Shown in pieces: positions 1 through 64,000 of a stretch of DNA of 64,000 bases. Where the stretch lies: positions 4,032,001-4,096,000 of the forward strand of contig OZ244799.1 in NCBI GenBank assembly GCA_965219955.1. Reading direction: 5' to 3'. The notes below the pieces were generated by a model. That model was not told the origin of the DNA. It saw nothing but the letters and a program-made list of their open reading frames with translations, and searched no databases. Origin of the DNA: a bacterium (GTDB taxonomy: Bacteria; UBA8248). The position numbers were made by a program, and so were the translations under genes. The stretch's first letter is position 1. Every line of letters starts with the position of its first letter.

Positions 1-28
1 CCCGAAGCTCTTCGCGTTCTTCCGCGAC

Positions 29-2080
29 GTGCCGGGGCCGCTGCGCATCACCGACTTCCCGGCCTATATCAGCTCGATCGGCTTCTCGGCAGACTTCCTG
101 CCGTCGACGCCGAAGACTTTCCAGGGAACGCCGATGCGTCACCGGGGGGTGCACGTCGGCAGCTTCTTCCTCGCCGGGAAGGAAGGCGGTGAGACGTTCA
201 CCGACGAGGACGAGGCGGTGCTGGTGCTGTTCGCCGCGCAGGCAGCTGCAGCCATCGCCCATGCCCGCGCCTACCATGACGAGCGGCGCGCCCGCGCCGA
301 CCTCGAAGCGCTCATCGAGACCTCGCCGGTTGGAGTGGTCGTGTTCGACGCGACGAGTGGCAACCCGATATCGCTCAACCGCGAGGCGCGGCGGATCGTC
401 GAGAGCCTCCTCAAGCCGGTGCGGGCCGCCGAGGACCTCCTGCGAACGATCAATTGCCGGCGCGGCGACGGGCGTGAGATCGCGCTCACCGAGTTGCCCA
501 TGGCCGCGGCGCTGAGCAGCGCGGAGACGGTGCGCGCCGAGGAGATCGAACTCTCGGTTCCCGACGGGCGCAGCGTGAAGGTACTGGTCAACGCGACCCC
601 GATCCGCGTCGAGGACGGCTCGCTCGTCTCCATGGTGGTCACCATGCAGGATCTCGCGCCGCTCGAGGATCTGGAGCGCATGCGCGCGGAGTTTCTCGGC
701 ATGGTGAGCCACGAGTTGCGCGCGCCTCTGGCCTCGATAAAGGGATCGGCCGCCACGGTGCTCGGCCGCTCGCGGAACTTCGCACCGGCAGAAATCGAAC
801 AGTTCTTTCGCATCATCGAGGAGCAGGCCGACCGCATGGACAGCCTGATCGGCGACCTGCTCGACGCCGGGCGCATCGAGACGGGCACGCTCTCGGTCGC
901 GCCCGAGCCTTCGGAGGTGGTGGACCTGCTCGACCGGGCGCGCACCACTTTCCTTTCCGGCGGCGGCCGTCACCGGGTGGTCATTGACCTGCCGCCGGAC
1001 CTCCCCCAGGTTTTGGCCGACCGGGCGCGCATCGTGCAAGTGCTGAACAACCTGCTCGCCAACGCCGCCCGGTACTCGCCAGAGTCTTCGCCAATCCGGA
1101 TCGAGGCGGCCTGTGAGGGCGTCCACGTCGCGATAGCGATATCCGACGAGGGTCACGGCCTTACACCGGAGCGGCTGGCGAAGCTGTTCCGCAAATATGC
1201 CCGCGACGGGAAGCGCTGGGCCGGGGGCGGGCTCGGTCTCGCTATCTGCAAGGGCCTGGTCGAGGCGCATGGCGGTCGTATCCGGGCCGAGAGCGGCGGG
1301 CCCGGCCAGGGAGCGCGCTTCACCTTCACGCTTCCGGCGGCCGACGATACCGGCGGTACCAGTGCCGAGCGAAGTCGTACGACGGCACGTATCGACGACG
1401 GCGAACGGACGCGCATCCTCGTGGTCGACGACGATCCGGAGACGCTGCGCTTTGTCCGCGACGCACTCGGCGAGGCGGGCTACGCCCAGGTGGTGACGGG
1501 CAACCATGATGAACTCTCTTACGTCCTCGAGACGGAGAAGCCCGCCCTGGTCCTGCTCGACCTGATGCTGCCGGGGACCGACGGCATCGAACTGATGGAA
1601 CAGGTTCCCGGGCTCTCGGACGTCCCGGTCGTTTTCATCTCCGGCTACGGCCGGGACGAGACGATCGCGCGGGCGCTCGAGGCCGGCGCCGAGGACTACA
1701 TCGTCAAGCCCTTCTCGCCGACCGAACTGGTGGCGCGGGTCCGGGCAGCGCTCCGGCGCCGGACCAAGCCGGAACCCTTCATTCTTGGCGACCTCGCCAT
1801 CGACTACGACCGGCGCCGGGTGAGCGTCGGCGGACGCCTGGTCGCGCTCACGGCAACGGAATACGATCTGCTACGCACCCTCTCGCTGGGCGCCGGGCGT
1901 GTGTTGACATACGATGCCCTGCTGCGACAGGTCTGGAGCGGGCGGAACAGCGACGCGAAGATCGTGCGGGCCTACGTCAAGAGGCTGCGCAGGAAGCTCG
2001 GCGACGACGCCAAGAGGCCCACCTACATCCTGACCGAGCTCCGAGTCGGCTACCGCATGCCCCGTCCGGGCGACCCGTAA
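29..2080 (+). CDS. Hybrid sensor histidine kinase/response regulator (GAF-PAS-HisKA-HATPase-REC-OmpR wHTH); true start probably upstream of the window
   Basis: SHELRAPL H-box, NLLANA N-box, GGGLGLAI G-box, ILVVDDD/LLDLMLPG receiver, C-terminal LTATEYDLL...YVKRLRRKL...VGYR winged helix. Confidence 0.9.
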   Translation: MPGPLRITDFPAYISSIGFSADFLPSTPKTFQGTPMRHRGVHVGSFFLAGKEGGETFTDEDEAVLVLFAAQAAAAIAHARAYHDERRARADLEALIETSPVGVVVFDATSGNPISLNREARRIVESLLKPVRAAEDLLRTINCRRGDGREIALTELPMAAALSSAETVRAEEIELSVPDGRSVKVLVNATPIRVEDGSLVSMVVTMQDLAPLEDLERMRAEFLGMVSHELRAPLASIKGSAATVLGRSRNFAPAEIEQFFRIIEEQADRMDSLIGDLLDAGRIETGTLSVAPEPSEVVDLLDRARTTFLSGGGRHRVVIDLPPDLPQVLADRARIVQVLNNLLANAARYSPESSPIRIEAACEGVHVAIAISDEGHGLTPERLAKLFRKYARDGKRWAGGGLGLAICKGLVEAHGGRIRAESGGPGQGARFTFTLPAADDTGGTSAERSRTTARIDDGERTRILVVDDDPETLRFVRDALGEAGYAQVVTGNHDELSYVLETEKPALVLLDLMLPGTDGIELMEQVPGLSDVPVVFISGYGRDETIARALEAGAEDYIVKPFSPTELVARVRAALRRRTKPEPFILGDLAIDYDRRRVSVGGRLVALTATEYDLLRTLSLGAGRVLTYDALLRQVWSGRNSDAKIVRAYVKRLRRKLGDDAKRPTYILTELRVGYRMPRPGDP

Positions 2081-2096
2081 ACGCCCGGGTGCCGGC

Positions 2097-2321
2097 GTGG
2101 TGCAGAAGATGATGTGCCCGCTCCTGCTCACCCACGGGATCGACGACAAGCAGATGCCCACGCGCGACGCGCGCGAACTCTTCGGCGCCGTGGACTCGAA
2201 GGACAAAATGCTCAAGATCTTCACCGTCAGGGAAGGCGGTTCCCGGCATTGCCAGCGCGACAACCTCTCGCTCGGTGTCACCTACATCGCCGACTGGCTG
2301 ATGGAGAAGCTCAAGCCGTGA
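2097..2321 (+). pseudogene. C-terminal fragment of an alpha/beta hydrolase (esterase/FrsA-like)
   Basis: PLLLTHGxxD...GGxxHCQxDN holds the acid and His residues of the fold; no nucleophile-bearing N-terminal half. Confidence 0.6.
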
Positions 2322-2358
2322 GGCTCGAACCCGACCGATGAGGGAGAGTTACGGTTTT

Positions 2359-2526
2359 GTAGGGGCCGCATAAATGCGGCCCAAACGATGGCTGGCGAAA
2401 AAGGGTCGCATATATGCGACCCCTACGGATCAATTCCTATCTCAATCGGCTTGTTCTAATCACCTCATTACGGTGTCAAACACATCGAGGAAGCTGGTGG
2501 TAGGGACAGGTCGAGTCCTGTCCTAC
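2359..2526. repeat. GTAG-tagged REP-like palindromes (doublet plus single)
   Basis: GTAGGGGCCGCATAAATGCGGCCC / GGGTCGCATATATGCGACCCCTAC and GTAGGGACAGG...CCTGTCCTAC. Confidence 0.8.
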
Positions 2527-2529
2527 AGG

Positions 2530-3153
2530 CTATTTCCCCGCAAGCCACGCCTCCGCATCCTTCCGGACGGCCGCCTCTTCCGCGCTGTGCTGGAGCACGA
2601 TGTCCCCGGCGGGCGGGTGGCCGATTTTCGCGTTCCGCCAGCAATGGTAGCGGATGGCCGCCGGGTAGCCTGCGAGGTCGATGGAGGCGTAGAACGAGGC
2701 GGGCACTTCGTCGGGCTTGTACGGGTCCATCCGGTCTTTTTCGTAGATGTTGGTTCGCTTCCAGATGCGCCACGCGCCGTCTCGTTTCTCCAGCAGGGCG
2801 AGCACGCGGCTCCAGGTCGTGAAATCGAGTTCCACGCCGTCGATGAACCTTCGCTGGTAGAGGATCAGGTCGTGCTCGGCGGCGGCGCGCGCGCCTGCCA
2901 GGCGCACCCAGGGGTTCGTGACGGTGTGCTTCTGGCTCTCGCCGGGGTGGCGGGCGACCTTCATCTTCTTCGCGGCTTCGACGAACTCATCCCGCGTTCC
3001 GCTGAACCAGGAAGTCGTGAGCGTGGCGTCTTCGTGATAGCAATCTCGCCACGCCTCCCAGAGGCCTGCGTCGCGCGCGTAGTTCACGACTGAGAGAACG
3101 TCCTTTATCTCGTTCTTGTCGACGCTCTCCTGAATTCTTTTGTCCGCTTCCAC
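2530..3153 (-). CDS. SnoaL-like/NTF2-family protein
   Basis: IKDVLSVVNYARDAGLWEAWRDCYHEDA and LLEKRDGAWRIWKR; GTG start with GAGGAAAGG RBS. Confidence 0.8.
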   Translation of the reverse strand: MEADKRIQESVDKNEIKDVLSVVNYARDAGLWEAWRDCYHEDATLTTSWFSGTRDEFVEAAKKMKVARHPGESQKHTVTNPWVRLAGARAAAEHDLILYQRRFIDGVELDFTTWSRVLALLEKRDGAWRIWKRTNIYEKDRMDPYKPDEVPASFYASIDLAGYPAAIRYHCWRNAKIGHPPAGDIVLQHSAEEAAVRKDAEAWLAGK

Positions 3154-3167
3154 CGAAGATCCTTTCC

Positions 3168-3584
3168 TCAAACGAACTCGTGCACTTCGGCGAACATGCC
3201 CTTCACGACGCCCCCGCTCAGGTGGCCGACCAGGACTTCGCCGGGCTGGTAGGGGCCGCCGCTCAGCGCCAGGTGGAGGTGGATGTAGGGCTTGGGTTCC
3301 TCCCACGTCTCGTCCCCGCGGACGGCGGGCGGTTTCTCGGGCCAGGAGATGTTGCCTACGGCGATGAGTTCGCGCCAGTCGTGGAAATAGCGCTGCGCCG
3401 ATGGGCCGATGATGTCTCTGAAACCCGTGCGTATGTCCGATTCCTTGAGCGCGCCGAACACGATGAGCGATGCGCTCCGTATGTTCTTCTCGATGACGAA
3501 ACGCTCGAACTCCCCGAAGAAATCATCGTCCTCATCGAATTCCAGATGAAAGACGCGGCCCAGTTTCTTCTCTTCCGCTCGCAT
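3168..3584 (-). CDS. PPC/DUF296 domain protein
   Basis: GAL...ELIAVGNIS...YIHLHLALSG...VGHL motifs. Confidence 0.8.
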   Translation of the reverse strand: MRAEEKKLGRVFHLEFDEDDDFFGEFERFVIEKNIRSASLIVFGALKESDIRTGFRDIIGPSAQRYFHDWRELIAVGNISWPEKPPAVRGDETWEEPKPYIHLHLALSGGPYQPGEVLVGHLSGGVVKGMFAEVHEFV

Positions 3585-3586
3585 TC

Positions 3587-4450
3587 CTATCCCTCCTTCA
3601 CCTCCGCGTAGAGGTTTTCGAGCCCCCGCCGGAACGTCCGCCTCCTGTGCGCGATCCACGATTCGCCGCGTCCCGTATCGGACCAGAAGAATTTCTCGAA
3701 CGAATCGTCGGTTGAGACGTCCTCCTGCGTCATGCCCTTTTCCACCAATCCTTCCATGATTCCCCACATCTCCTCGAATTCGTTCCTGAAACGCCGCACT
3801 TCCCCGACGCCGCATATCTCCCCGTGGCCAGGGACGACGTGCGCGACGGGCAGGCGCTCCATCCAGGCGAGCGCCTCGATCCACTCCCGAAAGCGCGCCT
3901 CGCGCATCCCGGGGCCCGGCTCGTTGATCATCACGTCACCCGTGAAGATGACGCCTTCCTCGGGCACGTACACCGAACTGCATGCGGGCGTGTGGCCGCC
4001 CAGGCGGTAAATCTCGAACGTCAGGGGATGCAGGTGGAGCGTCATCACCTCATCGAAACAAACTTGAGGCAGGGGGAGGACAGCCTCCGCGATCTCTTTC
4101 GCCTCATCATGCGCGCCGATGTCATCCAGCGTGTCGATGAAAGTCTCGCGTCCGGCTAGAGAGCCGCCCTTCGCGGCGAGCGCATCATATACGCGCTGCG
4201 GCGCGATGGAGACGACATCCGCATCCTCGATGAACGCGGCGCCGATGGTGTGATCACCGTGATAATCCGTCGAAATGCGGTAGCGGATGCCTTCGGGGCT
4301 AAGCGCCCTCAGTTTTTCCTGCCAGTTCCTTGAGTCCGAGGGCCGCACGGGGCAGTCGATGAGCACCACACCGGCCTCGGTGACGGCAGCGCCCACGTTC
4401 GCCCACAGATATTCGGTCTCCGCAACGAGATGATCACTCAGGCGCCGCAT
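3587..4450 (-). CDS. MBL-fold metallo-hydrolase
   Basis: TDYHGDH (variant HxHxDH), GGHT, FTGD, VVPGHG. Confidence 0.9.
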   Translation of the reverse strand: MRRLSDHLVAETEYLWANVGAAVTEAGVVLIDCPVRPSDSRNWQEKLRALSPEGIRYRISTDYHGDHTIGAAFIEDADVVSIAPQRVYDALAAKGGSLAGRETFIDTLDDIGAHDEAKEIAEAVLPLPQVCFDEVMTLHLHPLTFEIYRLGGHTPACSSVYVPEEGVIFTGDVMINEPGPGMREARFREWIEALAWMERLPVAHVVPGHGEICGVGEVRRFRNEFEEMWGIMEGLVEKGMTQEDVSTDDSFEKFFWSDTGRGESWIAHRRRTFRRGLENLYAEVKEG

Positions 4451-4540
4451 ATCCGGTTCCGCCCAATCGAGAAAACGCAGAGGCGGGGGCGCGACTCCAC
4501 CCCCGCCTGATTCATCAACTTCCTGGTAACGCCTGTGTTC

Positions 4541-5530
4541 CTAGTTCCTGATCTTCACCCCTGCATTCTTGTAGATGTCCTTGTTGCTCTCGTATTCCGC
4601 TCTCACCTCTTTCAGGAGCTTCTCGCCGACGACAGGCTCGGCCTTGACGCCCATCTTCCTGAGCAGGCGCTTGAAGGTCTTGTCCTTCGCCACCTTGAGC
4701 AGGGCCTTCTCCAGGATGTCGATCCTGTCCTTGGGCGTTCCCGCGGGCACCATGACGATGCGCTTCGAAGACAGCAGAAGGTCCACCCCCTGCTCCCTGA
4801 AGGTCGGCACGTCCGGGAAAAGCGGGAACCGCTTGGCGGCGGCGATGCCCAGAATGCGGATTTTGCCGGACTTGTAGTTGGAGAGAACGCCGCCCGTCGC
4901 CGGGTTGGCGCCCGCCGTTTGCACGTGCCCGCCCAGCATGGCCTTCATGGCCGGGCCGCCGCCGCGGAAGGGAACGTGGGGCAACGGCGCCTTCGTGTCG
5001 TAGGCGATCTTGAGCATCATGGTGTGGCTCAGGCCATAGGTTCCCGTGGAGCCGTGCTTGATCTTGCCTTTGCTCTTTTTCGCCGCGGCGATGTATTCCT
5101 TGAAGTTCTTCCACGGCTGGTTCCCCAGCGTGACCAGCAGGTAGGGGAGTTCGTTGATCTGGAACACGGGGATGAAATCCTTGAAGGGGTCGAAGCCCAT
5201 GTCCTTCACGTGGGGCGACATGTAGAGATGGCTGTTCGCGCCCATCGCGAGGGTATAGCCGTCGGGCTTGGCGCGCTTGAGCGCTCCCATCCCAATCTTT
5301 CCGCCGCCGCCCGGCACGAGCTGCACGTAAGCGGGCTGACCGATGTACTGGTGCAGCACGCTGGCCACGGCGCGCGAGTGGAGGTCGTGCGATCCGCCCG
5401 CGCCCAGGGGCACGATGATCTTGATGGGTTTCGAGGGGTACTTCTCCGCCGCGGCGGGGAGGGCGGTGAAAGCGAGGAGCCCAAGCGACAGAACCGCCGC
5501 CAGGGCGATCTTCCAGGATTTGCGCATCAT
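4541..5530 (-). CDS. tctC: Tripartite tricarboxylate transporter substrate-binding protein (Bug/TctC)
   Basis: Signal peptide, YPSKPIKIIVPLGAGGSHD, KPDGYTL, HVPFRGGG. Confidence 0.92.
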   Translation of the reverse strand: MMRKSWKIALAAVLSLGLLAFTALPAAAEKYPSKPIKIIVPLGAGGSHDLHSRAVASVLHQYIGQPAYVQLVPGGGGKIGMGALKRAKPDGYTLAMGANSHLYMSPHVKDMGFDPFKDFIPVFQINELPYLLVTLGNQPWKNFKEYIAAAKKSKGKIKHGSTGTYGLSHTMMLKIAYDTKAPLPHVPFRGGGPAMKAMLGGHVQTAGANPATGGVLSNYKSGKIRILGIAAAKRFPLFPDVPTFREQGVDLLLSSKRIVMVPAGTPKDRIDILEKALLKVAKDKTFKRLLRKMGVKAEPVVGEKLLKEVRAEYESNKDIYKNAGVKIRN

Positions 5531-7065
5531 TTTGGTTCCTCCTTTGAATTGGATGAATCGGCCACCGTTTGCGGCCTCAAGGTCTCGGCCCACGGTCGCT
5601 TCCAGATGCTGGTCACCAGCATGAGCACGGTCAAACCGATGAAAAAGGCCGCGATGGGACGGGTGATGAAGACAGAATAATCGCCGTCGGAGATGATAAG
5701 CGCCTGCTGAAGCGCTTCTTCCGCCCTGGGCGCCAGGATGAACGCGATGACGAGCGGGGCCATCGGAAATTTCAGTTTTCTGAACCCGTATCCGAACAGG
5801 CCCGCGATGAGCGCGAGAACGAGGTCGCCCAGGTTGCTGTGATAGACGTACGCCCCCACCAGACAGGAAACGATGATGCCGGGCACCAGCAACGACTGGC
5901 GGATCGTGACGATCTTGGCGAACATGCCCGTCAAGAGCCAGCCCTGAACCAGCATGATGGGGTTCCCGATAAGCAGCAGGGTGAAGATGGCGTACATGAC
6001 GGGGGCGTGTTCCTGGAAAAGGCTCGGCCCCGGCCGCAACCCCTGGGCGATGAACGCGCCCATGAGAATCGCCGCGCTCGGGTCCCCGGGTATTCCGAAC
6101 GTGAGGGTGGGGATGAGGTCCGCACCCGCGACGGCGCTGTTGGCGGCTTCAGAGGCCGCGACGCCCTCGTAGCTGCCGTGGCCGTATTCTTCGGGTTTCT
6201 TGGAAGCCCGCTTCGACGCCGCGTAGCTCACGAAGGTGGCGATGGCCGCTCCCGTGCCCGGAATCGCGCCGACGAAGGTGCCTATCATGGACGAGCGCAC
6301 GATGGTGCGCGCCGAATGCCAGACCTCGATGATCCTGAGTTTCCTGCCGCCTCGCAGATGCAGGGTATCGGGCGGACTCGAGAGGACGGAAGCCTTTTTT
6401 TCCGCCTGTATGAACACCTCGCTCACGGCGAAAAGTCCGATGAGCAGGGGAACCACCCCAATCCCTTCGGCCAGTCCGTGAAGACCGAACGTGAAGCGCT
6501 CCCCGCCCGAGATGATGTCCGTGCCCACCATGCCGAGTTGGAGCCCGATGAGGGCCGACAGCACGCCCTTCACCAGGGAGGCGCCCGTCACGCTGGAGAT
6601 GATGGCCAGCCCCATGAGCAGGAGTCCGAAAAACTCGGTCGGCCCGAACAGGAGCGCCACAGCGGCCAGCGGAAGCGCCGCGAGAATCAGCACGAGATCG
6701 CTGAAAGTATCGCCGATGGTGGAGGAGTAGAGCGCCATCTGGATCGCGCTCCTCGCCTCTCCTTTTTGCGCGAGCGGAAACCCGTCCATACACGTCGCCG
6801 CCGCGGGCGCGGTTCCCGGCGTATTCACCAGAATGGCGGGGATGGAGCCTCCGAAAAGGGTTCCCTTGTGAATCCCGAGCAAGAAGGGAATGCCCAGCAC
6901 GGGCGGCATGAAAAAGGAGAAGGGAACCAGGATCGCCGTCGCCATCACGCTGGTGAGCCCCGGAATGGCGCCCACCGTGATGCCCACGAAGACGCCCAGC
7001 GCTATCATGGCGATACCCTGCCACGTGAGTGCCATCATGACTCCCTCGAGTATCTGTTCGAACAT
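5527..7065 (-). CDS. tctA: TTT large permease TctA
   Basis: GAIPGL, GGSIPAILVNTPGT, DGFPLAQKG, EAANSA, GIPGD. Confidence 0.95.
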   Translation of the reverse strand: MFEQILEGVMMALTWQGIAMIALGVFVGITVGAIPGLTSVMATAILVPFSFFMPPVLGIPFLLGIHKGTLFGGSIPAILVNTPGTAPAAATCMDGFPLAQKGEARSAIQMALYSSTIGDTFSDLVLILAALPLAAVALLFGPTEFFGLLLMGLAIISSVTGASLVKGVLSALIGLQLGMVGTDIISGGERFTFGLHGLAEGIGVVPLLIGLFAVSEVFIQAEKKASVLSSPPDTLHLRGGRKLRIIEVWHSARTIVRSSMIGTFVGAIPGTGAAIATFVSYAASKRASKKPEEYGHGSYEGVAASEAANSAVAGADLIPTLTFGIPGDPSAAILMGAFIAQGLRPGPSLFQEHAPVMYAIFTLLLIGNPIMLVQGWLLTGMFAKIVTIRQSLLVPGIIVSCLVGAYVYHSNLGDLVLALIAGLFGYGFRKLKFPMAPLVIAFILAPRAEEALQQALIISDGDYSVFITRPIAAFFIGLTVLMLVTSIWKRPWAETLRPQTVADSSNSKEEPK

Positions 7066-7072
7066 ACGCGCC

Positions 7073-7549
7073 CTAACTGAAGAGGCTGCCCTCGGGCAGC
7101 GCCAGCTTGAAGGCGAACCAGAAGAAATAGTTCACCACGACGGGAAACAGGAGCGACATCGCCGCGACGTAGCGCCAGTCGCGCGTGCCCATGGACGTAA
7201 CGAGGATTGCGAGAAATACGGGAGTACTCACCAGAAAGCCGAAATACGCCAAAGACTCGACGTAGACGTAGCAAAGAACGAAAACGGCGCAGACTTGCAC
7301 GAGCGCCCTTTTGCTCGAAATCACCTGCCCGCCCGCTTCACCCCGCCTGAGAGCCCCGAAGAGGAACATCGCGCTCACCAGCCCGAAGGTGACGACGGCG
7401 GAGGTGGGGAAGAAAGTGGGCAAAAAGACGGCGTTCGTGACTTCTTCGGGCGGAATGGCGTATTGAATCTGTGTGGGAATGATATAGAAAAAGCCGATGA
7501 CGCTATAGAGTATAAAAATGACGGCTGTGTAAATATCGGCTTTCCGCAC
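7073..7549 (-). CDS. tctB: TTT small permease TctB
   Basis: About four TM segments, PxFFP, C-terminal LPEG, adjacent to tctA. Confidence 0.85.
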   Translation of the reverse strand: MRKADIYTAVIFILYSVIGFFYIIPTQIQYAIPPEEVTNAVFLPTFFPTSAVVTFGLVSAMFLFGALRRGEAGGQVISSKRALVQVCAVFVLCYVYVESLAYFGFLVSTPVFLAILVTSMGTRDWRYVAAMSLLFPVVVNYFFWFAFKLALPEGSLFS

Positions 7550-7785
7550 GTCCGGCCCTCTTCACGGATGTGGAACACTGGACGCGCCGAGAACGAAGTC
7601 CAGATTCCGGGACGCTGAAACCCCCTTCCGTCTTATCTGCGTATATCAAACAGGCTAGCAAGAATCGCCGCATGTGTCATCCCGGAACGACATCCGAAGA
7701 CAGCGTGAAAGATGGCGCATGTTGTGGGAAAATGAACCATTCACCGGAAAATTCTCGCAATTCGCATTCGATGAGGAGTCATCCC

Positions 7786-8439
7786 GTGTCCAGAGTCCCG
7801 TTGCTCGGCAAAGAGGGTGCGGAGGGTGAAATTGCGCGCACCTTCGACATCCTGAACAACTTCCAAAGCAGGCAGGTCAACTCCACCCGGGCGACGGCGC
7901 ACTCCCCGTTTCTCGCGCGCATCTTCTATCCCCTCGTCCAGACACTGATGCGCGAGGGGCTCGGTACCGTCCTCTCTTCCAAAATAAAAGAGATCGCTGT
8001 CATCAAGACCAGCCAGTTGAACGGGTGCGACTACTGACTCGCCCACAACACCGCTCTCGGCCGGGTGCTGGGAATCACCGAGGAACACGTCGCCGCCATC
8101 GGCTCGGATGAGTACATGGATTCGCCGCTGCTGACCCCAAGGGAAAAGGCGACCGTCCTGTGGGCCGAACACGTGACGCGCAACTCCGCCAAATCAAGGG
8201 ACGACGTGGCGGAGGAAGTGCAAAAGTATTTCACGAACGCCGAGTTTGTGGAGCTCACCTTCGTCATCAGCTACTTCAACATGCGAAACCGCTACCACGA
8301 CTCCCTCAAGCTGCCGAATGATGAGGTAGATATCATCGAGGACGTGGACCGCCTCCGGCCCGACCCGGAAAAACTCAAGGTTTATCTGCAGGAAGTTCTC
8401 GACAACTGGCCGGACGCCTTCCCCGAACCCAACGATTGA
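7786..8439 (+). CDS. AhpD/carboxymuconolactone decarboxylase-like selenoprotein (C-D-Y-U; TGA at 8035-8037)
   Basis: ORFs 7570-8037 and 8065-8439 are in frame and join as KEIAVIKTSQLNGCDY-U-LAHNTALG (AhpD CxxC..H); GTG start after GAGGAG; hairpin at 8042-8072. Confidence 0.85.
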
Positions 8440-8506
8440 GCTCACACGCGCGCGCAAGGGTGAAACGACGAACATTCACGAACACGCCAAAGAGGAGAAG
8501 CGATAA

Positions 8507-9229
8507 ATGGACCGAGGAATCTGGGCGGTATGGTACGACCTTCCCGAAGAGGGAGCGGATGAATACGTCTCCTGGCTTCATGAGACCCACATTCCCGAGG
8601 CACTCGGGCGACCGGGCTACCTGTGGGCTGCACACGTGAAGAACGTCGTCACGCCCGAGCGTGAGGAGCGGATCCGGGGCGTTGTCCATCATACGGACGA
8701 CTCAAGCGTGCCTAAGGGAGTTCAGTACCTGATGCTCTACGGCGCGCTCTCGCCGAACGCTTTTCTGGACCCGAGTCCCGAGCAGATGGCGGAGAAGATG
8801 ACGGCGGATGACCGGGAAATGCTCGGCAGGCGAATGAACGCGCGATCCTGCATCTTCATGGAGCACAACCGTATCGACGGCCCCGAGGCCAGGACCCGCG
8901 CGCCCGGCATCACGCCCGGTCCGGGTATCCAGTTCGGGACCTTCAACATCAACGCCGTCGAGAACGAGGACGAGCTCGGTTGCTGGTACTCCCAGGTGCG
9001 TATGCCGCGCCTGACGAGCATGGAGGGCTGCGTCGGCGCGCGGAACCTCGTATCGGTCTCGGGCTGGGCGAAACACGGCATTCTTTACGAGTGGGTTTCC
9101 CTGGAATCGCTTCAGAAGAATTTCACGACGGAGAAGATACCCCGCTCGCGCCAGGCCGTGAACACCCTCGTCCATGCACCCAGTTCTCCCAGCCTGGGAG
9201 AGCGTATCTGGCCGCCGGCGGGGGGATAG
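8507..9229 (+). CDS. Hypothetical protein with two dimeric alpha/beta-barrel (EthD/DUF4286-like) repeats
   Basis: Two WY/WL-x-x-x-H/R-x-P-x-x-x-x-x-x-G units; GAGGAG RBS. Confidence 0.6.
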   Translation: MDRGIWAVWYDLPEEGADEYVSWLHETHIPEALGRPGYLWAAHVKNVVTPEREERIRGVVHHTDDSSVPKGVQYLMLYGALSPNAFLDPSPEQMAEKMTADDREMLGRRMNARSCIFMEHNRIDGPEARTRAPGITPGPGIQFGTFNINAVENEDELGCWYSQVRMPRLTSMEGCVGARNLVSVSGWAKHGILYEWVSLESLQKNFTTEKIPRSRQAVNTLVHAPSSPSLGERIWPPAGG

Positions 9230-9274
9230 TTAATTTTCAGGCCTTCGTCGTGGTGGTGAACAAGCACCCCACAA

Positions 9275-10660
9275 TCAATACGTGAGTTTCGAGAAGCCCT
9301 CGAAGAAACGCGCCAAGAATTTCTCGGACTGGAGAACCCCTGACACCTGCGCGTATTCGTTCGCCGCGTGTTTTCGCATGGCGTTGCACGGAAGCCCGCC
9401 GATCCAGGGCACGCCCAGCTCTTCGGTCCACAGGGCCACGGGCATCCCCGCCGGGTGCACCGGCCAGACCTCCGGGTCCGCGCCCATGTCCGCATGGGCC
9501 TCCAGGAAGCACTGGATGAGGGGATGCGCCAGCGGCGTTCCGCCGCCCGCGTAGTGGTTGTTCACGACGAACTCGACGTCGCCGTAGCTGCCCTCCGCCA
9601 GGATGTTGCGGACGTTCCCGATGCGCTCGTCGGGGTCTTCGCCCGGCTGGAAGCGCATGTTCACCACGGCCTGGGCTTCGGAGGGAATGCTGACCTTGAC
9701 GGATTTCCCCTCTCCGAGGAAGCCCGCGTGCAGGCCCGTGAGCGTGAATTCCGCCTTGAACAGGTGCGAGCGGACGGCGGCGTGGAAATCATCCTGCCGG
9801 AAGCGTTTCACGCCCAGGCTCTGCTTCATCCTCTCGGGGTCCATGCGCTCTGCGAGTATTCGGCACAACTCTTCTTCGGCCTCGCTCGGCGTCCAGCCCT
9901 CGCCGTTTTGGTAAATCTCCTCGAGCCTCGCCTGCAAATAAGCGATCGCCTCCACGATGCGCTCCGCCGGGTTGCCTATCCAGTTGCAGTTGAGCGCGTG
10001 AATCTCGTTGCCCACCGGCCCGCCCCATTCTCCGGGACGGCAGAAGAGCCTGCCCATCAGGTTGCCCTTGAGCCCCAGCGGGACGATGGGCGTGCCGTCG
10101 GTCTGCCCCATCGGGCAGAGCCAGTAGGCCGCGTTCGCCTTTTGCATCTTCTCTTTGTAGCGCGGGAAGAAATCCTTGATGCCGCCGCTGCCGAGTTCGG
10201 ACGCCTCGTGGACGAACATGAGGTTGAGCGGGAGCTTTTCCCCCGCGGCGCGCGCCGCGTAGACCGTGTTCATCACGCAGGCGATGCCGGTCTTCATGTC
10301 CTCCGCTCCCCGGCCCACGATGCAGGGCCCCAGGCCCTCGAGTTCCTGAATCTCGGGCTCGAAGGGAGGATTGATCCAGTTGGGTTCCTCCGCAGGCGTC
10401 ACGTCGTAGAGACCGTGGCAGAGCAGCGTGCGATCCGCGCCCTCGTCGATCAGGCCGTAGACGACGGGAAACTCCGCCGTCTCCACCACCTCCGCCTCGC
10501 CGCCGACCTCGACGATCTCATCGGCCAGCATCCGGGCCATCTCGTCGTTTCCGAGGTTGAGCGCGGAGACGCTCGGCTGGCGGATGTATTTCAGGAGACG
10601 CTCGATATGGGCGGATTCGAAATCCGCCTCGATTTGCGCGCTGACCCGTTCGACGTCCAT
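9275..10660 (-). CDS. M20 family metallopeptidase/deacylase
   Basis: HGLYDVTPA, GRGAEDMK, EASELGS, HAANE. Confidence 0.9.
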   Translation of the reverse strand: MDVERVSAQIEADFESAHIERLLKYIRQPSVSALNLGNDEMARMLADEIVEVGGEAEVVETAEFPVVYGLIDEGADRTLLCHGLYDVTPAEEPNWINPPFEPEIQELEGLGPCIVGRGAEDMKTGIACVMNTVYAARAAGEKLPLNLMFVHEASELGSGGIKDFFPRYKEKMQKANAAYWLCPMGQTDGTPIVPLGLKGNLMGRLFCRPGEWGGPVGNEIHALNCNWIGNPAERIVEAIAYLQARLEEIYQNGEGWTPSEAEEELCRILAERMDPERMKQSLGVKRFRQDDFHAAVRSHLFKAEFTLTGLHAGFLGEGKSVKVSIPSEAQAVVNMRFQPGEDPDERIGNVRNILAEGSYGDVEFVVNNHYAGGGTPLAHPLIQCFLEAHADMGADPEVWPVHPAGMPVALWTEELGVPWIGGLPCNAMRKHAANEYAQVSGVLQSEKFLARFFEGFSKLTY

Positions 10661-10700
10661 TGGAGAACCTCCTCATCCCCTGCGGGGGAAGACTGGGCTT

Positions 10701-11012
10701 TCAGGGAATCATGAGACCGAGCAGCGGGCCGTGCTGCTGCGCCCCGTACACGTCGCGGTCGCCCGGTGCGCCCGAGGTCGGCCCTTTCCTCGGTATGGTG
10801 ATCTTGATGGCGTTGGCCGCGTCGAAATGGACGATCTTCACCTGCTCGGCCTCCATCTCGTAGAGTTCTGAAACCACGCCCGGCGTGAGTGCTTCGCTGT
10901 CGGCTACGCGCCGGTAGGTCGCCTCATCAGGGAACAACAGGTCCAGCGTGATGTGCAGGGGGCCCGCGTTCTTGCTTCGCAGCACCTCGGCGAGGTCGTA
11001 GAGCCGCTCCAC
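10701..11012 (-). CDS. DUF4387 family protein
   Basis: LRSKNAGPxxITLD and GDRDVYGAQQH signature. Confidence 0.88.
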   Translation of the reverse strand: MERLYDLAEVLRSKNAGPLHITLDLLFPDEATYRRVADSEALTPGVVSELYEMEAEQVKIVHFDAANAIKITIPRKGPTSGAPGDRDVYGAQQHGPLLGLMIP

Positions 11013-11014
11013 GC

Positions 11015-12379
11015 TCAGCCCACCTGCGCGAATTCGACCTCGAAGGGCGCCGCGGCGTCTTCGAGCTCCACGAGGTGATAGATGTGGAACTCATACACCG
11101 GCCCGCCCTCGAAATCAGACGGCGAGAACGGGAAGGCGAGGTTCCCGGCGGTGGCTTTCCGGCCTTCGAAGCCCGAGTGCAGGAACGTGCTCCGCGTGAG
11201 CGAGAGCACCGCGTTGGCCGTCGTCTGATCCTTGGCGATCGCCTCCATCACCACGCCGACCTCCCTTGGAGCGCTCGATTCATCCGCCGCCGGACGGCCC
11301 ATCACGCCGTCGCGCCCGTAGAAGATGAAGCGCAGCTCGTAATCCTCGGGCGAGAGCGCCCCCCGCACCATGTCCGCGACGGTGTTCTTCACGTTCGCCT
11401 CGACCTCATCGAGACTCGCGATGAGACGCGGGTCCGTCATCCCGGCGACGGCGATGGTGCGGTAACCTCTCAGGCGCACGCCTTCGATCTTGATGGTCGG
11501 AGTCTGCGCCTGCACGAATCGGCTGCCGCTCACCCGCACGCGGCGCTCGCCGATCTGTTCGAACTCCGAGTCCTTGAGGTCGATCACCCCCTCCGGTTCA
11601 TAGAACAGGTAGGGATCGGGCTGTTCGTACATCATGTGCGCCGCCACGGAACCCGGCGTCACGCGCATCCCCTCGTTCATCGGTTCGAGCTCGAAATGAT
11701 CTTCCCGCAGCGTGCCCAGAATGCAGTCGTTCGCCCCGATGGGCAGGGCGCACTGCGCGCCGCACTCGATGATCTTCGCCATGTGGAAGGCGAGACCAAG
11801 GTCGAAGCCTTGCATCGCGGCGTAGGAAGTATAAATGGCCGTATCGCAGGAGCGTCCGGCGAGAACGACATCCGCACCACCCTCGAGAGCCGTCATGAAA
11901 GGCTCAAGCCCCATCTGGCCCACGATGCGCACGCTCTCGTCCACCATCTCCTCGGTGAGTTCGGGGAGTTTCCCCAGGGTGCGTGTTCTCTTCTCGCGCA
12001 CGGCGCGCTTGACGAACTCCTTGTCCATCTCGGAGCGGATCACGGCGAGCTTGAAGCGGTGCCCGTCGCGCTTCGCCAGCTCGCGCATCGTGTCGAGCAC
12101 GCTGTCCACGTGTGGATTTCCCCCCGCCGTCCCGGCGGAGCCGATGATGTAGGGAATCTTCTTCTTTCTGGCGGCGGCCAGCGAAAAGCCCAGGTCCCTG
12201 CGTATCTGCTCGCGCTTGGTGAGCTGATCGCCGCTGCCGAGGTAGTAGGGGCCCGCGTCGGTCGAGCCGTTGTCCGCCCCCATGATGTGCGGGTCGCGGG
12301 CGAGGCCGTTATCGAGTGAGGTTTTGGGGAATCCATAGCCGAGATTGCCGCATACGGACAATACCCTGAGTTCATCCAT
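11015..12379 (-). CDS. AtuA/DUF1446 acyclic terpene utilization family protein
   Basis: GNLGYGF, DNGSTDAGPYYLG, VGQMG, AGRSCD, AKIIECG, GNLAFPFSP. Confidence 0.88.
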   Translation of the reverse strand: MDELRVLSVCGNLGYGFPKTSLDNGLARDPHIMGADNGSTDAGPYYLGSGDQLTKREQIRRDLGFSLAAARKKKIPYIIGSAGTAGGNPHVDSVLDTMRELAKRDGHRFKLAVIRSEMDKEFVKRAVREKRTRTLGKLPELTEEMVDESVRIVGQMGLEPFMTALEGGADVVLAGRSCDTAIYTSYAAMQGFDLGLAFHMAKIIECGAQCALPIGANDCILGTLREDHFELEPMNEGMRVTPGSVAAHMMYEQPDPYLFYEPEGVIDLKDSEFEQIGERRVRVSGSRFVQAQTPTIKIEGVRLRGYRTIAVAGMTDPRLIASLDEVEANVKNTVADMVRGALSPEDYELRFIFYGRDGVMGRPAADESSAPREVGVVMEAIAKDQTTANAVLSLTRSTFLHSGFEGRKATAGNLAFPFSPSDFEGGPVYEFHIYHLVELEDAAAPFEVEFAQVG

Positions 12380-12574
12380 GCGAGACTCCCGAGGCATTTT
12401 GACTGGAAGATACTCGAAACCTACACGATCACCCGTCCGGGGTAAACGCCGGCGAGCGTCTAACGGCCTGTAACTCGCTTGTCATGCAGGCTGATGAAAG
12501 TTTATATTTAATGGGATTGTAGTGGAATGGTCGGTGATTCTGTCCGATACACCCGGAACAACCCGAGAGCTACA

Positions 12575-12976
12575 ATGGCCACAGCCTCCAAGAACCCGCC
12601 GGGCAACACAAAAAAGATTCATCAGACCTACGCGCGCCGGATTGAGGAACTTCGCGGCTTTGCCGCGGCCGATGCCGAGTGCGCCGATGTGAGAGAAGCA
12701 TCTGAAACGGATTTCTGGTCGTTCGTTAAGTCTATTCCATCAGCCAAGAAAGCCGGGTTGTTTCTCCTGGACAACGGAAACCTCCGCGCCGTCTGGAAAG
12801 GAGACGACAAGGCGCACATTGGTCTCCAGTTTCTCGGCGACCGGTCCGCAAGGTACGTGATATTCAAACGACGACCGGCGTCCGAAAAAGTTTCGAGAGT
12901 GAGCGGTATCGACACACTGGACGGAGTGAAAAAGCAGGCCCGCGCTTTCGGCATCACGTTGCTGGAGAATGGATGA
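12575..12976 (+). CDS. Hypothetical protein (possible antitoxin/partner)
   Basis: Lower-GC ORF; its stop overlaps the next start (ATGA); start uncertain (12527 or 12575). Confidence 0.6.
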   Translation: MATASKNPPGNTKKIHQTYARRIEELRGFAAADAECADVREASETDFWSFVKSIPSAKKAGLFLLDNGNLRAVWKGDDKAHIGLQFLGDRSARYVIFKRRPASEKVSRVSGIDTLDGVKKQARAFGITLLENG

Positions 12977-13416
12977 CCGGCGACGATTTACCGAATGAAG
13001 ACCATGCCGTCCGCTACGTCAAACCATCTCAATTCGATGAAGATGAGGGCGTGGACGGCTCCGCTTTTCAGTTACGACAAAACGAGAGTGGTTTGTCCGT
13101 CCACTGGCTGGAATGTTTCGAAGACCTCTTGAAACCTCAACAACTCGATGAAGTGAGGCGTCTGTCCAGGCTGACAATCAGCAGGAACGGTCGCCTTGCC
13201 GAAGTGAACGTGGGCAGAACAAAACAGCATCTCAAAGAACAACTCTTGGATATCCGTTTCATACACATGCCGCTGAATGCAGAGGGCGATTATGAGGCCG
13301 ACCCATCGCATAGCGAGATATCGGGGCTGCCGGATTTCCCCGATGAGGAGTTGATCGGAGACTTAATCGCCGAAGAATGTATAGAAGTCATCCATCCGGG
13401 ATTGCAAGCAACTTGA
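12973..13416 (+). CDS. Hypothetical protein, possibly RES/ADP-ribosyltransferase-like fold
   Basis: AVRYVKP...SAF...GLSVHWLE...DPSHSEI pattern; translationally coupled to the upstream ORF. Confidence 0.55.
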   Translation: MTGDDLPNEDHAVRYVKPSQFDEDEGVDGSAFQLRQNESGLSVHWLECFEDLLKPQQLDEVRRLSRLTISRNGRLAEVNVGRTKQHLKEQLLDIRFIHMPLNAEGDYEADPSHSEISGLPDFPDEELIGDLIAEECIEVIHPGLQAT

Positions 13417-13621
13417 TTGTCGGCTTTGCTCCCTCGAAAAAGTATAGCGAGCAAAAGTAACAAAACACCTCTCGACATCAGAGCACCCGAGTTAATCGAA
13501 ATGCTCGCGCAAGATGCGCCCCGAAGTTGAAATTCTGGTGTTTTGAAAGAGAAAAGCCGCTCTACCGGCCCGATGAACTGAAACGGGGACGCGGGCTTAC
13601 GGCCTCTCCCCTGCGCAACGC

Positions 13622-14059
13622 CTACGGCTGGACCCGCAGCCGCTCGGGCTCGATGATGGCCTCCGCCGTGATCTCGATCATCGCGTCGGGAGGACCGAGG
13701 CGGGAGATCTCGATCAGCGTGCTGGCCGGGCGGACGTTCTTGAAGTATTTGAAGCGCTCGTCCGAGTGCTTGTAGTACTCCATGATGTCGGTCACATACG
13801 TCGTGGAGCTGACGATGTCGTCGAACGTAGCACCCGCGTGGGCCAGCCCCTTGCCGATGTTCTCGCAAGTCACCCGTATCTGGGTGCGCATGTCGCCGAC
13901 GCCTTCCACCTCGCCGCTCGGCTTGCGGGGCACCTGGCCGGAAAGGTAGATGTGTGCGTGGTCCGAACCGTGAATTGTCACCACGGGCACGTAGAGAAGC
14001 TCGTCGTTCTCCACGCGGGACCACATGTCGTCGGGCTGCATGAACTGTCTCTGGATCAT
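13622..14059 (-). CDS. RidA/YjgF family protein
   Basis: IYLSGQV, RPASTLIEISRL, IEITAEA. Confidence 0.9.
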   Translation of the reverse strand: MIQRQFMQPDDMWSRVENDELLYVPVVTIHGSDHAHIYLSGQVPRKPSGEVEGVGDMRTQIRVTCENIGKGLAHAGATFDDIVSSTTYVTDIMEYYKHSDERFKYFKNVRPASTLIEISRLGPPDAMIEITAEAIIEPERLRVQP

Positions 14060-14091
14060 CTCGTCGCTTCCTTCCTCTGATAGATGTTCGT

Positions 14092-14907
14092 TTAATCAGT
14101 CACCCATGCGGGCTGACCATCGGATTGCCCCATGAGGCCCGCCAGCGTCTCGGCCACCTTTCTTTCACACTCGAGAAATTCCACCGAAAGAACGTCACGC
14201 GGACGGGGCAGGTCGATTTTGATCTCCTCGGCGATGCGCCCCGGGCGAGGCGACATCAGGAGCACACGGTCCGAGAGATAGGCCGCCTCGCGGACGCTGT
14301 GCGTCACGAAGAGCACCGTCTTGTGGGTTTCCATCCACACCTGCACGAGGAGCTGCTGGAGGCTCGAGCGCGTCTGGGCGTCGAGGGCGCCGAAGGGTTC
14401 GTCCATGAGCATCACCTCGGGGTCGAAGGCCAGTGCGCGCGCGATGCCCACCCTCTGCTTCATCCCGCCCGAGAGGCGGTATGGATAGACATCCTTGAAG
14501 CCCTCGAGTTCCACCAGCCGCAGGAGGCGGTCGACCACGGGGTCGCGCTCGGCCTTGGGGATTCCCTTCATGCGCATGCCGAAGCGGACGTTGCCGGCTA
14601 CCGTCAGCCAGGGGAATACGGCGAACTCCTGGAACACGACGCCGCGGTCGAAACCCGTGTCGTTGATGTGATGGCCGTCGAGGACGACGTCGCCCGAGGT
14701 TTTTTCATACAGGCCCGCCACGATCATCAACAGTGTGCTCTTGCCGCACCCGCTCGGGCCGATGAGGGAGATGAACTCGCCGCTTCGCACCTCGAAGCTC
14801 ACCGATTCGAGGGCGGTGATGTCCGTCGTCCGCCCCCATCCCTCGTCGATGGTGAAGACCTTGTCCAGGCCCGTGACCTGGAGTTTTACAGGACCCTGAA
14901 TCGCCAA
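14092..14907 (-). CDS. ABC transporter ATP-binding protein (NitT/TauT family)
   Basis: GPSGCGKST, LSGGMKQR, LMDEPFGALD. Confidence 0.95.
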   Translation of the reverse strand: MAIQGPVKLQVTGLDKVFTIDEGWGRTTDITALESVSFEVRSGEFISLIGPSGCGKSTLLMIVAGLYEKTSGDVVLDGHHINDTGFDRGVVFQEFAVFPWLTVAGNVRFGMRMKGIPKAERDPVVDRLLRLVELEGFKDVYPYRLSGGMKQRVGIARALAFDPEVMLMDEPFGALDAQTRSSLQQLLVQVWMETHKTVLFVTHSVREAAYLSDRVLLMSPRPGRIAEEIKIDLPRPRDVLSVEFLECERKVAETLAGLMGQSDGQPAWVTD

Positions 14908-14927
14908 GATATGCTCCTATCGGCGCG

Positions 14928-15788
14928 TTATTCGCGCAGTGTTCCCCAGCGCTGGACCGTGGCCAACTCGATGCTGCGCAGGCAGACACGCTCCACGATC
15001 ACGCCCAGAATACCAACGACCACCACCCCGCCGTACATCATGTCCGCCGCGAGGAAATCGCGGGCCGCGAAAATCCGGAAGCCCAGGCCGGCCTCGAGCG
15101 CGACTATCATCTCCCCGGTCACGACGATGCGCCATGCGCGGCTGAACGCGATGCGGTAGCCGGCGATGAGATTCGGCAGCGCGCCCGGCACCATCACCTG
15201 GAAGAAAAGCGTCATGCCCTTGGCGCCCATGGCGCGGCCTGCGCGAATGAGAGAGGCGTCCACGGTCTTCACGCCCGTCCATGCGTTCACCATGACGGTG
15301 ATCATGCCCTCGAACCAGAGCACGGAGATCAGGGTGAAGTCACTCAGCCCGAACCAGAGAATGACGATGGGAAAGAGCGCGAGGCCCGGCACGGCCAGGA
15401 AAAAATACATCGGCGGGGCCAGAATGCGCTCCACCGTCTGGTTCATACCCATCACCAGGCCGACCACGGTTCCCGAAACGAGGGCGAGAGCCGCCCCGAT
15501 CAGGAGCCGGTAAAGCGAAACATAGATGTCCAGCCAGAGGATGCCGGACTTCGCCTGGTCGACCATCGTCACCCATATCTTTTCCAGGGGAGGGAAAAGG
15601 ACAGGATGGAGCGTGCCTGAGTGCGCGAGCAACTCCCAGAAGATGAGCAACCCGATGAGAGGCGCCGCCATGAGGAAAAAGGCCTTGCCGGAGTTTCGAA
15701 AAACCACGCCCCAGTTGGGAGGCCCGAGTTCTCTCTCGGTTCCCGGCGTTTGTCCGGCTTGAGTTTGCGCTTTATCGGCCGACGCCAC
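14928..15788 (-). CDS. ABC transporter permease (NitT/TauT family)
   Basis: TM helices, RAGRAMGA EAA-like loop, GEM..GLG; GTG start with AAGGA RBS. Confidence 0.9.
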   Translation of the reverse strand: MASADKAQTQAGQTPGTERELGPPNWGVVFRNSGKAFFLMAAPLIGLLIFWELLAHSGTLHPVLFPPLEKIWVTMVDQAKSGILWLDIYVSLYRLLIGAALALVSGTVVGLVMGMNQTVERILAPPMYFFLAVPGLALFPIVILWFGLSDFTLISVLWFEGMITVMVNAWTGVKTVDASLIRAGRAMGAKGMTLFFQVMVPGALPNLIAGYRIAFSRAWRIVVTGEMIVALEAGLGFRIFAARDFLAADMMYGGVVVVGILGVIVERVCLRSIELATVQRWGTLRE

Positions 15789-15802
15789 GAAAATTTCCTT
15801 TC

Positions 15803-17152
15803 TCAGCTTCCGAGAGCCGTTATTCGTCCGCTTCCGAGAGCTTCTATTTGTCCGGGTTCGGGCAGGTTCGCGTAGGGGTCCGGCGCGATGGCGGAGGCGT
15901 CGCGCTCCCGTGAGCAAAGATCCAGCGCTGCGAGGGCGAACATCTTTGTCGTGTCCACCAGCGCGTCGACGTGGATGTGTTCGCCGATATCGGCGTTCCA
16001 GCCGTAATCGGCATCAAACGTCCGGCCCGCCAACCCGTACGTGATTGTCTGGACCCCGTATCGGTTCATGTGGGCGGCGTCGAGATAGGAAGTCTTTACG
16101 ATGATGTTGGGCTTTTCGCCGGTGATTTGCTCGTGCGCGCGAATCATCGCTTTGGAAGGCAGTGAATCGACGGGGATGCCCGAGGGCGGGTGCGAGGAGA
16201 ACACCTCGACTTTAGCCCCGATGTCAGGGTGTTCTTCGTTCACCTGCTCGATGACGCCCTTGAACTCCGCCTGTACGTCCTGAATCGTCTGTCCAGGCAC
16301 CAGGCGGACGTCCACGTACAGACGGCACTCGATGGGCGAGCGCGCGCAACGGTAGGGCCATCCGCCCTCGATGGCGGCCATATTCACGTGGGGGCGCTCG
16401 CCCAGGAATTCATTGCGCCCCCGGTACTCGGGAATCCACTTCCGGATGGCCGCCTGCACCCTTTCCATGCGTTCGATGGCGCTGGCCGTGTAATCGCCGT
16501 AACAGGTATGGCCCATCGACCCTCGCGTGATGATCTTGAACCACACCGTGCCCCCGTGCCAGGGCGCAACCTGCATGCCGGTCGGCTCCCCGAGAATGCA
16601 AAAATCCGTCAGATAACCGTGCGAAATAAGATGCCGGGTGCCGACGCCGTAGCCGTCGTAGAGCACGTCCTGGTACTGGTCGATACGGTTTTTCTCGATC
16701 TCTCCCGCGACGGAGGCGAGGACGATGTCGCCCCTGAGCTTCACGCCCGCGTCCTGGAGGGCCTTCGCCGCGCCGAGGTAGGAGACGTCGGCGCTCTTCA
16801 TGTTGGCGGCGCCGTTCCCGATGATCCAGTCGCCCTCGCGAATCGCCTTGTTCTTGTAGCCCGGCTGGGTGAGTTCGGGCTCCTCGCCGGAATAGGAGGT
16901 GTCCAGGTGGCCGTTGAACATCACGGAATAGCCGCCGCCCGTGCCCGGTGAGATGCCGACCGCGTTGTAGCGGCCCTCTGCCACTTTTTGCAGATGCGCC
17001 TCGAAGCCGGCCTCCTCATACTTCGCGTGCATGTAGCGGGCCGCTTCCTCTTCGTACCCGGTGGGGCTCGGTATGTCCACGAGTTCCATCGTCGTCTTGA
17101 TGAGGAATTCCTCATCAACCGCGTCGACGACTTTCTTTTGAAGTTCATCCAT
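15803..17152 (-). CDS. M20 ArgE/DapE-family deacylase
   Basis: IPSPTGYE, FNGHLDT, GNGAANMKS, LGEPT, GEHI. Confidence 0.9.
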   Translation of the reverse strand: MDELQKKVVDAVDEEFLIKTTMELVDIPSPTGYEEEAARYMHAKYEEAGFEAHLQKVAEGRYNAVGISPGTGGGYSVMFNGHLDTSYSGEEPELTQPGYKNKAIREGDWIIGNGAANMKSADVSYLGAAKALQDAGVKLRGDIVLASVAGEIEKNRIDQYQDVLYDGYGVGTRHLISHGYLTDFCILGEPTGMQVAPWHGGTVWFKIITRGSMGHTCYGDYTASAIERMERVQAAIRKWIPEYRGRNEFLGERPHVNMAAIEGGWPYRCARSPIECRLYVDVRLVPGQTIQDVQAEFKGVIEQVNEEHPDIGAKVEVFSSHPPSGIPVDSLPSKAMIRAHEQITGEKPNIIVKTSYLDAAHMNRYGVQTITYGLAGRTFDADYGWNADIGEHIHVDALVDTTKMFALAALDLCSRERDASAIAPDPYANLPEPGQIEALGSGRITALGS

Positions 17153-17272
17153 GATTCCCGATTCTCCTCGACTCACTCGCCTATGCGCGCGCAAAATCCC
17201 TTTCGCCCCTCCGGAGGGATGATTCGGCCCTCCAGAGGGGCAGCAATAAAGTGTTTCGGGTTATCTCTCGCC

Positions 17273-18268
17273 TTACTTCATCAAATTAAAGTAGGCGTTC
17301 TCAACCAACTGGGTGTCGATATGCTTGGTGACGTCGATGCGCTTGGGCAGCTTGCCCTTCTTGACGCTCACGTCCACGCCGTCCTGCACTTCCTTGATGT
17401 CCCTGTGCGTGATCATCGCGCGGTCCCAGCGCATGAACCTGTAGAGATTGCTCTTCACCTTCTTCAAGTCGAATTTGAAGCCCTGGCTCTTCCAGAATTC
17501 CTGCACAATCTTCGCGGACTCATCGCGATTGCGGTTCAGGAAACGCATTGCGCGAACGTGCGCGTTCATGAAGCGCTGCGCGCCGTCAGGATTCTTTTTC
17601 CTGATGTAGGACCACGAAGACGTCAAAAAGACCGGGGAAGTATAGCCGAGCAGGTCGTCATATTCTTTCGGCCCCATGACCATACGGCCCAGTCCCTTGT
17701 CGACGATGATCGAGCCCCAGGGCTCCCAGGTCAGTCCCGCGTCCAGCGCGCCGCGCTCGAAGGCGGCCGGCAGCGAACCCGTCTTGGTGTTGCGGATTTT
17801 GAAGTCCTTATCCGACATGCCGATGCGCGAGAGGTACGTCATCCAGGTGGCCCAGGTGCCGGTGCCCATCTGCGCGCCCACGGTCTTGCCCTTCAAGTCC
17901 TTGATCGACTTGGTGGTCTTGTCCTTCACGGGCACGAGCACCATGTTCTGGTTCCCGTAGCGGTTGAGCGCGATGCCCACCACGTCCAGGCCGCGCGCCG
18001 CAATCTGGCCCACGCGGGAGCCGCGCGTGCTGATGATGTCGGCGGTGCCGCCGATGAGAGCGTCAATCAGCGCGCGGGGGCTCGTGACCCGGCGCTTCAC
18101 GTTGACCCCCTCGGCTTTGTAATAGCCTTTCTTCTCCGCGATGTAGGGGATGGCGGCGTGCGAAGTGTTGTCGTGAATCAAGTTGATGACGCCTTTCGCG
18201 GCCAGTGCATTCGAGGTCATTCCCAGGACAGCGATTGTTGCGATCAAAGCCAGGCCAAACCTTTTCAT
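17273..18268 (-). CDS. ABC transporter substrate-binding protein (SsuA/NMT1-like)
   Basis: Signal peptide, YIAEKKGYY, IKDLKGKTVG, LDAGLTWEPW. Confidence 0.9.
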   Translation of the reverse strand: MKRFGLALIATIAVLGMTSNALAAKGVINLIHDNTSHAAIPYIAEKKGYYKAEGVNVKRRVTSPRALIDALIGGTADIISTRGSRVGQIAARGLDVVGIALNRYGNQNMVLVPVKDKTTKSIKDLKGKTVGAQMGTGTWATWMTYLSRIGMSDKDFKIRNTKTGSLPAAFERGALDAGLTWEPWGSIIVDKGLGRMVMGPKEYDDLLGYTSPVFLTSSWSYIRKKNPDGAQRFMNAHVRAMRFLNRNRDESAKIVQEFWKSQGFKFDLKKVKSNLYRFMRWDRAMITHRDIKEVQDGVDVSVKKGKLPKRIDVTKHIDTQLVENAYFNLMK

Positions 18269-18362
18269 CTTATTCTCCTCCTAGATTGAGAACCCACTAC
18301 TGCTACGTCAACCAGAGATGGAACCAAAGACAAAACGACCAAAACCGGCGAGAGGAAACTCT

Positions 18363-18758
18363 TTATTCCCTCGCCGGGTGAAATATGGCCAGCAGCTTTA
18401 CGTCCTTATCCCCTCCCGTCATGCTGCGGTGCATCGTCTTTCTGGGAAGGAAAATGCAGTCTCCGCCCCGAAACTCGATGCTCCGATCTTCCAACTCGTA
18501 TCGCCCTTCGCCCTCGATGATGTAGATGAGTTCATCCTCTTCGTGGTCGTGCCACTCGTGCGTCTCGCCGGGGCGGAAAACAGTCAGCCAGGCGTCGACG
18601 TTCCAGCCGTGGTCCTCCTGCGAAGTCATCCGCCAGGCGTGCGCACCACCGTCGAGCACCTTGTGCTTCTGGTTCTCGGGCCTTATCAGGCAGGCTTCGC
18701 GGTCGCTCAATCCCCGTCTCTCCAAACACTTACCCTGCGCGCGAGATGAAACCACCAT
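18363..18758 (-). CDS. Cupin domain protein
   Basis: HEWHDHEEDELIYIIEGEG and GDCIFLPRKTMH cupin motifs; start uncertain. Confidence 0.85.
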   Translation of the reverse strand: MVVSSRAQGKCLERRGLSDREACLIRPENQKHKVLDGGAHAWRMTSQEDHGWNVDAWLTVFRPGETHEWHDHEEDELIYIIEGEGRYELEDRSIEFRGGDCIFLPRKTMHRSMTGGDKDVKLLAIFHPARE

Positions 18759-18825
18759 GTATGAAATTTGTATGATATTCGATGATGCTATGCGCTTGTT
18801 CCGCTATTGTCAATCGCGCGAGGGG

Positions 18826-19052
18826 TTGGCCTGGTGAAAAAACCGACTCTGGAAGCGAGCGCTTTTGAAGCGACCACCGCCGTCATTCCGGCGTATGCCG
18901 GAATTCAGATTCGAGCAGAATGGCATTGCGCCGGCTTTTCATTTCCCCGTTATCGGCGGGAAGCAATCAGAAAACAAAAGCAAAAAATGGATTCCGGCTT
19001 TCGCCGGAATGACGGTGAAAACTCTCGATCGGGAGACTTTTTCAACATCCCC
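18826..19052. repeat. MITE-like unit with IS5/IS1182-type ends carrying a CGTC-type palindrome doublet
   Basis: CGTCATTCCGGCGTATGCCGGAATTC...GGATTCCGGCTTTCGCCGGAATGACG between GGTGAAAAAACC and GACTTTTTCAACATCCCC. Confidence 0.7.
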
Positions 19053-19082
19053 GCATACGCAGGTGTATTAAGGATTACCCCG

Positions 19083-20564
19083 TCACGTCTTCTTCGCGCG
19101 TCCCCTGCGGAAGATGCCGTCGTAGAAGGTGAACACCGAGACGATCATCAGGATCGTGCCGACGGGGCTCGTGAGGAAATACCACAGCGGCTTGTTCTCG
19201 AACGTGATGAGCGCGCGGCGCAGGTTCTCATCGGCCAGCGAACCGAGGATGACGGCCAGAACCATTGGCGCGAGCGGCAGGCCGAGGCACCTGAGCGCGT
19301 AGCCGACGAAGCCTGCGGCCAGCATGACGTAGACGTCGAACATGCTCAGGCGCACCGCGTACGCCCCCAGGATGCAGATGGGGATGATGATGGGCATCAG
19401 CAGGGTGCGCGGCAGGCTGTAGAGCTTGACGGCGGGCTTCACCAGCAGGAGGCCGAACACGTACATCAGGAAGTTCGCCACGATGAGCGCACCGTAGATG
19501 AAGTAGACGAGACCCGGGTTTTCCACGTCGATGGTGGGCCCCATCACCACGTGCTTGAGCTCCAGGGCCGCCATGAAGGCGGCGGCGGGCGGGCTGCCCG
19601 GTATCCCGAGCGTGAGCGTGGGAAGAATGGTTCCGCCGATGCACGCGTTGTTCGCCACCTCCCCGCACACGATGCCCTCGTAGCTCCCCTTGCCGAATTT
19701 CTCGCGCTCCTCGGGACTGGCGCGGCGCTTGCCCACGTCGTAGGCCACGAAGGCGGCGATGTTTCCTCCCGCGCCGGGGATGGCGCCTATCACCGTGCCG
19801 ATGATGCCGGAGCGCACCGAGGCGCGCGCGTAGCGCCACAACATACTGAAGGGGGGCACCACCCGTTCCACTTTTTCGGGGATTACCGGCGGCTCCTTCT
19901 GGGGCAGCACCCAGAGCACCTCGGTCAGGCCGAAGAAGCCGATGATCACCGGGATGTAGCTGATGCCGTCTTCCAGGAGCACGTTCCCGAAGGTGAAGCG
20001 CGGAACGCCGTAGATGTTGTCGAGGCCGACGAAAGCGATGAGCAGCCCCAGCCAGCCGGATATCCAGCCCTTGATGGGCGCCTCGCCCGAGGTGAGCGTG
20101 CCACAGATGGCGATCCCCCAAAGGGCCAGCAGGAACATCTCCCAGGAGCGGAACTGCAGGGCGATGAGCAAAATGAGCGGGATGAATGCCACCAGGATCA
20201 GGATGCCCACCCAGTTTCCGAGAAAGGAAGCCACCAGCGCGGTGCCGAGCGCCTGTCCCCCCTCTCCTCTTTGAGCGAGCTGGTAGCCCTCGATCATGGT
20301 GGGAACGGCGGCGGGCGTGCCCGGAATGTTGATGAGCACCGCGGTAATCGAACCGCCGAACACGCTCGCCGTATACACGCCCAGCAGGAACATGATGGCC
20401 ACGTCCTGGCTCATCTGGGTGGAGAGTCCGATGAGTAGCACCATGGACATGGTCGTCGAGATGCCCGGCATCGAGCCCCACAGGAGTCCCAGGATGGTGC
20501 CCAGTATGCAGACGAACACCAGATACGGGTTCATGGCGTGGATGAGTTGTTCCAGGAAAAACAT
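19083..20564 (-). CDS. tctA: TTT large permease TctA
   Basis: GSMPGIS, GGSITAVLINIPGTP, EVANNA, GIPGS. Confidence 0.95.
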   Translation of the reverse strand: MFFLEQLIHAMNPYLVFVCILGTILGLLWGSMPGISTTMSMVLLIGLSTQMSQDVAIMFLLGVYTASVFGGSITAVLINIPGTPAAVPTMIEGYQLAQRGEGGQALGTALVASFLGNWVGILILVAFIPLILLIALQFRSWEMFLLALWGIAICGTLTSGEAPIKGWISGWLGLLIAFVGLDNIYGVPRFTFGNVLLEDGISYIPVIIGFFGLTEVLWVLPQKEPPVIPEKVERVVPPFSMLWRYARASVRSGIIGTVIGAIPGAGGNIAAFVAYDVGKRRASPEEREKFGKGSYEGIVCGEVANNACIGGTILPTLTLGIPGSPPAAAFMAALELKHVVMGPTIDVENPGLVYFIYGALIVANFLMYVFGLLLVKPAVKLYSLPRTLLMPIIIPICILGAYAVRLSMFDVYVMLAAGFVGYALRCLGLPLAPMVLAVILGSLADENLRRALITFENKPLWYFLTSPVGTILMIVSVFTFYDGIFRRGRAKKT

Positions 20565-20567
20565 GGC

Positions 20568-21197
20568 CTACCCCGAACCCGGCAGCGGAATGCGGAAGCC
20601 GTAGCGAAACGCGGCGGCCAGAACGAGCGTCGAAATCGCGGAGACGACGAGGCACTGCAGAAACGACTTCGGCCAGAAGATGCGCAGGGCGATGGCCAGC
20701 ATGGGTATGGTGACGGCTTCGAAGCTGCTGAAGCCGAGCCGGAAGCCTCCTATCACCAGCGGAACCGTGATGATGAAGGTCACCCAGTCGAGGAGCACCA
20801 CGTATACGACCACCAGGCCCATCAGGATGAGCGCCCACTGGTTCTCGTAGTCGGCGAAATACCTGCCCAGCAATTCAGCGGGCGAGAGGTTCAGTTCCGA
20901 ACCGCCGCCTCGTTTGAGCGCGCCCACTCCCAGCCCGATGGCCATGGCGAGCAGGCTCAGGCCCGTGAGAATGGGCATGAAGCCCGGCGCGGTGAAGATG
21001 TTGCTCTCCGGGATGGGCATGAGCAGCCCGAGGATGACGGCGAGGATAGCGACGACGCCCACGACGCTCGCCGCCGCCAGGTCCCTGCCCGGCGTGGCGG
21101 CGTCCCCCCCCTCCTCGGAAAGCAGTTGCGAGGCGGCGTCTTCGGGCTCATCCGCGGGCGGATGCGCCTTGCGGTCATCGTCGTTCGAGGAAACCAT
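20568..21197 (-). CDS. TTT small permease TctB-like
   Basis: TM helices, APGFMP, C-terminal FRIPLP, between tctC and tctA. Confidence 0.75.
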   Translation of the reverse strand: MVSSNDDDRKAHPPADEPEDAASQLLSEEGGDAATPGRDLAAASVVGVVAILAVILGLLMPIPESNIFTAPGFMPILTGLSLLAMAIGLGVGALKRGGGSELNLSPAELLGRYFADYENQWALILMGLVVVYVVLLDWVTFIITVPLVIGGFRLGFSSFEAVTIPMLAIALRIFWPKSFLQCLVVSAISTLVLAAAFRYGFRIPLPGSG

Positions 21198-21240
21198 GCA
21201 ACTCTCTCGGCGTAGAACAAAATCAATGAATACGGCCTAC

Positions 21241-21278
21241 CCGAGCGGGCCGCCTCGTCTCCAGGGCGGCCCGCTCGG
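21241..21278 (-). terminator. GC-rich intergenic hairpin after tctC (terminator or mRNA stabiliser)
   Basis: CCGAGCGGGCCGCC...GGCGGCCCGCTCGG. Confidence 0.5.
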
Positions 21279-21307
21279 GGCAGGCATTGCGCGATGAGCC
21301 GTCCGGC

Positions 21308-22453
21308 TCAGATGCGAGGCTTGTAGCCCTTCGGCGGCCACCAGGCGTCGAAATCCTTCGGTTCGGGAAGCCCGAGTTCCTTGGGTCCGCGCACCTTTTT
21401 GCCGATGTGCTTCTGCAGCTTGAGCAGCGTCGCAGCGCTCAGGCACTCGAGCTGCGCGGCCCGGCGATCGGCCGCTTCTCCCACGCGGACGTCGATCTGG
21501 AAGTACTTGCGCGTCGCGATCTTCCCGAAGGCATCGGACTTCGCGGCCGCGACCCAGACCGGCTTGATCTTGTTGAGCACGTCGACGGGCGTCCCCCGCC
21601 TCAGGGCGATGCTGTACATCCCGCCCATCGGCAACAGGGCCTTGAGCGCGGGTATGAAGTTGGCGATGGTGTAAGCCTTGCCGTAGTTGGCAATGTCCAG
21701 ATCCTTCGGCCCCGTGTGCATGAGGTTTCTCAGCTTGCCGGCGCGCAGGAACTCGACGTGCTCGTGCACGCCGCCGCCTGCGATGTCCACCTCGCCCTGC
21801 AGGCCCGCGACGGTGGCGGGTTTTCCGCCCTTGTAGGGCACGAAGCGCAATTCGATGCCCGCTGCGTCCGCGACGGTGGCGCCCACCTCGTGCCAGATGC
21901 TGCCCACGCCCGAAGTCGAGATGGTGAGCTTGCCGGATTTCTTCTTGGCCGCGGCGACCACGTCGTTGAAGGTCTTGAAGGGCGAGTCGGGCCGCACCGA
22001 CCAGCTCGCGAGCGAAGCCGCCGCCGCGAAGTGCTGCCAGTCCACCCACGCCGCCGAATCCGTGTATCCCATCGGCCGGACGAACTTGTTGTAGTTCCCG
22101 GCGCCCAGCCAGGTGTAGCCGTCGGCCGCCTTGTTGAGCACGTAGCGGGTGGCCACGCCTCCCACCGACCCCGGACGGTTGATGACGTTGACGGGCCAGC
22201 CGGTTGTGCGGGCCATCTCGCCGCACAGGGTGCGGATGACGGTGTCCGTGCCGCCGCCCGCGGCGTACATCACCACCCCGGTGATGGGGCGGGCGGGCCA
22301 TTTCGCGGCGTCCGCCTTTCTGGTCGTGAGCACCATCGGCGCCGCGGCCGCGACGCCGGCGACCCCGAGGGTCTGGATGAAGCTCCTGCGCGTGAGTTCG
22401 GATGATTCGGGAATGATGATTTCGGGATGCTCATGAGACTCTTTGTTCGACAT
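21308..22453 (-). CDS. tctC: TctC/Bug substrate-binding protein with twin-arginine (Tat) signal
   Basis: LTRRSFIQ signal; WPARPIT..YAAGGGTD; AADGYT; FVPYKGG. Confidence 0.9.
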   Translation of the reverse strand: MSNKESHEHPEIIIPESSELTRRSFIQTLGVAGVAAAAPMVLTTRKADAAKWPARPITGVVMYAAGGGTDTVIRTLCGEMARTTGWPVNVINRPGSVGGVATRYVLNKAADGYTWLGAGNYNKFVRPMGYTDSAAWVDWQHFAAAASLASWSVRPDSPFKTFNDVVAAAKKKSGKLTISTSGVGSIWHEVGATVADAAGIELRFVPYKGGKPATVAGLQGEVDIAGGGVHEHVEFLRAGKLRNLMHTGPKDLDIANYGKAYTIANFIPALKALLPMGGMYSIALRRGTPVDVLNKIKPVWVAAAKSDAFGKIATRKYFQIDVRVGEAADRRAAQLECLSAATLLKLQKHIGKKVRGPKELGLPEPKDFDAWWPPKGYKPRI

Positions 22454-22802
22454 GATGCTCTCCTCCGGTTGAAATGAAACGACCACTCGGTGTGAACCGG
22501 CGGCCGACTACGGCCCTTCCGGCGCAGAATCCACCCAGAATCTTCCAGCACATATTCATTTTTCGACTGACGGCAATCCTAGCACGAAAGACGCAAGCCG
22601 CCAAATTTTGTTTCGCGAGCCCCGCCCGGAGAGCCACCTTTCGCGAGCGGCGAATCCGTGCAGGATCGCGTTATCAGGGGAACCGGACGGGTTGTTCATC
22701 CAATCGTAACGCGCGCAACACATAATTATAATCAGGCTGTGATAATATGGTTTCAGTGCGAAAAACAGTTGAATCCCACTTCAGCAGAAGGAAACGCGAG
22801 TC

Positions 22803-23831
22803 ATGAAGCTAGGCGTATTGACGGGGGGCGGAGACTGCCCCGGCCTGAACGCGGTCATCCGCGCGGTGACGGCATCGAATTTCCATCGCGGCAGCCATAC
22901 GCTGGGAATCCGCCGGGGCTGGCGCGGCCTGGTGGACGCCGATTTCGTCGAAATTACGGGCCCGATGATCTCCGGCATCCTCGACAAGGGCGGCACCATT
23001 CTGGGGTCATCGAGGACGAACCCCACGAAGGACCCGGCCGTGCTCGAGCAACTCAAGGAAAACTGGCGCGCCTCGCGCATCGACGGCCTCATCGCCATCG
23101 GGGGGGACGATACGCTGAGCGTCGCCGCCTACCTGAGCAAGGAAGGCTACAACGTCATCAGCGTGCCCAAGACCATCGACAACGACATCGGCCTCACGGA
23201 CTACTCCTTCGGCTTCCACACCGCCGTCGGCGTCATCACCGACGCCATCGACCGCCTGCGCACCACGGCGGAGGCGCACGACCGCGTCATCATCCTCGAA
23301 GTCATGGGACGCCACTCGGGCTGGCTCGCCACCTACGCGGGCATCGCGGGCGGGGCCGACCTCATCCTCGTGCCCGAGCGGCCCTTCGACATCGAGGAGG
23401 TCGTCGGGGTGCTCAAGGCGCGTTTCGCGCGCGGGCGCAACTTCGCCAACGTGGTCGTGGCCGAGGGCGCTAAGCCCGAGGGCATCGAGGACTACATCAC
23501 GCGCAGCCAGGCGGTGGACGAGTTCGGGCACGTGCAGCTCGGCGGCGTCGGCGAATACCTCGCCAAGGAGATCGGCGACCGGATGAACGTGGACACGCGC
23601 GCCGTCATCCTGGGGCACATCCAGCGCGGCGGCTCCCCCGTGCCCTACGACCGCGTGCTGGCGACGCGCCTGGGCGTGCGGGCGAGCGAACTCGCCCACG
23701 AGGGAACCTGGGGCGTGATGGCCGCGCTGCAGGGGCGCGACATCAACCCGGTGCCGCTCGAGGACGTGCTCGGCAGGGTGAACACCCTGCGGGAGGACTT
23801 CTTCGATGCGGCGGAGCTGTTCTTCGGCTAG
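22803..23831 (+). CDS. pfkA: 6-phosphofructokinase, probably PPi-utilising type
   Basis: TGGGDCPGLNA, GGTILGSSR, GGDDT, PKTIDND, EVMGR, LGHIQRGG. Confidence 0.95.
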   Translation: MKLGVLTGGGDCPGLNAVIRAVTASNFHRGSHTLGIRRGWRGLVDADFVEITGPMISGILDKGGTILGSSRTNPTKDPAVLEQLKENWRASRIDGLIAIGGDDTLSVAAYLSKEGYNVISVPKTIDNDIGLTDYSFGFHTAVGVITDAIDRLRTTAEAHDRVIILEVMGRHSGWLATYAGIAGGADLILVPERPFDIEEVVGVLKARFARGRNFANVVVAEGAKPEGIEDYITRSQAVDEFGHVQLGGVGEYLAKEIGDRMNVDTRAVILGHIQRGGSPVPYDRVLATRLGVRASELAHEGTWGVMAALQGRDINPVPLEDVLGRVNTLREDFFDAAELFFG

Positions 23832-23859
23832 CCTCCCCGGGCGTTCCCCGTGGAACAAC

Positions 23860-24050
23860 TCGCGCATCTGCCCGCAACTCCCCGCATTTGCCGCCGCGGC
23901 TTTCGCTCCTGACCCCGTATACTCGGCAAAGTACCGAACGCGGGAGCAAGTGCGCCCGCGCGGGGGGCGTTTTCGGGAAAACAATTTATCGAAAAACCCC
24001 GTTAATTTATCGGTATTTATCCAATTTTATCGAATTTTTCGGAAATGCGG
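23860..24050. repeat. Dispersed non-coding element with CCCGCA and TTTATCG iterations
   Basis: Reverse-complement similarity to about 54985-55160. Confidence 0.6.
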
Positions 24051-24085
24051 CGGCGAGGGTGCGTCCTTGCGCGCGGCAATCCCCT

Positions 24086-24185
24086 CTCATCCCGAGCAGG
24101 CGCGCTTGCGCGCCGTATCGAGGGAGTCGCATCAAAACCCGAGAAGCGCCCTTCGATACGCCGCTTCGCGGCTACTCAGGGTGAA
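24086..24185. repeat. Gene-less inverted hairpin pair matching the GIY-YIG-flanking repeats
   Basis: CTCATCCCGAGCAGGCGCGCTTGCGCGCCGTATCGAGGG...CCCTTCGATACGCCGCTTCGCGGCTACTCAGGGTGA. Confidence 0.8.
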
Positions 24186-24216
24186 GAGGGACTGTTCCGA
24201 GGGATGCCGCGCCGTA

Positions 24217-24409
24217 GGGGGCTGTTGAAAAAGTCCTGTCCGACCCTCGAGATTGTTCGCCGTAGGGACAGGCCTCCGTGCCTGTCCTGACGAAGGACAA
24301 CCACGAAGAGCAGGACAGGCACGGAGGCCTGTCCCTACAAAACCATCACGTCTGCGCCGCATGAACCTCCTTGCCGCCGATCCCGCATCAGACTTTTTCA
24401 ACAACCCCC
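24217..24409. mobile_element. MITE with IS5/IS1182-type TIRs carrying a GTAG REP doublet
   Basis: GGGGCTGTTGAAAAAGTC...GACTTTTTCAACAACCCC; interior nearly identical to 28204-28410. Confidence 0.8.
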
Positions 24410-24435
24410 GGAGGAACGGGTTTCTTCTGTCCCCC

Positions 24436-25512
24436 TCACCCCTCCACCCGCGCGCCGGTCGCGCCGTCGAAGGTGTGGGCGTTTTCCATGTCGAAGAACA
24501 CGCGGATTTGCTCGCCCACCCGGGCGCGGAAATGGCCCTCTTCCTTCACGGTGAGGACGATTCCGTCGATATCGAGGGCGACGAAGGTGTCCGAACCCAA
24601 AGGCTCGACGAGTTCCACCCGGCCCTCGGCGGAGACGGGGCGCGCGCCTGCGTCCTGAAAGCCCAGGTGCTCGGGGCGGAAGCCGAGAACATAGGCCTCC
24701 CCCTCCCGGCAGGCTTGCGGCAGCGGGAAGCGCAGGGCGCCCGCCTCGAGTTCGAGGCCGTCCTCCGCCCGCTGCGCGCGGCCCTCGATGAAGTTCATGG
24801 CCGGGCTGCCCAGAAACCCCGCCACGAAGCGGTTGACGGGGTGGTCGTAGAGCTCGATGGGCGGCCCCACCTGCAGGATTTTTCCCAGGTCCATGACGAC
24901 GATGCGGTCGCCCATCGTCATCGCCTCGGTCTGGTCGTGGGTGACGTAGATGGAGGTCGTGCCCAGTCGGCGCTGGAGCTTTCGTATCTCGGCCCGGGCG
25001 GTGACGCGCAGCTTGGCGTCCAGGTTGCTGAGCGGCTCGTCGAAGAGGTATGCGACCGGGTCGCGCACGATGGCCCGGCAGACCGCCACGCGCTGGCGCT
25101 GGCCGCCGGAGAGCTGCCGCGGCTTGCGGTGGAGCAGGTCTTCGAGCCCCATGAGGGCGGCGGCCTCCTTGACGCGGCGGTCGATGTCGCCCGCGGAAAA
25201 CCGCCGCACGCGCAGGCCGAAGGCCATGTTCTCGTACACCGTCATGTGGGGGTAGAGGGCGTAGTTCTGGAACACCATGGCCATGTTGCGGTCCTTGGCG
25301 GGAATCTCGTTCACGCGCTCGCCCGAGACGCGGATCTCGCCGCCGGTCGGGAACTCCAGACCCGCCACCATGCGCAGCGTCGTCGTCTTCCCGCAGCCCG
25401 AAGGCCCCACCAGGACGAGGAACTCCCCCTCGCCGACTTCGAGGTCGATGCCGTCCACGGCGCGCACGCTGCCGAAGTGCTTGCTCAGGTTCTCGATGCT
25501 CACCGTGCCCAA
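24436..25512 (-). CDS. Sugar ABC transporter ATP-binding protein (MalK/UgpC)
   Basis: GPSGCGKTT, VFQNYALYPHM, LSGGQRQR, DEPLSNLD; TTG start after GGAGG. Confidence 0.95.
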   Translation of the reverse strand: MGTVSIENLSKHFGSVRAVDGIDLEVGEGEFLVLVGPSGCGKTTTLRMVAGLEFPTGGEIRVSGERVNEIPAKDRNMAMVFQNYALYPHMTVYENMAFGLRVRRFSAGDIDRRVKEAAALMGLEDLLHRKPRQLSGGQRQRVAVCRAIVRDPVAYLFDEPLSNLDAKLRVTARAEIRKLQRRLGTTSIYVTHDQTEAMTMGDRIVVMDLGKILQVGPPIELYDHPVNRFVAGFLGSPAMNFIEGRAQRAEDGLELEAGALRFPLPQACREGEAYVLGFRPEHLGFQDAGARPVSAEGRVELVEPLGSDTFVALDIDGIVLTVKEEGHFRARVGEQIRVFFDMENAHTFDGATGARVEG

Positions 25513-25639
25513 ACCGGTTCCTCCATCATCGCGCGCCGCGCCCCGAACGCGGCTGGTGAAAAACGCCTTGCGGGCCGGGCGGGATTCCACCGTAGCGGGC
25601 CGTTTTCGTGAACGGCCCCCACGATAACGCGATTCTTGC

Positions 25640-26052
25640 GTAGGGACAGGCCTCCGTGCCTGTCCGAGGCCCGTTTTGCAAAGGACAACCACGGAGGGTT
25701 GTCCCTACAAAACCATCGCGTCCACGCGCGCCTGCTCGGGATGAGGGATCGTCGCGCCCGAATCCGGAACGGATGAGGCGGATATATATGGCGGTATCCG
25801 TATCTTCCCCGGTCGGGAGAGAGTGCGGCCGTCCGAAAGGCCAAAGGCAAAGGCGTAAAAATGGATTCCGTCGAATCCTCCCGCATTGGTCGGCTCCGAC
25901 ACCGGAATGACGGGGGGTGCGGTTTTCGTAGGGGCGGACCTGTGTGTCCGCCCTGTGTGTTCTCCCGTTTTTCCGTGTTCTCGCCTGAGCGATTGGGCGG
26001 ACACGCAGGTCCGCCCCTACATATCGAACCCGATGGATCCAGGCTTTTTCAA
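25640..26052. repeat. Mosaic of GTAG and CGTC palindromes; 25860-26052 is an inverted relative of 44076-44428
   Basis: GTAGGGACAGGCCTCCGTGCCTGTCC; GTAGGGGCGGACC...CCGCCCCTAC; TCGAACCCGATGGATCCAGGCTTTTTCAA. Confidence 0.75.
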
Positions 26053-26100
26053 GGGAGCGAACGCTCCCTCCCCGGTCGCGTTCGACCCCCAACACACCCA

Positions 26101-26949
26101 TCACTTCACCGCCCCGGCCGTCAGGGCGCGGATGAGATAGCGCTGCATGAAAAAGCCCACGAGCAGGGCGGGCAGCATGATCAGCGTCGCCAGGGTGGAC
26201 ATGTCCTGCCAGAAGACCTGCATCTCCCCCATCGTCTCCGCCAGCCGGACGGGGATGGTGCGCGCGTACACGTTCGTCAGCATGAACGCGAACATGAACT
26301 CGTTCCAGGCCAGCAGGAAGACGAAGATGGAGGTCGCGGCGATGCCCGATGACGCGAGGGGGAAGGTCACCCGCGCCAGCGTGCGCAGCGCGCCGCAGCC
26401 GTCCAAAGCCGCGGCCTCTTCGAGTTCTTTCGGGATGCCGTCGAAAAACGCCTTCATCAGCCAGGTGCCGAACGGGATGTTCAGGGCGGTGTAGATGAGG
26501 ATCAGGATGAAGCGCGTGTCGAGTATCTGGAGATAGCGGAACAGGAGATAGAGCGGCACCACCGCCGTGACGGGCGGCAGCAGCCGCGTCGCCAGCATGA
26601 AGAAGAGCAGGTAGTTCGACGCCCTGAAGCGGTAGCGCGAGAACGCGTAGGCGGCCAGCGAGGAGACCAGCAGCGTCAGAAAGGTCGTCACCACCGCGAT
26701 GAAGGTGCTGTTCCAGATAAACCGGAGCGCTGATTCGTTCCCGAAGCCCAGGAACTTCCAGTACGAGGAGAAGTCCGGGGTCACGAAGACCTTGGGCGGG
26801 ATGGAGAAGATGGCGGTCTCGTCCTTCACCGAGGTGAGCATGATCCAGACGATCGGGAACAGGCTGAACGCAAGCAGGACCATCATCGCCCCGCGCGCCG
26901 CGGGGAAAGAAGGAATCCCCGGCCCGATCTGTTCTTCGCCGCGCGCCAT
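26101..26949 (-). CDS. Carbohydrate ABC permease (MalG-like)
   Basis: IPKELEEAAALDG EAA loop, AWNEF. Confidence 0.93.
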   Translation of the reverse strand: MARGEEQIGPGIPSFPAARGAMMVLLAFSLFPIVWIMLTSVKDETAIFSIPPKVFVTPDFSSYWKFLGFGNESALRFIWNSTFIAVVTTFLTLLVSSLAAYAFSRYRFRASNYLLFFMLATRLLPPVTAVVPLYLLFRYLQILDTRFILILIYTALNIPFGTWLMKAFFDGIPKELEEAAALDGCGALRTLARVTFPLASSGIAATSIFVFLLAWNEFMFAFMLTNVYARTIPVRLAETMGEMQVFWQDMSTLATLIMLPALLVGFFMQRYLIRALTAGAVK

Positions 26950-26952
26950 GGC

Positions 26953-27882
26953 CTAGCCGTCCCTGTCCCGGATGAGCCTTAAGTAAGCGAACGCGATCCC
27001 CGCGCCCAGCACGAGGAGGATGACCGAGGTGGCCGCCGCGTTGCCCACGTCGAAATAGCGGAAATAAATGCGCTGGATGAACAGGCCGTACGGCATGGTG
27101 GACGTGCCGGGCCCTCCCTCGGTGAGGATGTAGGGAATGTCGAACACCCGCAGCTTGAATATGGTCTGGAAGAGCAGCGCCACCACCAGCGGGGGCAGGA
27201 TGAGCGGGAAGGTGATCCGCCGGAACACCTGCACCCGGTTCGCGCCGTCCACGTGGGCGGCCTCGAACACCTCGTTGGGAAGCGCCGTGATGCCCGCCAG
27301 GAGGATCATGGTGACGAAGGGCGTCGAGCGCCAGACCTCGCAGATCACGATGGCCCAGAAGGCGGGGCCGGTCTCGGCGAGCCAGTTCACCTTGGCGACG
27401 CCCACGAGGGTGATGAGCAGGTTCACGATGCCGATGTCGCGGTCCCACATGAGCCGCCAGCCGAGGCCCACTGCGATGGGGGCGACCATGTAGGGGGTGA
27501 GGAGAAAGGACGTCATGAGCCTGCGCCCGCGCACGAGGCCGTAGAGCAGCAGCGCGCTCGCCACCCCGATGATGAACTCCAGCGCGATGGTGGCCACGGT
27601 GAAGCCCAGGCTGAAACGGGTCACCTCCCAGAAGTCGGGGTCGACCCAGAGCAGGTGGACGTAGTTCGCGAAGCCGACGAAAGTGGAGAGGTGCGGCGTC
27701 GTGAGGCGCCATTTCCACAGCGAGAGATAGATGTTGTAGATGGAGGGGTAGACCAGTATCGCGCCCAGGATGATGAAGGCGGGCGCCATGAGCAGGTAGG
27801 GCGCCATCGCCTGCTTGCGCGCGGGGGTGAGCCAGCCACGGCCGCCCCGCCGCGCCGTATCCTGAACGGCTCCGGTATTCAC
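26953..27882 (-). CDS. Carbohydrate ABC permease (MalF-like)
   Basis: EVFEAAHVDGA EAA loop, TEGGPG. Confidence 0.93.
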   Translation of the reverse strand: MNTGAVQDTARRGGRGWLTPARKQAMAPYLLMAPAFIILGAILVYPSIYNIYLSLWKWRLTTPHLSTFVGFANYVHLLWVDPDFWEVTRFSLGFTVATIALEFIIGVASALLLYGLVRGRRLMTSFLLTPYMVAPIAVGLGWRLMWDRDIGIVNLLITLVGVAKVNWLAETGPAFWAIVICEVWRSTPFVTMILLAGITALPNEVFEAAHVDGANRVQVFRRITFPLILPPLVVALLFQTIFKLRVFDIPYILTEGGPGTSTMPYGLFIQRIYFRYFDVGNAAATSVILLVLGAGIAFAYLRLIRDRDG

Positions 27883-27942
27883 GTTCCTCTCCGTGCTTGC
27901 GCCTGTCCCGACGTGTTGACCGCCATCATCCCGTCAATCCGT

Positions 27943-28482
27943 AATCACTCCCCCCTTGAGGGGGAGTCGAAGAGCTAAGGGCGTAAGCCCGCAAGCGAAT
28001 CGGTGGGGGGTATAATTCGGAATGGCGATAAAACGCATTTTACCCCCCACCGCATCAGCCTTCGCAAAAAACGCTCGGCTTCTGTCGGGCTTTCCCCTCG
28101 GGAAGCCCGACCCCCTCAAGGGGGGAGTGATTCTTCCTCTTTCATCGGACGAGTCGAACCCTCATTCATCAATCGGGTTCGACCCCCCCCAACCCCCCTT
28201 ATCGGGGTTTTTGAAAAAGTCCCCCTAGGGAGGGATGGAATCCCGATCATCGAATTATTCACCGTAGGGACAGGCCTCCGTGCCTGTCCAGACGAAGGAC
28301 AACCACGAAGAGCAGGACAAGCACGGAGGCCTGTCCCTACAAAACCATCACGTCTGCGCCGCGTGAACCTCCTTGCCGCCGATTCCGCATCAGGCTTTTT
28401 CAACAACCCCTATCAGGGGGACGTTCTTTTTTCACCCCCCTGTCAAGGGGGGGTAGGGGGGGTTGGTTTTATCCCCTGACAA
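27943..28482. repeat. Stacked palindromes (TCACTCCCCCCTTGAGGGG type and CCCCCCTGACAAGGGGG type) with a nested MITE
   Basis: Inverted pair 27943-28132; C/G-run palindrome from about 28183 interrupted by the 28204-28410 insertion. Confidence 0.75.
28204..28410. mobile_element. MITE with IS5/IS1182-type TIRs and 4-bp TSD (TATC)
   Basis: TATC|GGGGTTTTTGAAAAAGTC...GGCTTTTTCAACAACCCC|TATC. Confidence 0.85.
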
Positions 28483-28559
28483 GAGGATTTTTCCAACCTC
28501 CCCCGGTATGCCTTCGCGCCCGGGTTCCGGCCCGGTGCGCCTTTGTTTTCTATACCGCG

Positions 28560-29834
28560 CTACTTCAGAACCGCGTTGATCTGCTTGCAGGCGTCCCCCA
28601 TGGCCTGCTTCGCGCTCTTCTTCTTCTGCAGGTAGTTGATGACCTCCTTCGAGGTGACGTCGCTTATCTCGGACGCGCGCGGATGCTGCGCCGCGCCGCT
28701 GCCCCGGCTGATGGCGGTCAGCCACGCCTTCGCCACCGGGAACTTCTTGAGATATTCCGCGTTGTTGTAGACCGAACTGCGGACGGGACCGTTCGCCCAG
28801 TTGAGGGCGCCCCGGAGCTGGTTCTTCTTGTTGGAGAGCGCCATCATGAGCTCCCACGCCGCCGCCTTGTTCTTGCTCTTCTTGTCCATGACGAGGTGCC
28901 AGCCGCCGTTCAGCGTGGCGCCCCGGTTCTTGCCGTCCAGCGTGGGGACGAGGAAGTAGCCCAGCTTGTCGGCCGTCTTGGATTTCTTGGGGTTGGTCAT
29001 CAGGCCCCAGTAGGGGGAGAAGTAGACCCCCATCGCGGCGCGGCCCTGCATCATGGCGTTCCGGTATTCGTCGCGGCCCCAGGCCAGCATGTCGGGCGGG
29101 GACCAGCCGCTGCGGAAGGGCTTGCCGAAGACCTCGAGCAGCTTGATCGAATCGGCGCGGTCGAGCAGGCAGGTCTTGTTGTCGGCGGAGAGTACGCCGT
29201 GGCCCGAGCTGTGGAGATAGCGCAGAAAGTCCTGCTCCACGTGGACGCCCGGTTTTCCGCGCTGCACGACGCCGTAGACCTTGCCGGGCTGGTTCAGCTT
29301 CTCGGCCGCTGCGAGGAACTCGTCCCAGGTCTTGGGAATCGCGACCTTGGCCGCCGCGAAGAGGTCCTTGCGGTAGTAGACGATGCCCGTTCCCGTCCGG
29401 TAGGGAACGCCGTAGGCGGGGCCTTTCGGCTTGGGAAAGCGGGTCGTGCCCGAGAGGGCGGGGATGAGGTCCCCGTAGTCGTAACCCTTGGGCGCGTTCT
29501 TGATGTAGTTGTCCAGCGGTTCGAGGAAGCCGATGGTCTCGGGGTTGACCCAAGCGTCCACCCAGGACACCACGTCGAACTGCCCGCCCCCGGCCGCGAA
29601 GGAGAGCACCGCCTTGTCCTTGATCTTCCCGTAGGGGGTGGTCACCACGGTCACCTTGATGCCCTTTTCCTTCTCGAGGTCTGCCACCACGCCCTTGGGA
29701 CCCCCCGCCGCCTTGAACAGGGTCGGGTGGATGAGGAGGGTGACATTCTTGGCCGCCGCTGCGGGCAGCGCGAGCCCCGCCACAAAGGCGGCCACGGCGA
29801 TAATGCTGAATAGCCAGCGTCCGGTACGTTTCAT
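28560..29834 (-). CDS. Sugar ABC transporter substrate-binding protein
   Basis: Signal peptide, YYRKDLF, PKTWDEF, GGWHL, KAAAWE. Confidence 0.92.
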   Translation of the reverse strand: MKRTGRWLFSIIAVAAFVAGLALPAAAAKNVTLLIHPTLFKAAGGPKGVVADLEKEKGIKVTVVTTPYGKIKDKAVLSFAAGGGQFDVVSWVDAWVNPETIGFLEPLDNYIKNAPKGYDYGDLIPALSGTTRFPKPKGPAYGVPYRTGTGIVYYRKDLFAAAKVAIPKTWDEFLAAAEKLNQPGKVYGVVQRGKPGVHVEQDFLRYLHSSGHGVLSADNKTCLLDRADSIKLLEVFGKPFRSGWSPPDMLAWGRDEYRNAMMQGRAAMGVYFSPYWGLMTNPKKSKTADKLGYFLVPTLDGKNRGATLNGGWHLVMDKKSKNKAAAWELMMALSNKKNQLRGALNWANGPVRSSVYNNAEYLKKFPVAKAWLTAISRGSGAAQHPRASEISDVTSKEVINYLQKKKSAKQAMGDACKQINAVLK

Positions 29835-29886
29835 CGTTTCTCCTCCTTTTTCTGGGTGATCGGATGATGCGTATTCAAAAGAGCGG

Positions 29887-31272
29887 TCACACGACCGCTC
29901 CGTCCTGACGAAGTTTTTCCCTGAGCGGCTCGACCGGCAACTCGCGCGGGGTCGTCCTGCGCTCCACGCACATGGCCGCCGCCGTGCCCGCCGCCTGCCC
30001 GATGGTCATGATGTGGGCCTGGTTGCGCACGGAGCCGTTCGCGAAGCGGTCGCTCGAGACGGGCCGGCCCGCCACGAGGCAGTTCTCGATTTTCTGCGGG
30101 AGCATGACGCCGTAGGGAATGCCGTAGGCCTCCCCGTCCCTGACGTGCTTGTGCTCGATGACGCCGGTGGGCTGGTGGACGTCCAGGCAGTAGGCCCCCT
30201 GGCCGATGTCGCGCGGACCCTTGCGCGCATCGATGCAGTCCTCGTCCGTGAGGGTCTCCTCCCCGATGATGCGGCGCGTCTCGCGCACCCCGATGGCCGA
30301 GGCCGAGTCGATCACGTAGCACTCCTCGAAGCCGGGGGCGTATTTGCGGTAGAAATCGCGCACCTTGAATATCTGCTCGCGGCCCTCGATGGCGACCTGG
30401 TTCAGATCGTCGTTGTCGACGCCGCTGTAGCCGAGCATGCTCGTCGAGTTGATGGTGACGACCCCGGGCGTGGTGGTGACGGAGAACACCACGCGCTGGC
30501 GGTTCGGGTGGAACTCGCCGCGCGACTGGGCGAGCTTGACCGACTCGTAATAGCCGGTCACGAGGGGGTAGTCCTTGTGCGTGCGCAGCCCTGCGGCTAT
30601 CTCCTCGCGGGACTTGCCGATGTAGGGGTCCTCGCCGAGCATGAAGTTGGTCGGGTTCTCCTTCACGTGCCGGAGGTGGCGGTCCAGGTCCACGTTCCCC
30701 ATGCGCGAGAAGAGGCTGATGGACATCATCTTCCCCTCCGTATCACCGAGGTGGAAGGGCGCGCCCGCCTGTGCGGCGATGTCGGCGTCCCCGCTCGCGT
30801 CGATGACGACCTTCGCGCGTATCTCGCTCTCCCCGCTCTTGTTCACGATGCGCGCGCCGGCCACCCGGTCGCCGTCCATAATTGGCCCGATGGTGTAGGT
30901 GTTCAGCACCAGGTCCACGCCCGCCTCCAGGCAGAGCTTCTGGTTCACGAGCTTGAGCACCTCGCCGTCCTGGGGCGTCACGGAGTAGGAGTTGCCGTAG
31001 GCGTTGTGGAGGTGGCCCTCGGGAAAGGCGCCGCCCAGTTTGATGAGCTCGTCCACGATCTCCTGGGGGATGCCGTTGCAGATCTGCTCCCCCTTCATGT
31101 TGTGGAAGGTGAGGAAGTTGCCGAGAAGGCCCGCTGTCGCGTTGCCCCCCAGGAAGGCGTAGCGGTCCGTGAGGACCGTCCGCGCGCCGCCCCGCGCCGC
31201 GGCGATGGCGGCGCACACACCGGCCATGCCCGCTCCGACTACGAGAACGTCGACGTTGCTCCTGTCCGCCAT
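29887..31272 (-). CDS. FAD-dependent oxidoreductase (FAD_oxidored family)
   Basis: VVGAGMAG, LGGNATAG, IDASGDAD, GVRETRRIIG, YGIPY, GQAAG. Confidence 0.9.
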   Translation of the reverse strand: MADRSNVDVLVVGAGMAGVCAAIAAARGGARTVLTDRYAFLGGNATAGLLGNFLTFHNMKGEQICNGIPQEIVDELIKLGGAFPEGHLHNAYGNSYSVTPQDGEVLKLVNQKLCLEAGVDLVLNTYTIGPIMDGDRVAGARIVNKSGESEIRAKVVIDASGDADIAAQAGAPFHLGDTEGKMMSISLFSRMGNVDLDRHLRHVKENPTNFMLGEDPYIGKSREEIAAGLRTHKDYPLVTGYYESVKLAQSRGEFHPNRQRVVFSVTTTPGVVTINSTSMLGYSGVDNDDLNQVAIEGREQIFKVRDFYRKYAPGFEECYVIDSASAIGVRETRRIIGEETLTDEDCIDARKGPRDIGQGAYCLDVHQPTGVIEHKHVRDGEAYGIPYGVMLPQKIENCLVAGRPVSSDRFANGSVRNQAHIMTIGQAAGTAAAMCVERRTTPRELPVEPLREKLRQDGAVV

Positions 31273-31378
31273 GGGCGTCTCCTTTTCTGGAATGATATGC
31301 TTCGGCTGACGACCTTCCGGCCGGTCAGTTTATGAATCCCTATCCGTGGCAAACTCTCTCAATGATCGAAAACGGCCC

Positions 31379-31444
31379 GTAGGGACAACCCTCCGTGGTT
31401 GTCCTTTGTCAGAACGTCGGACAGGCACGGAGGCCTGTCCCTAC
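31379..31444. repeat. GTAG REP doublet
   Basis: GTAGGGACAACCCTCCGTGGTTGTCC...GGACAGGCACGGAGGCCTGTCCCTAC. Confidence 0.8.
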
Positions 31445-31570
31445 AAAAACCGCCCTCTCCCCGGTCGGGTTTCAATATCACTCCCCCCTTGAGGGTCGAT
31501 TCCGACCGAAGAGGGGTTTTTCTGTAATCGAGCCTCCCCGTCTCCCTAACCCTGGGTAGTCCCATATCGA

Positions 31571-32001
31571 CCTCACCCTGAGTAGCCGCCGAAGGCGGCG
31601 TATCGAAGGGCGGCCCCGAACCCATCGAAAGAAGCGCCCCTCACCCTTTTCGTTTGAAATCCTTCTTCGCCGCCCGCTTCAACCGCTCCCAGTCGCCGTC
31701 GATCAGGGCGAGTTTCTTCCGGCGCGACCACCCCTTGATTCGCCGTTCCGCCTCTATGGCCGCCTCGGCGCTGTGAAACTCCTGATGCCAGGCAAGTTCG
31801 ACCGGCCTTCGCGTGGCCGTATAACCACCAAGTGCGCCGCTGTTGTGATCGCCGACGCGCTCTTCAAGTGGCCGCCGGGTAACGCCGGTATAGAAACTGC
31901 CGTCCGCGCAACGCAACATGTAGACGAACATCGTCGGCTCGCGTGGTGACACGCCTCCCGTCCTTCGATACGGCGCGCAAGCGCGCCTACTCAGGATGAG
32001 G
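31571..32001. mobile_element. Candidate element: GIY-YIG gene bracketed by about 40-bp inverted hairpin repeats
   Basis: 31571-31610 CCTCACCCTGAGTAGCCGCCGAAGGCGGCGTATCGAAGG matches the reverse complement of 31962-32001 outside the internal hairpin. Confidence 0.65.
31641..31952 (-). CDS. GIY-YIG nuclease (UPF0213/YhbQ-like)
   Basis: FVYMLRCADGSFYTGVT, R..DHNSG, YTATRRPV, AERRIKGWSRRKK. Confidence 0.93.
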   Translation of the reverse strand: MSPREPTMFVYMLRCADGSFYTGVTRRPLEERVGDHNSGALGGYTATRRPVELAWHQEFHSAEAAIEAERRIKGWSRRKKLALIDGDWERLKRAAKKDFKRKG

Positions 32002-32167
32002 CTTGGTTGCGGCGTGCGCTGCGTGACCCGTCATACGTCCGTTCTCGAAGCCGGTTTTTTCAACAGCCCCTTGTCAGAGGGCTTTCTTGAGCGTCGCGCC
32101 GCTATCATTCCCTTCCTTTTCTCCCTCCGTGAAGCTCCGCCGGGAGGCGTTTCCCGCATCCTCCTCC

Positions 32168-33202
32168 CTAATCCCGAACCGCCTTCGTGACCGCGCGGGT
32201 TTCGCCGTAGGTGGGGAAGAAGAGCGTGTGGCTCCCCGGACCCCCGGCCACACTGATGAGTATGCTCTCCGGCCCGTCCGCCACCGGAACGGCGTCGGGT
32301 TCCGTGCCCTCGAAAAGTCCGGGCCTTCTGCCCCGCACGCGCTCGGCGATCTCGGGCGAAAAACTCGTAAGCGGCACGCGCGCCCCCTCAAAGAGCGCGC
32401 GCTGGGCGTCCTCACGGCTCATGCCGCCCGCCTCAAGCAGCCCCAGGTGCTGGGGGCTGATGACGACCAACACCTCGCCGCCGCCCTGGGCGTTGTTCGA
32501 ACCGGGGTAGGACATCGTGGCGGTTATCATGCGGAGCACGCTTTCGGCGCTTCCGCTCGCGTAATCGTTCACGTTCACAGGCGCGTCCGCAGCCACGACC
32601 GTCACCGCGCTCTGTTCCGCACGGAACCCCCGCGTCGCGTGGAGCGGCTCCCAGCCGCAGGCCGCCTCGGCGAAACACGCGGAGAACTTGCCCCCGTGGC
32701 CGAAGGTGGCCATGTCGGTCTCGCCGGGCACCGCCATCCCCAGCCGCACGGCGGCCAGGCGGACGGCGCGGCCGATGGCGGCGTTCGCCCGGAAGCCCGG
32801 CCCCAGGCACCCGCTGCCCGAATGCACGCCGAGGCGCTCGGCTATCGGCCCGTGGACGATGACCAGGGGCGAGGCGAGCTCGGTGGTCGCCTGGATGGCC
32901 AGAAAATTGAACTCGGGCTCCATGACGGCTTCGAGCGCCGCCAGGACCACCGGAAAATACGAAGGCTTGCACCCTGCGGCCACCGCGCAGACGGCCGCAT
33001 CCTCGACCGTCACGTCCACCATGCCGGGCGCCATCATCCCCAGGACGTGGCCGGAACCCTCCTGGACGGAAGCGAGCATGGCGTCCACCGCTCTCCGGGT
33101 CGGCGGGATGAGGGGAAGGCCGTCGCCCGGCCCGTTCTCCATCGCGGCTTCGAGCGCGGCCTCCGCACCCGGCGAGAGTTCGCTCAGGAGCGCCCCGGGC
33201 AT
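32168..33202 (-). CDS. Hypothetical protein of the type associated with UGSC selenoproteins
   Basis: DGLPLIPPT, AVAAGC..P.YFPVV, GPG..ANAAIGRA; paralogous to the C-terminal part of the upstream gene. Confidence 0.75.
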   Translation of the reverse strand: MPGALLSELSPGAEAALEAAMENGPGDGLPLIPPTRRAVDAMLASVQEGSGHVLGMMAPGMVDVTVEDAAVCAVAAGCKPSYFPVVLAALEAVMEPEFNFLAIQATTELASPLVIVHGPIAERLGVHSGSGCLGPGFRANAAIGRAVRLAAVRLGMAVPGETDMATFGHGGKFSACFAEAACGWEPLHATRGFRAEQSAVTVVAADAPVNVNDYASGSAESVLRMITATMSYPGSNNAQGGGEVLVVISPQHLGLLEAGGMSREDAQRALFEGARVPLTSFSPEIAERVRGRRPGLFEGTEPDAVPVADGPESILISVAGGPGSHTLFFPTYGETRAVTKAVRD

Positions 33203-33205
33203 GGC

Positions 33206-34816
33206 CTAGTCTATCTTCCGCGTTACGGAGCTGTGGTTCAGCGCGCCGGGCGCCATGAGCGAGTTCGGCCCCGCGCCGCCGTGCACCAGGATGGTGATGT
33301 CCTCCCTCTCCTCGACGATGGGCAGGGTCGCGTTCTCCATCGTGTTCACACCGTAGAGCATCTGCTTCCAGTCGCTCCAGCGCTCGCGCGATTCGGGGGG
33401 ATAGGTGTTGACCGGAATCCGGTGGACCTCGCAGAGGTAATCGCGCACGAGCTTCTTGTCGAACCCCGCTTCCGCGACCTTGTTCGCGTGGGTGGGGCCG
33501 AAGATGAGCATGATCTCGCAGCGGCCGAACTGCGGCCGCGTGCCCGAGCAGGCGGCCACGGTGCCGAAGGTGCCCAGGATACCCTGCGCGGTGAGCGCGC
33601 TGTGGTCGTCCACCATGTGGAGGGGCTCGGCGGTGAACACCGTCACCACGCTGTCAGATTCTGAAAAACCCTTCTCCACGTGGAGCGGCTCCCAGGGGCT
33701 CTGCTCGATGTTCTCGGTGATGGCGTCGAAATACTTGGCGAAGTGGCCCTGGCAGGTGGCGCCCCTGTTTTCGAGGTCGCCGATGCAGTTGAACATGATG
33801 AGCTTGATCGCGCGGCCGACCGAGGCGTTCACCCCCCAGCCCGCTGCGCTCAGGTCGCGCCCGTCGCTCATCCCGACCTCGCGCGCGATGGGGCCGCTCA
33901 CGACGACGATGGGGAAAAGCGTGTGCGCCGTGGTGATGACGTGGTTGACGTGGTATTCCTCCGCCCCCATGGCCTGCACCGCCGTCACGAGGATGGGCAT
34001 GACGCCCGGCGTACAGCCCGCCATGATGGCGTTGGCCGCGATCCGCTCCACGGTGATGTCCGCCAGCCTCGGCATGAGGCGGGCGACCACCTCATCTCCC
34101 TTTCTGCCCGAGGCCGCCACGAACCGCTCCACCATATCCAGCGTGGGGGGGATGACGGGCATCCCGTCCGTCGCCCCCAGATCGAAGAGCGCTCCGTTCG
34201 CACCGATGGGGTCTCCTGCGATGGAGAGGACCCGCTCGATGGGGTCATCGGCGACGGCTGCGGCCTCTCCCCCGTTCGCCGTGTTCATCCACTCGGCGGC
34301 CACCGTATCCACGCCGTTTTTCGCCATGCGCATCAGGGCGTCGCCGCCCTGGTGGGCCACGGTGTCGTCCACGAGGAGAAGGCGGAGATGGGGGGATTTG
34401 TAGGCCTTGGCGAAGCTGCGCGCCGCCGTTTCGAAACCGTTGCCCACCACCACGACGGTGGGGACGCCGCGTTTTTCCAGCTCGGCCGAGTCGTGGACAC
34501 TCCACGACGTGCAGCCCCCTCAGACCCCGAAGCCGGTCACCGCCACGTCGCAGTTCGACGCTATCTCGTCGAGCGTCTCCTCGCCTGCGCCCTGCGCGGC
34601 CCAGCCCTTCTTGTGCACCAGGAGCTTCGCGTCGTGCCGCTCGGCGAAGACCTCGCCGACGTGGCTCAGAAAATCGCCCGCGTGGGGCATGGAGTTGTCG
34701 AGAAGCGCGATGCGGAGCCCGTCCAGGCCCGTCACGGCGGCGCCCGCGGCGGGGCCGTCGTCCTGGGCCACGGCTGCGATGGGGTTGATGATCTCGATGC
34801 GAGCGTTCTCGCCCAT
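33206..34816 (-). CDS. UGSC-family selenoprotein (U-G-G-C; TGA at 34520-34522) fused to a DGxPxxPPT domain
   Basis: ORFs 34520-34870 and 33206-34453 are in frame: LLDNS..CDVAVTGFGV-U-GGCTSWSVHDSAELEKRGVPTV; hairpin GTCGTGGA-GTG-TCCACGAC 11 nt after the TGA. Confidence 0.85.
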
Positions 34817-35055
34817 AGATAGACTCCCTCCGAATGCGCGGGAACACGAACACCGCGCTTTGGGGCTCAACCGGCGATCCGATGGTCTGCGTAGATGGAT
34901 CAGTTATAAACGGGAATCCGATGCGATGTCAATTATTCCGGGGGTGCGTACGGTGGCGCTCCCCGGCATGGGGATGGGCATGAGGCATGGCGTGTTGCGT
35001 CCGTCGCCAGGGGCTGCGAGAAATTCGGCTGGTCTACCGGGCTGCCTGAATTCAT

Positions 35056-35141
35056 TGACGAAGGATGAGAGATTCAAACCCCCGGAACATTCGCTCAATG
35101 ATTTTCAAGACCTCCGCCTTCGGCCGCTCGATCATCCCTCA
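35056..35141 (-). pseudogene. Decayed full-length copy of tRNA-Ser(TGA)
   Basis: Ungapped 72/86 match to 54377-54462; CCA end and TTCGA loop mutated. Confidence 0.85.
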
Positions 35142-35220
35142 GTCCAGGGTGCGAATGGCCTTCAGGTGAACCAGCGCGAACTTTCTTGCAACATGTCGTG
35201 TATCATGCAATGATCCCGCT

Positions 35221-35787
35221 ATGAGGATTGCGCGCAAGGGACTGCGGCGGTTGTACGAGAGCGATGACGCGCGTTATTTGAACCCCGAGCACCTCGGGCG
35301 CATCCGCCGCATGTTGTCCGACCTGGACGCGGCGAGGCAGCCCCGCGACCTGGAATGGCCCGGTTACCGCCTGCATCCGATGACCGGCGACATGGGTGGC
35401 TATTGGAGTATGCGCGTCTCCGCCAACTGGCGTATCGTCTTTCGCTTCGCCGACGGCGAAGCCGTCGATGTAGACTTGATCGACTACCACCAGGAGGAAA
35501 CATCCGATGCCCATGCTCAACCCGACGCATCCCGGCGAGAGCATCCGAGAAGCCTTGAAGGCCGCAGAATGGACGGTGACGGATGCCGCAAAGCGGCTCG
35601 GTGTTACGCGAAATACGCTCTCGCGCCTCGTGAACGGCCGTATCGGCGTTTCACCGGAAATGGCTCTGGCCCTGGAGCGGGTCGGCTGGAGCAACGCCGA
35701 ATTCTGGATGAGAAGACAAGCCGCATACGATCTTGCGCGAGCGCGAAGCGCCCGGGATTCGGCAGCGTAACTCAACGCCCCGGGTAG
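35221..35787 (+). CDS. higB: HigB-like (RelE/ParE superfamily) toxin with lost stop codon; core domain ends at 35490
   Basis: KGLRRLYE..PGYRLHPMTGD..WSMRVSANWRIVFRF..DLIDYH followed by CAG where TAG is expected. Confidence 0.8.
   Translation: MRIARKGLRRLYESDDARYLNPEHLGRIRRMLSDLDAARQPRDLEWPGYRLHPMTGDMGGYWSMRVSANWRIVFRFADGEAVDVDLIDYHQEETSDAHAQPDASRREHPRSLEGRRMDGDGCRKAARCYAKYALAPRERPYRRFTGNGSGPGAGRLEQRRILDEKTSRIRSCASAKRPGFGSVTQRPG
35507..35770 (+). CDS. higA: HigA antitoxin (XRE HTH)
   Basis: PTHPGE, AAKRLGVTRNTLSRLVNG, SPEMALAL, AEFWMRRQAAYDL. Confidence 0.92.
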   Translation: MPMLNPTHPGESIREALKAAEWTVTDAAKRLGVTRNTLSRLVNGRIGVSPEMALALERVGWSNAEFWMRRQAAYDLARARSARDSAA

Positions 35788-35971
35788 CTTCGAAGCGAGT
35801 TTATGCGGTGATTCGGGGATAAGCTCGAGACCGTTTCCTCATCGCGGATGCGCCGGAACAGCTCCCGGATGCGTATCGGCAGCTTTTTCGCCCCGGTTGC
35901 CACCCAAAACCCCCTTGTGTAGTGTTGTTCGAAACATACATCTCGGAAAATCCCGCGCGGAGGAGGATGCC

Positions 35972-37360
35972 ATGGCTGCGAAGTCCAGGGTGGATGTCCT
36001 GATCGAGAACGGAACCGTCGTCACCGTGGACCCGGAGCGGCGGGTCATCCGCAAGGGCGCCGTCGCCATCACGAGGAACCGGATCAAGGACGTGGGGAAG
36101 GCTTCGGCGCTCCGGAAGAAATACGAGGCCAGGCGGACCTACGACGCCACGATGAAGCTCGTCACCCCCGGCCTGATCAACGCGCACATCCACTTCTACC
36201 ACCACATGCACCGCGGCCTCTCGCCCGAGACCCTGGCGGGGATGCCGTGGTCCGACTTCGTCCACCGCAAGGTCGCCACCATCGTGAACGCCGAGGACGA
36301 GATATGGGGCGGACTCGGCATTCTGGTCGAAACCCTGAAGACGGGGGTGACGACCTTCCTCGAGGCGGGCTCCTACAACATCGGCCCCGTCATCGAGGGC
36401 GTCTCCCGCATCGGGATGCGGGGCCTGATGGGCCGCAGGTCCTTCGACATGGTGAGCCAGGGCCACGACATGCTGGTCGACAGCACCCGGAAGTGCCTGA
36501 ACGAGAACGAGAAGTTCATGAAGGACTACCGGGGCGGGGTGGGGCTCGTGAAGCCCTGCGTCGTCGTCGTCGGGATGGGGCGCTGCTCGGACAGGCTCTA
36601 CGTCAAGTCCAGGGAGATGGCCGATAAGTACAGGACCATCCTCCACATGCACCAGGCCAACATGATCGAGAACGTCCAGGAGAGCCTGAGCATGAACGGC
36701 GCCCGCCCCATCGAGCACCTCTACAATATCGGCGTCCTCGGGAAGAACGTGGCCCTCACCCACATGGTCCACGTGAGCGCGAAGGAGATCGGGCTTCTCG
36801 CCGAGACGAAAACGAACGTGCTTCATTGTCCGAGCACCGCCATGAAGATCAGCTACGGCCTCTCCGCCTTCGGGAAGTTCCCGGAGATGATGGAGGCGGG
36901 CGTCAACGTCGCCATCGGCACCGACGCGTCGGACTGCTCGAACTTCAACGACATGGTGCGCCTCATGTACCTGGCGGCGGCGACGCCCAAGGACTACCGC
37001 TACGACCCCTCCGCCGGCAGCGCCGAGAAGGCCATCGAGATGGCGACCATCAACGGCGCGAGGGCGATGAACATGGAGCGGGAGATCGGTTCCCTGGAGC
37101 CCGGCAAGAAAGCCGACGTCGCCATCTTCGACATGAATCGGCCGGACTGGGCCCCCCTCTACAACGAGCTACAGAATTTCGTCTACTCGGCCCAGGGGGG
37201 CAGCTGCGAGAGCGTCATGGTCGACGGGAAGTTCGTGATGGAGAACCGCGAGGTCAAGACGATAGACGAGACGGAGGTCGTGGAGCGGATCGGGCGCCTT
37301 GCGAAAGGGGTCATCAAGAGGAGCAAGGTGCCGCTCTACAGCCCGTGGAAGTTCATCTAG
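35972..37360 (+). CDS. Amidohydrolase (MTA/SAH deaminase/AtzA-like)
   Basis: PGLINAHIH, LHMH, THMVH, HCPS, IGTD, GSLEPGKKAD. Confidence 0.9.
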   Translation: MAAKSRVDVLIENGTVVTVDPERRVIRKGAVAITRNRIKDVGKASALRKKYEARRTYDATMKLVTPGLINAHIHFYHHMHRGLSPETLAGMPWSDFVHRKVATIVNAEDEIWGGLGILVETLKTGVTTFLEAGSYNIGPVIEGVSRIGMRGLMGRRSFDMVSQGHDMLVDSTRKCLNENEKFMKDYRGGVGLVKPCVVVVGMGRCSDRLYVKSREMADKYRTILHMHQANMIENVQESLSMNGARPIEHLYNIGVLGKNVALTHMVHVSAKEIGLLAETKTNVLHCPSTAMKISYGLSAFGKFPEMMEAGVNVAIGTDASDCSNFNDMVRLMYLAAATPKDYRYDPSAGSAEKAIEMATINGARAMNMEREIGSLEPGKKADVAIFDMNRPDWAPLYNELQNFVYSAQGGSCESVMVDGKFVMENREVKTIDETEVVERIGRLAKGVIKRSKVPLYSPWKFI

Positions 37361-37388
37361 CCCCGGCCGCCCGGAGGAGGAGACCCTC

Positions 37389-38522
37389 ATGACGCGCATC
37401 GCCACCACCCACGTCGGGTCGCTTCCCAGAAGCGAGCGGGCGCTTGATTTTCTCTTCGCCCGCGACCGGGAAGAACCCTACGACGCGGAAAAGTTCGCCG
37501 CCTGCATGGCGGAGGAATGCGCGGAGACGGTCCGCAAGCAGGTCGAAGCCGGGGTCGACATCGTCTCCGACGGCGAGACCTCCAAGATTTCCTACACCAC
37601 CTACGTCAAGAACCGCTACAACGGCTTCTCCGGCCAGAGCGAGCGGGCCGTGCCGGGGGACCTCAAGCTCTTCCCGCGCTATCTCGAACGCCTCGCGCGC
37701 GAAGGCGGGACGCCCAAGCTCGTCCGCCCGCGCTGCACCGGGCCGGTCGCGCCCAAGGACGACGCGGAGCTTCGGGCCGACATCGCCAATATGAAGGACG
37801 CGATGGCGGCGCATGGTGCGGCGCGCGGATTCCTGAACGCGGCGTCGCCCGGCGTGGTCGCGCTGTTCATGCCGAACGCCTACTACCCCTCACGCGAGGC
37901 CTATCTCGAGGCCCTCGCCGACGCGATGAAGGCGGAGTACGACGCGATACTCGCGGCCGGCTTCGACCTCCAGCTCGACTGCCCGGATTTGGGCCTTGCG
38001 CGCCACGTGCTGTATGAGGATCTTTCGGACGCCGAGTTCGGTGATATTGCGAAAGCCAATGTCGAGGTACTGAACCACGCGCTGCGCGACGCCGACCCGG
38101 CGCGGGTGCGGGTCCACATCTGCTGGGGCAACTACGAGGGGCCCCACGTGTGCGACGTGGGGCTTGACCACGTGTTCTCCGCCCTGATGTCGGTCCGCGC
38201 GCGCTACGTCCTGTTCGAGAACGCGAACCCGCGCCACGAGCACGAGTGGACGGTATTCCGCGACCGGAGCGACGAGATACCCGAGGAGAAAATACTCGTG
38301 CCCGGCGTCATCGACACGACGAGCAACTTCGTGGAGCATCCGGAACTCATCGCGCAGCGCATCGGGCGCTTCGTGGAACTCTTTGGTCCGGAGCGGGTTA
38401 TCGCCGGGACCGACTGCGGGTTCGGGACCTTCGCCGGCTTCGGGGCGGTCGATCCCGAGGTCGTCTACGTCAAGCTCGCGGCCCTGGCCGAGGGCGCCGC
38501 CATCGCGTCCGGGAGAATCTGA
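37389..38522 (+). CDS. Cobalamin-independent methionine synthase II-family protein
   Basis: THVGSLPR, SDGE, HICWGNYEGPH, ENANPRH, PGVID, TDCGF. Confidence 0.9.
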   Translation: MTRIATTHVGSLPRSERALDFLFARDREEPYDAEKFAACMAEECAETVRKQVEAGVDIVSDGETSKISYTTYVKNRYNGFSGQSERAVPGDLKLFPRYLERLAREGGTPKLVRPRCTGPVAPKDDAELRADIANMKDAMAAHGAARGFLNAASPGVVALFMPNAYYPSREAYLEALADAMKAEYDAILAAGFDLQLDCPDLGLARHVLYEDLSDAEFGDIAKANVEVLNHALRDADPARVRVHICWGNYEGPHVCDVGLDHVFSALMSVRARYVLFENANPRHEHEWTVFRDRSDEIPEEKILVPGVIDTTSNFVEHPELIAQRIGRFVELFGPERVIAGTDCGFGTFAGFGAVDPEVVYVKLAALAEGAAIASGRI

Positions 38523-38563
38523 GGCGCGCTGGAAGCGGCAGCCGCAGCCGGAGGCTTCTTTCC

Positions 38564-38802
38564 GGGGCTGTTGAAAAAGTCACCCTCCTCAGGGGATAAA
38601 AGCACCCCCCCCTACCCCCCCTTGTCAGGGGGGCAAGAAAAAGCAAAGTCCCTCAACCCGGTGGGGGCGTATCGCCTTTTTATACCCCCCTGACAAGGGG
38701 GGGTAGGGGGGTTGGTTTCAAAGAGGGAGGTCGGGGGTTCGCGCGAAAGCGGTCTTCCCCCTAAAGGCGATGTCCACCGACGAGGGGTTTTTCAACAGCC
38801 CC
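38564..38802. mobile_element. MITE with IS5/IS1182-type TIRs carrying a CCCCCTGACAAGGGGG palindrome
   Basis: GGGGCTGTTGAAAAAGTC...GGTTTTTCAACAGCCCC; a partial CGTC palindrome follows to about 38850. Confidence 0.8.
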
Positions 38803-38924
38803 ATTGTCATTCCGTTTGAGAATGGATTCCGGCTTTCGCCGGAATGACGGCGGTGGTCATCTCTGACAGGTCTTGCATGGTGACCTGTTTGTGAACTATA
38901 TTTGGTTCGATAAGGAGGGAGCCA

Positions 38925-39200
38925 ATGAGCCTGTCCAGCCGAATCAAGCCAATCAGTTATCTCAAGGCCCACGCTTCGGAGATTGTGCGCACGCTTCGCG
39001 ACGAAGGGGAACCCTTGATCATTACCCAGAACGGCGTAGCCAAGGCGGTCGTGCAGGATATTGACGCTTACGAGCAAATGCAGGAGACCGTGGCGCTGCT
39101 CAAGATCCTCGCGCTTGGCAGCCGCCAGATCGAGGAGGGCCGGGTGCAACCAGCCGCCGACATCATCGCGCGGCTGCGGGAGCGGCGACAGACTTCCTGA
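38925..39200 (+). CDS. Phd/YefM antitoxin
   Basis: IKPISYLKAHASEIV..PLIITQNGVAKAVV. Confidence 0.92.
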   Translation: MSLSSRIKPISYLKAHASEIVRTLRDEGEPLIITQNGVAKAVVQDIDAYEQMQETVALLKILALGSRQIEEGRVQPAADIIARLRERRQTS

Positions 39201-39526
39201 TGCCCTTTTCGGTGCAGTTGACCGATGACGCGGAGCGCGACCTGGAGGAACTCTGCGATTACATCGAAAGACACGATACGCCGGGAAGGGCGGATCATGT
39301 TTTGGAGCAACTCGAAAAGGTGTTCGACAACCTGTCCGCGCATCCCCACCGGGGAAACTATCCGAAAGAATTGCTGGAGGTCGGGATTCGGGAGTACCGT
39401 GAAGTCTTTTTCAAGCCCTATCGCGTTATCTACCAAGTGATGGAAAACGAGGTCTACGTGCTCCTGATCGCAGACGGGCGGCGCGACATGCAGACGTTGC
39501 TGCAGCGGCGCTTGCTGGGGGCGTGA
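39200..39526 (+). CDS. RelE/ParE family toxin
   Basis: LTDDAERDLEEL.DYI, P.RG.YPKEL, YRVIY, DGRRDM; overlaps the antitoxin stop. Confidence 0.92.
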   Translation: MPFSVQLTDDAERDLEELCDYIERHDTPGRADHVLEQLEKVFDNLSAHPHRGNYPKELLEVGIREYREVFFKPYRVIYQVMENEVYVLLIADGRRDMQTLLQRRLLGA

Positions 39527-39639
39527 CCCTGTCTCACCAGCTTGTCCAAGGCGAACTTCACTCCGCGCCCCCGGCCAGCCCTTGATGTCAGGGCTGACCG
39601 GAGGCCGTTGTTCGGCCTCGCGCGACTACCGCGAAGCGG

Positions 39640-40602
39640 CTATTTCTTCTTCACGAGCTTGTCCACGAGCGCCTTCATATTGGCGTTTTCTTTCACCAGG
39701 AAGGACTCGAAGTTCTTCCCGCTCATGTAGATCACCCGCTCGCCCATGCGCTTCACCATGGACTGGAAGGATTTGTCCTTCACCCCCTTGTCGAATGCCG
39801 CCCGGAGCTTGGCCAGGATGTCCGCGGGCGTCTTCTTGGACGCGAAGACCGTCCGGAACATGGCGAACTGCACGTCGAAGCCCTGCTCCTTCATGGTGGG
39901 CAGGTCGGGGAGTTGCGGCAGCCGGTCCGGCGCCGTGATGGCGAGAACGCGGACATTTCCCTTGGAGAGCTGGGGCGTCACCGTGGAGGCGAAGGCGGGG
40001 GCGATGTCGATGTGCCCGCCGAGGAAGGCCTTCCAGGTGGGGCCGCCGCCCTGGAACGGAACGAACTTGAGCTTGATGCCCGCCTTGAGCGCGAGAAGCT
40101 CCATGGGAATCTGGTCCACCCCCAGGCCGGGGACGCCGCCGAAGGAGATCTTGCCCGGCCTGCGCCTGGCGTCCTCGATCAGGTCGCGCAGGTTCTTCCA
40201 GGGGGCGTCTTTCTTCACGGTGATGAGCAGGGGGCTGTAGTTGATTCGCCCCACCGGCACGAAGGACGCCGAGGTGTAGGGAAGGCTCTCGATGAGAGGC
40301 TTCACCAGGATGCTCTGCTGGTCGCCCAGGATCAGCGTGTGGCCGTCCGCCCGCGCGCGGGCCACGAAGCTCGCTCCGATGGAGCCGCCGCCGCCCGCCC
40401 GGATGACCGCGAGCATCGGCTGGCCCAGATAGGGTTCCATGACGCTCGCGAAGGCGCGCGCGTGCGCGTCGTGCGAGCCGCCCGGCGAATAGGGAATGAC
40501 CAGCCGGACGGGCTTGTTCGGGAACTTCGCCGCTTCTGAGTGGGTCGGCGCCAGCCACAGCGCCATGGCCGCGATGAGCAATACTGCCGAGAGTCGTTTC
40601 AT
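39640..40602 (-). CDS. tctC: TctC/Bug substrate-binding protein
   Basis: FPNKPVRLVIPYSPGGSHD, ADGHTL, FVPFQGGG. Confidence 0.92.
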   Translation of the reverse strand: MKRLSAVLLIAAMALWLAPTHSEAAKFPNKPVRLVIPYSPGGSHDAHARAFASVMEPYLGQPMLAVIRAGGGGSIGASFVARARADGHTLILGDQQSILVKPLIESLPYTSASFVPVGRINYSPLLITVKKDAPWKNLRDLIEDARRRPGKISFGGVPGLGVDQIPMELLALKAGIKLKFVPFQGGGPTWKAFLGGHIDIAPAFASTVTPQLSKGNVRVLAITAPDRLPQLPDLPTMKEQGFDVQFAMFRTVFASKKTPADILAKLRAAFDKGVKDKSFQSMVKRMGERVIYMSGKNFESFLVKENANMKALVDKLVKKK

Positions 40603-40671
40603 GGTGAGTCCCTCCTGTGGGTTGTGGTTGCCTTCTCTGAAATCACGCGCCCAGATTCAGTGAAATCCTCC

Positions 40672-42177
40672 TCATTCATCGCTGCCCAGCGGGGTTCGGC
40701 GGCGGGCGCCCCAGACGACGAACCCCGCGGCCAGCAAGAGGAAAACGAGCGAAATCGGCCGGCGGACGAACAGGGAGAGGTCGCCGTCTCCCAGAATGAG
40801 CGATTGTCCGAGGGAAGACTCGAACGCCTTCCCCAGAATGAAGGTGATGATCAGGGGCGCGACCGGGAAATCGAATTTCCTGAGAAAATAGCCCACCGCA
40901 CCGAATACCAGCATCACCTTCACGTCGAAGAAGCTGTTGTTCAGCGCGTATGTCCCCACCACGCAGAACGCCGCCACCACGGGGAAGACCGCCCGTTTCG
41001 GGAACCGCGCGATCATGGCCACGTAGCGCAGGCTGAAATGCCCGAGGAGGAGCATGAGGGCGTTGCAGAGCAGCATGGCGATCAGGATGCTGTAGACGAT
41101 CGCGCCGTGCTCCTCGAACAGGCGCGGCCCCGGCCGGAGCCCCTGCACCATGAAGGCGGCGAAGAGCACCGCGGTCACGATGTCGCCCGGGATGCCGAAG
41201 CTGAGCAGGGGGATGAGGCTCGAGCCGTTGACCGCGTTGTTGCCGGTCTCGGCGGCCGCCACCCCCTCGAGCGATCCCTTCCCGAACCGCTCGGGCTCCT
41301 TCGACCTCCGGTGGGCCAGGCCGTAGGAGACGAACGCGGACACCACCTGGCCCAGGCCCGGTATCGCGCCGATGATCGTGCCGACCACCGCCGAGCGCGA
41401 GATCGTCCGGCCGCAGCTCTTGAACTCCTCCAGGGTCAGGGGTTCGTTGCCCTCGGCGCGCCACGCGGTCATTCGCATCTCGTCCTCGGCCGCCCGCTCC
41501 TCGCGGGTCCTCTCTCCGTAGAGGAAGATTTCCGACAGCGCGAAGATTCCGATCAGCATCGCGATGAACGAGATTCCCCCGGTCAGGTCCACCGAGCCGA
41601 AGGTGAAGCGCCGCACCCCGATCAGGGGGTCGAGGCCGATCGAACTCAGGAACAGCCCGAGGGCGGCGGCCATCAGCCCCCGGATCACCGAGCGGCCCGT
41701 GACGCAGCTGATGATGGCGAAGCTGAATACGAAGATGGCGAAATATTCAGGCGGCCCCACCAGGAGGGCGACCGCCGCGATGGCGCCCGCGATGAAGATG
41801 GTGACGACGTCGCTGAAGGTGTCCCCGATGACGGAGGAATAGAGCGCCATCTCGAGGGCCTTCCTCGCCTTGCCCTGCTGGGCGAGGGGGTAGCCGTCCA
41901 GGACGGTGGCGGCGGCCGCTCCCGTCCCCGGCGTGTTGATGAGGATCGCGGGTATCGACCCGCCGAATATCGCTCCCTTGGTGATGGCCAGGAGGAAGGG
42001 AATCCCGAGAACGGGTTCGACGAAGAAGGAGATCGGCAGCAGAACCGCCACCGCCATGGCGGCCGTGAGGCCGGGGAGGCCGCCCACCACGATCCCCAGC
42101 AGCATCCCGATCACCAGGACGGCGAGCACGTCGAAGCGCAGGCACAGGAGCAGGCCTTCCGCCAGCTGGGCCCACAT
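40672..42177 (-). CDS. tctA: TTT large permease TctA
   Basis: GGLPGL, GGSIPAILINTPGT, DGYPLAQQG, ETGNNA, GIPGD. Confidence 0.95.
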   Translation of the reverse strand: MWAQLAEGLLLCLRFDVLAVLVIGMLLGIVVGGLPGLTAAMAVAVLLPISFFVEPVLGIPFLLAITKGAIFGGSIPAILINTPGTGAAAATVLDGYPLAQQGKARKALEMALYSSVIGDTFSDVVTIFIAGAIAAVALLVGPPEYFAIFVFSFAIISCVTGRSVIRGLMAAALGLFLSSIGLDPLIGVRRFTFGSVDLTGGISFIAMLIGIFALSEIFLYGERTREERAAEDEMRMTAWRAEGNEPLTLEEFKSCGRTISRSAVVGTIIGAIPGLGQVVSAFVSYGLAHRRSKEPERFGKGSLEGVAAAETGNNAVNGSSLIPLLSFGIPGDIVTAVLFAAFMVQGLRPGPRLFEEHGAIVYSILIAMLLCNALMLLLGHFSLRYVAMIARFPKRAVFPVVAAFCVVGTYALNNSFFDVKVMLVFGAVGYFLRKFDFPVAPLIITFILGKAFESSLGQSLILGDGDLSLFVRRPISLVFLLLAAGFVVWGARRRTPLGSDE

Positions 42178-42178
42178 C

Positions 42179-42670
42179 CTAGAAGACCCCGCCGAAAAGC
42201 CTGCCTTCCGGCAGCACGACGCCCAGAAAATGTCCGAAGAACACCCAGATGAACAGCGGGGTGAGCAAGACGATCAGCGCGAGGGTCCGCCATTCGCGCA
42301 TCCCGAGCTGAAAGGCGAACAGGGCGACCGCGACGGGGGTGGCGGGGAGCATCCCGAACCATTCGACCAGGAGGATGTAGAGGACGAAGGTGGCGGCCGG
42401 CGCCAGGGCGCGGGTCCGAAGCGGCCCGCCGGGAAGCGGCTCACGCCCGGAGGAGGGGGCGAACCAGCTCCGCGCGGCCATCAGGGCGGCCATGAGCGCC
42501 AGCAGGGAGAGGGCCAGAGCGGGGAAGGCGCCGGGCGGGAACGGGATGGTGCGCTCCCCCACCTTTCGAATCAGCACCTGGCTGGGTATCAGCGCAAGCC
42601 CTGTCAGGCTGAAGGCGAGAACGAAAAGCCCTACCCACGTCTCCCAGTGGAATCGCTTCATTGCGCACAT
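42179..42670 (-). CDS. tctB: TTT small permease TctB
   Basis: About four TM segments, PGAFP, LPEG. Confidence 0.85.
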   Translation of the reverse strand: MCAMKRFHWETWVGLFVLAFSLTGLALIPSQVLIRKVGERTIPFPPGAFPALALSLLALMAALMAARSWFAPSSGREPLPGGPLRTRALAPAATFVLYILLVEWFGMLPATPVAVALFAFQLGMREWRTLALIVLLTPLFIWVFFGHFLGVVLPEGRLFGGVF

Positions 42671-43082
42671 CCTCCAGCCGGGCGCTCACCACATCGAGGC
42701 CCGCTCGCAGAGAAAAGCGGCGCAACTACCGACCTGACGCTCCCCCGCGGAAAACGGCCCGGCGAAGGATCACGCTTCCGGCGGCCTCTTTGGGGGGCCG
42801 GGGGAGCCGTCATTTCGATTTCTGCTATGAACACAGATTACGGGAGCGCAATCTCCGGGTCAAACGCGGGCGAGGAGGGGTTGTTGAAAAAGTCTTGATC
42901 CCGTGATTCGGCGTATGCGGCCGATCGGGGAGGGGGTCCGTAGGGATAGGCCGCGGCCTTGGCCCGTTCACAAGAACGGCCCACTACGAGGCGGTGCGGT
43001 TTTGTTCGTCCCGGACTTTGGAGCCATCTTGTCGCTTGGCCTATTACAGGTTATATTACTGGTAATAACGAGGAGGTCAATC

Positions 43083-43385
43083 ATGAGCGACATATCCCGG
43101 AGACGTGCGACAAAAAAATATCGGAGCCGTTTGACGGAACGCGGCATGGCCCGCTTCGAGGTCCTCGGGCGCGACGCTGACAAAGAGCTTATCCGCTCGC
43201 TGGCCAGACGTTTGGCAGAGGACTGTCCGGAAGCCGATCGTCTGAGGAGCGTCGTCAGACAGGGCGTCACGGGGAAACCGCCACGGAAAGGCGGAATCCT
43301 TGAAGCACTGCGCCGCTCGCCGCTCGTCGGCGCCGAAGTTATTGCGTCCCGTCCATTCGAGTCCGGTCGCAAGGTTGATCTGTGA
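43083..43385 (+). CDS. Antitoxin partner of VapC
   Basis: RRRATKKYRSRL..RFEV..KGGILEALRRSPLVG; GGAGG RBS; GTGA overlap with vapC. Confidence 0.75.
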   Translation: MSDISRRRATKKYRSRLTERGMARFEVLGRDADKELIRSLARRLAEDCPEADRLRSVVRQGVTGKPPRKGGILEALRRSPLVGAEVIASRPFESGRKVDL

Positions 43386-43816
43386 GCCAGTATCTTCTTG
43401 ACACCAATATCATCAGCAGTGTCACGAAGCCCGCGCCACCGGAGTCTCTGCTGGCCTGGATGGCCGAGCAGGCTGACGAAAATCTCTTCATATCCGCACT
43501 CACCATCGCGGAGGTCCGACGCGGCATACTGGAGAAGCCTGCCGGTCGTAAACGTGATCAACTTGAAGCGTGGTTCACAGGTCCGGAAGGTCCATCGGCT
43601 CTTTTCGCCGGTCGCGTCCTCCCCTTCGACGAGAGGGCCGCTCTCGTATGGGCAAGACTGATGGCGGAAGGCAAGGCGCATGGCCGTTCCCGCAGCGCGC
43701 TCGACACGATCATCGCGGCGGTCGCGGAAGCCAATGAATGTATCGTCGTGACCGACAATGAGAGGGACTTCATCGGCGTCGAGACGTTCAACCCGCTTCG
43801 AAACGCGGCGCGATGA
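43382..43816 (+). CDS. vapC: VapC PIN-domain toxin
   Basis: YLLDTNIIS, ISALTIAEV..G, DTIIAA, VTDNERDF, NP. Confidence 0.93.
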   Translation: MSQYLLDTNIISSVTKPAPPESLLAWMAEQADENLFISALTIAEVRRGILEKPAGRKRDQLEAWFTGPEGPSALFAGRVLPFDERAALVWARLMAEGKAHGRSRSALDTIIAAVAEANECIVVTDNERDFIGVETFNPLRNAAR

Positions 43817-43912
43817 AAAAGCGAGTGCTCAGTTTGTATGCCACCAATGACTACAATTTTGGAATTCGGTGATTCTTAACCTATTGATTTATAAGGCTAT
43901 AAACCCCTGATA

Positions 43913-44004
43913 TGGCGGAGAGAGAGGGATTCGAACCCTCGAGGCCGGTTTCCCAGCCTACTCGCTTAGCAGGCGAGCGCCTTCAGCCACTCGGCCATCT
44001 CTCC
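43913..44004 (-). tRNA. tRNA-Ser(GCT)
   Basis: GGAGAGATGGCCGAGTGG...CTGCTAA...long variable arm...GGTTCGAATCC...CCA. Confidence 0.95.
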
Positions 44005-44075
44005 GCGAGAGAGCGTCATTCTATATCACAAGAGGGGGCGGCGGCTATCCTCCGCAGGAGAAATCGGCTCCTCGT

Positions 44076-44428
44076 GGGGTTGTTGGAAAAGCCTGATCCA
44101 TCGGGTTCGATATGTAGGGGCGGACCTATGTGTCCGCCCAATCGCTCGGATGAAAACACGGAAAACCGGGGAACACACAGGGCGGACACGCAGATCCGCC
44201 CCTACGAAAACCGTAAACCCTCCTTCCCTCATCGGGACTGGCCCTGCTGCCGTCATTCCGGCGAAAGCCGGAATCCATTTGCGGGTGCGGGTGAATACAC
44301 GACGGCGTTTCATTCTCTGGCGATGGCGGGAACCCTGACGAAAGGCAAAAGGCGTAAAATGGATTCCGGCTTTCGCCGGAATGACGGCGGTGGTCAATTT
44401 CGAGCAATGAGGATTTTTCAACAACCCC
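44076..44428. mobile_element. MITE with IS5/IS1182-type TIRs carrying GTAG and CGTC doublets
   Basis: GGGGTTGTTGGAAAAGCC...GGATTTTTCAACAACCCC; a further GTAG palindrome at 44448-44475. Confidence 0.75.
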
Positions 44429-44508
44429 GTCTTTGCCGGATTGAACCGTAGGGGCGGTTCGCGAACCGCCCCTACAAACCCCTTCATGACGCGACATCGC
44501 CCGGCGGC

Positions 44509-46887
44509 TCAGAACGCCCTTTGCCAGCCGGCGAGGAACGTGAGCCTCGACCCGGCGGAGGCGCTGTGGCCGGGGTTCCGGCTCCAGACGACGCCGAGGC
44601 GCAGCCGCCCGTCCGCCAGCGGCCTCTCCCAGCTTGCGGCAACGTCGATCTGGCGCTCATCGGGCGCGAGTGGCGAGACGATGGACGTATGCAGCACCCT
44701 CCCCAGTTTCGTTCTGGCCACCGGAAGCGTCAGCGACGCCCGGCCGTTCTCGACGCGCAGGGGCTGCGCCAGGGAGAGGCGCACGGTGTCCTTGTCGGTA
44801 ACGGCGGCGCGCGCGTGCAGCGCGAACGCGCTGGTCGTCATGGGCGAGACCTCCCCGATGAGCCCGCCTCTCGCTTGCGGACGCGCGCGTCCCCATTCCG
44901 CGCCGGCCCCGAGCCGCCACGCGCCGAGCCTCACGTCCCCCTCGAGGCGGATGAAGGCGGTATCCGCCGCCAGTGACCCGAAGGCCCCGTGCCCCTCGCC
45001 TCCGAGAATGGTCTCATCCTCGGTGATCCAGCCGACGCGGAGGCCGAGCGGCGAGCCTTCCGGGCGCCAGCCCAGCGTCCCGCCCGCCGCGTCATGCTCC
45101 CGGTTCGTCCCGAACACCGAGGCGGAAAGCCCGGCCCGTCCCTCGAGGGTCGCCATCATCCCCCCCTCGGCGATCGAGAGGTGGCCGCCTCCGGCTTCCG
45201 TCGACGTCTCCTGAACACTGACCCCCCGCCACTCGGGAGCCTCGCGCCTCCCGCCCGCGAGAAAGCCCCGGACCCGCGCGTCCACGGGCGGACCGCTCGC
45301 CGTCGCCACGAAATCGCCCAGCCTGTACCAGAAGGGCGCGCCCAGATCGTCGAGCGCCATGATCTCGTGGTTCCCGACCGAGCGGGCGAGTCCGTTCCCG
45401 AGCGGCGCCCCGAGACTCAGGCGCGTGGCGCGCAGGTTGTTCCCGGCCCGGTTCGCGTTCACGGCGACCGGAACCCCCAGGACGCCCACGGGGTGGGTGG
45501 CGGCGGCGAGGTCGAGTTTCCCCCTGCCGTAGACGGCCCTGTTCGCGTAGGCGCCGGTGTCGTCGGCGGTCTCGAGGAGGCGCGTCACCAGTTCGGTGTT
45601 CGAGAGCTGATCCCGGAAGAGTTGCTTCATGATCGCGAGCCCGCCCGAAACCATCGGCGCGGCGACGGAGGTTCCGCTGCTCCTCCCGACGCTCCGGATG
45701 GGCCGGGACGTGTCGGGATGGGGTCCGAAATAGGCGACCCGGACGTCTTCTCCGGGCGCCGCGATGCAATAGTCCGCCGCGATGCCGCAGCGGTTGGAGA
45801 AGTCCGCGATGGTTCCGCCCGGCCCCAGCGCCGCGACGGCGACCGTATGCCCCCGAAGCTCCTCGACCCGCGCGGCGAGGCCCGCCAGCACCTCGGGCGA
45901 AACGGCGTTGATTTTCCCGTTCTCGCAGTGGGCCACGGACGAAGCGCATGAACTTCCGTGGGCGTTGCCGGCCGCCCAGACGAAAATCGCCTTATCAATG
46001 GCGTCCGCCTGCGCCATCGCGGTGATCGCTTGCCCCAGGGTCGTGCGGAGGTCGGCCTCATTGTAGTCGTCGATGATGCCCTGGTAGCTGATGCTCAGGT
46101 TCAGGATGTCCACGCGCCTGCCGCCGTTTCGCCACGCCAGGACCCGGTTGAGCCGCGACGCCCACGAGGTGTCCGCGTCTCCCGGGCTCGCGAGAGAGAC
46201 GGGGTCGTAGTCGCCCTCCGGGCTTCCTGTGGGAATGGCGAACATGGCGATGTCGGCGCCCCAGGCGACGCCATGCGGGCCGGTGGGGACGAAATGGTCC
46301 CGGATCCCGGCGGCGACGCTCGCGACGGCCGTGCCGTGAGAGAAGTTGGCGCCCGTCTCGTTCGGGGTAGCTCCCAGGAACACCTCGGTGACCGCCTTGC
46401 CCGCGAACATCCGGTGCGAGGTATCGATGCCGCTGTCGAGGAAGCCGATGGTCACGCCTGACCCCGGAGAGGTGTTTTCCCCCTTGAGCAGGTGGACGTG
46501 GGCGTAGGCCCGGTCCGCGCCGATAGCCGCGAGGCCCGGCTGGTTCCTGAAATTCCGGTGTGCGGCGTATGCGCCGGCGAGCCGCCGCGCCCGGCTGTTG
46601 AAATCGTCGACCGAGGGGCAGGTCCCGTCATGGAGCGGAACGCATTCCTGCGTCGGCGGCGGTGGTGGCGGCTGCGGCGGCTGTACGGGCTCTTGCGGGG
46701 GTGGCTGGGGCTGCGGGGTTTCGGGCGTCACCGCGGCTTGTGTGCGCACTCCCGATCCGCCGCCCCCGCCGCAGTTCGTGAGAACGAGCATCGCGCAAAG
46801 GAGGACGGCGCAGGCGGAGGCCCGGTACGAATAAGCGCCGTTCGCGCCTGCCCTGTCACCACCTTTGCCTGACCTGGGAGTCCCCAT
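44509..46887 (-). CDS. S8 subtilisin-like serine peptidase, autotransporter-like
   Basis: Catalytic motifs GFLDSG, HGTAVAS, SGTSVAAP; lipobox-like LTNCGGG; Pro/Gln linker; C-terminal barrel-like region ending in Phe; start uncertain. Confidence 0.88.
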   Translation of the reverse strand: MGTPRSGKGGDRAGANGAYSYRASACAVLLCAMLVLTNCGGGGGSGVRTQAAVTPETPQPQPPPQEPVQPPQPPPPPPTQECVPLHDGTCPSVDDFNSRARRLAGAYAAHRNFRNQPGLAAIGADRAYAHVHLLKGENTSPGSGVTIGFLDSGIDTSHRMFAGKAVTEVFLGATPNETGANFSHGTAVASVAAGIRDHFVPTGPHGVAWGADIAMFAIPTGSPEGDYDPVSLASPGDADTSWASRLNRVLAWRNGGRRVDILNLSISYQGIIDDYNEADLRTTLGQAITAMAQADAIDKAIFVWAAGNAHGSSCASSVAHCENGKINAVSPEVLAGLAARVEELRGHTVAVAALGPGGTIADFSNRCGIAADYCIAAPGEDVRVAYFGPHPDTSRPIRSVGRSSGTSVAAPMVSGGLAIMKQLFRDQLSNTELVTRLLETADDTGAYANRAVYGRGKLDLAAATHPVGVLGVPVAVNANRAGNNLRATRLSLGAPLGNGLARSVGNHEIMALDDLGAPFWYRLGDFVATASGPPVDARVRGFLAGGRREAPEWRGVSVQETSTEAGGGHLSIAEGGMMATLEGRAGLSASVFGTNREHDAAGGTLGWRPEGSPLGLRVGWITEDETILGGEGHGAFGSLAADTAFIRLEGDVRLGAWRLGAGAEWGRARPQARGGLIGEVSPMTTSAFALHARAAVTDKDTVRLSLAQPLRVENGRASLTLPVARTKLGRVLHTSIVSPLAPDERQIDVAASWERPLADGRLRLGVVWSRNPGHSASAGSRLTFLAGWQRAF

Positions 46888-47037
46888 GTCGCTTTCCTGT
46901 CCCCTCGACCGCCTTTGTCGGTCGCCGTCCGGTGGACTGCATGCCATGGCGCCATTCTGCAGAAATGTTCCGGGCAAGTATAGCGGCGAGTCGGGGCGTT
47001 GTGTGGACGGCGTTCCGGCGCGGCCCGTGAAAAGGGG

Positions 47038-48451
47038 GGTAAAGTCCTAAACTTGCTGGAAAAATCAGAGGGGTGCATCCTCGGCAGAGGCAACACAAAA
47101 CCGTGCCGGTAAGCGCCGGCACCAAACCGAGGAGGCACCCCATGAAGAAGAGAATACAGGCATCGATGCACACACGCCAATCCCTGTCCGACTTGATCGA
47201 AGGCCGTCTGTCGAGTCCCGATGCGCGGGCCGACCTGGTGAAGCTCGCCACGCGGCTCATCGTGGAAGAGGCGCTGGAGGCGGAGAGCCGCGACGCTCTG
47301 GGCCGGGAATACTACGAGCACGGAGCGAAGCCCGGCCAAGGCTACCGCAACGGCCACCGTGCTGGTCGTCTCAAGACGGCGGAAGGGTTCGTCGAGTTCG
47401 CGGCGCCTCAGATTGCCGGGCGCGAGGAGGCGTTCCGCTCGGCGATTAGAGACAACCTCAAGGGGCGCACCGAGGGGCTCGAGGAGTTGGCGGTGGAGCT
47501 TCTGGCGCGCGGTCTCTCGGTGCGGGACATCGAGGACGTCTTCAGCGACGAGAGCGGCCGTCTGCTGCTCTCTCGCACGGCGGTCTCCGAGCTCGGCGAA
47601 CGGTTGTGGTCAGAATATCAGGAGTTCGCTTTGCGGGATTTGGGCGAGTACGAGGTCGTCTATCTGTTCATCGACGGGATCGCCGAGCGGCTCCGCCCGG
47701 GGAGCAAGCGCGAGCCGGTGCTGGCGGCCTGGGGAATCACGGCGAACGGTGCCAAGGTGCTGCTGCACCTGATGGCGGGTTCGAAAGAAGACGCCGAGAC
47801 GGTGAGCGCGTTCTTCCAGGACATGCGCGCCCGGGGTCTGGGCGACCCGCTGGTTGTAGTGAGTGACGGAGCGCCCGGCATCATCAAGGCGATCGAGACG
47901 TGCTTCCCGCGCTCGGAGCGGCAGCGCTGTCTGGCGCACCGCATGCGGAACCTCGCGGCGAAGGCGCCCGAGGACCTCTGGCCGGAGTTCAGGGAGCGGG
48001 CCGCGGCGGCCTACCAGGCCCCCTCGCGCGCCATCGCCCGGGAGTTGGCCGAGGGACTCGCCAGGGACTACGAGTCCAAACTACCCAGCGCCGTGGCTTG
48101 CTTCCGCGACGACTTCGAAGCCTGTATCGCGCACCTGCGTGCGCCGGTCAACCATCGCCGGGCCGTGCGCACCACGAACCAGCTGGAGCGTTTGTTCGTC
48201 GAGGAGCGCCGAAGGCTCAAGATCATCCCGAATGCCTTCGGCGAGAAACCGGTGCTCAAGCTCATGTTCAGCGCCATGATCCGGGCCGCCGAAAGGTGGC
48301 GCGCGCTCAAGATTACCGGCTTCGAACGACGCCAGATGGAAGCCCTCAGACGGGAACTGGACCAGAACTACGAGGAGGAAAACGAACTCAACCGCAGGCC
48401 CTCAGCCGATATGCGCCAAAAGAAAGTTTCCAGCAATTCTCGGACTTGACC
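47038..48451 (+). mobile_element. IS256-family insertion sequence, intact, 8-bp TSD AAAAGGGG
   Basis: IRL GGTAAAGTCCTAAACTTGCTGGAAA; IRR reverse complement GGTCAAGTCCGAGAATTGCTGGAAA; TSD at 47030-47037 and 48452-48459. Confidence 0.95.
47142..48449 (+). CDS. IS256 family transposase
   Basis: GYRNG, GLSVRDI, LFIDG, VSDG, QRCLAH.MRN, RTTN.LER. Confidence 0.95.
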   Translation: MKKRIQASMHTRQSLSDLIEGRLSSPDARADLVKLATRLIVEEALEAESRDALGREYYEHGAKPGQGYRNGHRAGRLKTAEGFVEFAAPQIAGREEAFRSAIRDNLKGRTEGLEELAVELLARGLSVRDIEDVFSDESGRLLLSRTAVSELGERLWSEYQEFALRDLGEYEVVYLFIDGIAERLRPGSKREPVLAAWGITANGAKVLLHLMAGSKEDAETVSAFFQDMRARGLGDPLVVVSDGAPGIIKAIETCFPRSERQRCLAHRMRNLAAKAPEDLWPEFRERAAAAYQAPSRAIARELAEGLARDYESKLPSAVACFRDDFEACIAHLRAPVNHRRAVRTTNQLERLFVEERRRLKIIPNAFGEKPVLKLMFSAMIRAAERWRALKITGFERRQMEALRRELDQNYEEENELNRRPSADMRQKKVSSNSRT

Positions 48452-48811
48452 AAAAGGGGTTGGTGAGTATCAAAATGTGATCGGCGATGCCCGCGTGGAA
48501 AGGCTGCGAGAAACCCGGGTTGCCTCCAGGTCCGCCCGTATGAAACTGGCGGAAAAATCGTGTACATATTTCTGTCACATCATAATCTCCTCTTATTCAT
48601 TGTAGATAGTGGCCGTATATCGCGTTTCACCCAAATGTCTTGCCATATACTACAAAATAGTTTCAATGGTTTTCAGGCTCATTCCATGTTAAAAATACGG
48701 CAAAATCAGGACACTCGGAGAAATTAATTGAGTAAACCCTGCTAGATTTAAGACACATTAATACACATTTTATGTCTTAATTTTACAGACACCGATATTC
48801 ACACTAGAATG

Positions 48812-49558
48812 TTAGTTTTCTGATTCTGAAAATTGGTCATATGGGAGAAATTCCAGTAGCTTCCACCACCCCATCTCGCCAAAATCTAATTGGCTGTTAG
48901 ACGGGTCCCATTCGAACATTATTCGTACGCTATAGGTCTCTCCGTCTCTGGCATCCTCAAATATACGCAAATCGGATAAAAATTTCTGGTTCAAACGCCC
49001 GAGTAACTCTTTGGAAAGCCAATCGCATAACCGTGCATAATCTGATGGTACTTCTGGTGGCAGTTCCTCTGCGCTTAAATCTTCTATAAGAAGACCGAAG
49101 GTTGCCACCCAAATTTGCTCGTGTTGTGAGAGTGTCATCGCAACCCTCGCTCCCCCAAGCTTATCGAACAAAAGTGCGGCCACTTCGTTCAAACACCTAC
49201 CGCGTAGATCCAAGTAGCCCACATTATCCGGCAATCCGACAAGAAGGGAATCATCTATACGTAACGGCAAGATGAATTCCTCATCTCTTTTCTCTGCTTC
49301 ACGTGTTGCAACACTCCATTCAAATTGTGGCCATGCTCTTTCAACATAGGTCTTTGACACGATTGGCACAAAGTATCGAGTACCTTCACCAAACACCCAA
49401 GAAAACTGGCTGTCTAAGCGTTTTCCCAACAAGTGTGCGGAGAAATATTCGTCATAAAAAACCCGAGCTCCTTGCTCGATTAGAAGTTCCGCAAGCTTCT
49501 CAGCCACCTCCCGACAATCCCCCGAAAATGACATGGCAAAGTCAAATGCATATTGCAT
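48812..49558 (-). CDS. TIR domain protein with unknown C-terminal domain
   Basis: FDFAMSFSG.CRE..VFYD...VSKTY...WPQFEW (putative catalytic Glu), ILPLRID; low GC. Confidence 0.85.
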   Translation of the reverse strand: MQYAFDFAMSFSGDCREVAEKLAELLIEQGARVFYDEYFSAHLLGKRLDSQFSWVFGEGTRYFVPIVSKTYVERAWPQFEWSVATREAEKRDEEFILPLRIDDSLLVGLPDNVGYLDLRGRCLNEVAALLFDKLGGARVAMTLSQHEQIWVATFGLLIEDLSAEELPPEVPSDYARLCDWLSKELLGRLNQKFLSDLRIFEDARDGETYSVRIMFEWDPSNSQLDFGEMGWWKLLEFLPYDQFSESEN

Positions 49559-49670
49559 TCAGTACCCTTTTCAATATTAACTAGAAGCAACTAGTTACGT
49601 TAAGACGTGCGTGAGAGAGGAAAGCACACTGCAACAACACTAGTGGGATCACGCAGCGATTGACTTCAAT

Positions 49671-50762
49671 TTACCCGACTTGAAAGCAGAAATCGTGTTC
49701 AAACATTAACGAAGCTTTTGAACCCCTGAAAGCATTGGATTGCGAGCGTTTCACCTCGCTCGTCACGCCATCGTCAATCAGCCGAACGGAACGATTGGCA
49801 GCATTATATATTGAGCGTTCTAATCCATCTCTGGCTTCTTCCTTAGTTAACTTTCGGCCACCGATTCGGACAACAATCCTAGCCTCTTTTGCTAGCAGCG
49901 GAACTACTCCACTCCAAGCTTCTTCTAAGAATTTCCAGTATTTTTGCGCGTTGTAGTGTCTGCCATCGTCTTGTTGGTATTGAATCTTTGCATCTCCACC
50001 AAGGAACCAATTCCGCAACCACTGATCTTCACGATAGTTTGTTGTATCTAAGTAAGGTGGCGAGGTTATTACATCAGTTACTTTCCCACATAAATGCTGA
50101 AACTTCTCGAAAACTCGGCGTGCATCTGACATTGCTACTTCTCCGCGCAGTTCCGGAGGCGGTGTTCTAAATCGATATTCGTTTACTTTTCTCAAGATTT
50201 CAAATACATCGCGTTTAGGTGGTTCATATCCGTGTTTTTTCCACCACCGAACTGAATATGCTGGTTTAGTGCTGATAGTACGAGGCATCCGATTACTAAA
50301 GTAGTTTGGGCTCCGATGAGACTCGCCATGCAGTGCTCCCAATGCCAAGGTTGCAATGAATCGGTCAATCCTATCTGTTTTCCATTGCAGCATTTTCCGA
50401 AGAAATTTCACCTGACTTAAGGTCGAACTCTCAAAACAAAGTAAGAAGAATTCCTTCATCTCTGACATCACTTCGACAGCGGATTCTGTCCGACTTTCTT
50501 TTTCGAGCTGCGCAAGACGCTCATACACTTCTGTTTTTTGGGGTGGGTCGCTCTTCGCACCACTCACACAGACTGCAACGGGATGCACATCGCACCCTGC
50601 AGCTAGCCGTCCTCGAATAAGACTTTCAAATACTGTAGTGCCACGACCACAAAATGGATCAAATACGACGCCGTCGTATTTTGTAGCCGCCAAGTGTTTT
50701 TCAACGAATGTCTCTGGAAACATCGCAAAATAGGGGCAAATTGAATGGAATCGGTGTCTCAT
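49671..50762 (-). CDS. DNA amino-methyltransferase, probably N4-cytosine, alpha class
   Basis: CPYFAMFP; motif I DPFCGRGTT precedes motif IV ITSPPY. Confidence 0.88.
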   Translation of the reverse strand: MRHRFHSICPYFAMFPETFVEKHLAATKYDGVVFDPFCGRGTTVFESLIRGRLAAGCDVHPVAVCVSGAKSDPPQKTEVYERLAQLEKESRTESAVEVMSEMKEFFLLCFESSTLSQVKFLRKMLQWKTDRIDRFIATLALGALHGESHRSPNYFSNRMPRTISTKPAYSVRWWKKHGYEPPKRDVFEILRKVNEYRFRTPPPELRGEVAMSDARRVFEKFQHLCGKVTDVITSPPYLDTTNYREDQWLRNWFLGGDAKIQYQQDDGRHYNAQKYWKFLEEAWSGVVPLLAKEARIVVRIGGRKLTKEEARDGLERSIYNAANRSVRLIDDGVTSEVKRSQSNAFRGSKASLMFEHDFCFQVG

Positions 50763-51760
50763 GCGGCGCGAATCCGACTACCGTACCCTTTCACCCAGTC
50801 CACAGCTGCATCCAATCGGTCAAACGTTTCGACCAAAATTCCTTTCTCCACCAATCCTGCTGCTTCATCAACACGATAGGGTAGTCGTAGTCGATGCAAA
50901 ATATTTCCGAGAATCAGAACATCATCTCGAAAGAGTTCGTCCGGCCGAGCAAACGGAATGATGTGATAAGCAACAAGCTGTGTAACTGGCGTACGTCCAA
51001 ACCAACGCTGGAAGAACGGACCGGATACATGCGCTTTGATTGATTTTTCTTTCCACCTACTACCCGTTGCGACTTGCCCAGCCGCCAAGAAAAACCCTGG
51101 TAGTTCGTCCCTTTGCTCTCTCCGAGCAAATACGTCGACTTGGTCATCTTTTGGGTTAGCGGGCGCAGAAGGGTCGGCCTCTACGTTGCCATCCTTAATC
51201 ACGTTCCAAATCTCTTTAAGCTTCTTTATAAAATCTGTGCCATCTGGTCTGGGGTACCCAAAAGACCAAGCAGGACCGCCCACTTCCGCAGCGATTGCGG
51301 CAGTGGCAAAGTACTGAAAATATTGACGAAGAGCTCTGACTTCATTATCAGTTGGGTAGACTGAGGCGTCTCCTATCAATGGAGACACGGACCTAAGATT
51401 TGAGAGAACTAATGATACCAAATAAGCTGCCTGCCCCAAGGTTGGGTCGTTGGCCGTAAATGTCACTACGGCGCCAGTTTCATCAAGCTCAAATGGATAT
51501 GCCAACTTCAAAATACGCCGCCTGAAATCCATACGGTTGATCGCACCGATTGCTATGACTTCCCGGGTTCTAATTTCATCGTCTACAGCCTCGAAACTAC
51601 CATCAGCCGATAAATCCAGTGCATCGATAATGTCCTGACTTAGAGCCTGTTGGTCGCCAGAAAAGAATGCTGCCAGTTCGAGATAATCGGCGGCTAAATC
51701 CAGATCAGGGTTTTGGCTCCCATGGAACTCATCCGAAGGTAGATAAACCGCGCCGCTCAT
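50759..51760 (-). CDS. Hypothetical protein, possible PD-(D/E)xK-type nuclease
   Basis: ADYLEL N-terminus; KDDQVDV...GQVATG..WK.K; ATGA overlaps with both neighbours. Confidence 0.6.
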   Translation of the reverse strand: MSGAVYLPSDEFHGSQNPDLDLAADYLELAAFFSGDQQALSQDIIDALDLSADGSFEAVDDEIRTREVIAIGAINRMDFRRRILKLAYPFELDETGAVVTFTANDPTLGQAAYLVSLVLSNLRSVSPLIGDASVYPTDNEVRALRQYFQYFATAAIAAEVGGPAWSFGYPRPDGTDFIKKLKEIWNVIKDGNVEADPSAPANPKDDQVDVFARREQRDELPGFFLAAGQVATGSRWKEKSIKAHVSGPFFQRWFGRTPVTQLVAYHIIPFARPDELFRDDVLILGNILHRLRLPYRVDEAAGLVEKGILVETFDRLDAAVDWVKGYGSRIRAA

Positions 51761-52899
51761 TCATCACCTTCGATTTCAAGTTTCTTTTTTCTCATCCTCG
51801 CATAGATGGCTTGCGCCGTCTCCGAGATGTCTTCGGCAATATCAATCAATGCTTGGTCTTGACCATCGAAGCCGCGAAGACTGTTTGAAGCTTCCCGTAC
51901 TGCTGTTCTCGCACGCAAGAGGGCTTCTGTGAGCTTCTGCCCTGCAGGTTGAATGCTCGCATGTGCCTCGGCCAGTGACCCTGTTGTACGTAGAACAGTC
52001 AATCCTTCCACACTTGCAAGCACTAGTCCTAAGTTTTTGATGTCAGGGTTTTGGGACTGAATTATAGGCTCAACACTTTCTTCTTTTGAACCGTAAATCC
52101 AACGAAGTACCTCACCAAGATCATCCAGTTTTTCTGTCGCAATCGGGGCAGGACCCGGATTGTACCTTGCCCAAGCTGCTGGCAGGCCCAAGAAGTCCAT
52201 ATAAGTGGAACGTGATAGTGCTGTGTACAAGTGAGAAAAATTAAAGCGTAGGGACATTCTATCGGAAAGATGGAAGTGTCCGCTTTCTTCAGCTTGTTCT
52301 AGTACGTAGATAGCATTTACCATGCGCTTGATTGTGTCGTGCTTGTCGCCAATTCGTTCGGCAATCTCATCTAGAGTGACATTTCCGTCACGATACCAGT
52401 CTGCAGCAAATTTCGCCTTGGCGTAAGATTCCCACTTCGCGGCACCGTTAATATGTTTGAATCCAACAAAGGATCGGGCGTCATCCCGACTTGCCACGCA
52501 ATAGACTGTAACTTGGTCAAGTGTCGCTCGGTTTTGTTCAGAGATATCTGGCAAATTGATTCGAAATTTTCCAGTTTTAGAAACTTTATCGGCAAGTGAA
52601 TCCTCACGAAACAAATTGATCGCTGCAAGCCGCCGGTTTCCCTCTAGGACTAACAAAGCGTTATCTTGCTTCATTACAATTAATGGTTCTATATCAAGAT
52701 ACCCATTCGCCGCGATCGATTGCAGAAGTTCTCCTAAATCCTCGCTACGGTAAAGTTGAGCAATAATCTCCGCATCAGCCGTCATCTGATCAACACTTAT
52801 TAAGCGTGGATTCTCATAGTCAAGCACGAGACAATCCACTGACACTTTCGTCGCTGTCTTGAGAGACACATCGGCTATGCTATTCATTTCTTCAACCAC
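51757..52899 (-). CDS. ParB/Sulfiredoxin N-terminal domain protein with HTH
   Basis: LD.ENPRL, SIAANGY...EPLIV, VLEGNRRLAA, HING..W, LDEIAERIG. Confidence 0.8.
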   Translation of the reverse strand: MVEEMNSIADVSLKTATKVSVDCLVLDYENPRLISVDQMTADAEIIAQLYRSEDLGELLQSIAANGYLDIEPLIVMKQDNALLVLEGNRRLAAINLFREDSLADKVSKTGKFRINLPDISEQNRATLDQVTVYCVASRDDARSFVGFKHINGAAKWESYAKAKFAADWYRDGNVTLDEIAERIGDKHDTIKRMVNAIYVLEQAEESGHFHLSDRMSLRFNFSHLYTALSRSTYMDFLGLPAAWARYNPGPAPIATEKLDDLGEVLRWIYGSKEESVEPIIQSQNPDIKNLGLVLASVEGLTVLRTTGSLAEAHASIQPAGQKLTEALLRARTAVREASNSLRGFDGQDQALIDIAEDISETAQAIYARMRKKKLEIEGDE

Positions 52900-53121
52900 G
52901 CAAACCTTTCTTGTTGATGTATACGCTACCTTTCTCTAAGCCTACACTAGCGTTCTTGAAATCCACTTCGAGAGCCCTGATGTTCTTGGTTGTAAGAAGA
53001 ACTACGTCCTTTCTTGAACTTAGTAATTGTTGCCAGTACAACACCAAAGCGTTCAACCAATTTGACCTAACTTCACTTCAAGTTAAGCACGAACTATCCA
53101 ACAATGCTCTGGTGGAATCAC
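52892..53121 (-). pseudogene. Decayed XRE-family HTH regulator
   Basis: Across frameshifts reads VIPPEHC..VRA / LK*S*VKLVERFGVVLATITKFKKGR / NIRALEVDFKNASVGL; its stop overlaps the ParB-like start. Confidence 0.6.
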
Positions 53122-53357
53122 TACTTCAGAAACTTTTCACATTTTTAAAAAATTATAGCATCAAAAAAATCAATTAGCATGCTCAAAATCTAGTAACAAA
53201 ATTTGTATCATGGCTAAAGCCGCTTACTCGACTTCAAACACTATGAGTCAAAGAATTATCTGCTAGATCTGTCATAATATGTGACGCCGACGCATCCCTC
53301 AGATAATGCCGTTACGGATCGGACTTTGAAAGGCACAGGTGCAATTGTCCGACAAGA

Positions 53358-54206
53358 GTAAGCATTCGGTGGCAAAGTGATGGCCGAGCTGAAACCGGTG
53401 CCTGCATGAAGTATTGTCCGAAAGGAGTTAAACCAGCGAAGTGCCCTCACCACTTCGGCAATGGCAGGATATTCAGGTAGTCCCGGTGAATCAGCAACAT
53501 TCTCACTGCTCGGTGGGGACATTGGCCCGCGTCGTTAACACTCACTCAGGAGAGTTTGTGGTCCGCTCTATCACCCCACGACCGAACGGATGTAAACGTT
53601 CGGTCGTGGGGTGATAACCTAGTCGATGCCGGAGACAATTTTAGGAATCGCGCGGTGTAGCCGGCTTGAGTTAGTGTTTTCCAGTCCTCCATCACCCTGC
53701 CGCCGAACGGATACGAACGGATGTAATTGTTCATCCGGGCCGTGATGGCAGCACCCGAATAGTTGCAGTTTGGTGTTCTGTCCGAACGTAACTAGTCCGA
53801 CCTAATGCTTTCCCCACTATCCAATTCAGCAGGGACCCAAGGCATTTGCAGTGCTTGTACAGCATTCCAATATTGGGCTTCATCTTTATGGGTCGCACCA
53901 AACCACATCCAATCGGCGCTGAGTCCCATTCCATCACGGCTTGGAAGAACATTTACATCTTTAGTAAGCGTTCGCTCGCACCGTGACGGAATAGGTCTCA
54001 GCGCCGCTCTGGTTCGGATTCATGTTGACTTATATGAGAAGGAAGTCGATGTCGGGATGCAGTCAATGCACCAAAGTTGCCTGAATATTCTGCCGATTTG
54101 GGTGGCAGCAAAAATATTAGGCCGGGCCAGTCACGTTTGGACAACCACCGAACTACCGCTGCTTGGACGCTTCTATCACGGCCCGCCCGAACGCTTACCA
54201 TCTTTA
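53358..54206. mobile_element. Tandem stack of four IS66-type MITEs (53358-53591, 53592-53714, 53723-53956, 53964-54198 inverted)
   Basis: GTA..-GTTC-N9-GTGAT / ATCAC-N9-GAAC-..TAC ends; GTAAGCG...CGCTTAC termini on the last unit; 8-bp direct repeats GAACGGAT and CATCTTTA. Confidence 0.75.
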
Positions 54207-54376
54207 CCCCGACACGGATTCGCCAGAGTGCGCGGCAGTTTTAATCAATCCGCTTTCGTTTTGATTACATAGTTGGAAATGCAGATTCAAGAAAGCATCG
54301 ACAAGATGAATATATGCAATGTTGTCAATATGTTACAGCAATTTAACGGCAAGTGAAAATTGCCTGAATATCGAAT

Positions 54377-54462
54377 TGGCGGAGGGAGAGGGATTCGAAC
54401 CCCCGGAGCTTTCGCTCAGTGGTTTTCAAGACCACCGCCTTCGGCCGCTCGGCCATCCCTCC
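54377..54462 (-). tRNA. tRNA-Ser(TGA)
   Basis: GGAGGGATGGCCGAGCGG...GTGGT-CTTGAAA-ACCAC...GGTTCGAATCC...CCA. Confidence 0.95.
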
Positions 54463-54527
54463 GTGATCTGCGAGCGGTCGAGACTCTTCCGGCATTCTAG
54501 CACGGCTCGGAGGGGTTTTCCGCCGTC

Positions 54528-54805
54528 GTAGGGACAACCCCTTCGGGTTGTCCTGCCCTCCGTGGTTGTCCTTTTACAGGATGTTTACAATCAGGACAGG
54601 CACGGAGGCCTGTCCCTACGGGGCGGGCCTCCTCGTTCGGTTTGATTGCCCTCTCACTTCCATGAAAAGCAACCCCCCCTACCCCCCCTTGTCAGGGGGG
54701 CAAGAAAAAGCAAAACCCCCTCAGCCTGGCGAAGGGGCATCGCCTTTTTATACCCCCCTGACAAGGGGGGGGTAGGGGGGGTTGCCTTTATCCCCTGACA
54801 AGGAG
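54528..54805. repeat. GTAG REP doublet plus CCCCCTGACAAGGGGG palindrome
   Basis: Same families as 31379-31444 and 38604-38720. Confidence 0.8.
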
Positions 54806-54818
54806 GGTTCGCGGCGGG

Positions 54819-55162
54819 GCGCATTTCCCCGCATTTGCGGCTGGGCGCTCATCGCTCCCTCACGAGGTCCGGGCGGAATTCTCTGCATCCCGCTCGAAGC
54901 GACCCGCATTTGCCCGCAATTGCCGTCCGCGCGGATATGGGGGAGTCCGGTATGATGGAGAAGCCGGGCGCTTCGTTCGAGAATACGGAATTTCCGTAAA
55001 TTTCGATAAAATTAGATAAATTTACGGGGTAATTCGGTAAATTGACGGGGTCTTTCCGGGAATTGTTTTCTTTGGAAATGACGCCGCGGAATCCGGGCGC
55101 AGGGGAATCCTGCCACGGCCCGCGACGCCCGCCATGACGGCAAATGCGGGGAAATGCGGTGC
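54819..55162. repeat. Non-coding element bounded by CGCATTTCCCCGCATTTGC inverted repeats with an AT-rich iterated core
   Basis: Inverted repeats near 54820 and 55140; core is an inverted homologue of 23860-24050. Confidence 0.6.
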
Positions 55163-55695
55163 CGCGCGTTGCGTATTTTCAGGGCGCGAAGGGCCGCGTT
55201 CGGGGCGCGCGATGGGCCGCGCCGGGGTCAATCGCGATTGAAGAGTGAGCGATTGCCGCGTTCGGGGCGTGCGTTGGGCCGCGCGGGGAAGCCCCGCGTT
55301 CGGGCTTTGCGCTTCCGGAGGAATCGACCGGAGCCGCCCGAGCCAACAAGGCGGAGGATCGGCCGAAGTCCGGGTGCGCATCCGCGCGACCGGATGGCGC
55401 TCCCGTCTCCGGGGCGGGTGGGCCCGTTTGCGGGGCCGTTGGCCCCCGCGCGGCGTATCCGGCCCGCCGCCGCCTCGTCCACGAGAGCGAAGCAGCCCGG
55501 CATCCCCCGCCGGATTCGCCTGTCGTCTCTCCAAACACCCGTCGAGGCTGATCAAACGGCTTGCATGGTATCAGCGAAGGCGGCGGCGGTGGGTAAAGAT
55601 TCTGTAAAGGTTTCCGCTCCGGGCGCCGGAGGGAATTCCAGGCCGGGATGAAACTGAAAATGTATCTAATTGATTTTTATGTTGTTATGTAGGTC

Positions 55696-56979
55696 TTAGA
55701 TAGATATGGAAGCGGTTCCGCCCATGTGGGGGCGCAAGGCCTCGGGTATCGTCACGGAGCCGTCCGCGCGCTGGAAGTTCTCCAGAATCGCCACCAGCGT
55801 CCGGCCCACGGCCAGCCCCGAGCCGTTTAAGGTATGGACGAATTCGGGCCTGGCACCCGCACCGGGGCGGTAGCGGATGCCCGCGCGCCGGGCCTGGAAA
55901 TCCTCGAAATTGCTGCACGAGGAGATCTCGCGGTAGGTGTTCTGCGACGGCACCCAGACCTCGATGTCGTACGTCTTGGCGGCGGAGAAGCCCAGATCGC
56001 CCGCGCACAGCGTGACGACGCGGTAGTGCAGCCCCAGTAGTTTCAATACTTTCTCGGCGTCTGCGGTGAGGCTTTCCAGTTCCTCGTAGCTCGTCTCGGG
56101 GCGGCTGAACTTCACGAGTTCCACCTTGTTGAACTGGTGCTGGCGGATGAGGCCGCGCGTGTCCTGGCCGTAAGAGCCGGCCTCGCTCCTGAAACAGGGG
56201 GTATAAGCCGTGTACTTGAGGGGAAGGTCCTCGCCGCTCAGGATTTCGTCGCGGTGGATGTTCGTGACGGGCACCTCGGCGGTGGGGATGAGGTAATACT
56301 TTCCGTCATTTACGCGGAAGAGGTCTTCCTCGAATTTGGGCAGCTGACCCGTGCCCGTCATGGCCTCGGGGTTCACCATGAAGGGGGGGAGCCACTCGGT
56401 GTAGCCGTGCTCGTTCGTGTGCAGGTCGAGCATGAAGTTGATGAGCGCGCGCTCGATATGCGCGCCCGCCCCCCGGTAGAGCGCGAACCGCGCCCCGGCT
56501 ATCTTGGCGGCGCGCTTCATGTCGAGAATCCCCAGGGCTTCGCCCAGCTCGTCGTGCGCCCTGGGTTCGAAGTCGAAAGCGGGTTTCTCGCCCCAGACCC
56601 TCACCAAGGCGTTGTCCTCCGCACTCCTGCCTTCGGGGGTGGTTTCATGCGGCGCGTTGGGCAGTTCCAGGAGGATATCGTTTTGTTTTTGTTCGAGTTC
56701 CCTCAGTTCTCCCTCCATGGATTTGGCCTCGGCCGTCAGGCGCTGGTTCTCGGCCAGAAACGCCTCGACCTCCTCCTCGGACGCCTTGTTCCTTTTCAAC
56801 TCGCCGATTTGCCTGCTGCGCTTTCTCACGTCGGCCACCCGGCTTTCGACCTGGTGGGTCAGATCCCGCCTTCTGGCGTCGATCTCCAGCAAGCCCGGGA
56901 GGTCCCAATCGCCGCCCCTTCGCGCGAGGGCGCGCGCCACCGCTTCGGGGTCTTGTCTGATGAGGCGAATGTCGAACAA
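55696..56979 (-). CDS. serS: Serine--tRNA ligase
   Basis: [58 protein letters not shown]. Confidence 0.98.
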
Positions 56980-57169
56980 TTTCCACTCCTCCATGATGAA
57001 GCGCCGTGCGGTTTCTGCTTCGGCTAGTGAACATAGAACGGGAGGTTTCGCGCGTCAACGGAAACATCCCCTGGAGGTGAAATAACCGCGCTGGATTTTG
57101 GTCTCGCAAATGGGTATCCTCGATGAATCAGAAGCGTTTTCCGGCAACGACAGGGGATCGGAGGCGAAC

Positions 57170-57646
57170 ATGTTCGGCATCATGCGGTTGATAGTGCGCT
57201 CGGGAGGCGCCGTGGCCGTCTGTCTGGGGATCGTGGCCCTGGCGTTCTACGGCATCGCGCAGACGAGCGTGATGATAGTGGATGAGCCCGCCCGCGCCTT
57301 CAAGGTGCTGGGCGTCTTTTTCGCTCTGTCCGTCGTATTCTGCCTGATGCTGAAATGGGTTTTGCGCCAGGCGATCGCGCAGGCCCTCCGGCCGCTCGGC
57401 GCGGCGAAAGAGGCGACCTCGCGCCTCGTCTCCATCGGCGAGGAAGGCGGCAAGAAAGCGTTTCGCTCGCTCGGCAGAAGAACGCGAAACGCGGGCAGCA
57501 CGCTCACGTGGGCGGTGGGCGGTGCGGCCAGAACCCTGTGGCGCGTGCGCTATGTATGGCCTTCCTCCTGGCGGGGACGCCGCCGGGATGACGCGCAAAA
57601 GCCTGCGGATGTCATCCCCCTCAAGAGGAATCAGGAGGGTCGTTAA
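57170..57646 (+). CDS. Hypothetical membrane protein (two TM segments)
   Basis: GGAGG RBS, two hydrophobic helices, basic tail. Confidence 0.55.
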   Translation: MFGIMRLIVRSGGAVAVCLGIVALAFYGIAQTSVMIVDEPARAFKVLGVFFALSVVFCLMLKWVLRQAIAQALRPLGAAKEATSRLVSIGEEGGKKAFRSLGRRTRNAGSTLTWAVGGAARTLWRVRYVWPSSWRGRRRDDAQKPADVIPLKRNQEGR

Positions 57647-57673
57647 TCTTCAGGCGCGATTGAGAGAGTTTTT

Positions 57674-58141
57674 TCACCTTTCCGGCTGGTCTTCTCTTTG
57701 CTCGAAAATCAGATAGTGGCTTTGCTCCATGTTCAGGTTCCTGTAAACCGCCTGGGCCGCCGCGTTCTGCGCGTCCACGTATAGCTGGAGCCCGCACGCG
57801 CCGGCCTGCTCGGCGAGATTTTTGACGTAGTTGTGCAAGGCCCTGTAGATACCCTGGTTTCTCTCGGACGGAACGACATAGACGTTCTGAATCCACCAGT
57901 ACTGGCCGTTGTTCCAGTCGCTCCACTCCAGCGTGACCCGGATTTGCCCCAGAATCTCATCGCCCCGGTGCGCGAGGTAGTATTGTCCCACCGATGGATC
58001 GGCGAGGGATTTTTCCACGCCCCGGCGGACTTTCCCGGGCTCCAGGCGCAGGTTTTCACTCTCCAGGGCCATCTCGATGTTGAACTGGACGATCGTTTCC
58101 GTGTCCTCGATAGTGGCCGGACGTATCTCGAAATTCATCAT
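57674..58141 (-). CDS. GNAT family N-acetyltransferase
   Basis: IRPAT, EWSDW, IQNVYV..RNQGIY, LYVD..N..A..VY. Confidence 0.9.
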   Translation of the reverse strand: MMNFEIRPATIEDTETIVQFNIEMALESENLRLEPGKVRRGVEKSLADPSVGQYYLAHRGDEILGQIRVTLEWSDWNNGQYWWIQNVYVVPSERNQGIYRALHNYVKNLAEQAGACGLQLYVDAQNAAAQAVYRNLNMEQSHYLIFEQREDQPER

Positions 58142-58415
58142 GCCTCCGAATTGTCGGGTCTGTTTCGATTGTTCTGACGGACCCTATCCAATTCGATGAA
58201 GCAAGTAAAACCCGTACCGGGTGATATCATTTCCCAGGGTTTCATCCATGAACTTTGTGCGGAAATTCGCCTGTTGAGAAATAAAGGGCTTTAAGCCCAC
58301 AATAGATTCGGGCGTGGAGCAGCACTACGATTTCCCGGGTTTTTTCAGGAACTTGCCCAAACGGGTGTCGTCAGGTGAAACGAAACTGGTCAAGCAGGCG
58401 GGCCGCAGGAGCAGG

Positions 58416-59705
58416 ATGTATGACATGCGCTTGAAATTCATGGTGTTAATCGTTTCCATGTTCCTTTTCGCGCTCCCGGCGTTTTCCCGGAAGACATCAA
58501 AAAGCTTCTTCTTTCCCTCCGTTCAAGCTTCGGAAAAAAAAGGGATTCCCGGAAAATGGAAGCATTGGCGGGATTTCGTGAACGATCACTTCCGCTATCC
58601 ATTGCCTCCCATGGGCGAGGCGCCGAAATCATACAAGGGCGCCGAACGCTCCCTTTCGCCGGAGCGTTGCGGCAGCTGCCATCCCGAGCAGTACAAACAG
58701 TGGAGAACCACGCTTCACGCCAGGGCGATGAGTCCGGGCGTATACGGACAGCTCGTCGATATGTGGAAGGCGAATCCCGGGGGAGCGCAAAGCTGCAACG
58801 AGTGCCACGCGCCCTTGGCGGAACAGCAAAAGCGCGCGAATTTCGGCGCGGGCCCTCCGGCGAACTGGCGGAAAAACCCGGTCCACGACCGAAAACTGGA
58901 GATGAGTGGGCTGGTCTGCGCCTCATGCCATGTGCGCGATTGGCGTGTACATGGCCCCCGGAAGAAAGAGACCCCCGAAGGCATGGATGATACGACAGGC
59001 AATGGCCCGCATGGTGGTGTGGAGCGCACGCTTTTCTTCAGCCGCTCTGAATTTTGCACGGGTTGTCACCAGCACACGTTTCCCGGGCCGAACGGGAAAT
59101 CGATTCAGAATACCTACAACGAGTGGAAAAACTCGCTTTGGGGGGAGGAGGGCGTCTCCTGCCAGAGTTGTCACATGCCCGACCGGGCGCATCTGTGGCG
59201 GGGCATACATGACAAGGAGATGACGCAGAGCGCCGTGCAAGTCGACGTTTCGCTGGGAGCGGAAGCGCGCGGGGAAATCGTGACGGCCGTGATCAAGCTC
59301 ACGAACTCGGGCGCCGGCCATTATTTTCCCACCTACATCACGCCCTCGGTGGACGTCATCTCCGAACTTGAGGACAAGACCGGGCGAACCATTCCGGGTT
59401 CAAGGCAGATCAACGTAATTGAGCGGAAGCTCTCGCCCGATTTCAGCCGTGAAATCCATGACACGCGCATTCCCCCCCAAGAATCCATCACGTTCCGGTA
59501 CAGGAGGGGACGAGGCGAAGGAGCCGCCAGGCTCAGGGTGCGCGTTCACGTGCGGCCCGATGCGTTTTATTACAATTTCTTCATGGAATTTCTCAAAAAC
59601 CCTGCCATCTCGAGCCTGTCGCGGGAGCTCATCGAGCAGGCGAGAGACATCGCGGCGTCATCGGACTTTGACATTTATGACGAGAAATTCGAACTGAAAA
59701 ACTAG
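58416..59705 (+). CDS. Multiheme c-type cytochrome (five CxxCH, c554-like N-terminus)
   Basis: CGSCH, CNECH, CASCH, CTGCH, CQSCH; signal-like N-terminus; GAGHYFPT; start uncertain. Confidence 0.9.
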   Translation: MYDMRLKFMVLIVSMFLFALPAFSRKTSKSFFFPSVQASEKKGIPGKWKHWRDFVNDHFRYPLPPMGEAPKSYKGAERSLSPERCGSCHPEQYKQWRTTLHARAMSPGVYGQLVDMWKANPGGAQSCNECHAPLAEQQKRANFGAGPPANWRKNPVHDRKLEMSGLVCASCHVRDWRVHGPRKKETPEGMDDTTGNGPHGGVERTLFFSRSEFCTGCHQHTFPGPNGKSIQNTYNEWKNSLWGEEGVSCQSCHMPDRAHLWRGIHDKEMTQSAVQVDVSLGAEARGEIVTAVIKLTNSGAGHYFPTYITPSVDVISELEDKTGRTIPGSRQINVIERKLSPDFSREIHDTRIPPQESITFRYRRGRGEGAARLRVRVHVRPDAFYYNFFMEFLKNPAISSLSRELIEQARDIAASSDFDIYDEKFELKN

Positions 59706-62029
59706 GAAATCGATCCGGCGGCGCTCTTTTCGCGCACCGCGCGCACGACGTCCTCCGGCGCAATCGGCAACGTGTTGAGGTTCTGGTTTGCCGGGTCCCC
59801 GATGGCGTCCGCTATCGCGTTCGCAATCGCGGGCGCCGCCGGAATGAGCGGCATCTCTCCCGCCCCCTTGGCCCCGTAGGGGCCTTCCACGTCGGGCGAT
59901 TCCACGATCACGCTTGCAATTTCCGAGACGTCCAGACTCGTGGGGTTGAGTTGACTCTCGAAATCCGCGTGGGCGATGAGGCCCTCTTCGTGGTGGATCT
60001 GCTCGGCGAGGGCCCAGCCCAGCCCCTGTGCGATGCCGCCCTCTATCTGTCCGTTCAGGGTGAGGGGGTTCATGGCGAAGCCCACGTCCTGCGCGCTGGT
60101 GATTTTCACCACCCTGGTTTCTCCTGTCTCGGTGTCGACTTCTACCTCGGCGATTTGGGTGGCGAATTCGGGCCCGGGCCTCGAGGGTTCCGGGTGGCCG
60201 CGCACGTTGTCCGTCCGGTGGGGGGGATTCTCTCCGCGGTAGGAGCCGCGCCCGGTCACGGGGCCGTCGCCTTTCCATACGGCCGAATGCGCCACATCGG
60301 TGAACGCGATGGCGCGCGATGGCGCCGCGCGGACGAATATGTTTCCCTCGCCTATCTCCAAGTCTTCCGGGGAGGATTCGAGCATGCGCGCCGCCTGGCG
60401 AAGCATTTGTTCGCGGGCGTCTTCCGCCGCCATGCGCACGGCGTGCGCCATGTTGAACGTGGTCCGGCTCCCCGCGGAGATGGCGTCGAAGGGCGTGGCT
60501 TCGGTGTCGGCGATGCGGACGCTCACCTTTTGGACCTCGGCTCCAAGAACCTCCGCCGCCACCTGCGCCATCACGGTAGCCGCGCCCGTACCGAGGTCGG
60601 CGCATCCGGCCAGCACGGCCAGGCCCCCGTCCTCGTTCACCTTGACCACGGCGCCCGACGCTCCCCCGCCCGTGGGATAGCGTGCGCAGCCGATGCCCAT
60701 CCCCCGCCTGATTCTGCCATTCCGGTTTTCTTTTTTCTGCTTCCCCCAGCCCGCTTTCTTGCCCGCGCGCTCGAGCGTTTCCTTGATGCTTACGCTCTGC
60801 AGAATCGTGCCTGCGGGGTCCTCATCGTTTTCATCCATCCCGTTGAGGATTCGAAAGGCGAGCGGGTCCATTTCCAGTTCCGAGGCGATGCGGTCGGTAT
60901 GGCGTTCGCAGGCGAAAGCGACCTGCGCAACGCCCAATCCCCGGTAGGAGCCGCTGGGCGGAAGGTTCGTATACACGAGCAGACCGTCCACCCGGACGTT
61001 AGGAATCTTGTATGGTCCCGCGCTGGTGTAGCAGGATTTGCCCAGCACCATCGGCCCCGTCATGCAGTAGGCGCCGTTGTTCGATGTGATTTGTATGTGG
61101 CGCGCAATGATTTTCCCCTCCCGCGTCACACCCGTGCGATAGCGCATGCGGTAAGCGTGCCTCGGGTTTCCGGTGATGGTTTCCTCCTCGCGGTTGAGCG
61201 TCAGTTGAACGGGCCGGTTCGACTTTCTGCTCAAAAGTACGGCCAGGGCTTCCATCAGATGTTGGGATTTGCCGCCGAAAGCGCCGCCCACATGGGTGCT
61301 CACGACGCGCAGTTTGTTCATGGGGAGTTCGAGAATTTCCGAGGCGATGGCGCGCACCACGAAAGCCCCCTGGGTGGGCGAATAGACTATCGTGCTGTCC
61401 TCGGGTCCCGGCTCTGCGAGCATGGCGCGGGGCTCGAGATAGTTCTGGTGAACGCGGGGGGTTTCGTATTCGTCCTCGAATACGAAATCCGCGCGCGCGA
61501 GCGCGGCTTCGATGGGATCGCCCGAGCGAATGAGAATATCGGCGGCCACGTTCCCGTAGCGCACGATGCCCGGATATGATGCGTAATCATCCAGCGTGTC
61601 ATGCAGCAGTGGCGCGTCGTCCTTCGTGGCGTCATCCGTCGTGAAAACGGCGGGGAGCACCTTGTAATCGACATGAATTTTCTCGATTGCTGCTTGCGCG
61701 GCTTCGGGGGTTTCGGCGGCCACGGCCGCCACGCGTTCGCCGACGTAAAGCACCTTGTCGATGGCGAGCAGCGGTTCATCGCGCACGAGCCTGCCGTGGC
61801 GGATGCCGGAAAAATCATCCGCGGTGACGACGGCGTGTACGCCGGGAACCTTCAAGGCGTCTGTGGTGTCGATTTTCTTGATCTCGGCGTGGGGGTGCGA
61901 GCTCAGGAGCAATTTCGCGGTGAGGCAGCCGTGCCTCCTTAAGTCATCGCCGAAGTCGGCGAGTCCTGAGACCTTCTCTGCGGAGTCGAGTCTCGGTATG
62001 GATTTGCCCAGAACCTGATATTCAGACAT
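59702..62029 (-). CDS. Xanthine dehydrogenase-family molybdopterin-binding large subunit
   Basis: SSHPHA, HQNYLEP, GGAFGGK, SYRGLG, AGSR, GQIEGGIAQGLG, GAKGAGE. Confidence 0.93.
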   Translation of the reverse strand: MSEYQVLGKSIPRLDSAEKVSGLADFGDDLRRHGCLTAKLLLSSHPHAEIKKIDTTDALKVPGVHAVVTADDFSGIRHGRLVRDEPLLAIDKVLYVGERVAAVAAETPEAAQAAIEKIHVDYKVLPAVFTTDDATKDDAPLLHDTLDDYASYPGIVRYGNVAADILIRSGDPIEAALARADFVFEDEYETPRVHQNYLEPRAMLAEPGPEDSTIVYSPTQGAFVVRAIASEILELPMNKLRVVSTHVGGAFGGKSQHLMEALAVLLSRKSNRPVQLTLNREEETITGNPRHAYRMRYRTGVTREGKIIARHIQITSNNGAYCMTGPMVLGKSCYTSAGPYKIPNVRVDGLLVYTNLPPSGSYRGLGVAQVAFACERHTDRIASELEMDPLAFRILNGMDENDEDPAGTILQSVSIKETLERAGKKAGWGKQKKENRNGRIRRGMGIGCARYPTGGGASGAVVKVNEDGGLAVLAGCADLGTGAATVMAQVAAEVLGAEVQKVSVRIADTEATPFDAISAGSRTTFNMAHAVRMAAEDAREQMLRQAARMLESSPEDLEIGEGNIFVRAAPSRAIAFTDVAHSAVWKGDGPVTGRGSYRGENPPHRTDNVRGHPEPSRPGPEFATQIAEVEVDTETGETRVVKITSAQDVGFAMNPLTLNGQIEGGIAQGLGWALAEQIHHEEGLIAHADFESQLNPTSLDVSEIASVIVESPDVEGPYGAKGAGEMPLIPAAPAIANAIADAIGDPANQNLNTLPIAPEDVVRAVREKSAAGSIS

Positions 62030-62105
62030 TTGCGCCCTCATCATGACGTTCAAGACATTATCGTTTCTTGACGAGTCCTCGATCACGAAATTGGCATATT
62101 TGAGT

Positions 62106-62849
62106 TTATCTTACTTCCAGCTTTTCCAAAAAGCCGCGTATCCGCCTGGCGTTCTCGCCGATATCGCCGACGCCGACGCGGGACTTCGAGCGGATGTCGA
62201 GGCGCGTTTTTCCGCTGCTCGACGTGATCCGTATGACGATATCGTCGATGAAGCCGTACCAGAAAGTCGTGTCATAGGCCTCGATGCGTCCTTCGGTCGG
62301 TTTGGACGACACCACATGCCAGCCCATGGCGTTCGCGGCGTCCCGGGCGCGCTTGAAAACTTCTTCTTTTGAAGTCTGGAAAGTAAGTGGTTTGATATCC
62401 GGATATGCTTTTTCCTGGAGCCGCGCGATGCGCGCCCCCCCGTAGGCGGGCGGGTTCTTCGCCCCTGTCCTGAGCGGGAGAACGGCCTGAAAGACGGGCG
62501 GGTTTCGGGTGTCCGTCGTGATGTCGTGAATCTTGGGCACCCGTCTCGCGATCTGCATGTGCGCGTGTAGAAAGCCCGCAACGATGAAGCCGAGTGCGAT
62601 GCCGAGCGCGGCGGCCAGCGTCTTGCGCCTGGAGGCGTCTCGCAAGGCGAACAGGCCACCCGCCATGGAGACGGCCACGGAGAGCAGCGCGATGACGGAT
62701 GCCGCCTTGAAAATCTGGAACCCCGTGCTGAAATGCCACAGCTCCCAGCGATGGCCCAGCCCCGACGCCACGGCGGCCAGCGCGCAGACGCCCGATATGA
62801 ACAGGCCCAGATACGAGATGGATGAGAGAACGCTTGATTTATTGGCCAC
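62106..62849 (-). CDS. DUF1499 domain membrane protein
   Basis: IHDITTD...PP.F, YPDIKPL, GRIEA..TT..YGF.DD..IR, DIRSKSRVG.GD.GENARRI. Confidence 0.88.
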   Translation of the reverse strand: MANKSSVLSSISYLGLFISGVCALAAVASGLGHRWELWHFSTGFQIFKAASVIALLSVAVSMAGGLFALRDASRRKTLAAALGIALGFIVAGFLHAHMQIARRVPKIHDITTDTRNPPVFQAVLPLRTGAKNPPAYGGARIARLQEKAYPDIKPLTFQTSKEEVFKRARDAANAMGWHVVSSKPTEGRIEAYDTTFWYGFIDDIVIRITSSSGKTRLDIRSKSRVGVGDIGENARRIRGFLEKLEVR

Positions 62850-63441
62850 GGATCTTCTTTTTCAACCTCTCGATGGCGGCCTGCAACTCCCCGGGTCCTT
62901 CGGGATTCTGCTCCACGTGCCCGAAGGCGTAGTTGATCGTGTTGGCGAAGTTTCTGTAGACAGCGGCGGCGATGATGTCCACGACGTTCTCCTCGCTGAA
63001 GCCGGCGGCCCGCAGACTTTCGATGTCCGTTTTTTCCATCGAGTGAGGCGTGTGAGTGATCTTCTCCGCATAGGCGAGCATGGCGCGGTCCGCTTGGTCG
63101 AGGATTCCCGCTCGCGTCGGGTCGTCCAGCACCTCGGCTACTTCGGCGATGGAGGCGTCATCGCATTCGTCACGGAACAACTGCCCGTGGTTCATCGCTC
63201 AGCCGTATCACCCCCCGTGAGCCGCCACGTAAAAAGCGAGCAACTCCGCCCGCCTCGTGCCGAGGCTCGAGCCGCCATGAACCGCTCCACGGAGCGTTTC
63301 ACGCCCGGCCAGAATATCGGGCCTCCTGCCCATCTCGAGAAACATCCTGGGAATGGGTTTTCTCGCCTCCCGCAGACCTTCGACAATTTCTTTTGTCGCT
63401 CCCTCCGCGGCATCCGGAGAAATGGGTCGAATCCAGCTCAT
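62839..63441 (-). CDS. AhpD/peroxidase-related protein with double selenocysteine U-Y-G-U (TGA at 63208-63210 and 63199-63201)
   Basis: ORFs 63208-63441 and 62839-63195 are in frame: RRAELLAFYVAAHGG-U-YG-U-AMNH; C-terminal AMLAYAEKITHTPH..DIESLRAAGFSE. Confidence 0.82.
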
Positions 63442-63633
63442 GTCGTCCTCCTTTGATAATCGTGGAAGAGGTTCTCAAGCACAGGAGAATTGCGCAAGAG
63501 AGACGCTCGAAATCTTTGAATGTTTCCTCGTATAGATGAAAGGGTTCCTAAAGATGGATTGCCGTTGCCTATCATGATGCTCGTGCTTCATTATCAACCT
63601 CGTAGTTTCGTTCTTGATTGATCGGGGGACGCC

Positions 63634-64000
63634 ATGAAATTCGACCTGTCGCTGATCGTCATCACCGACCGGGAGATATTGTCCCGGGCTTCCGGATGGA
63701 AGCTGAGGGACGCGGTTCGCGCAGCCGCGGCGAACGGAGCCGGCACGATCCAGCTTCGAGAGAAAAACTTGAGCGGCGTGGAAATGATTCGCCTGGCGGA
63801 TGAGTTGCGAGAGGCTCTGGAGGGAACCGGCTGCGCTTTTACGGTGAACGATCGGGTGGACGTCGCCATGGCCTGCGGCGCGGACGGGGTGCATCTGGGA
63901 CAGGAGGATTTTCCGCTTCCGAGGGCCAGGGAGATGGCGGGAGATGCGTTGTTTTATGGCGTGACGGCCGGGAAATCCGAATGGGCGTCGCGGGCCGCCG
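63634..64000 (+). CDS. thiE: Thiamine-phosphate synthase (runs off the window end)
   Basis: LIVITDR, IQLREK, VNDRVDVAMACGADGVHLGQED. Confidence 0.93.
   Translation, partial: MKFDLSLIVITDREILSRASGWKLRDAVRAAAANGAGTIQLREKNLSGVEMIRLADELREALEGTGCAFTVNDRVDVAMACGADGVHLGQEDFPLPRAREMAGDALFYGVTAGKSEWASRAA

Follow-up and report, generated by a model that had tools for sequence, protein, structure and literature searches.

The locus described here raises the question of whether two in-frame TGA codons, at positions 78 and 81 of a single reading frame, interrupt a gene or specify selenocysteine (Sec) at both positions of a redox centre. The window (the whole stretch of DNA that was analysed, 64,000 nucleotides) contains the following features around these codons:

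62839..63441, minus strand: whole AhpD-like gene, 200 codons plus a TAA stop, with the putative Sec residues U78 and U81
63439-63441, minus strand: start codon ATG
62839-62841, minus strand: stop codon TAA
63447..63452, minus strand: Shine-Dalgarno sequence AGGAGG, with a 5-nt spacer to the ATG, read from the sequence
63208..63210, minus strand: UGA1, codon 78, in place of the first Cys of CxxC
63199..63201, minus strand: UGA2, codon 81, at the second Cys of CxxC, the usual Sec position of the family (CxxU)
63171..63189, minus strand: candidate SECIS hairpin CACGGGCAGTTGTTCCGTG, 9 nt past UGA2 and 18 nt past UGA1
63169..63213, minus strand: minimum of synonymous variation, codons 77-91, spanning both UGAs and the hairpin
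62106..62849, minus strand: ORF of a downstream DUF1499 membrane protein gene (PF07386 at 88.4 bits)

The two in-frame minus-strand TGAs reported by the initial annotation, together with the letters that it quoted, are present at 62839-63441 and lie within the motif G-G-U-Y-G-U-A-M-N-H. Its proposal that both halves join into one 200-aa protein preceded by a strong ribosome binding site was also borne out, 200 aa being obtained when TGA is read as U, as were the distances that it had given between the hairpin and each TGA. Under translation table 11 the same frame yields ORFs of 77 aa and 118 aa, and the splitting by gene callers that had been foreseen has indeed taken place: all 24 database matches are C-terminal pieces of 117-118 aa, two of them named, both as 'hypothetical protein'.

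Double TGAs are not rare in this genome, since a scan for in-frame TGAs at most 5 codons apart, with at least 60 open codons on each side, returned 451 sites genome-wide, mostly chance matches. The present site stands above chance because its TGAs align with both CxxC cysteines of a solved AhpD and are kept in 24 genomes. The sole motif-like match of the scan, C1:4238689, was dropped, being intergenic DNA before a NifU/HesB-like gene.

The 24 genomes belong to a set of 51 from the class (identity of the two-TGA matches, 53-96%) and comprise 19 of the 23 from the same genus, the window's genome included, the single genome of a second genus (g3) and four of the five of a third (g2). All 24 sequences read U-Y-G-U. 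The gene probably encodes a functional AhpD-like 'peroxidase-related enzyme' selenoprotein, in which both Cys of the E-x11-C-x-x-C-x3-H centre are replaced by UGA read as Sec.

Family, fold and active site

With U read as C, the protein scores 86.9 bits against TIGR01926 (NCBIfam, peroxidase-related enzyme of the AhpD/CMD superfamily; curated cut-off 81.8), residues 2-178 lying on profile positions 1-176 of 178, and 24 against a cut-off of 23 for the Pfam CMD family (PF02627). The TIGR01926 family is largely uncharacterised. The scores for NF041238 (AhpD_rel_CFYUT; 22.4, cut-off 175) and NF053654 (YciW-related (seleno)protein; 28.8, cut-off 310) were below threshold. A phmmer search of the PDB retrieved the AhpD 6k40 (E = 1.7e-15), whose C-V-Y-C falls under U-Y-G-U and whose His in C-V-Y-C-A-V-S-H is aligned with H85. 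Moreover, the AlphaFold model of the joined product is all-helical, with ten helices and a pLDDT of 95, and places U78 directly before helix 79-92. The best Foldseek match of this model is again 6k40 (TMq 0.70, E = 2.8e-07, 25% identity), and the approximately 30 top PDB matches are all AhpD/CMD proteins. Profile matches, the alignment with 6k40 and the fold agree with the AhpD-like identity that had first been suggested from the letters.

Among the 27 aligned sequences the columns C/U78, C/U81 and H85 are invariant, and a comparison prompted by the initial annotation established that the homologues have either Cys or TGA at the two sites and in no case Trp. Glu66 is found in most sequences, three from g2 having Q66 with E at 65. 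The solved Cys-type AhpD proteins (D. radiodurans 6k40; M. tuberculosis 1knc / 1gu9 / 1lw1) share with this protein the all-helical AhpD/CMD fold, a CxxC site at the start of a helix, a His four residues past the second Cys and, in most members, a Glu twelve residues before the first. They differ in possessing two Cys and a disulfide, whereas two UGAs occur here, and the M. tuberculosis protein is only a weak fold match (Foldseek, E about 0.05).

Decoding of the two UGA codons

The genes for Sec synthesis and insertion, on whose presence the first interpretation depended, were all found in the genome: selA (578 bits), selB, selD (332.7 bits, itself with one in-frame TGA) and selC, in the form of one tRNA-SeC with anticodon tca (ARAGORN; 75.9 bits with RF01852). 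No second selC-like gene was found in the genome with either method, the RF01852 search giving one match above the cut-off and weaker ones corresponding to Leu, Ser and Tyr tRNAs. ARAGORN also reported one copy of an ordinary tRNA-Cys (gca, 75 nt). TGA is the commonest stop codon, ending 1055 of the 1980 open frames of at least 400 codons.

The candidate SECIS has the stem CACGG(G) / (U)CCGUG and an apical loop with A-G-U-U. It forms in all 24 UYGU sequences, the apical loop being AGUU or GGUC and so containing G-U in each, and is the only consensus structure returned by RNAalifold; the pattern expected of a bacterial SECIS has a G within the first two positions of the loop. Its register is shared with an 8-9 bp hairpin of distant CxxU relatives, which is not present in the two Cys-form relatives; in a family-wide register test (41 sequences), 78.4% of cells were paired, against 29.9-53.4% when the register was slid. 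Furthermore, synonymous variation reaches its minimum here: the ten lowest-variation windows of 9 codons start at codons 77-87, and the mean pairwise synonymous difference is 0.06 at codons 77-91 against 0.265 gene-wide. Even codons that are seldom used, CGT for Arg (14%) and TTG for Leu (9%), are invariant within codons 77-91 among the 19 genus orthologues. Codon 91 begins with G in every sequence, though the residue may be D, V, A or G, and codon 86 is GGG or GGA only, both of which agree with base pairing.

Covariation across homologues, a check that had been put forward for the hairpin, gave no compensatory signal in either 41 family or 19 UYGU sequences. Within the UYGU clade none of the 6 pairs was compensatory (RNAalifold, 19 sequences), and the family-wide signal (41 sequences) did not exceed that of shuffles, 226 of 500 of which reached the observed percentage paired and 62 of 500 the double-sided changes seen at 2 pairs. 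Since shuffled versions of the surrounding 76 nt fold at least as well as the real sequence (z = +1.43), stability alone is uninformative, and, with covariation giving no compensatory signal, the hairpin is argued for by its position, by synonymous constraint and by changes that are one-sided only. Part of the stem conservation is explained by constraint on the protein, since a large share of the stem coincides with the conserved N-H-G and F-R residues. No Rfam family was matched in 62600-63700. Another hairpin ('B', 21 nt past UGA2), predicted in C-Y-G-U paralogues, was rejected, as it is not conserved in the UYGU sequences (mean 3.8 of 6 pairs, about -0.6 kcal/mol).

When nucleotides are numbered from the U of UGA2, the G-U of the loop occupies nt 21-22; for UGA1 it occupies nt 30-31. 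In fdhF of E. coli it is found at nt 23-24. The bSECISearch model reportedly allows 16-37 nt between UGA and loop, a range within which the spacing of UGA1 also falls. As given in the accessible part of PMC8659212, the minimal E. coli SECIS stem-loop is located 11 nt from the UGA; the spacing is therefore near-canonical for UGA2 and 7 nt longer than that of E. coli for UGA1. Decoding of UGA1, at a distance of 18 nt, by this hairpin would require a looser spacing than the E. coli rule.

This distance is one ground for considering that Sec is inserted at UGA2 alone, UGA1 being decoded as Cys by a SelB-dependent tRNA of the tRNA-ReC type, or through near-cognate read-through as Trp, Cys or Arg, so that the protein would effectively be a CxxU or WxxU form. 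Such decoding has been raised for other genes, since tRNA-ReC-like genes are described as enriched in the genomes with UXXU hydrogenases, where one or both UGAs might be Cys (PMC13582414, in its accessible part). It is nevertheless an unlikely account of the present gene: besides the single selC found and the spacing of UGA1 inside the bSECISearch range, codon 78 is TGA in every one of the 24 orthologues and has nowhere reverted to TGC, TGT or TGG at a dS of about 0.6, which is hard to explain if the product is simply Cys or Trp.

As the arrangement of the codons and the hairpin suggests, a single SECIS most likely directs Sec insertion at the two UGAs, which would give a selenol/diselenide reductase of the AhpD type. 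SelB carrying Sec-tRNA-Sec, bound to the single hairpin, would recode UGA2 at near-canonical spacing, and the same hairpin would also recode UGA1, 9 nt farther upstream. In AhpD chemistry one residue of the pair attacks and the other resolves. By analogy, U81 would be the attacking residue and U78 the resolving one, and the oxidised enzyme would carry an intramolecular diselenide, as against the selenenylsulfide of CxxU relatives, and would need a strong reductant. We lean towards this fuller picture, of an AhpD-fold enzyme that cycles via an intramolecular diselenide and in which a single fixed hairpin serves for Sec insertion at both UGAs, 9 nt from each other, though with less assurance than towards the Sec identity of the two residues. 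If it holds, the SelB-SECIS-ribosome geometry of this lineage would tolerate a window of at least 9 nt, and the cells would have some reductant capable of turning over a Se-Se centre of very low potential.

Conservation, selection and origin

A dead or split gene, in which the TGAs are real stops and leave either a pseudogene or two small proteins of 77 aa and 118 aa, would account for the exact division obtained with table 11 and for databases that contain only the 117-118 aa piece. The gene is, in addition, missing from four of the 23 genomes of its genus, one of which keeps a C-terminal remnant, and it is therefore dispensable. Against this, both halves are under purifying selection in a shared frame (median dN/dS 0.132 over codons 1-77 and 0.175 over codons 92-198, median dS about 0.6; 1.4-1.6 in a +1 frame control). 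Moreover, both stops are TGA throughout, TAA and TAG being found at neither, and they occur exactly where the catalytic pair of Cys would stand. Gene callers begin the second ORF at the ATG of codon 83, but this codon is GTC, GTA or ATT in g2 and g3, so the C-terminal half has no conserved start of its own. Finally, the Cys-form relatives are single proteins of 170-185 aa, and the joined product is modelled as one confidently folded AhpD domain. Two truncated products, or a decaying gene, must accordingly be rated highly improbable.

Nothing was found in favour of a mistake in sequencing or assembly, or of a nonsense mutation confined to this strain, and the probability of such an explanation is negligible. 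The same TGAs occur in 23 other genomes (24 in all, from three genera) and in contigs from three further runs, belonging to three studies, whose letters depart from those of the window at 8-16 other places, which excludes the objection that the initial annotation had itself raised. These contigs come from two DNA metagenomes (two studies) and one RNA library, both TGAs being identical in each; the RNA-library contig spans 62792-63274 and may derive from DNA in the library, RNA-library cover being absent from 63275 onward (X16) and at 63070-63245 (X17).

The 24 UxxU rows group together as a single clade in a 48-row tree (SH-aLRT 99), sister to the C-Y-G-U forms within a clade of 35 rows (SH-aLRT 99) that is nested among CxxU forms. 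Codon 81 is TGA in all 46 Sec-form sequences (24 UYGU and 22 CxxU tree rows); at codon 78, the CYGU sister clade and every other relative have Cys. The UxxU form would thus have a single origin, a duplicate of a C-Y-G-U gene having undergone one TGC/TGT-to-TGA change, and would have been kept while three genera diverged within one family of bacteria that are marine or sponge-associated.

The same genome also contains a C-Y-G-U paralogue (G000:C1:740180-740752), as do most related genomes. It is 49% identical to the UYGU protein, equal in length, and shares the G-G-x-Y-G-U-x-x-N-H-G centre, but has TGC/TGT at the first position where TGA is found here. At the shared register it has a weaker hairpin, with 5 pairs and a 9-nt loop, and in some of these paralogues a second hairpin is predicted 12 nt further on. 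Should the diselenide mechanism be correct, the pair would provide a natural one-atom experiment on the benefit of a second selenium.

Relation to known selenoproteins and genomic context

The closest known selenoproteins are the AhpD-like ones (TIGR01926 / COG2128 YciW-type; 'AhpD-like 1' of the GOS survey), which belong to the same HMM family and have the same fold. They share with the present protein the Sec at the second Cys (U81) and the register of the hairpin after that UGA, but differ in that their first Cys is not UGA, the UYGU clade being nested inside CxxU members. The GOS table gives the family as CxxU (PMC2398784), as do the accessible parts of a 2022 table (PMC9312934) and of a 2026 table (PMC13188914), the latter with one Sec; the deep-Sep paper (PMC12013277) makes no mention of AhpD, UxxU or Nitrospin. 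Measured against the portions of the catalogue tables that were available, the gene represents a lineage-restricted two-Sec form of a family known with one Sec, and BSepDB and the supplements of PMC13188914, PMC13326102 and PMC13582414 may already list such a form.

Two Sec in place of CxxC are likewise found in other UxxU selenoproteins, from bacteria and animals, namely SelL / Prx-like 2, the NF041115 metal-binding protein, the FmdB family and group 4 [NiFeSe] hydrogenases, whose folds are thioredoxin-like, HMA, zinc-ribbon and hydrogenase large subunit, as opposed to the AhpD/CMD helical domain here, and whose roles are partly different (metal ligands). For bacterial SelL, a PNAS paper of 2007 is said to have proposed a single SECIS for the two UGAs. 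UxxU sequences have been reported in Prx-like 2 (PMC2398784), the SelL diselenide is mentioned in the available portion of PMC2397514, and a single downstream SECIS has been proposed for both UGAs of UXXU hydrogenases (PMC13582414, as far as its text is accessible). SelL-type diselenide oxidoreductases share UxxU with the present protein, but not the thioredoxin-like fold; it may work like SelL without being a member of that family.

The two-Sec AhpD is consequently an extension and not a new principle, both UxxU and the single-SECIS idea having been published for other families. Selenoprotein catalogues would gain an UxxU AhpD-like form with a single dated origin and 24 species. As regards annotation, public protein sets contain the gene only in truncated form, so that proteomes of these selenoprotein-rich bacteria lack an abundant redox protein. 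The locus also offers a natural case for how far upstream of a bacterial SECIS a UGA is recoded, with the CxxU paralogue of the same cell as internal control, and a protein small and soluble enough for the study of diselenide chemistry in a non-thioredoxin fold.

Regarding the gene neighbourhood, a promoter and terminator scan at the locus gave nothing above shuffled expectation, and no partner (AhpC, lipoamide system) was identified next to the gene. In the three g2 loci examined DUF1499 is not present and another, unnamed membrane-protein ORF is found there, for which reason no functional partner is claimed from the neighbourhood. The DUF1499 gene follows in 19 of 19 genus loci and in the one g3 locus, and is probably co-transcribed with the AhpD-like gene, since its listed GTG start overlaps the 3' end of the latter. 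A molybdenum hydroxylase also follows the gene in the genus.

Reading frame, fold and distribution of the AhpD-like gene

Judged from its sequence, the AhpD-like gene of the window is a real and conserved selenoprotein gene that has been mis-annotated. With TGA read as selenocysteine (U), the frame runs through ...YVAAHGG-U-Y-G-U-AMNHGQLFR..., and its features are as follows.

Features of the AhpD-like gene (window positions, sequence read directly)
62839-63441, minus strand: AhpD-like gene, 200 codons and a TAA end
63439-63441, minus strand: start codon ATG, 5 nt downstream of AGGAGG
63208-63210, minus strand: UGA1, in-frame TGA at codon 78
63199-63201, minus strand: UGA2, in-frame TGA at codon 81
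63171-63189, minus strand: hairpin CACGGGCAGTTGTTCCGTG, 9 nt past UGA2 and 18 nt past UGA1

The initial annotation had described two in-frame TGAs within one 200-codon frame, a strong ribosome binding site, a hairpin at these two distances and a gene that standard callers would split. All of these were found again, translation with table 11 yielding separate ORFs of 77 and 118 aa. An antisense open frame of 307 codons (62533-63456, plus strand) covers the gene over its full length; such shadow frames are usual in G+C-rich coding DNA, and this one is no gene candidate.

With Cys in place of U, the protein reaches 86.9 bits on TIGR01926 ("peroxidase-related enzyme", cut-off 81.8) over nearly the full profile, and 24 bits on Pfam CMD (cut-off 23). 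The closest solved structure by sequence is that of D. radiodurans AhpD (6k40, E = 1.7e-15), whose N-R-C-V-Y-C-A-V-S-H-G aligns exactly beneath H-G-G-U-Y-G-U-A-M-N-H-G. The proposed comparison with homologues places both TGAs at Cys/Sec columns, which are invariant, together with His85, in an alignment of 27 sequences. The AlphaFold model, built on an alignment of 27 relatives, is all-helical (mean pLDDT 95), with U78 immediately preceding helix 79-92. Its top Foldseek matches are AhpD/CMD proteins, namely 6k40 (TMq 0.70), followed by 2prr, 3c1l, the debrominase Bmp8 and S. pneumoniae AhpD; the match to M. tuberculosis AhpD is only weak.

The double-TGA pattern alone is no more than chance: the window's own genome (61% G+C) holds 451 sites with two in-frame TGAs spaced by no more than 5 codons and at least 60 open codons on either side. 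Moreover, the folding stability of the 76-nt stretch at the UGA site is not above that of shuffles (z = +1.43). It is thus homology and conservation that carry the case. Another motif-like TGA-x-x-TGA, at C1:4238689 of this genome and outside the window, lies in non-coding DNA just ahead of a gene starting MKITEAAADKVKEIMEQNGG..., which by its appearance we take to be NifU/HesB-like, and is no selenoprotein site.

A match with two TGAs is present in 24 of the 51 genomes available for the class: 19 of 23 in the window's genus (own genome counted), the single genome of genus g3 and four of five in genus g2. Identity to the window's protein ranges from 96% down to 53%, and the motif is U-Y-G-U in every one of these orthologues.

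Candidate SECIS, selenocysteine machinery and decoding

All 24 UYGU sequences carry the stem CACGG(G/A)...(U)CCGUG, with six pairs in 23 and five in the remaining one. A-G-U-U occupies its apical loop in the window's genus and G-G-U-C in g2 and g3, G-U being constant. For 19 distinct UYGU sequences, RNAalifold returned the hairpin as the sole structure from -3 to +60 of UGA1. When the genus's 19 orthologues are compared, synonymous variation has its minimum at codons 77-91 (0.06 versus 0.265 for the whole gene), and each of the ten 9-codon windows with the lowest values begins within codons 77-87. The invariant codons of this stretch include CGT and TTG, which make up 14% of the Arg and 9% of the Leu codons of the genome. 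Codon 91 always begins with G, which pairs with the stem's first C, although the encoded residue is D, V, A or G; at codon 86 no codons other than GGG and GGA occur, either of which pairs with U, while nearby glycines are also encoded by GGC and GGT. Distant CxxU relatives show a much stronger hairpin (8-9 pairs, loop G-U-U) in exactly equal register after their single UGA, despite different residues (H-G-E-F-L-C versus H-G-Q-L-F-R in the UYGU form). The family hairpin is missing in both Cys-form relatives.

The covariation check suggested for this hairpin gave no compensatory signal in the UYGU clade and none above shuffles in 41 family sequences. In the clade, none of the six pairs showed a compensatory change, and the stem changed by one-sided G-U to A-U replacements only (7/19). 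Across the 41 sequences, 78.4% of cells are paired, whereas slid partners give 29.9-53.4%; however, the 78.4% is also attained by 226 of 500 shuffles, and double-sided changes occur at only two pairs, a count matched by 62 of 500 shuffles. Furthermore, part of the stem encodes conserved residues. For these reasons the hairpin is graded only as the likely SECIS of the gene.

The selenocysteine machinery, whose presence the initial annotation had asked to confirm, was found in the window's own genome: selB, selA (578 bits), selD (332.7 bits; C1:2942487-2943449) and a single tRNA-SeC with anticodon tca (ARAGORN; 75.9 bits on Rfam RF01852). TGA is not generally reassigned, since it terminates 1055 of the 1980 open frames of at least 400 codons, as well as several orthologues of the AhpD-like gene. 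The selD gene is itself a predicted selenoprotein gene; it carries one in-frame TGA in the context K-A-G-G-U-G-S-K, and a hairpin GGUCC-GGA-GGACC begins 12 nt past it. The tRNA search also located two tRNA-Ser genes in the window.

tRNA-Ser genes (window positions; genome positions in brackets)
43913-44004 (4075913-4076004), minus strand: tRNA-Ser, anticodon gct
54377-54462 (4086377-4086462), minus strand: tRNA-Ser, anticodon tga

Counted from the U of UGA2, the hairpin covers nt 13-31 with G-U at 21-22; in the available text of PMC8659212, the minimal element of E. coli fdhF is placed 11 nt from its UGA and covers nt 15-31, including G23 and U24. From the U of UGA1, 9 nt further upstream, G-U lies at nt 30-31. 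UGA2 would be served by the hairpin at near-canonical spacing, like the CxxU members of the family. As RNAalifold gave no separate conserved structure for UGA1 between -3 and +60 in the 19 distinct sequences, the economical reading is that the SelB-bound hairpin would also recode UGA1. Such an arrangement is reportedly stated for bacterial SelL by Shchedrina et al. in PNAS in 2007. A single SECIS for both UGAs has also been proposed, in the text available, for UXXU group 4 hydrogenases (PMC13582414).

The enrichment of tRNA-ReC-like genes in UXXU genomes, mentioned in that same text, would favour the decoding of UGA1 as something other than Sec. However, the window's own genome has one selC-like gene only, by ARAGORN and RF01852, and the strict retention of TGA over TGC or TGG at UGA1 in 24/24 orthologues points to a product unlike Cys or Trp, so that such decoding seems improbable. 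As to the chemistry of a protein with Sec at both positions, in M. tuberculosis AhpD (Glu118, Cys130, Cys133, His137) the attacking residue is the second Cys and the resolving one the first. By analogy, these roles would fall to U81 and U78, respectively, and a diselenide would form; a diselenide with very low potential is mentioned for SelL in the part of PMC2397514 available.

Selection, independent contigs and origin of the two-UGA form

In the 19 orthologues of the genus (median dS ~0.6), codons 1-77 have a median dN/dS of 0.132 and codons 92-198 one of 0.175, versus 1.4-1.6 in a +1-frame control on identical DNA; both halves are therefore translated in the AhpD-like frame. Codon 83, the ATG from which gene callers start the 118-aa piece, is GTC, GTA or ATT in g2 and g3, where the C-terminal half thus lacks a separate start. 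Three results speak against a pseudogene or split gene and make either very improbable: this purifying selection on both halves, the occurrence of TGA exclusively and exactly at the catalytic positions, and the absence of that start codon in g2 and g3.

Sequencing error and strain-specific nonsense mutation, which the initial annotation had raised, are excluded, since the two TGAs recur in other genomes and in independent contigs. The latter come from two DNA metagenomes (two studies) and, as a 483-nt contig covering 62792-63274, from a metatranscriptomic library; all are identical to the window at 63199-63210, with 8-16 differences at other positions. The RNA-library contig is also a hint of transcription.

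An exact-pattern scan of one genome per species (185,579 species) found the motif DNA in 22 stretches, 7 from Nitrospinota or Nitrospinaceae MAGs and 15 labelled "bacterium", and the UYGU form appears confined to the window's lineage. It is absent from four genomes of the genus, one of which (G010) retains the final ~85 codons, 78% identical, with the same DUF1499 and thiE flanks. This remnant, together with the absence in three other species, indicates that the gene is being lost in part of the genus.

C-terminal remnant of the UYGU gene (loci of G010)
C4:126636-127890
C5:835962-836216

A C-Y-G-U paralogue with one TGA, 49% identical, lies at C1:740180-740752 of the window's own genome and is present in most genomes of the genus. 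More distant relatives in the class (~25-37% identical) have C-x-Y-U, and two relatives have C-x-x-C. A maximum-likelihood tree was built from 48 rows, U being coded as C so that the Sec/Cys trait contributes no signal. In it, all 24 UxxU rows group as a single clade (SH-aLRT 99) and, with the C-Y-G-U rows, make up a clade of 35 (SH-aLRT 99) placed among CxxU rows. This is most simply explained by a single duplication and a single subsequent TGC/TGT-to-TGA change. In the shared register, the paralogue forms a weak hairpin (5 pairs, 9-nt loop); some C-Y-G-U members have another predicted hairpin, GCUUUC-CGUGCU-GAAAGC, lying 12 nt beyond it, which is not predicted in the low-GC genus g22.

Catalogued relatives and gene neighbourhood

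The AhpD-like family was described, in the available text of PMC2398784, as among the most abundant marine selenoprotein families, with CxxU and 299 sequences in GOS. As far as their text is available, the 2022 and 2026 reviews (PMC9312934, PMC13188914) list "AhpD-like protein, TIGR01926/COG2128" as CxxU, with one Sec in the 2026 table, and give UxxU only for a Prx-like thiol:disulfide oxidoreductase, the NF041115 metal-binding protein and an FmdB-family protein, to which a 2026 paper adds UXXU hydrogenases (PMC13582414). Unlike this catalogued family, the UYGU gene has UGA at the first Cys position as well; on sequence grounds it represents a two-Sec version of a family known with one Sec, and this version is limited to one bacterial family. 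The accessible portions of these four sources contain no UxxU AhpD-like form, and BSepDB entries or supplements may already include the gene. Among the bacteria richest in selenoproteins, with 48-54 genes, BSepDB names members of GTDB phylum UBA8248, labelled Nitrospinota or Nitrospinae (PMC13326102, available text).

Neighbours of the AhpD-like gene (window positions)
62106-62849, minus strand: DUF1499 membrane protein, downstream, its start overlapping the end of the AhpD-like gene
59702-62086, minus strand: molybdopterin hydroxylase large subunit (aldehyde oxidase / xanthine dehydrogenase type), after DUF1499
Upstream, divergent: thiamine-phosphate synthase (neighbour annotation)

No AhpC, thioredoxin reductase or lipoamide gene adjoins the AhpD-like gene. 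In the three g2 loci examined, an unnamed membrane-protein ORF of ~255-265 aa stands downstream in place of DUF1499. The order AhpD-like, DUF1499, hydroxylase is found in 19/19 loci of the window's genus, and a functional link among the three is possible, its support confined to this genus and g3.
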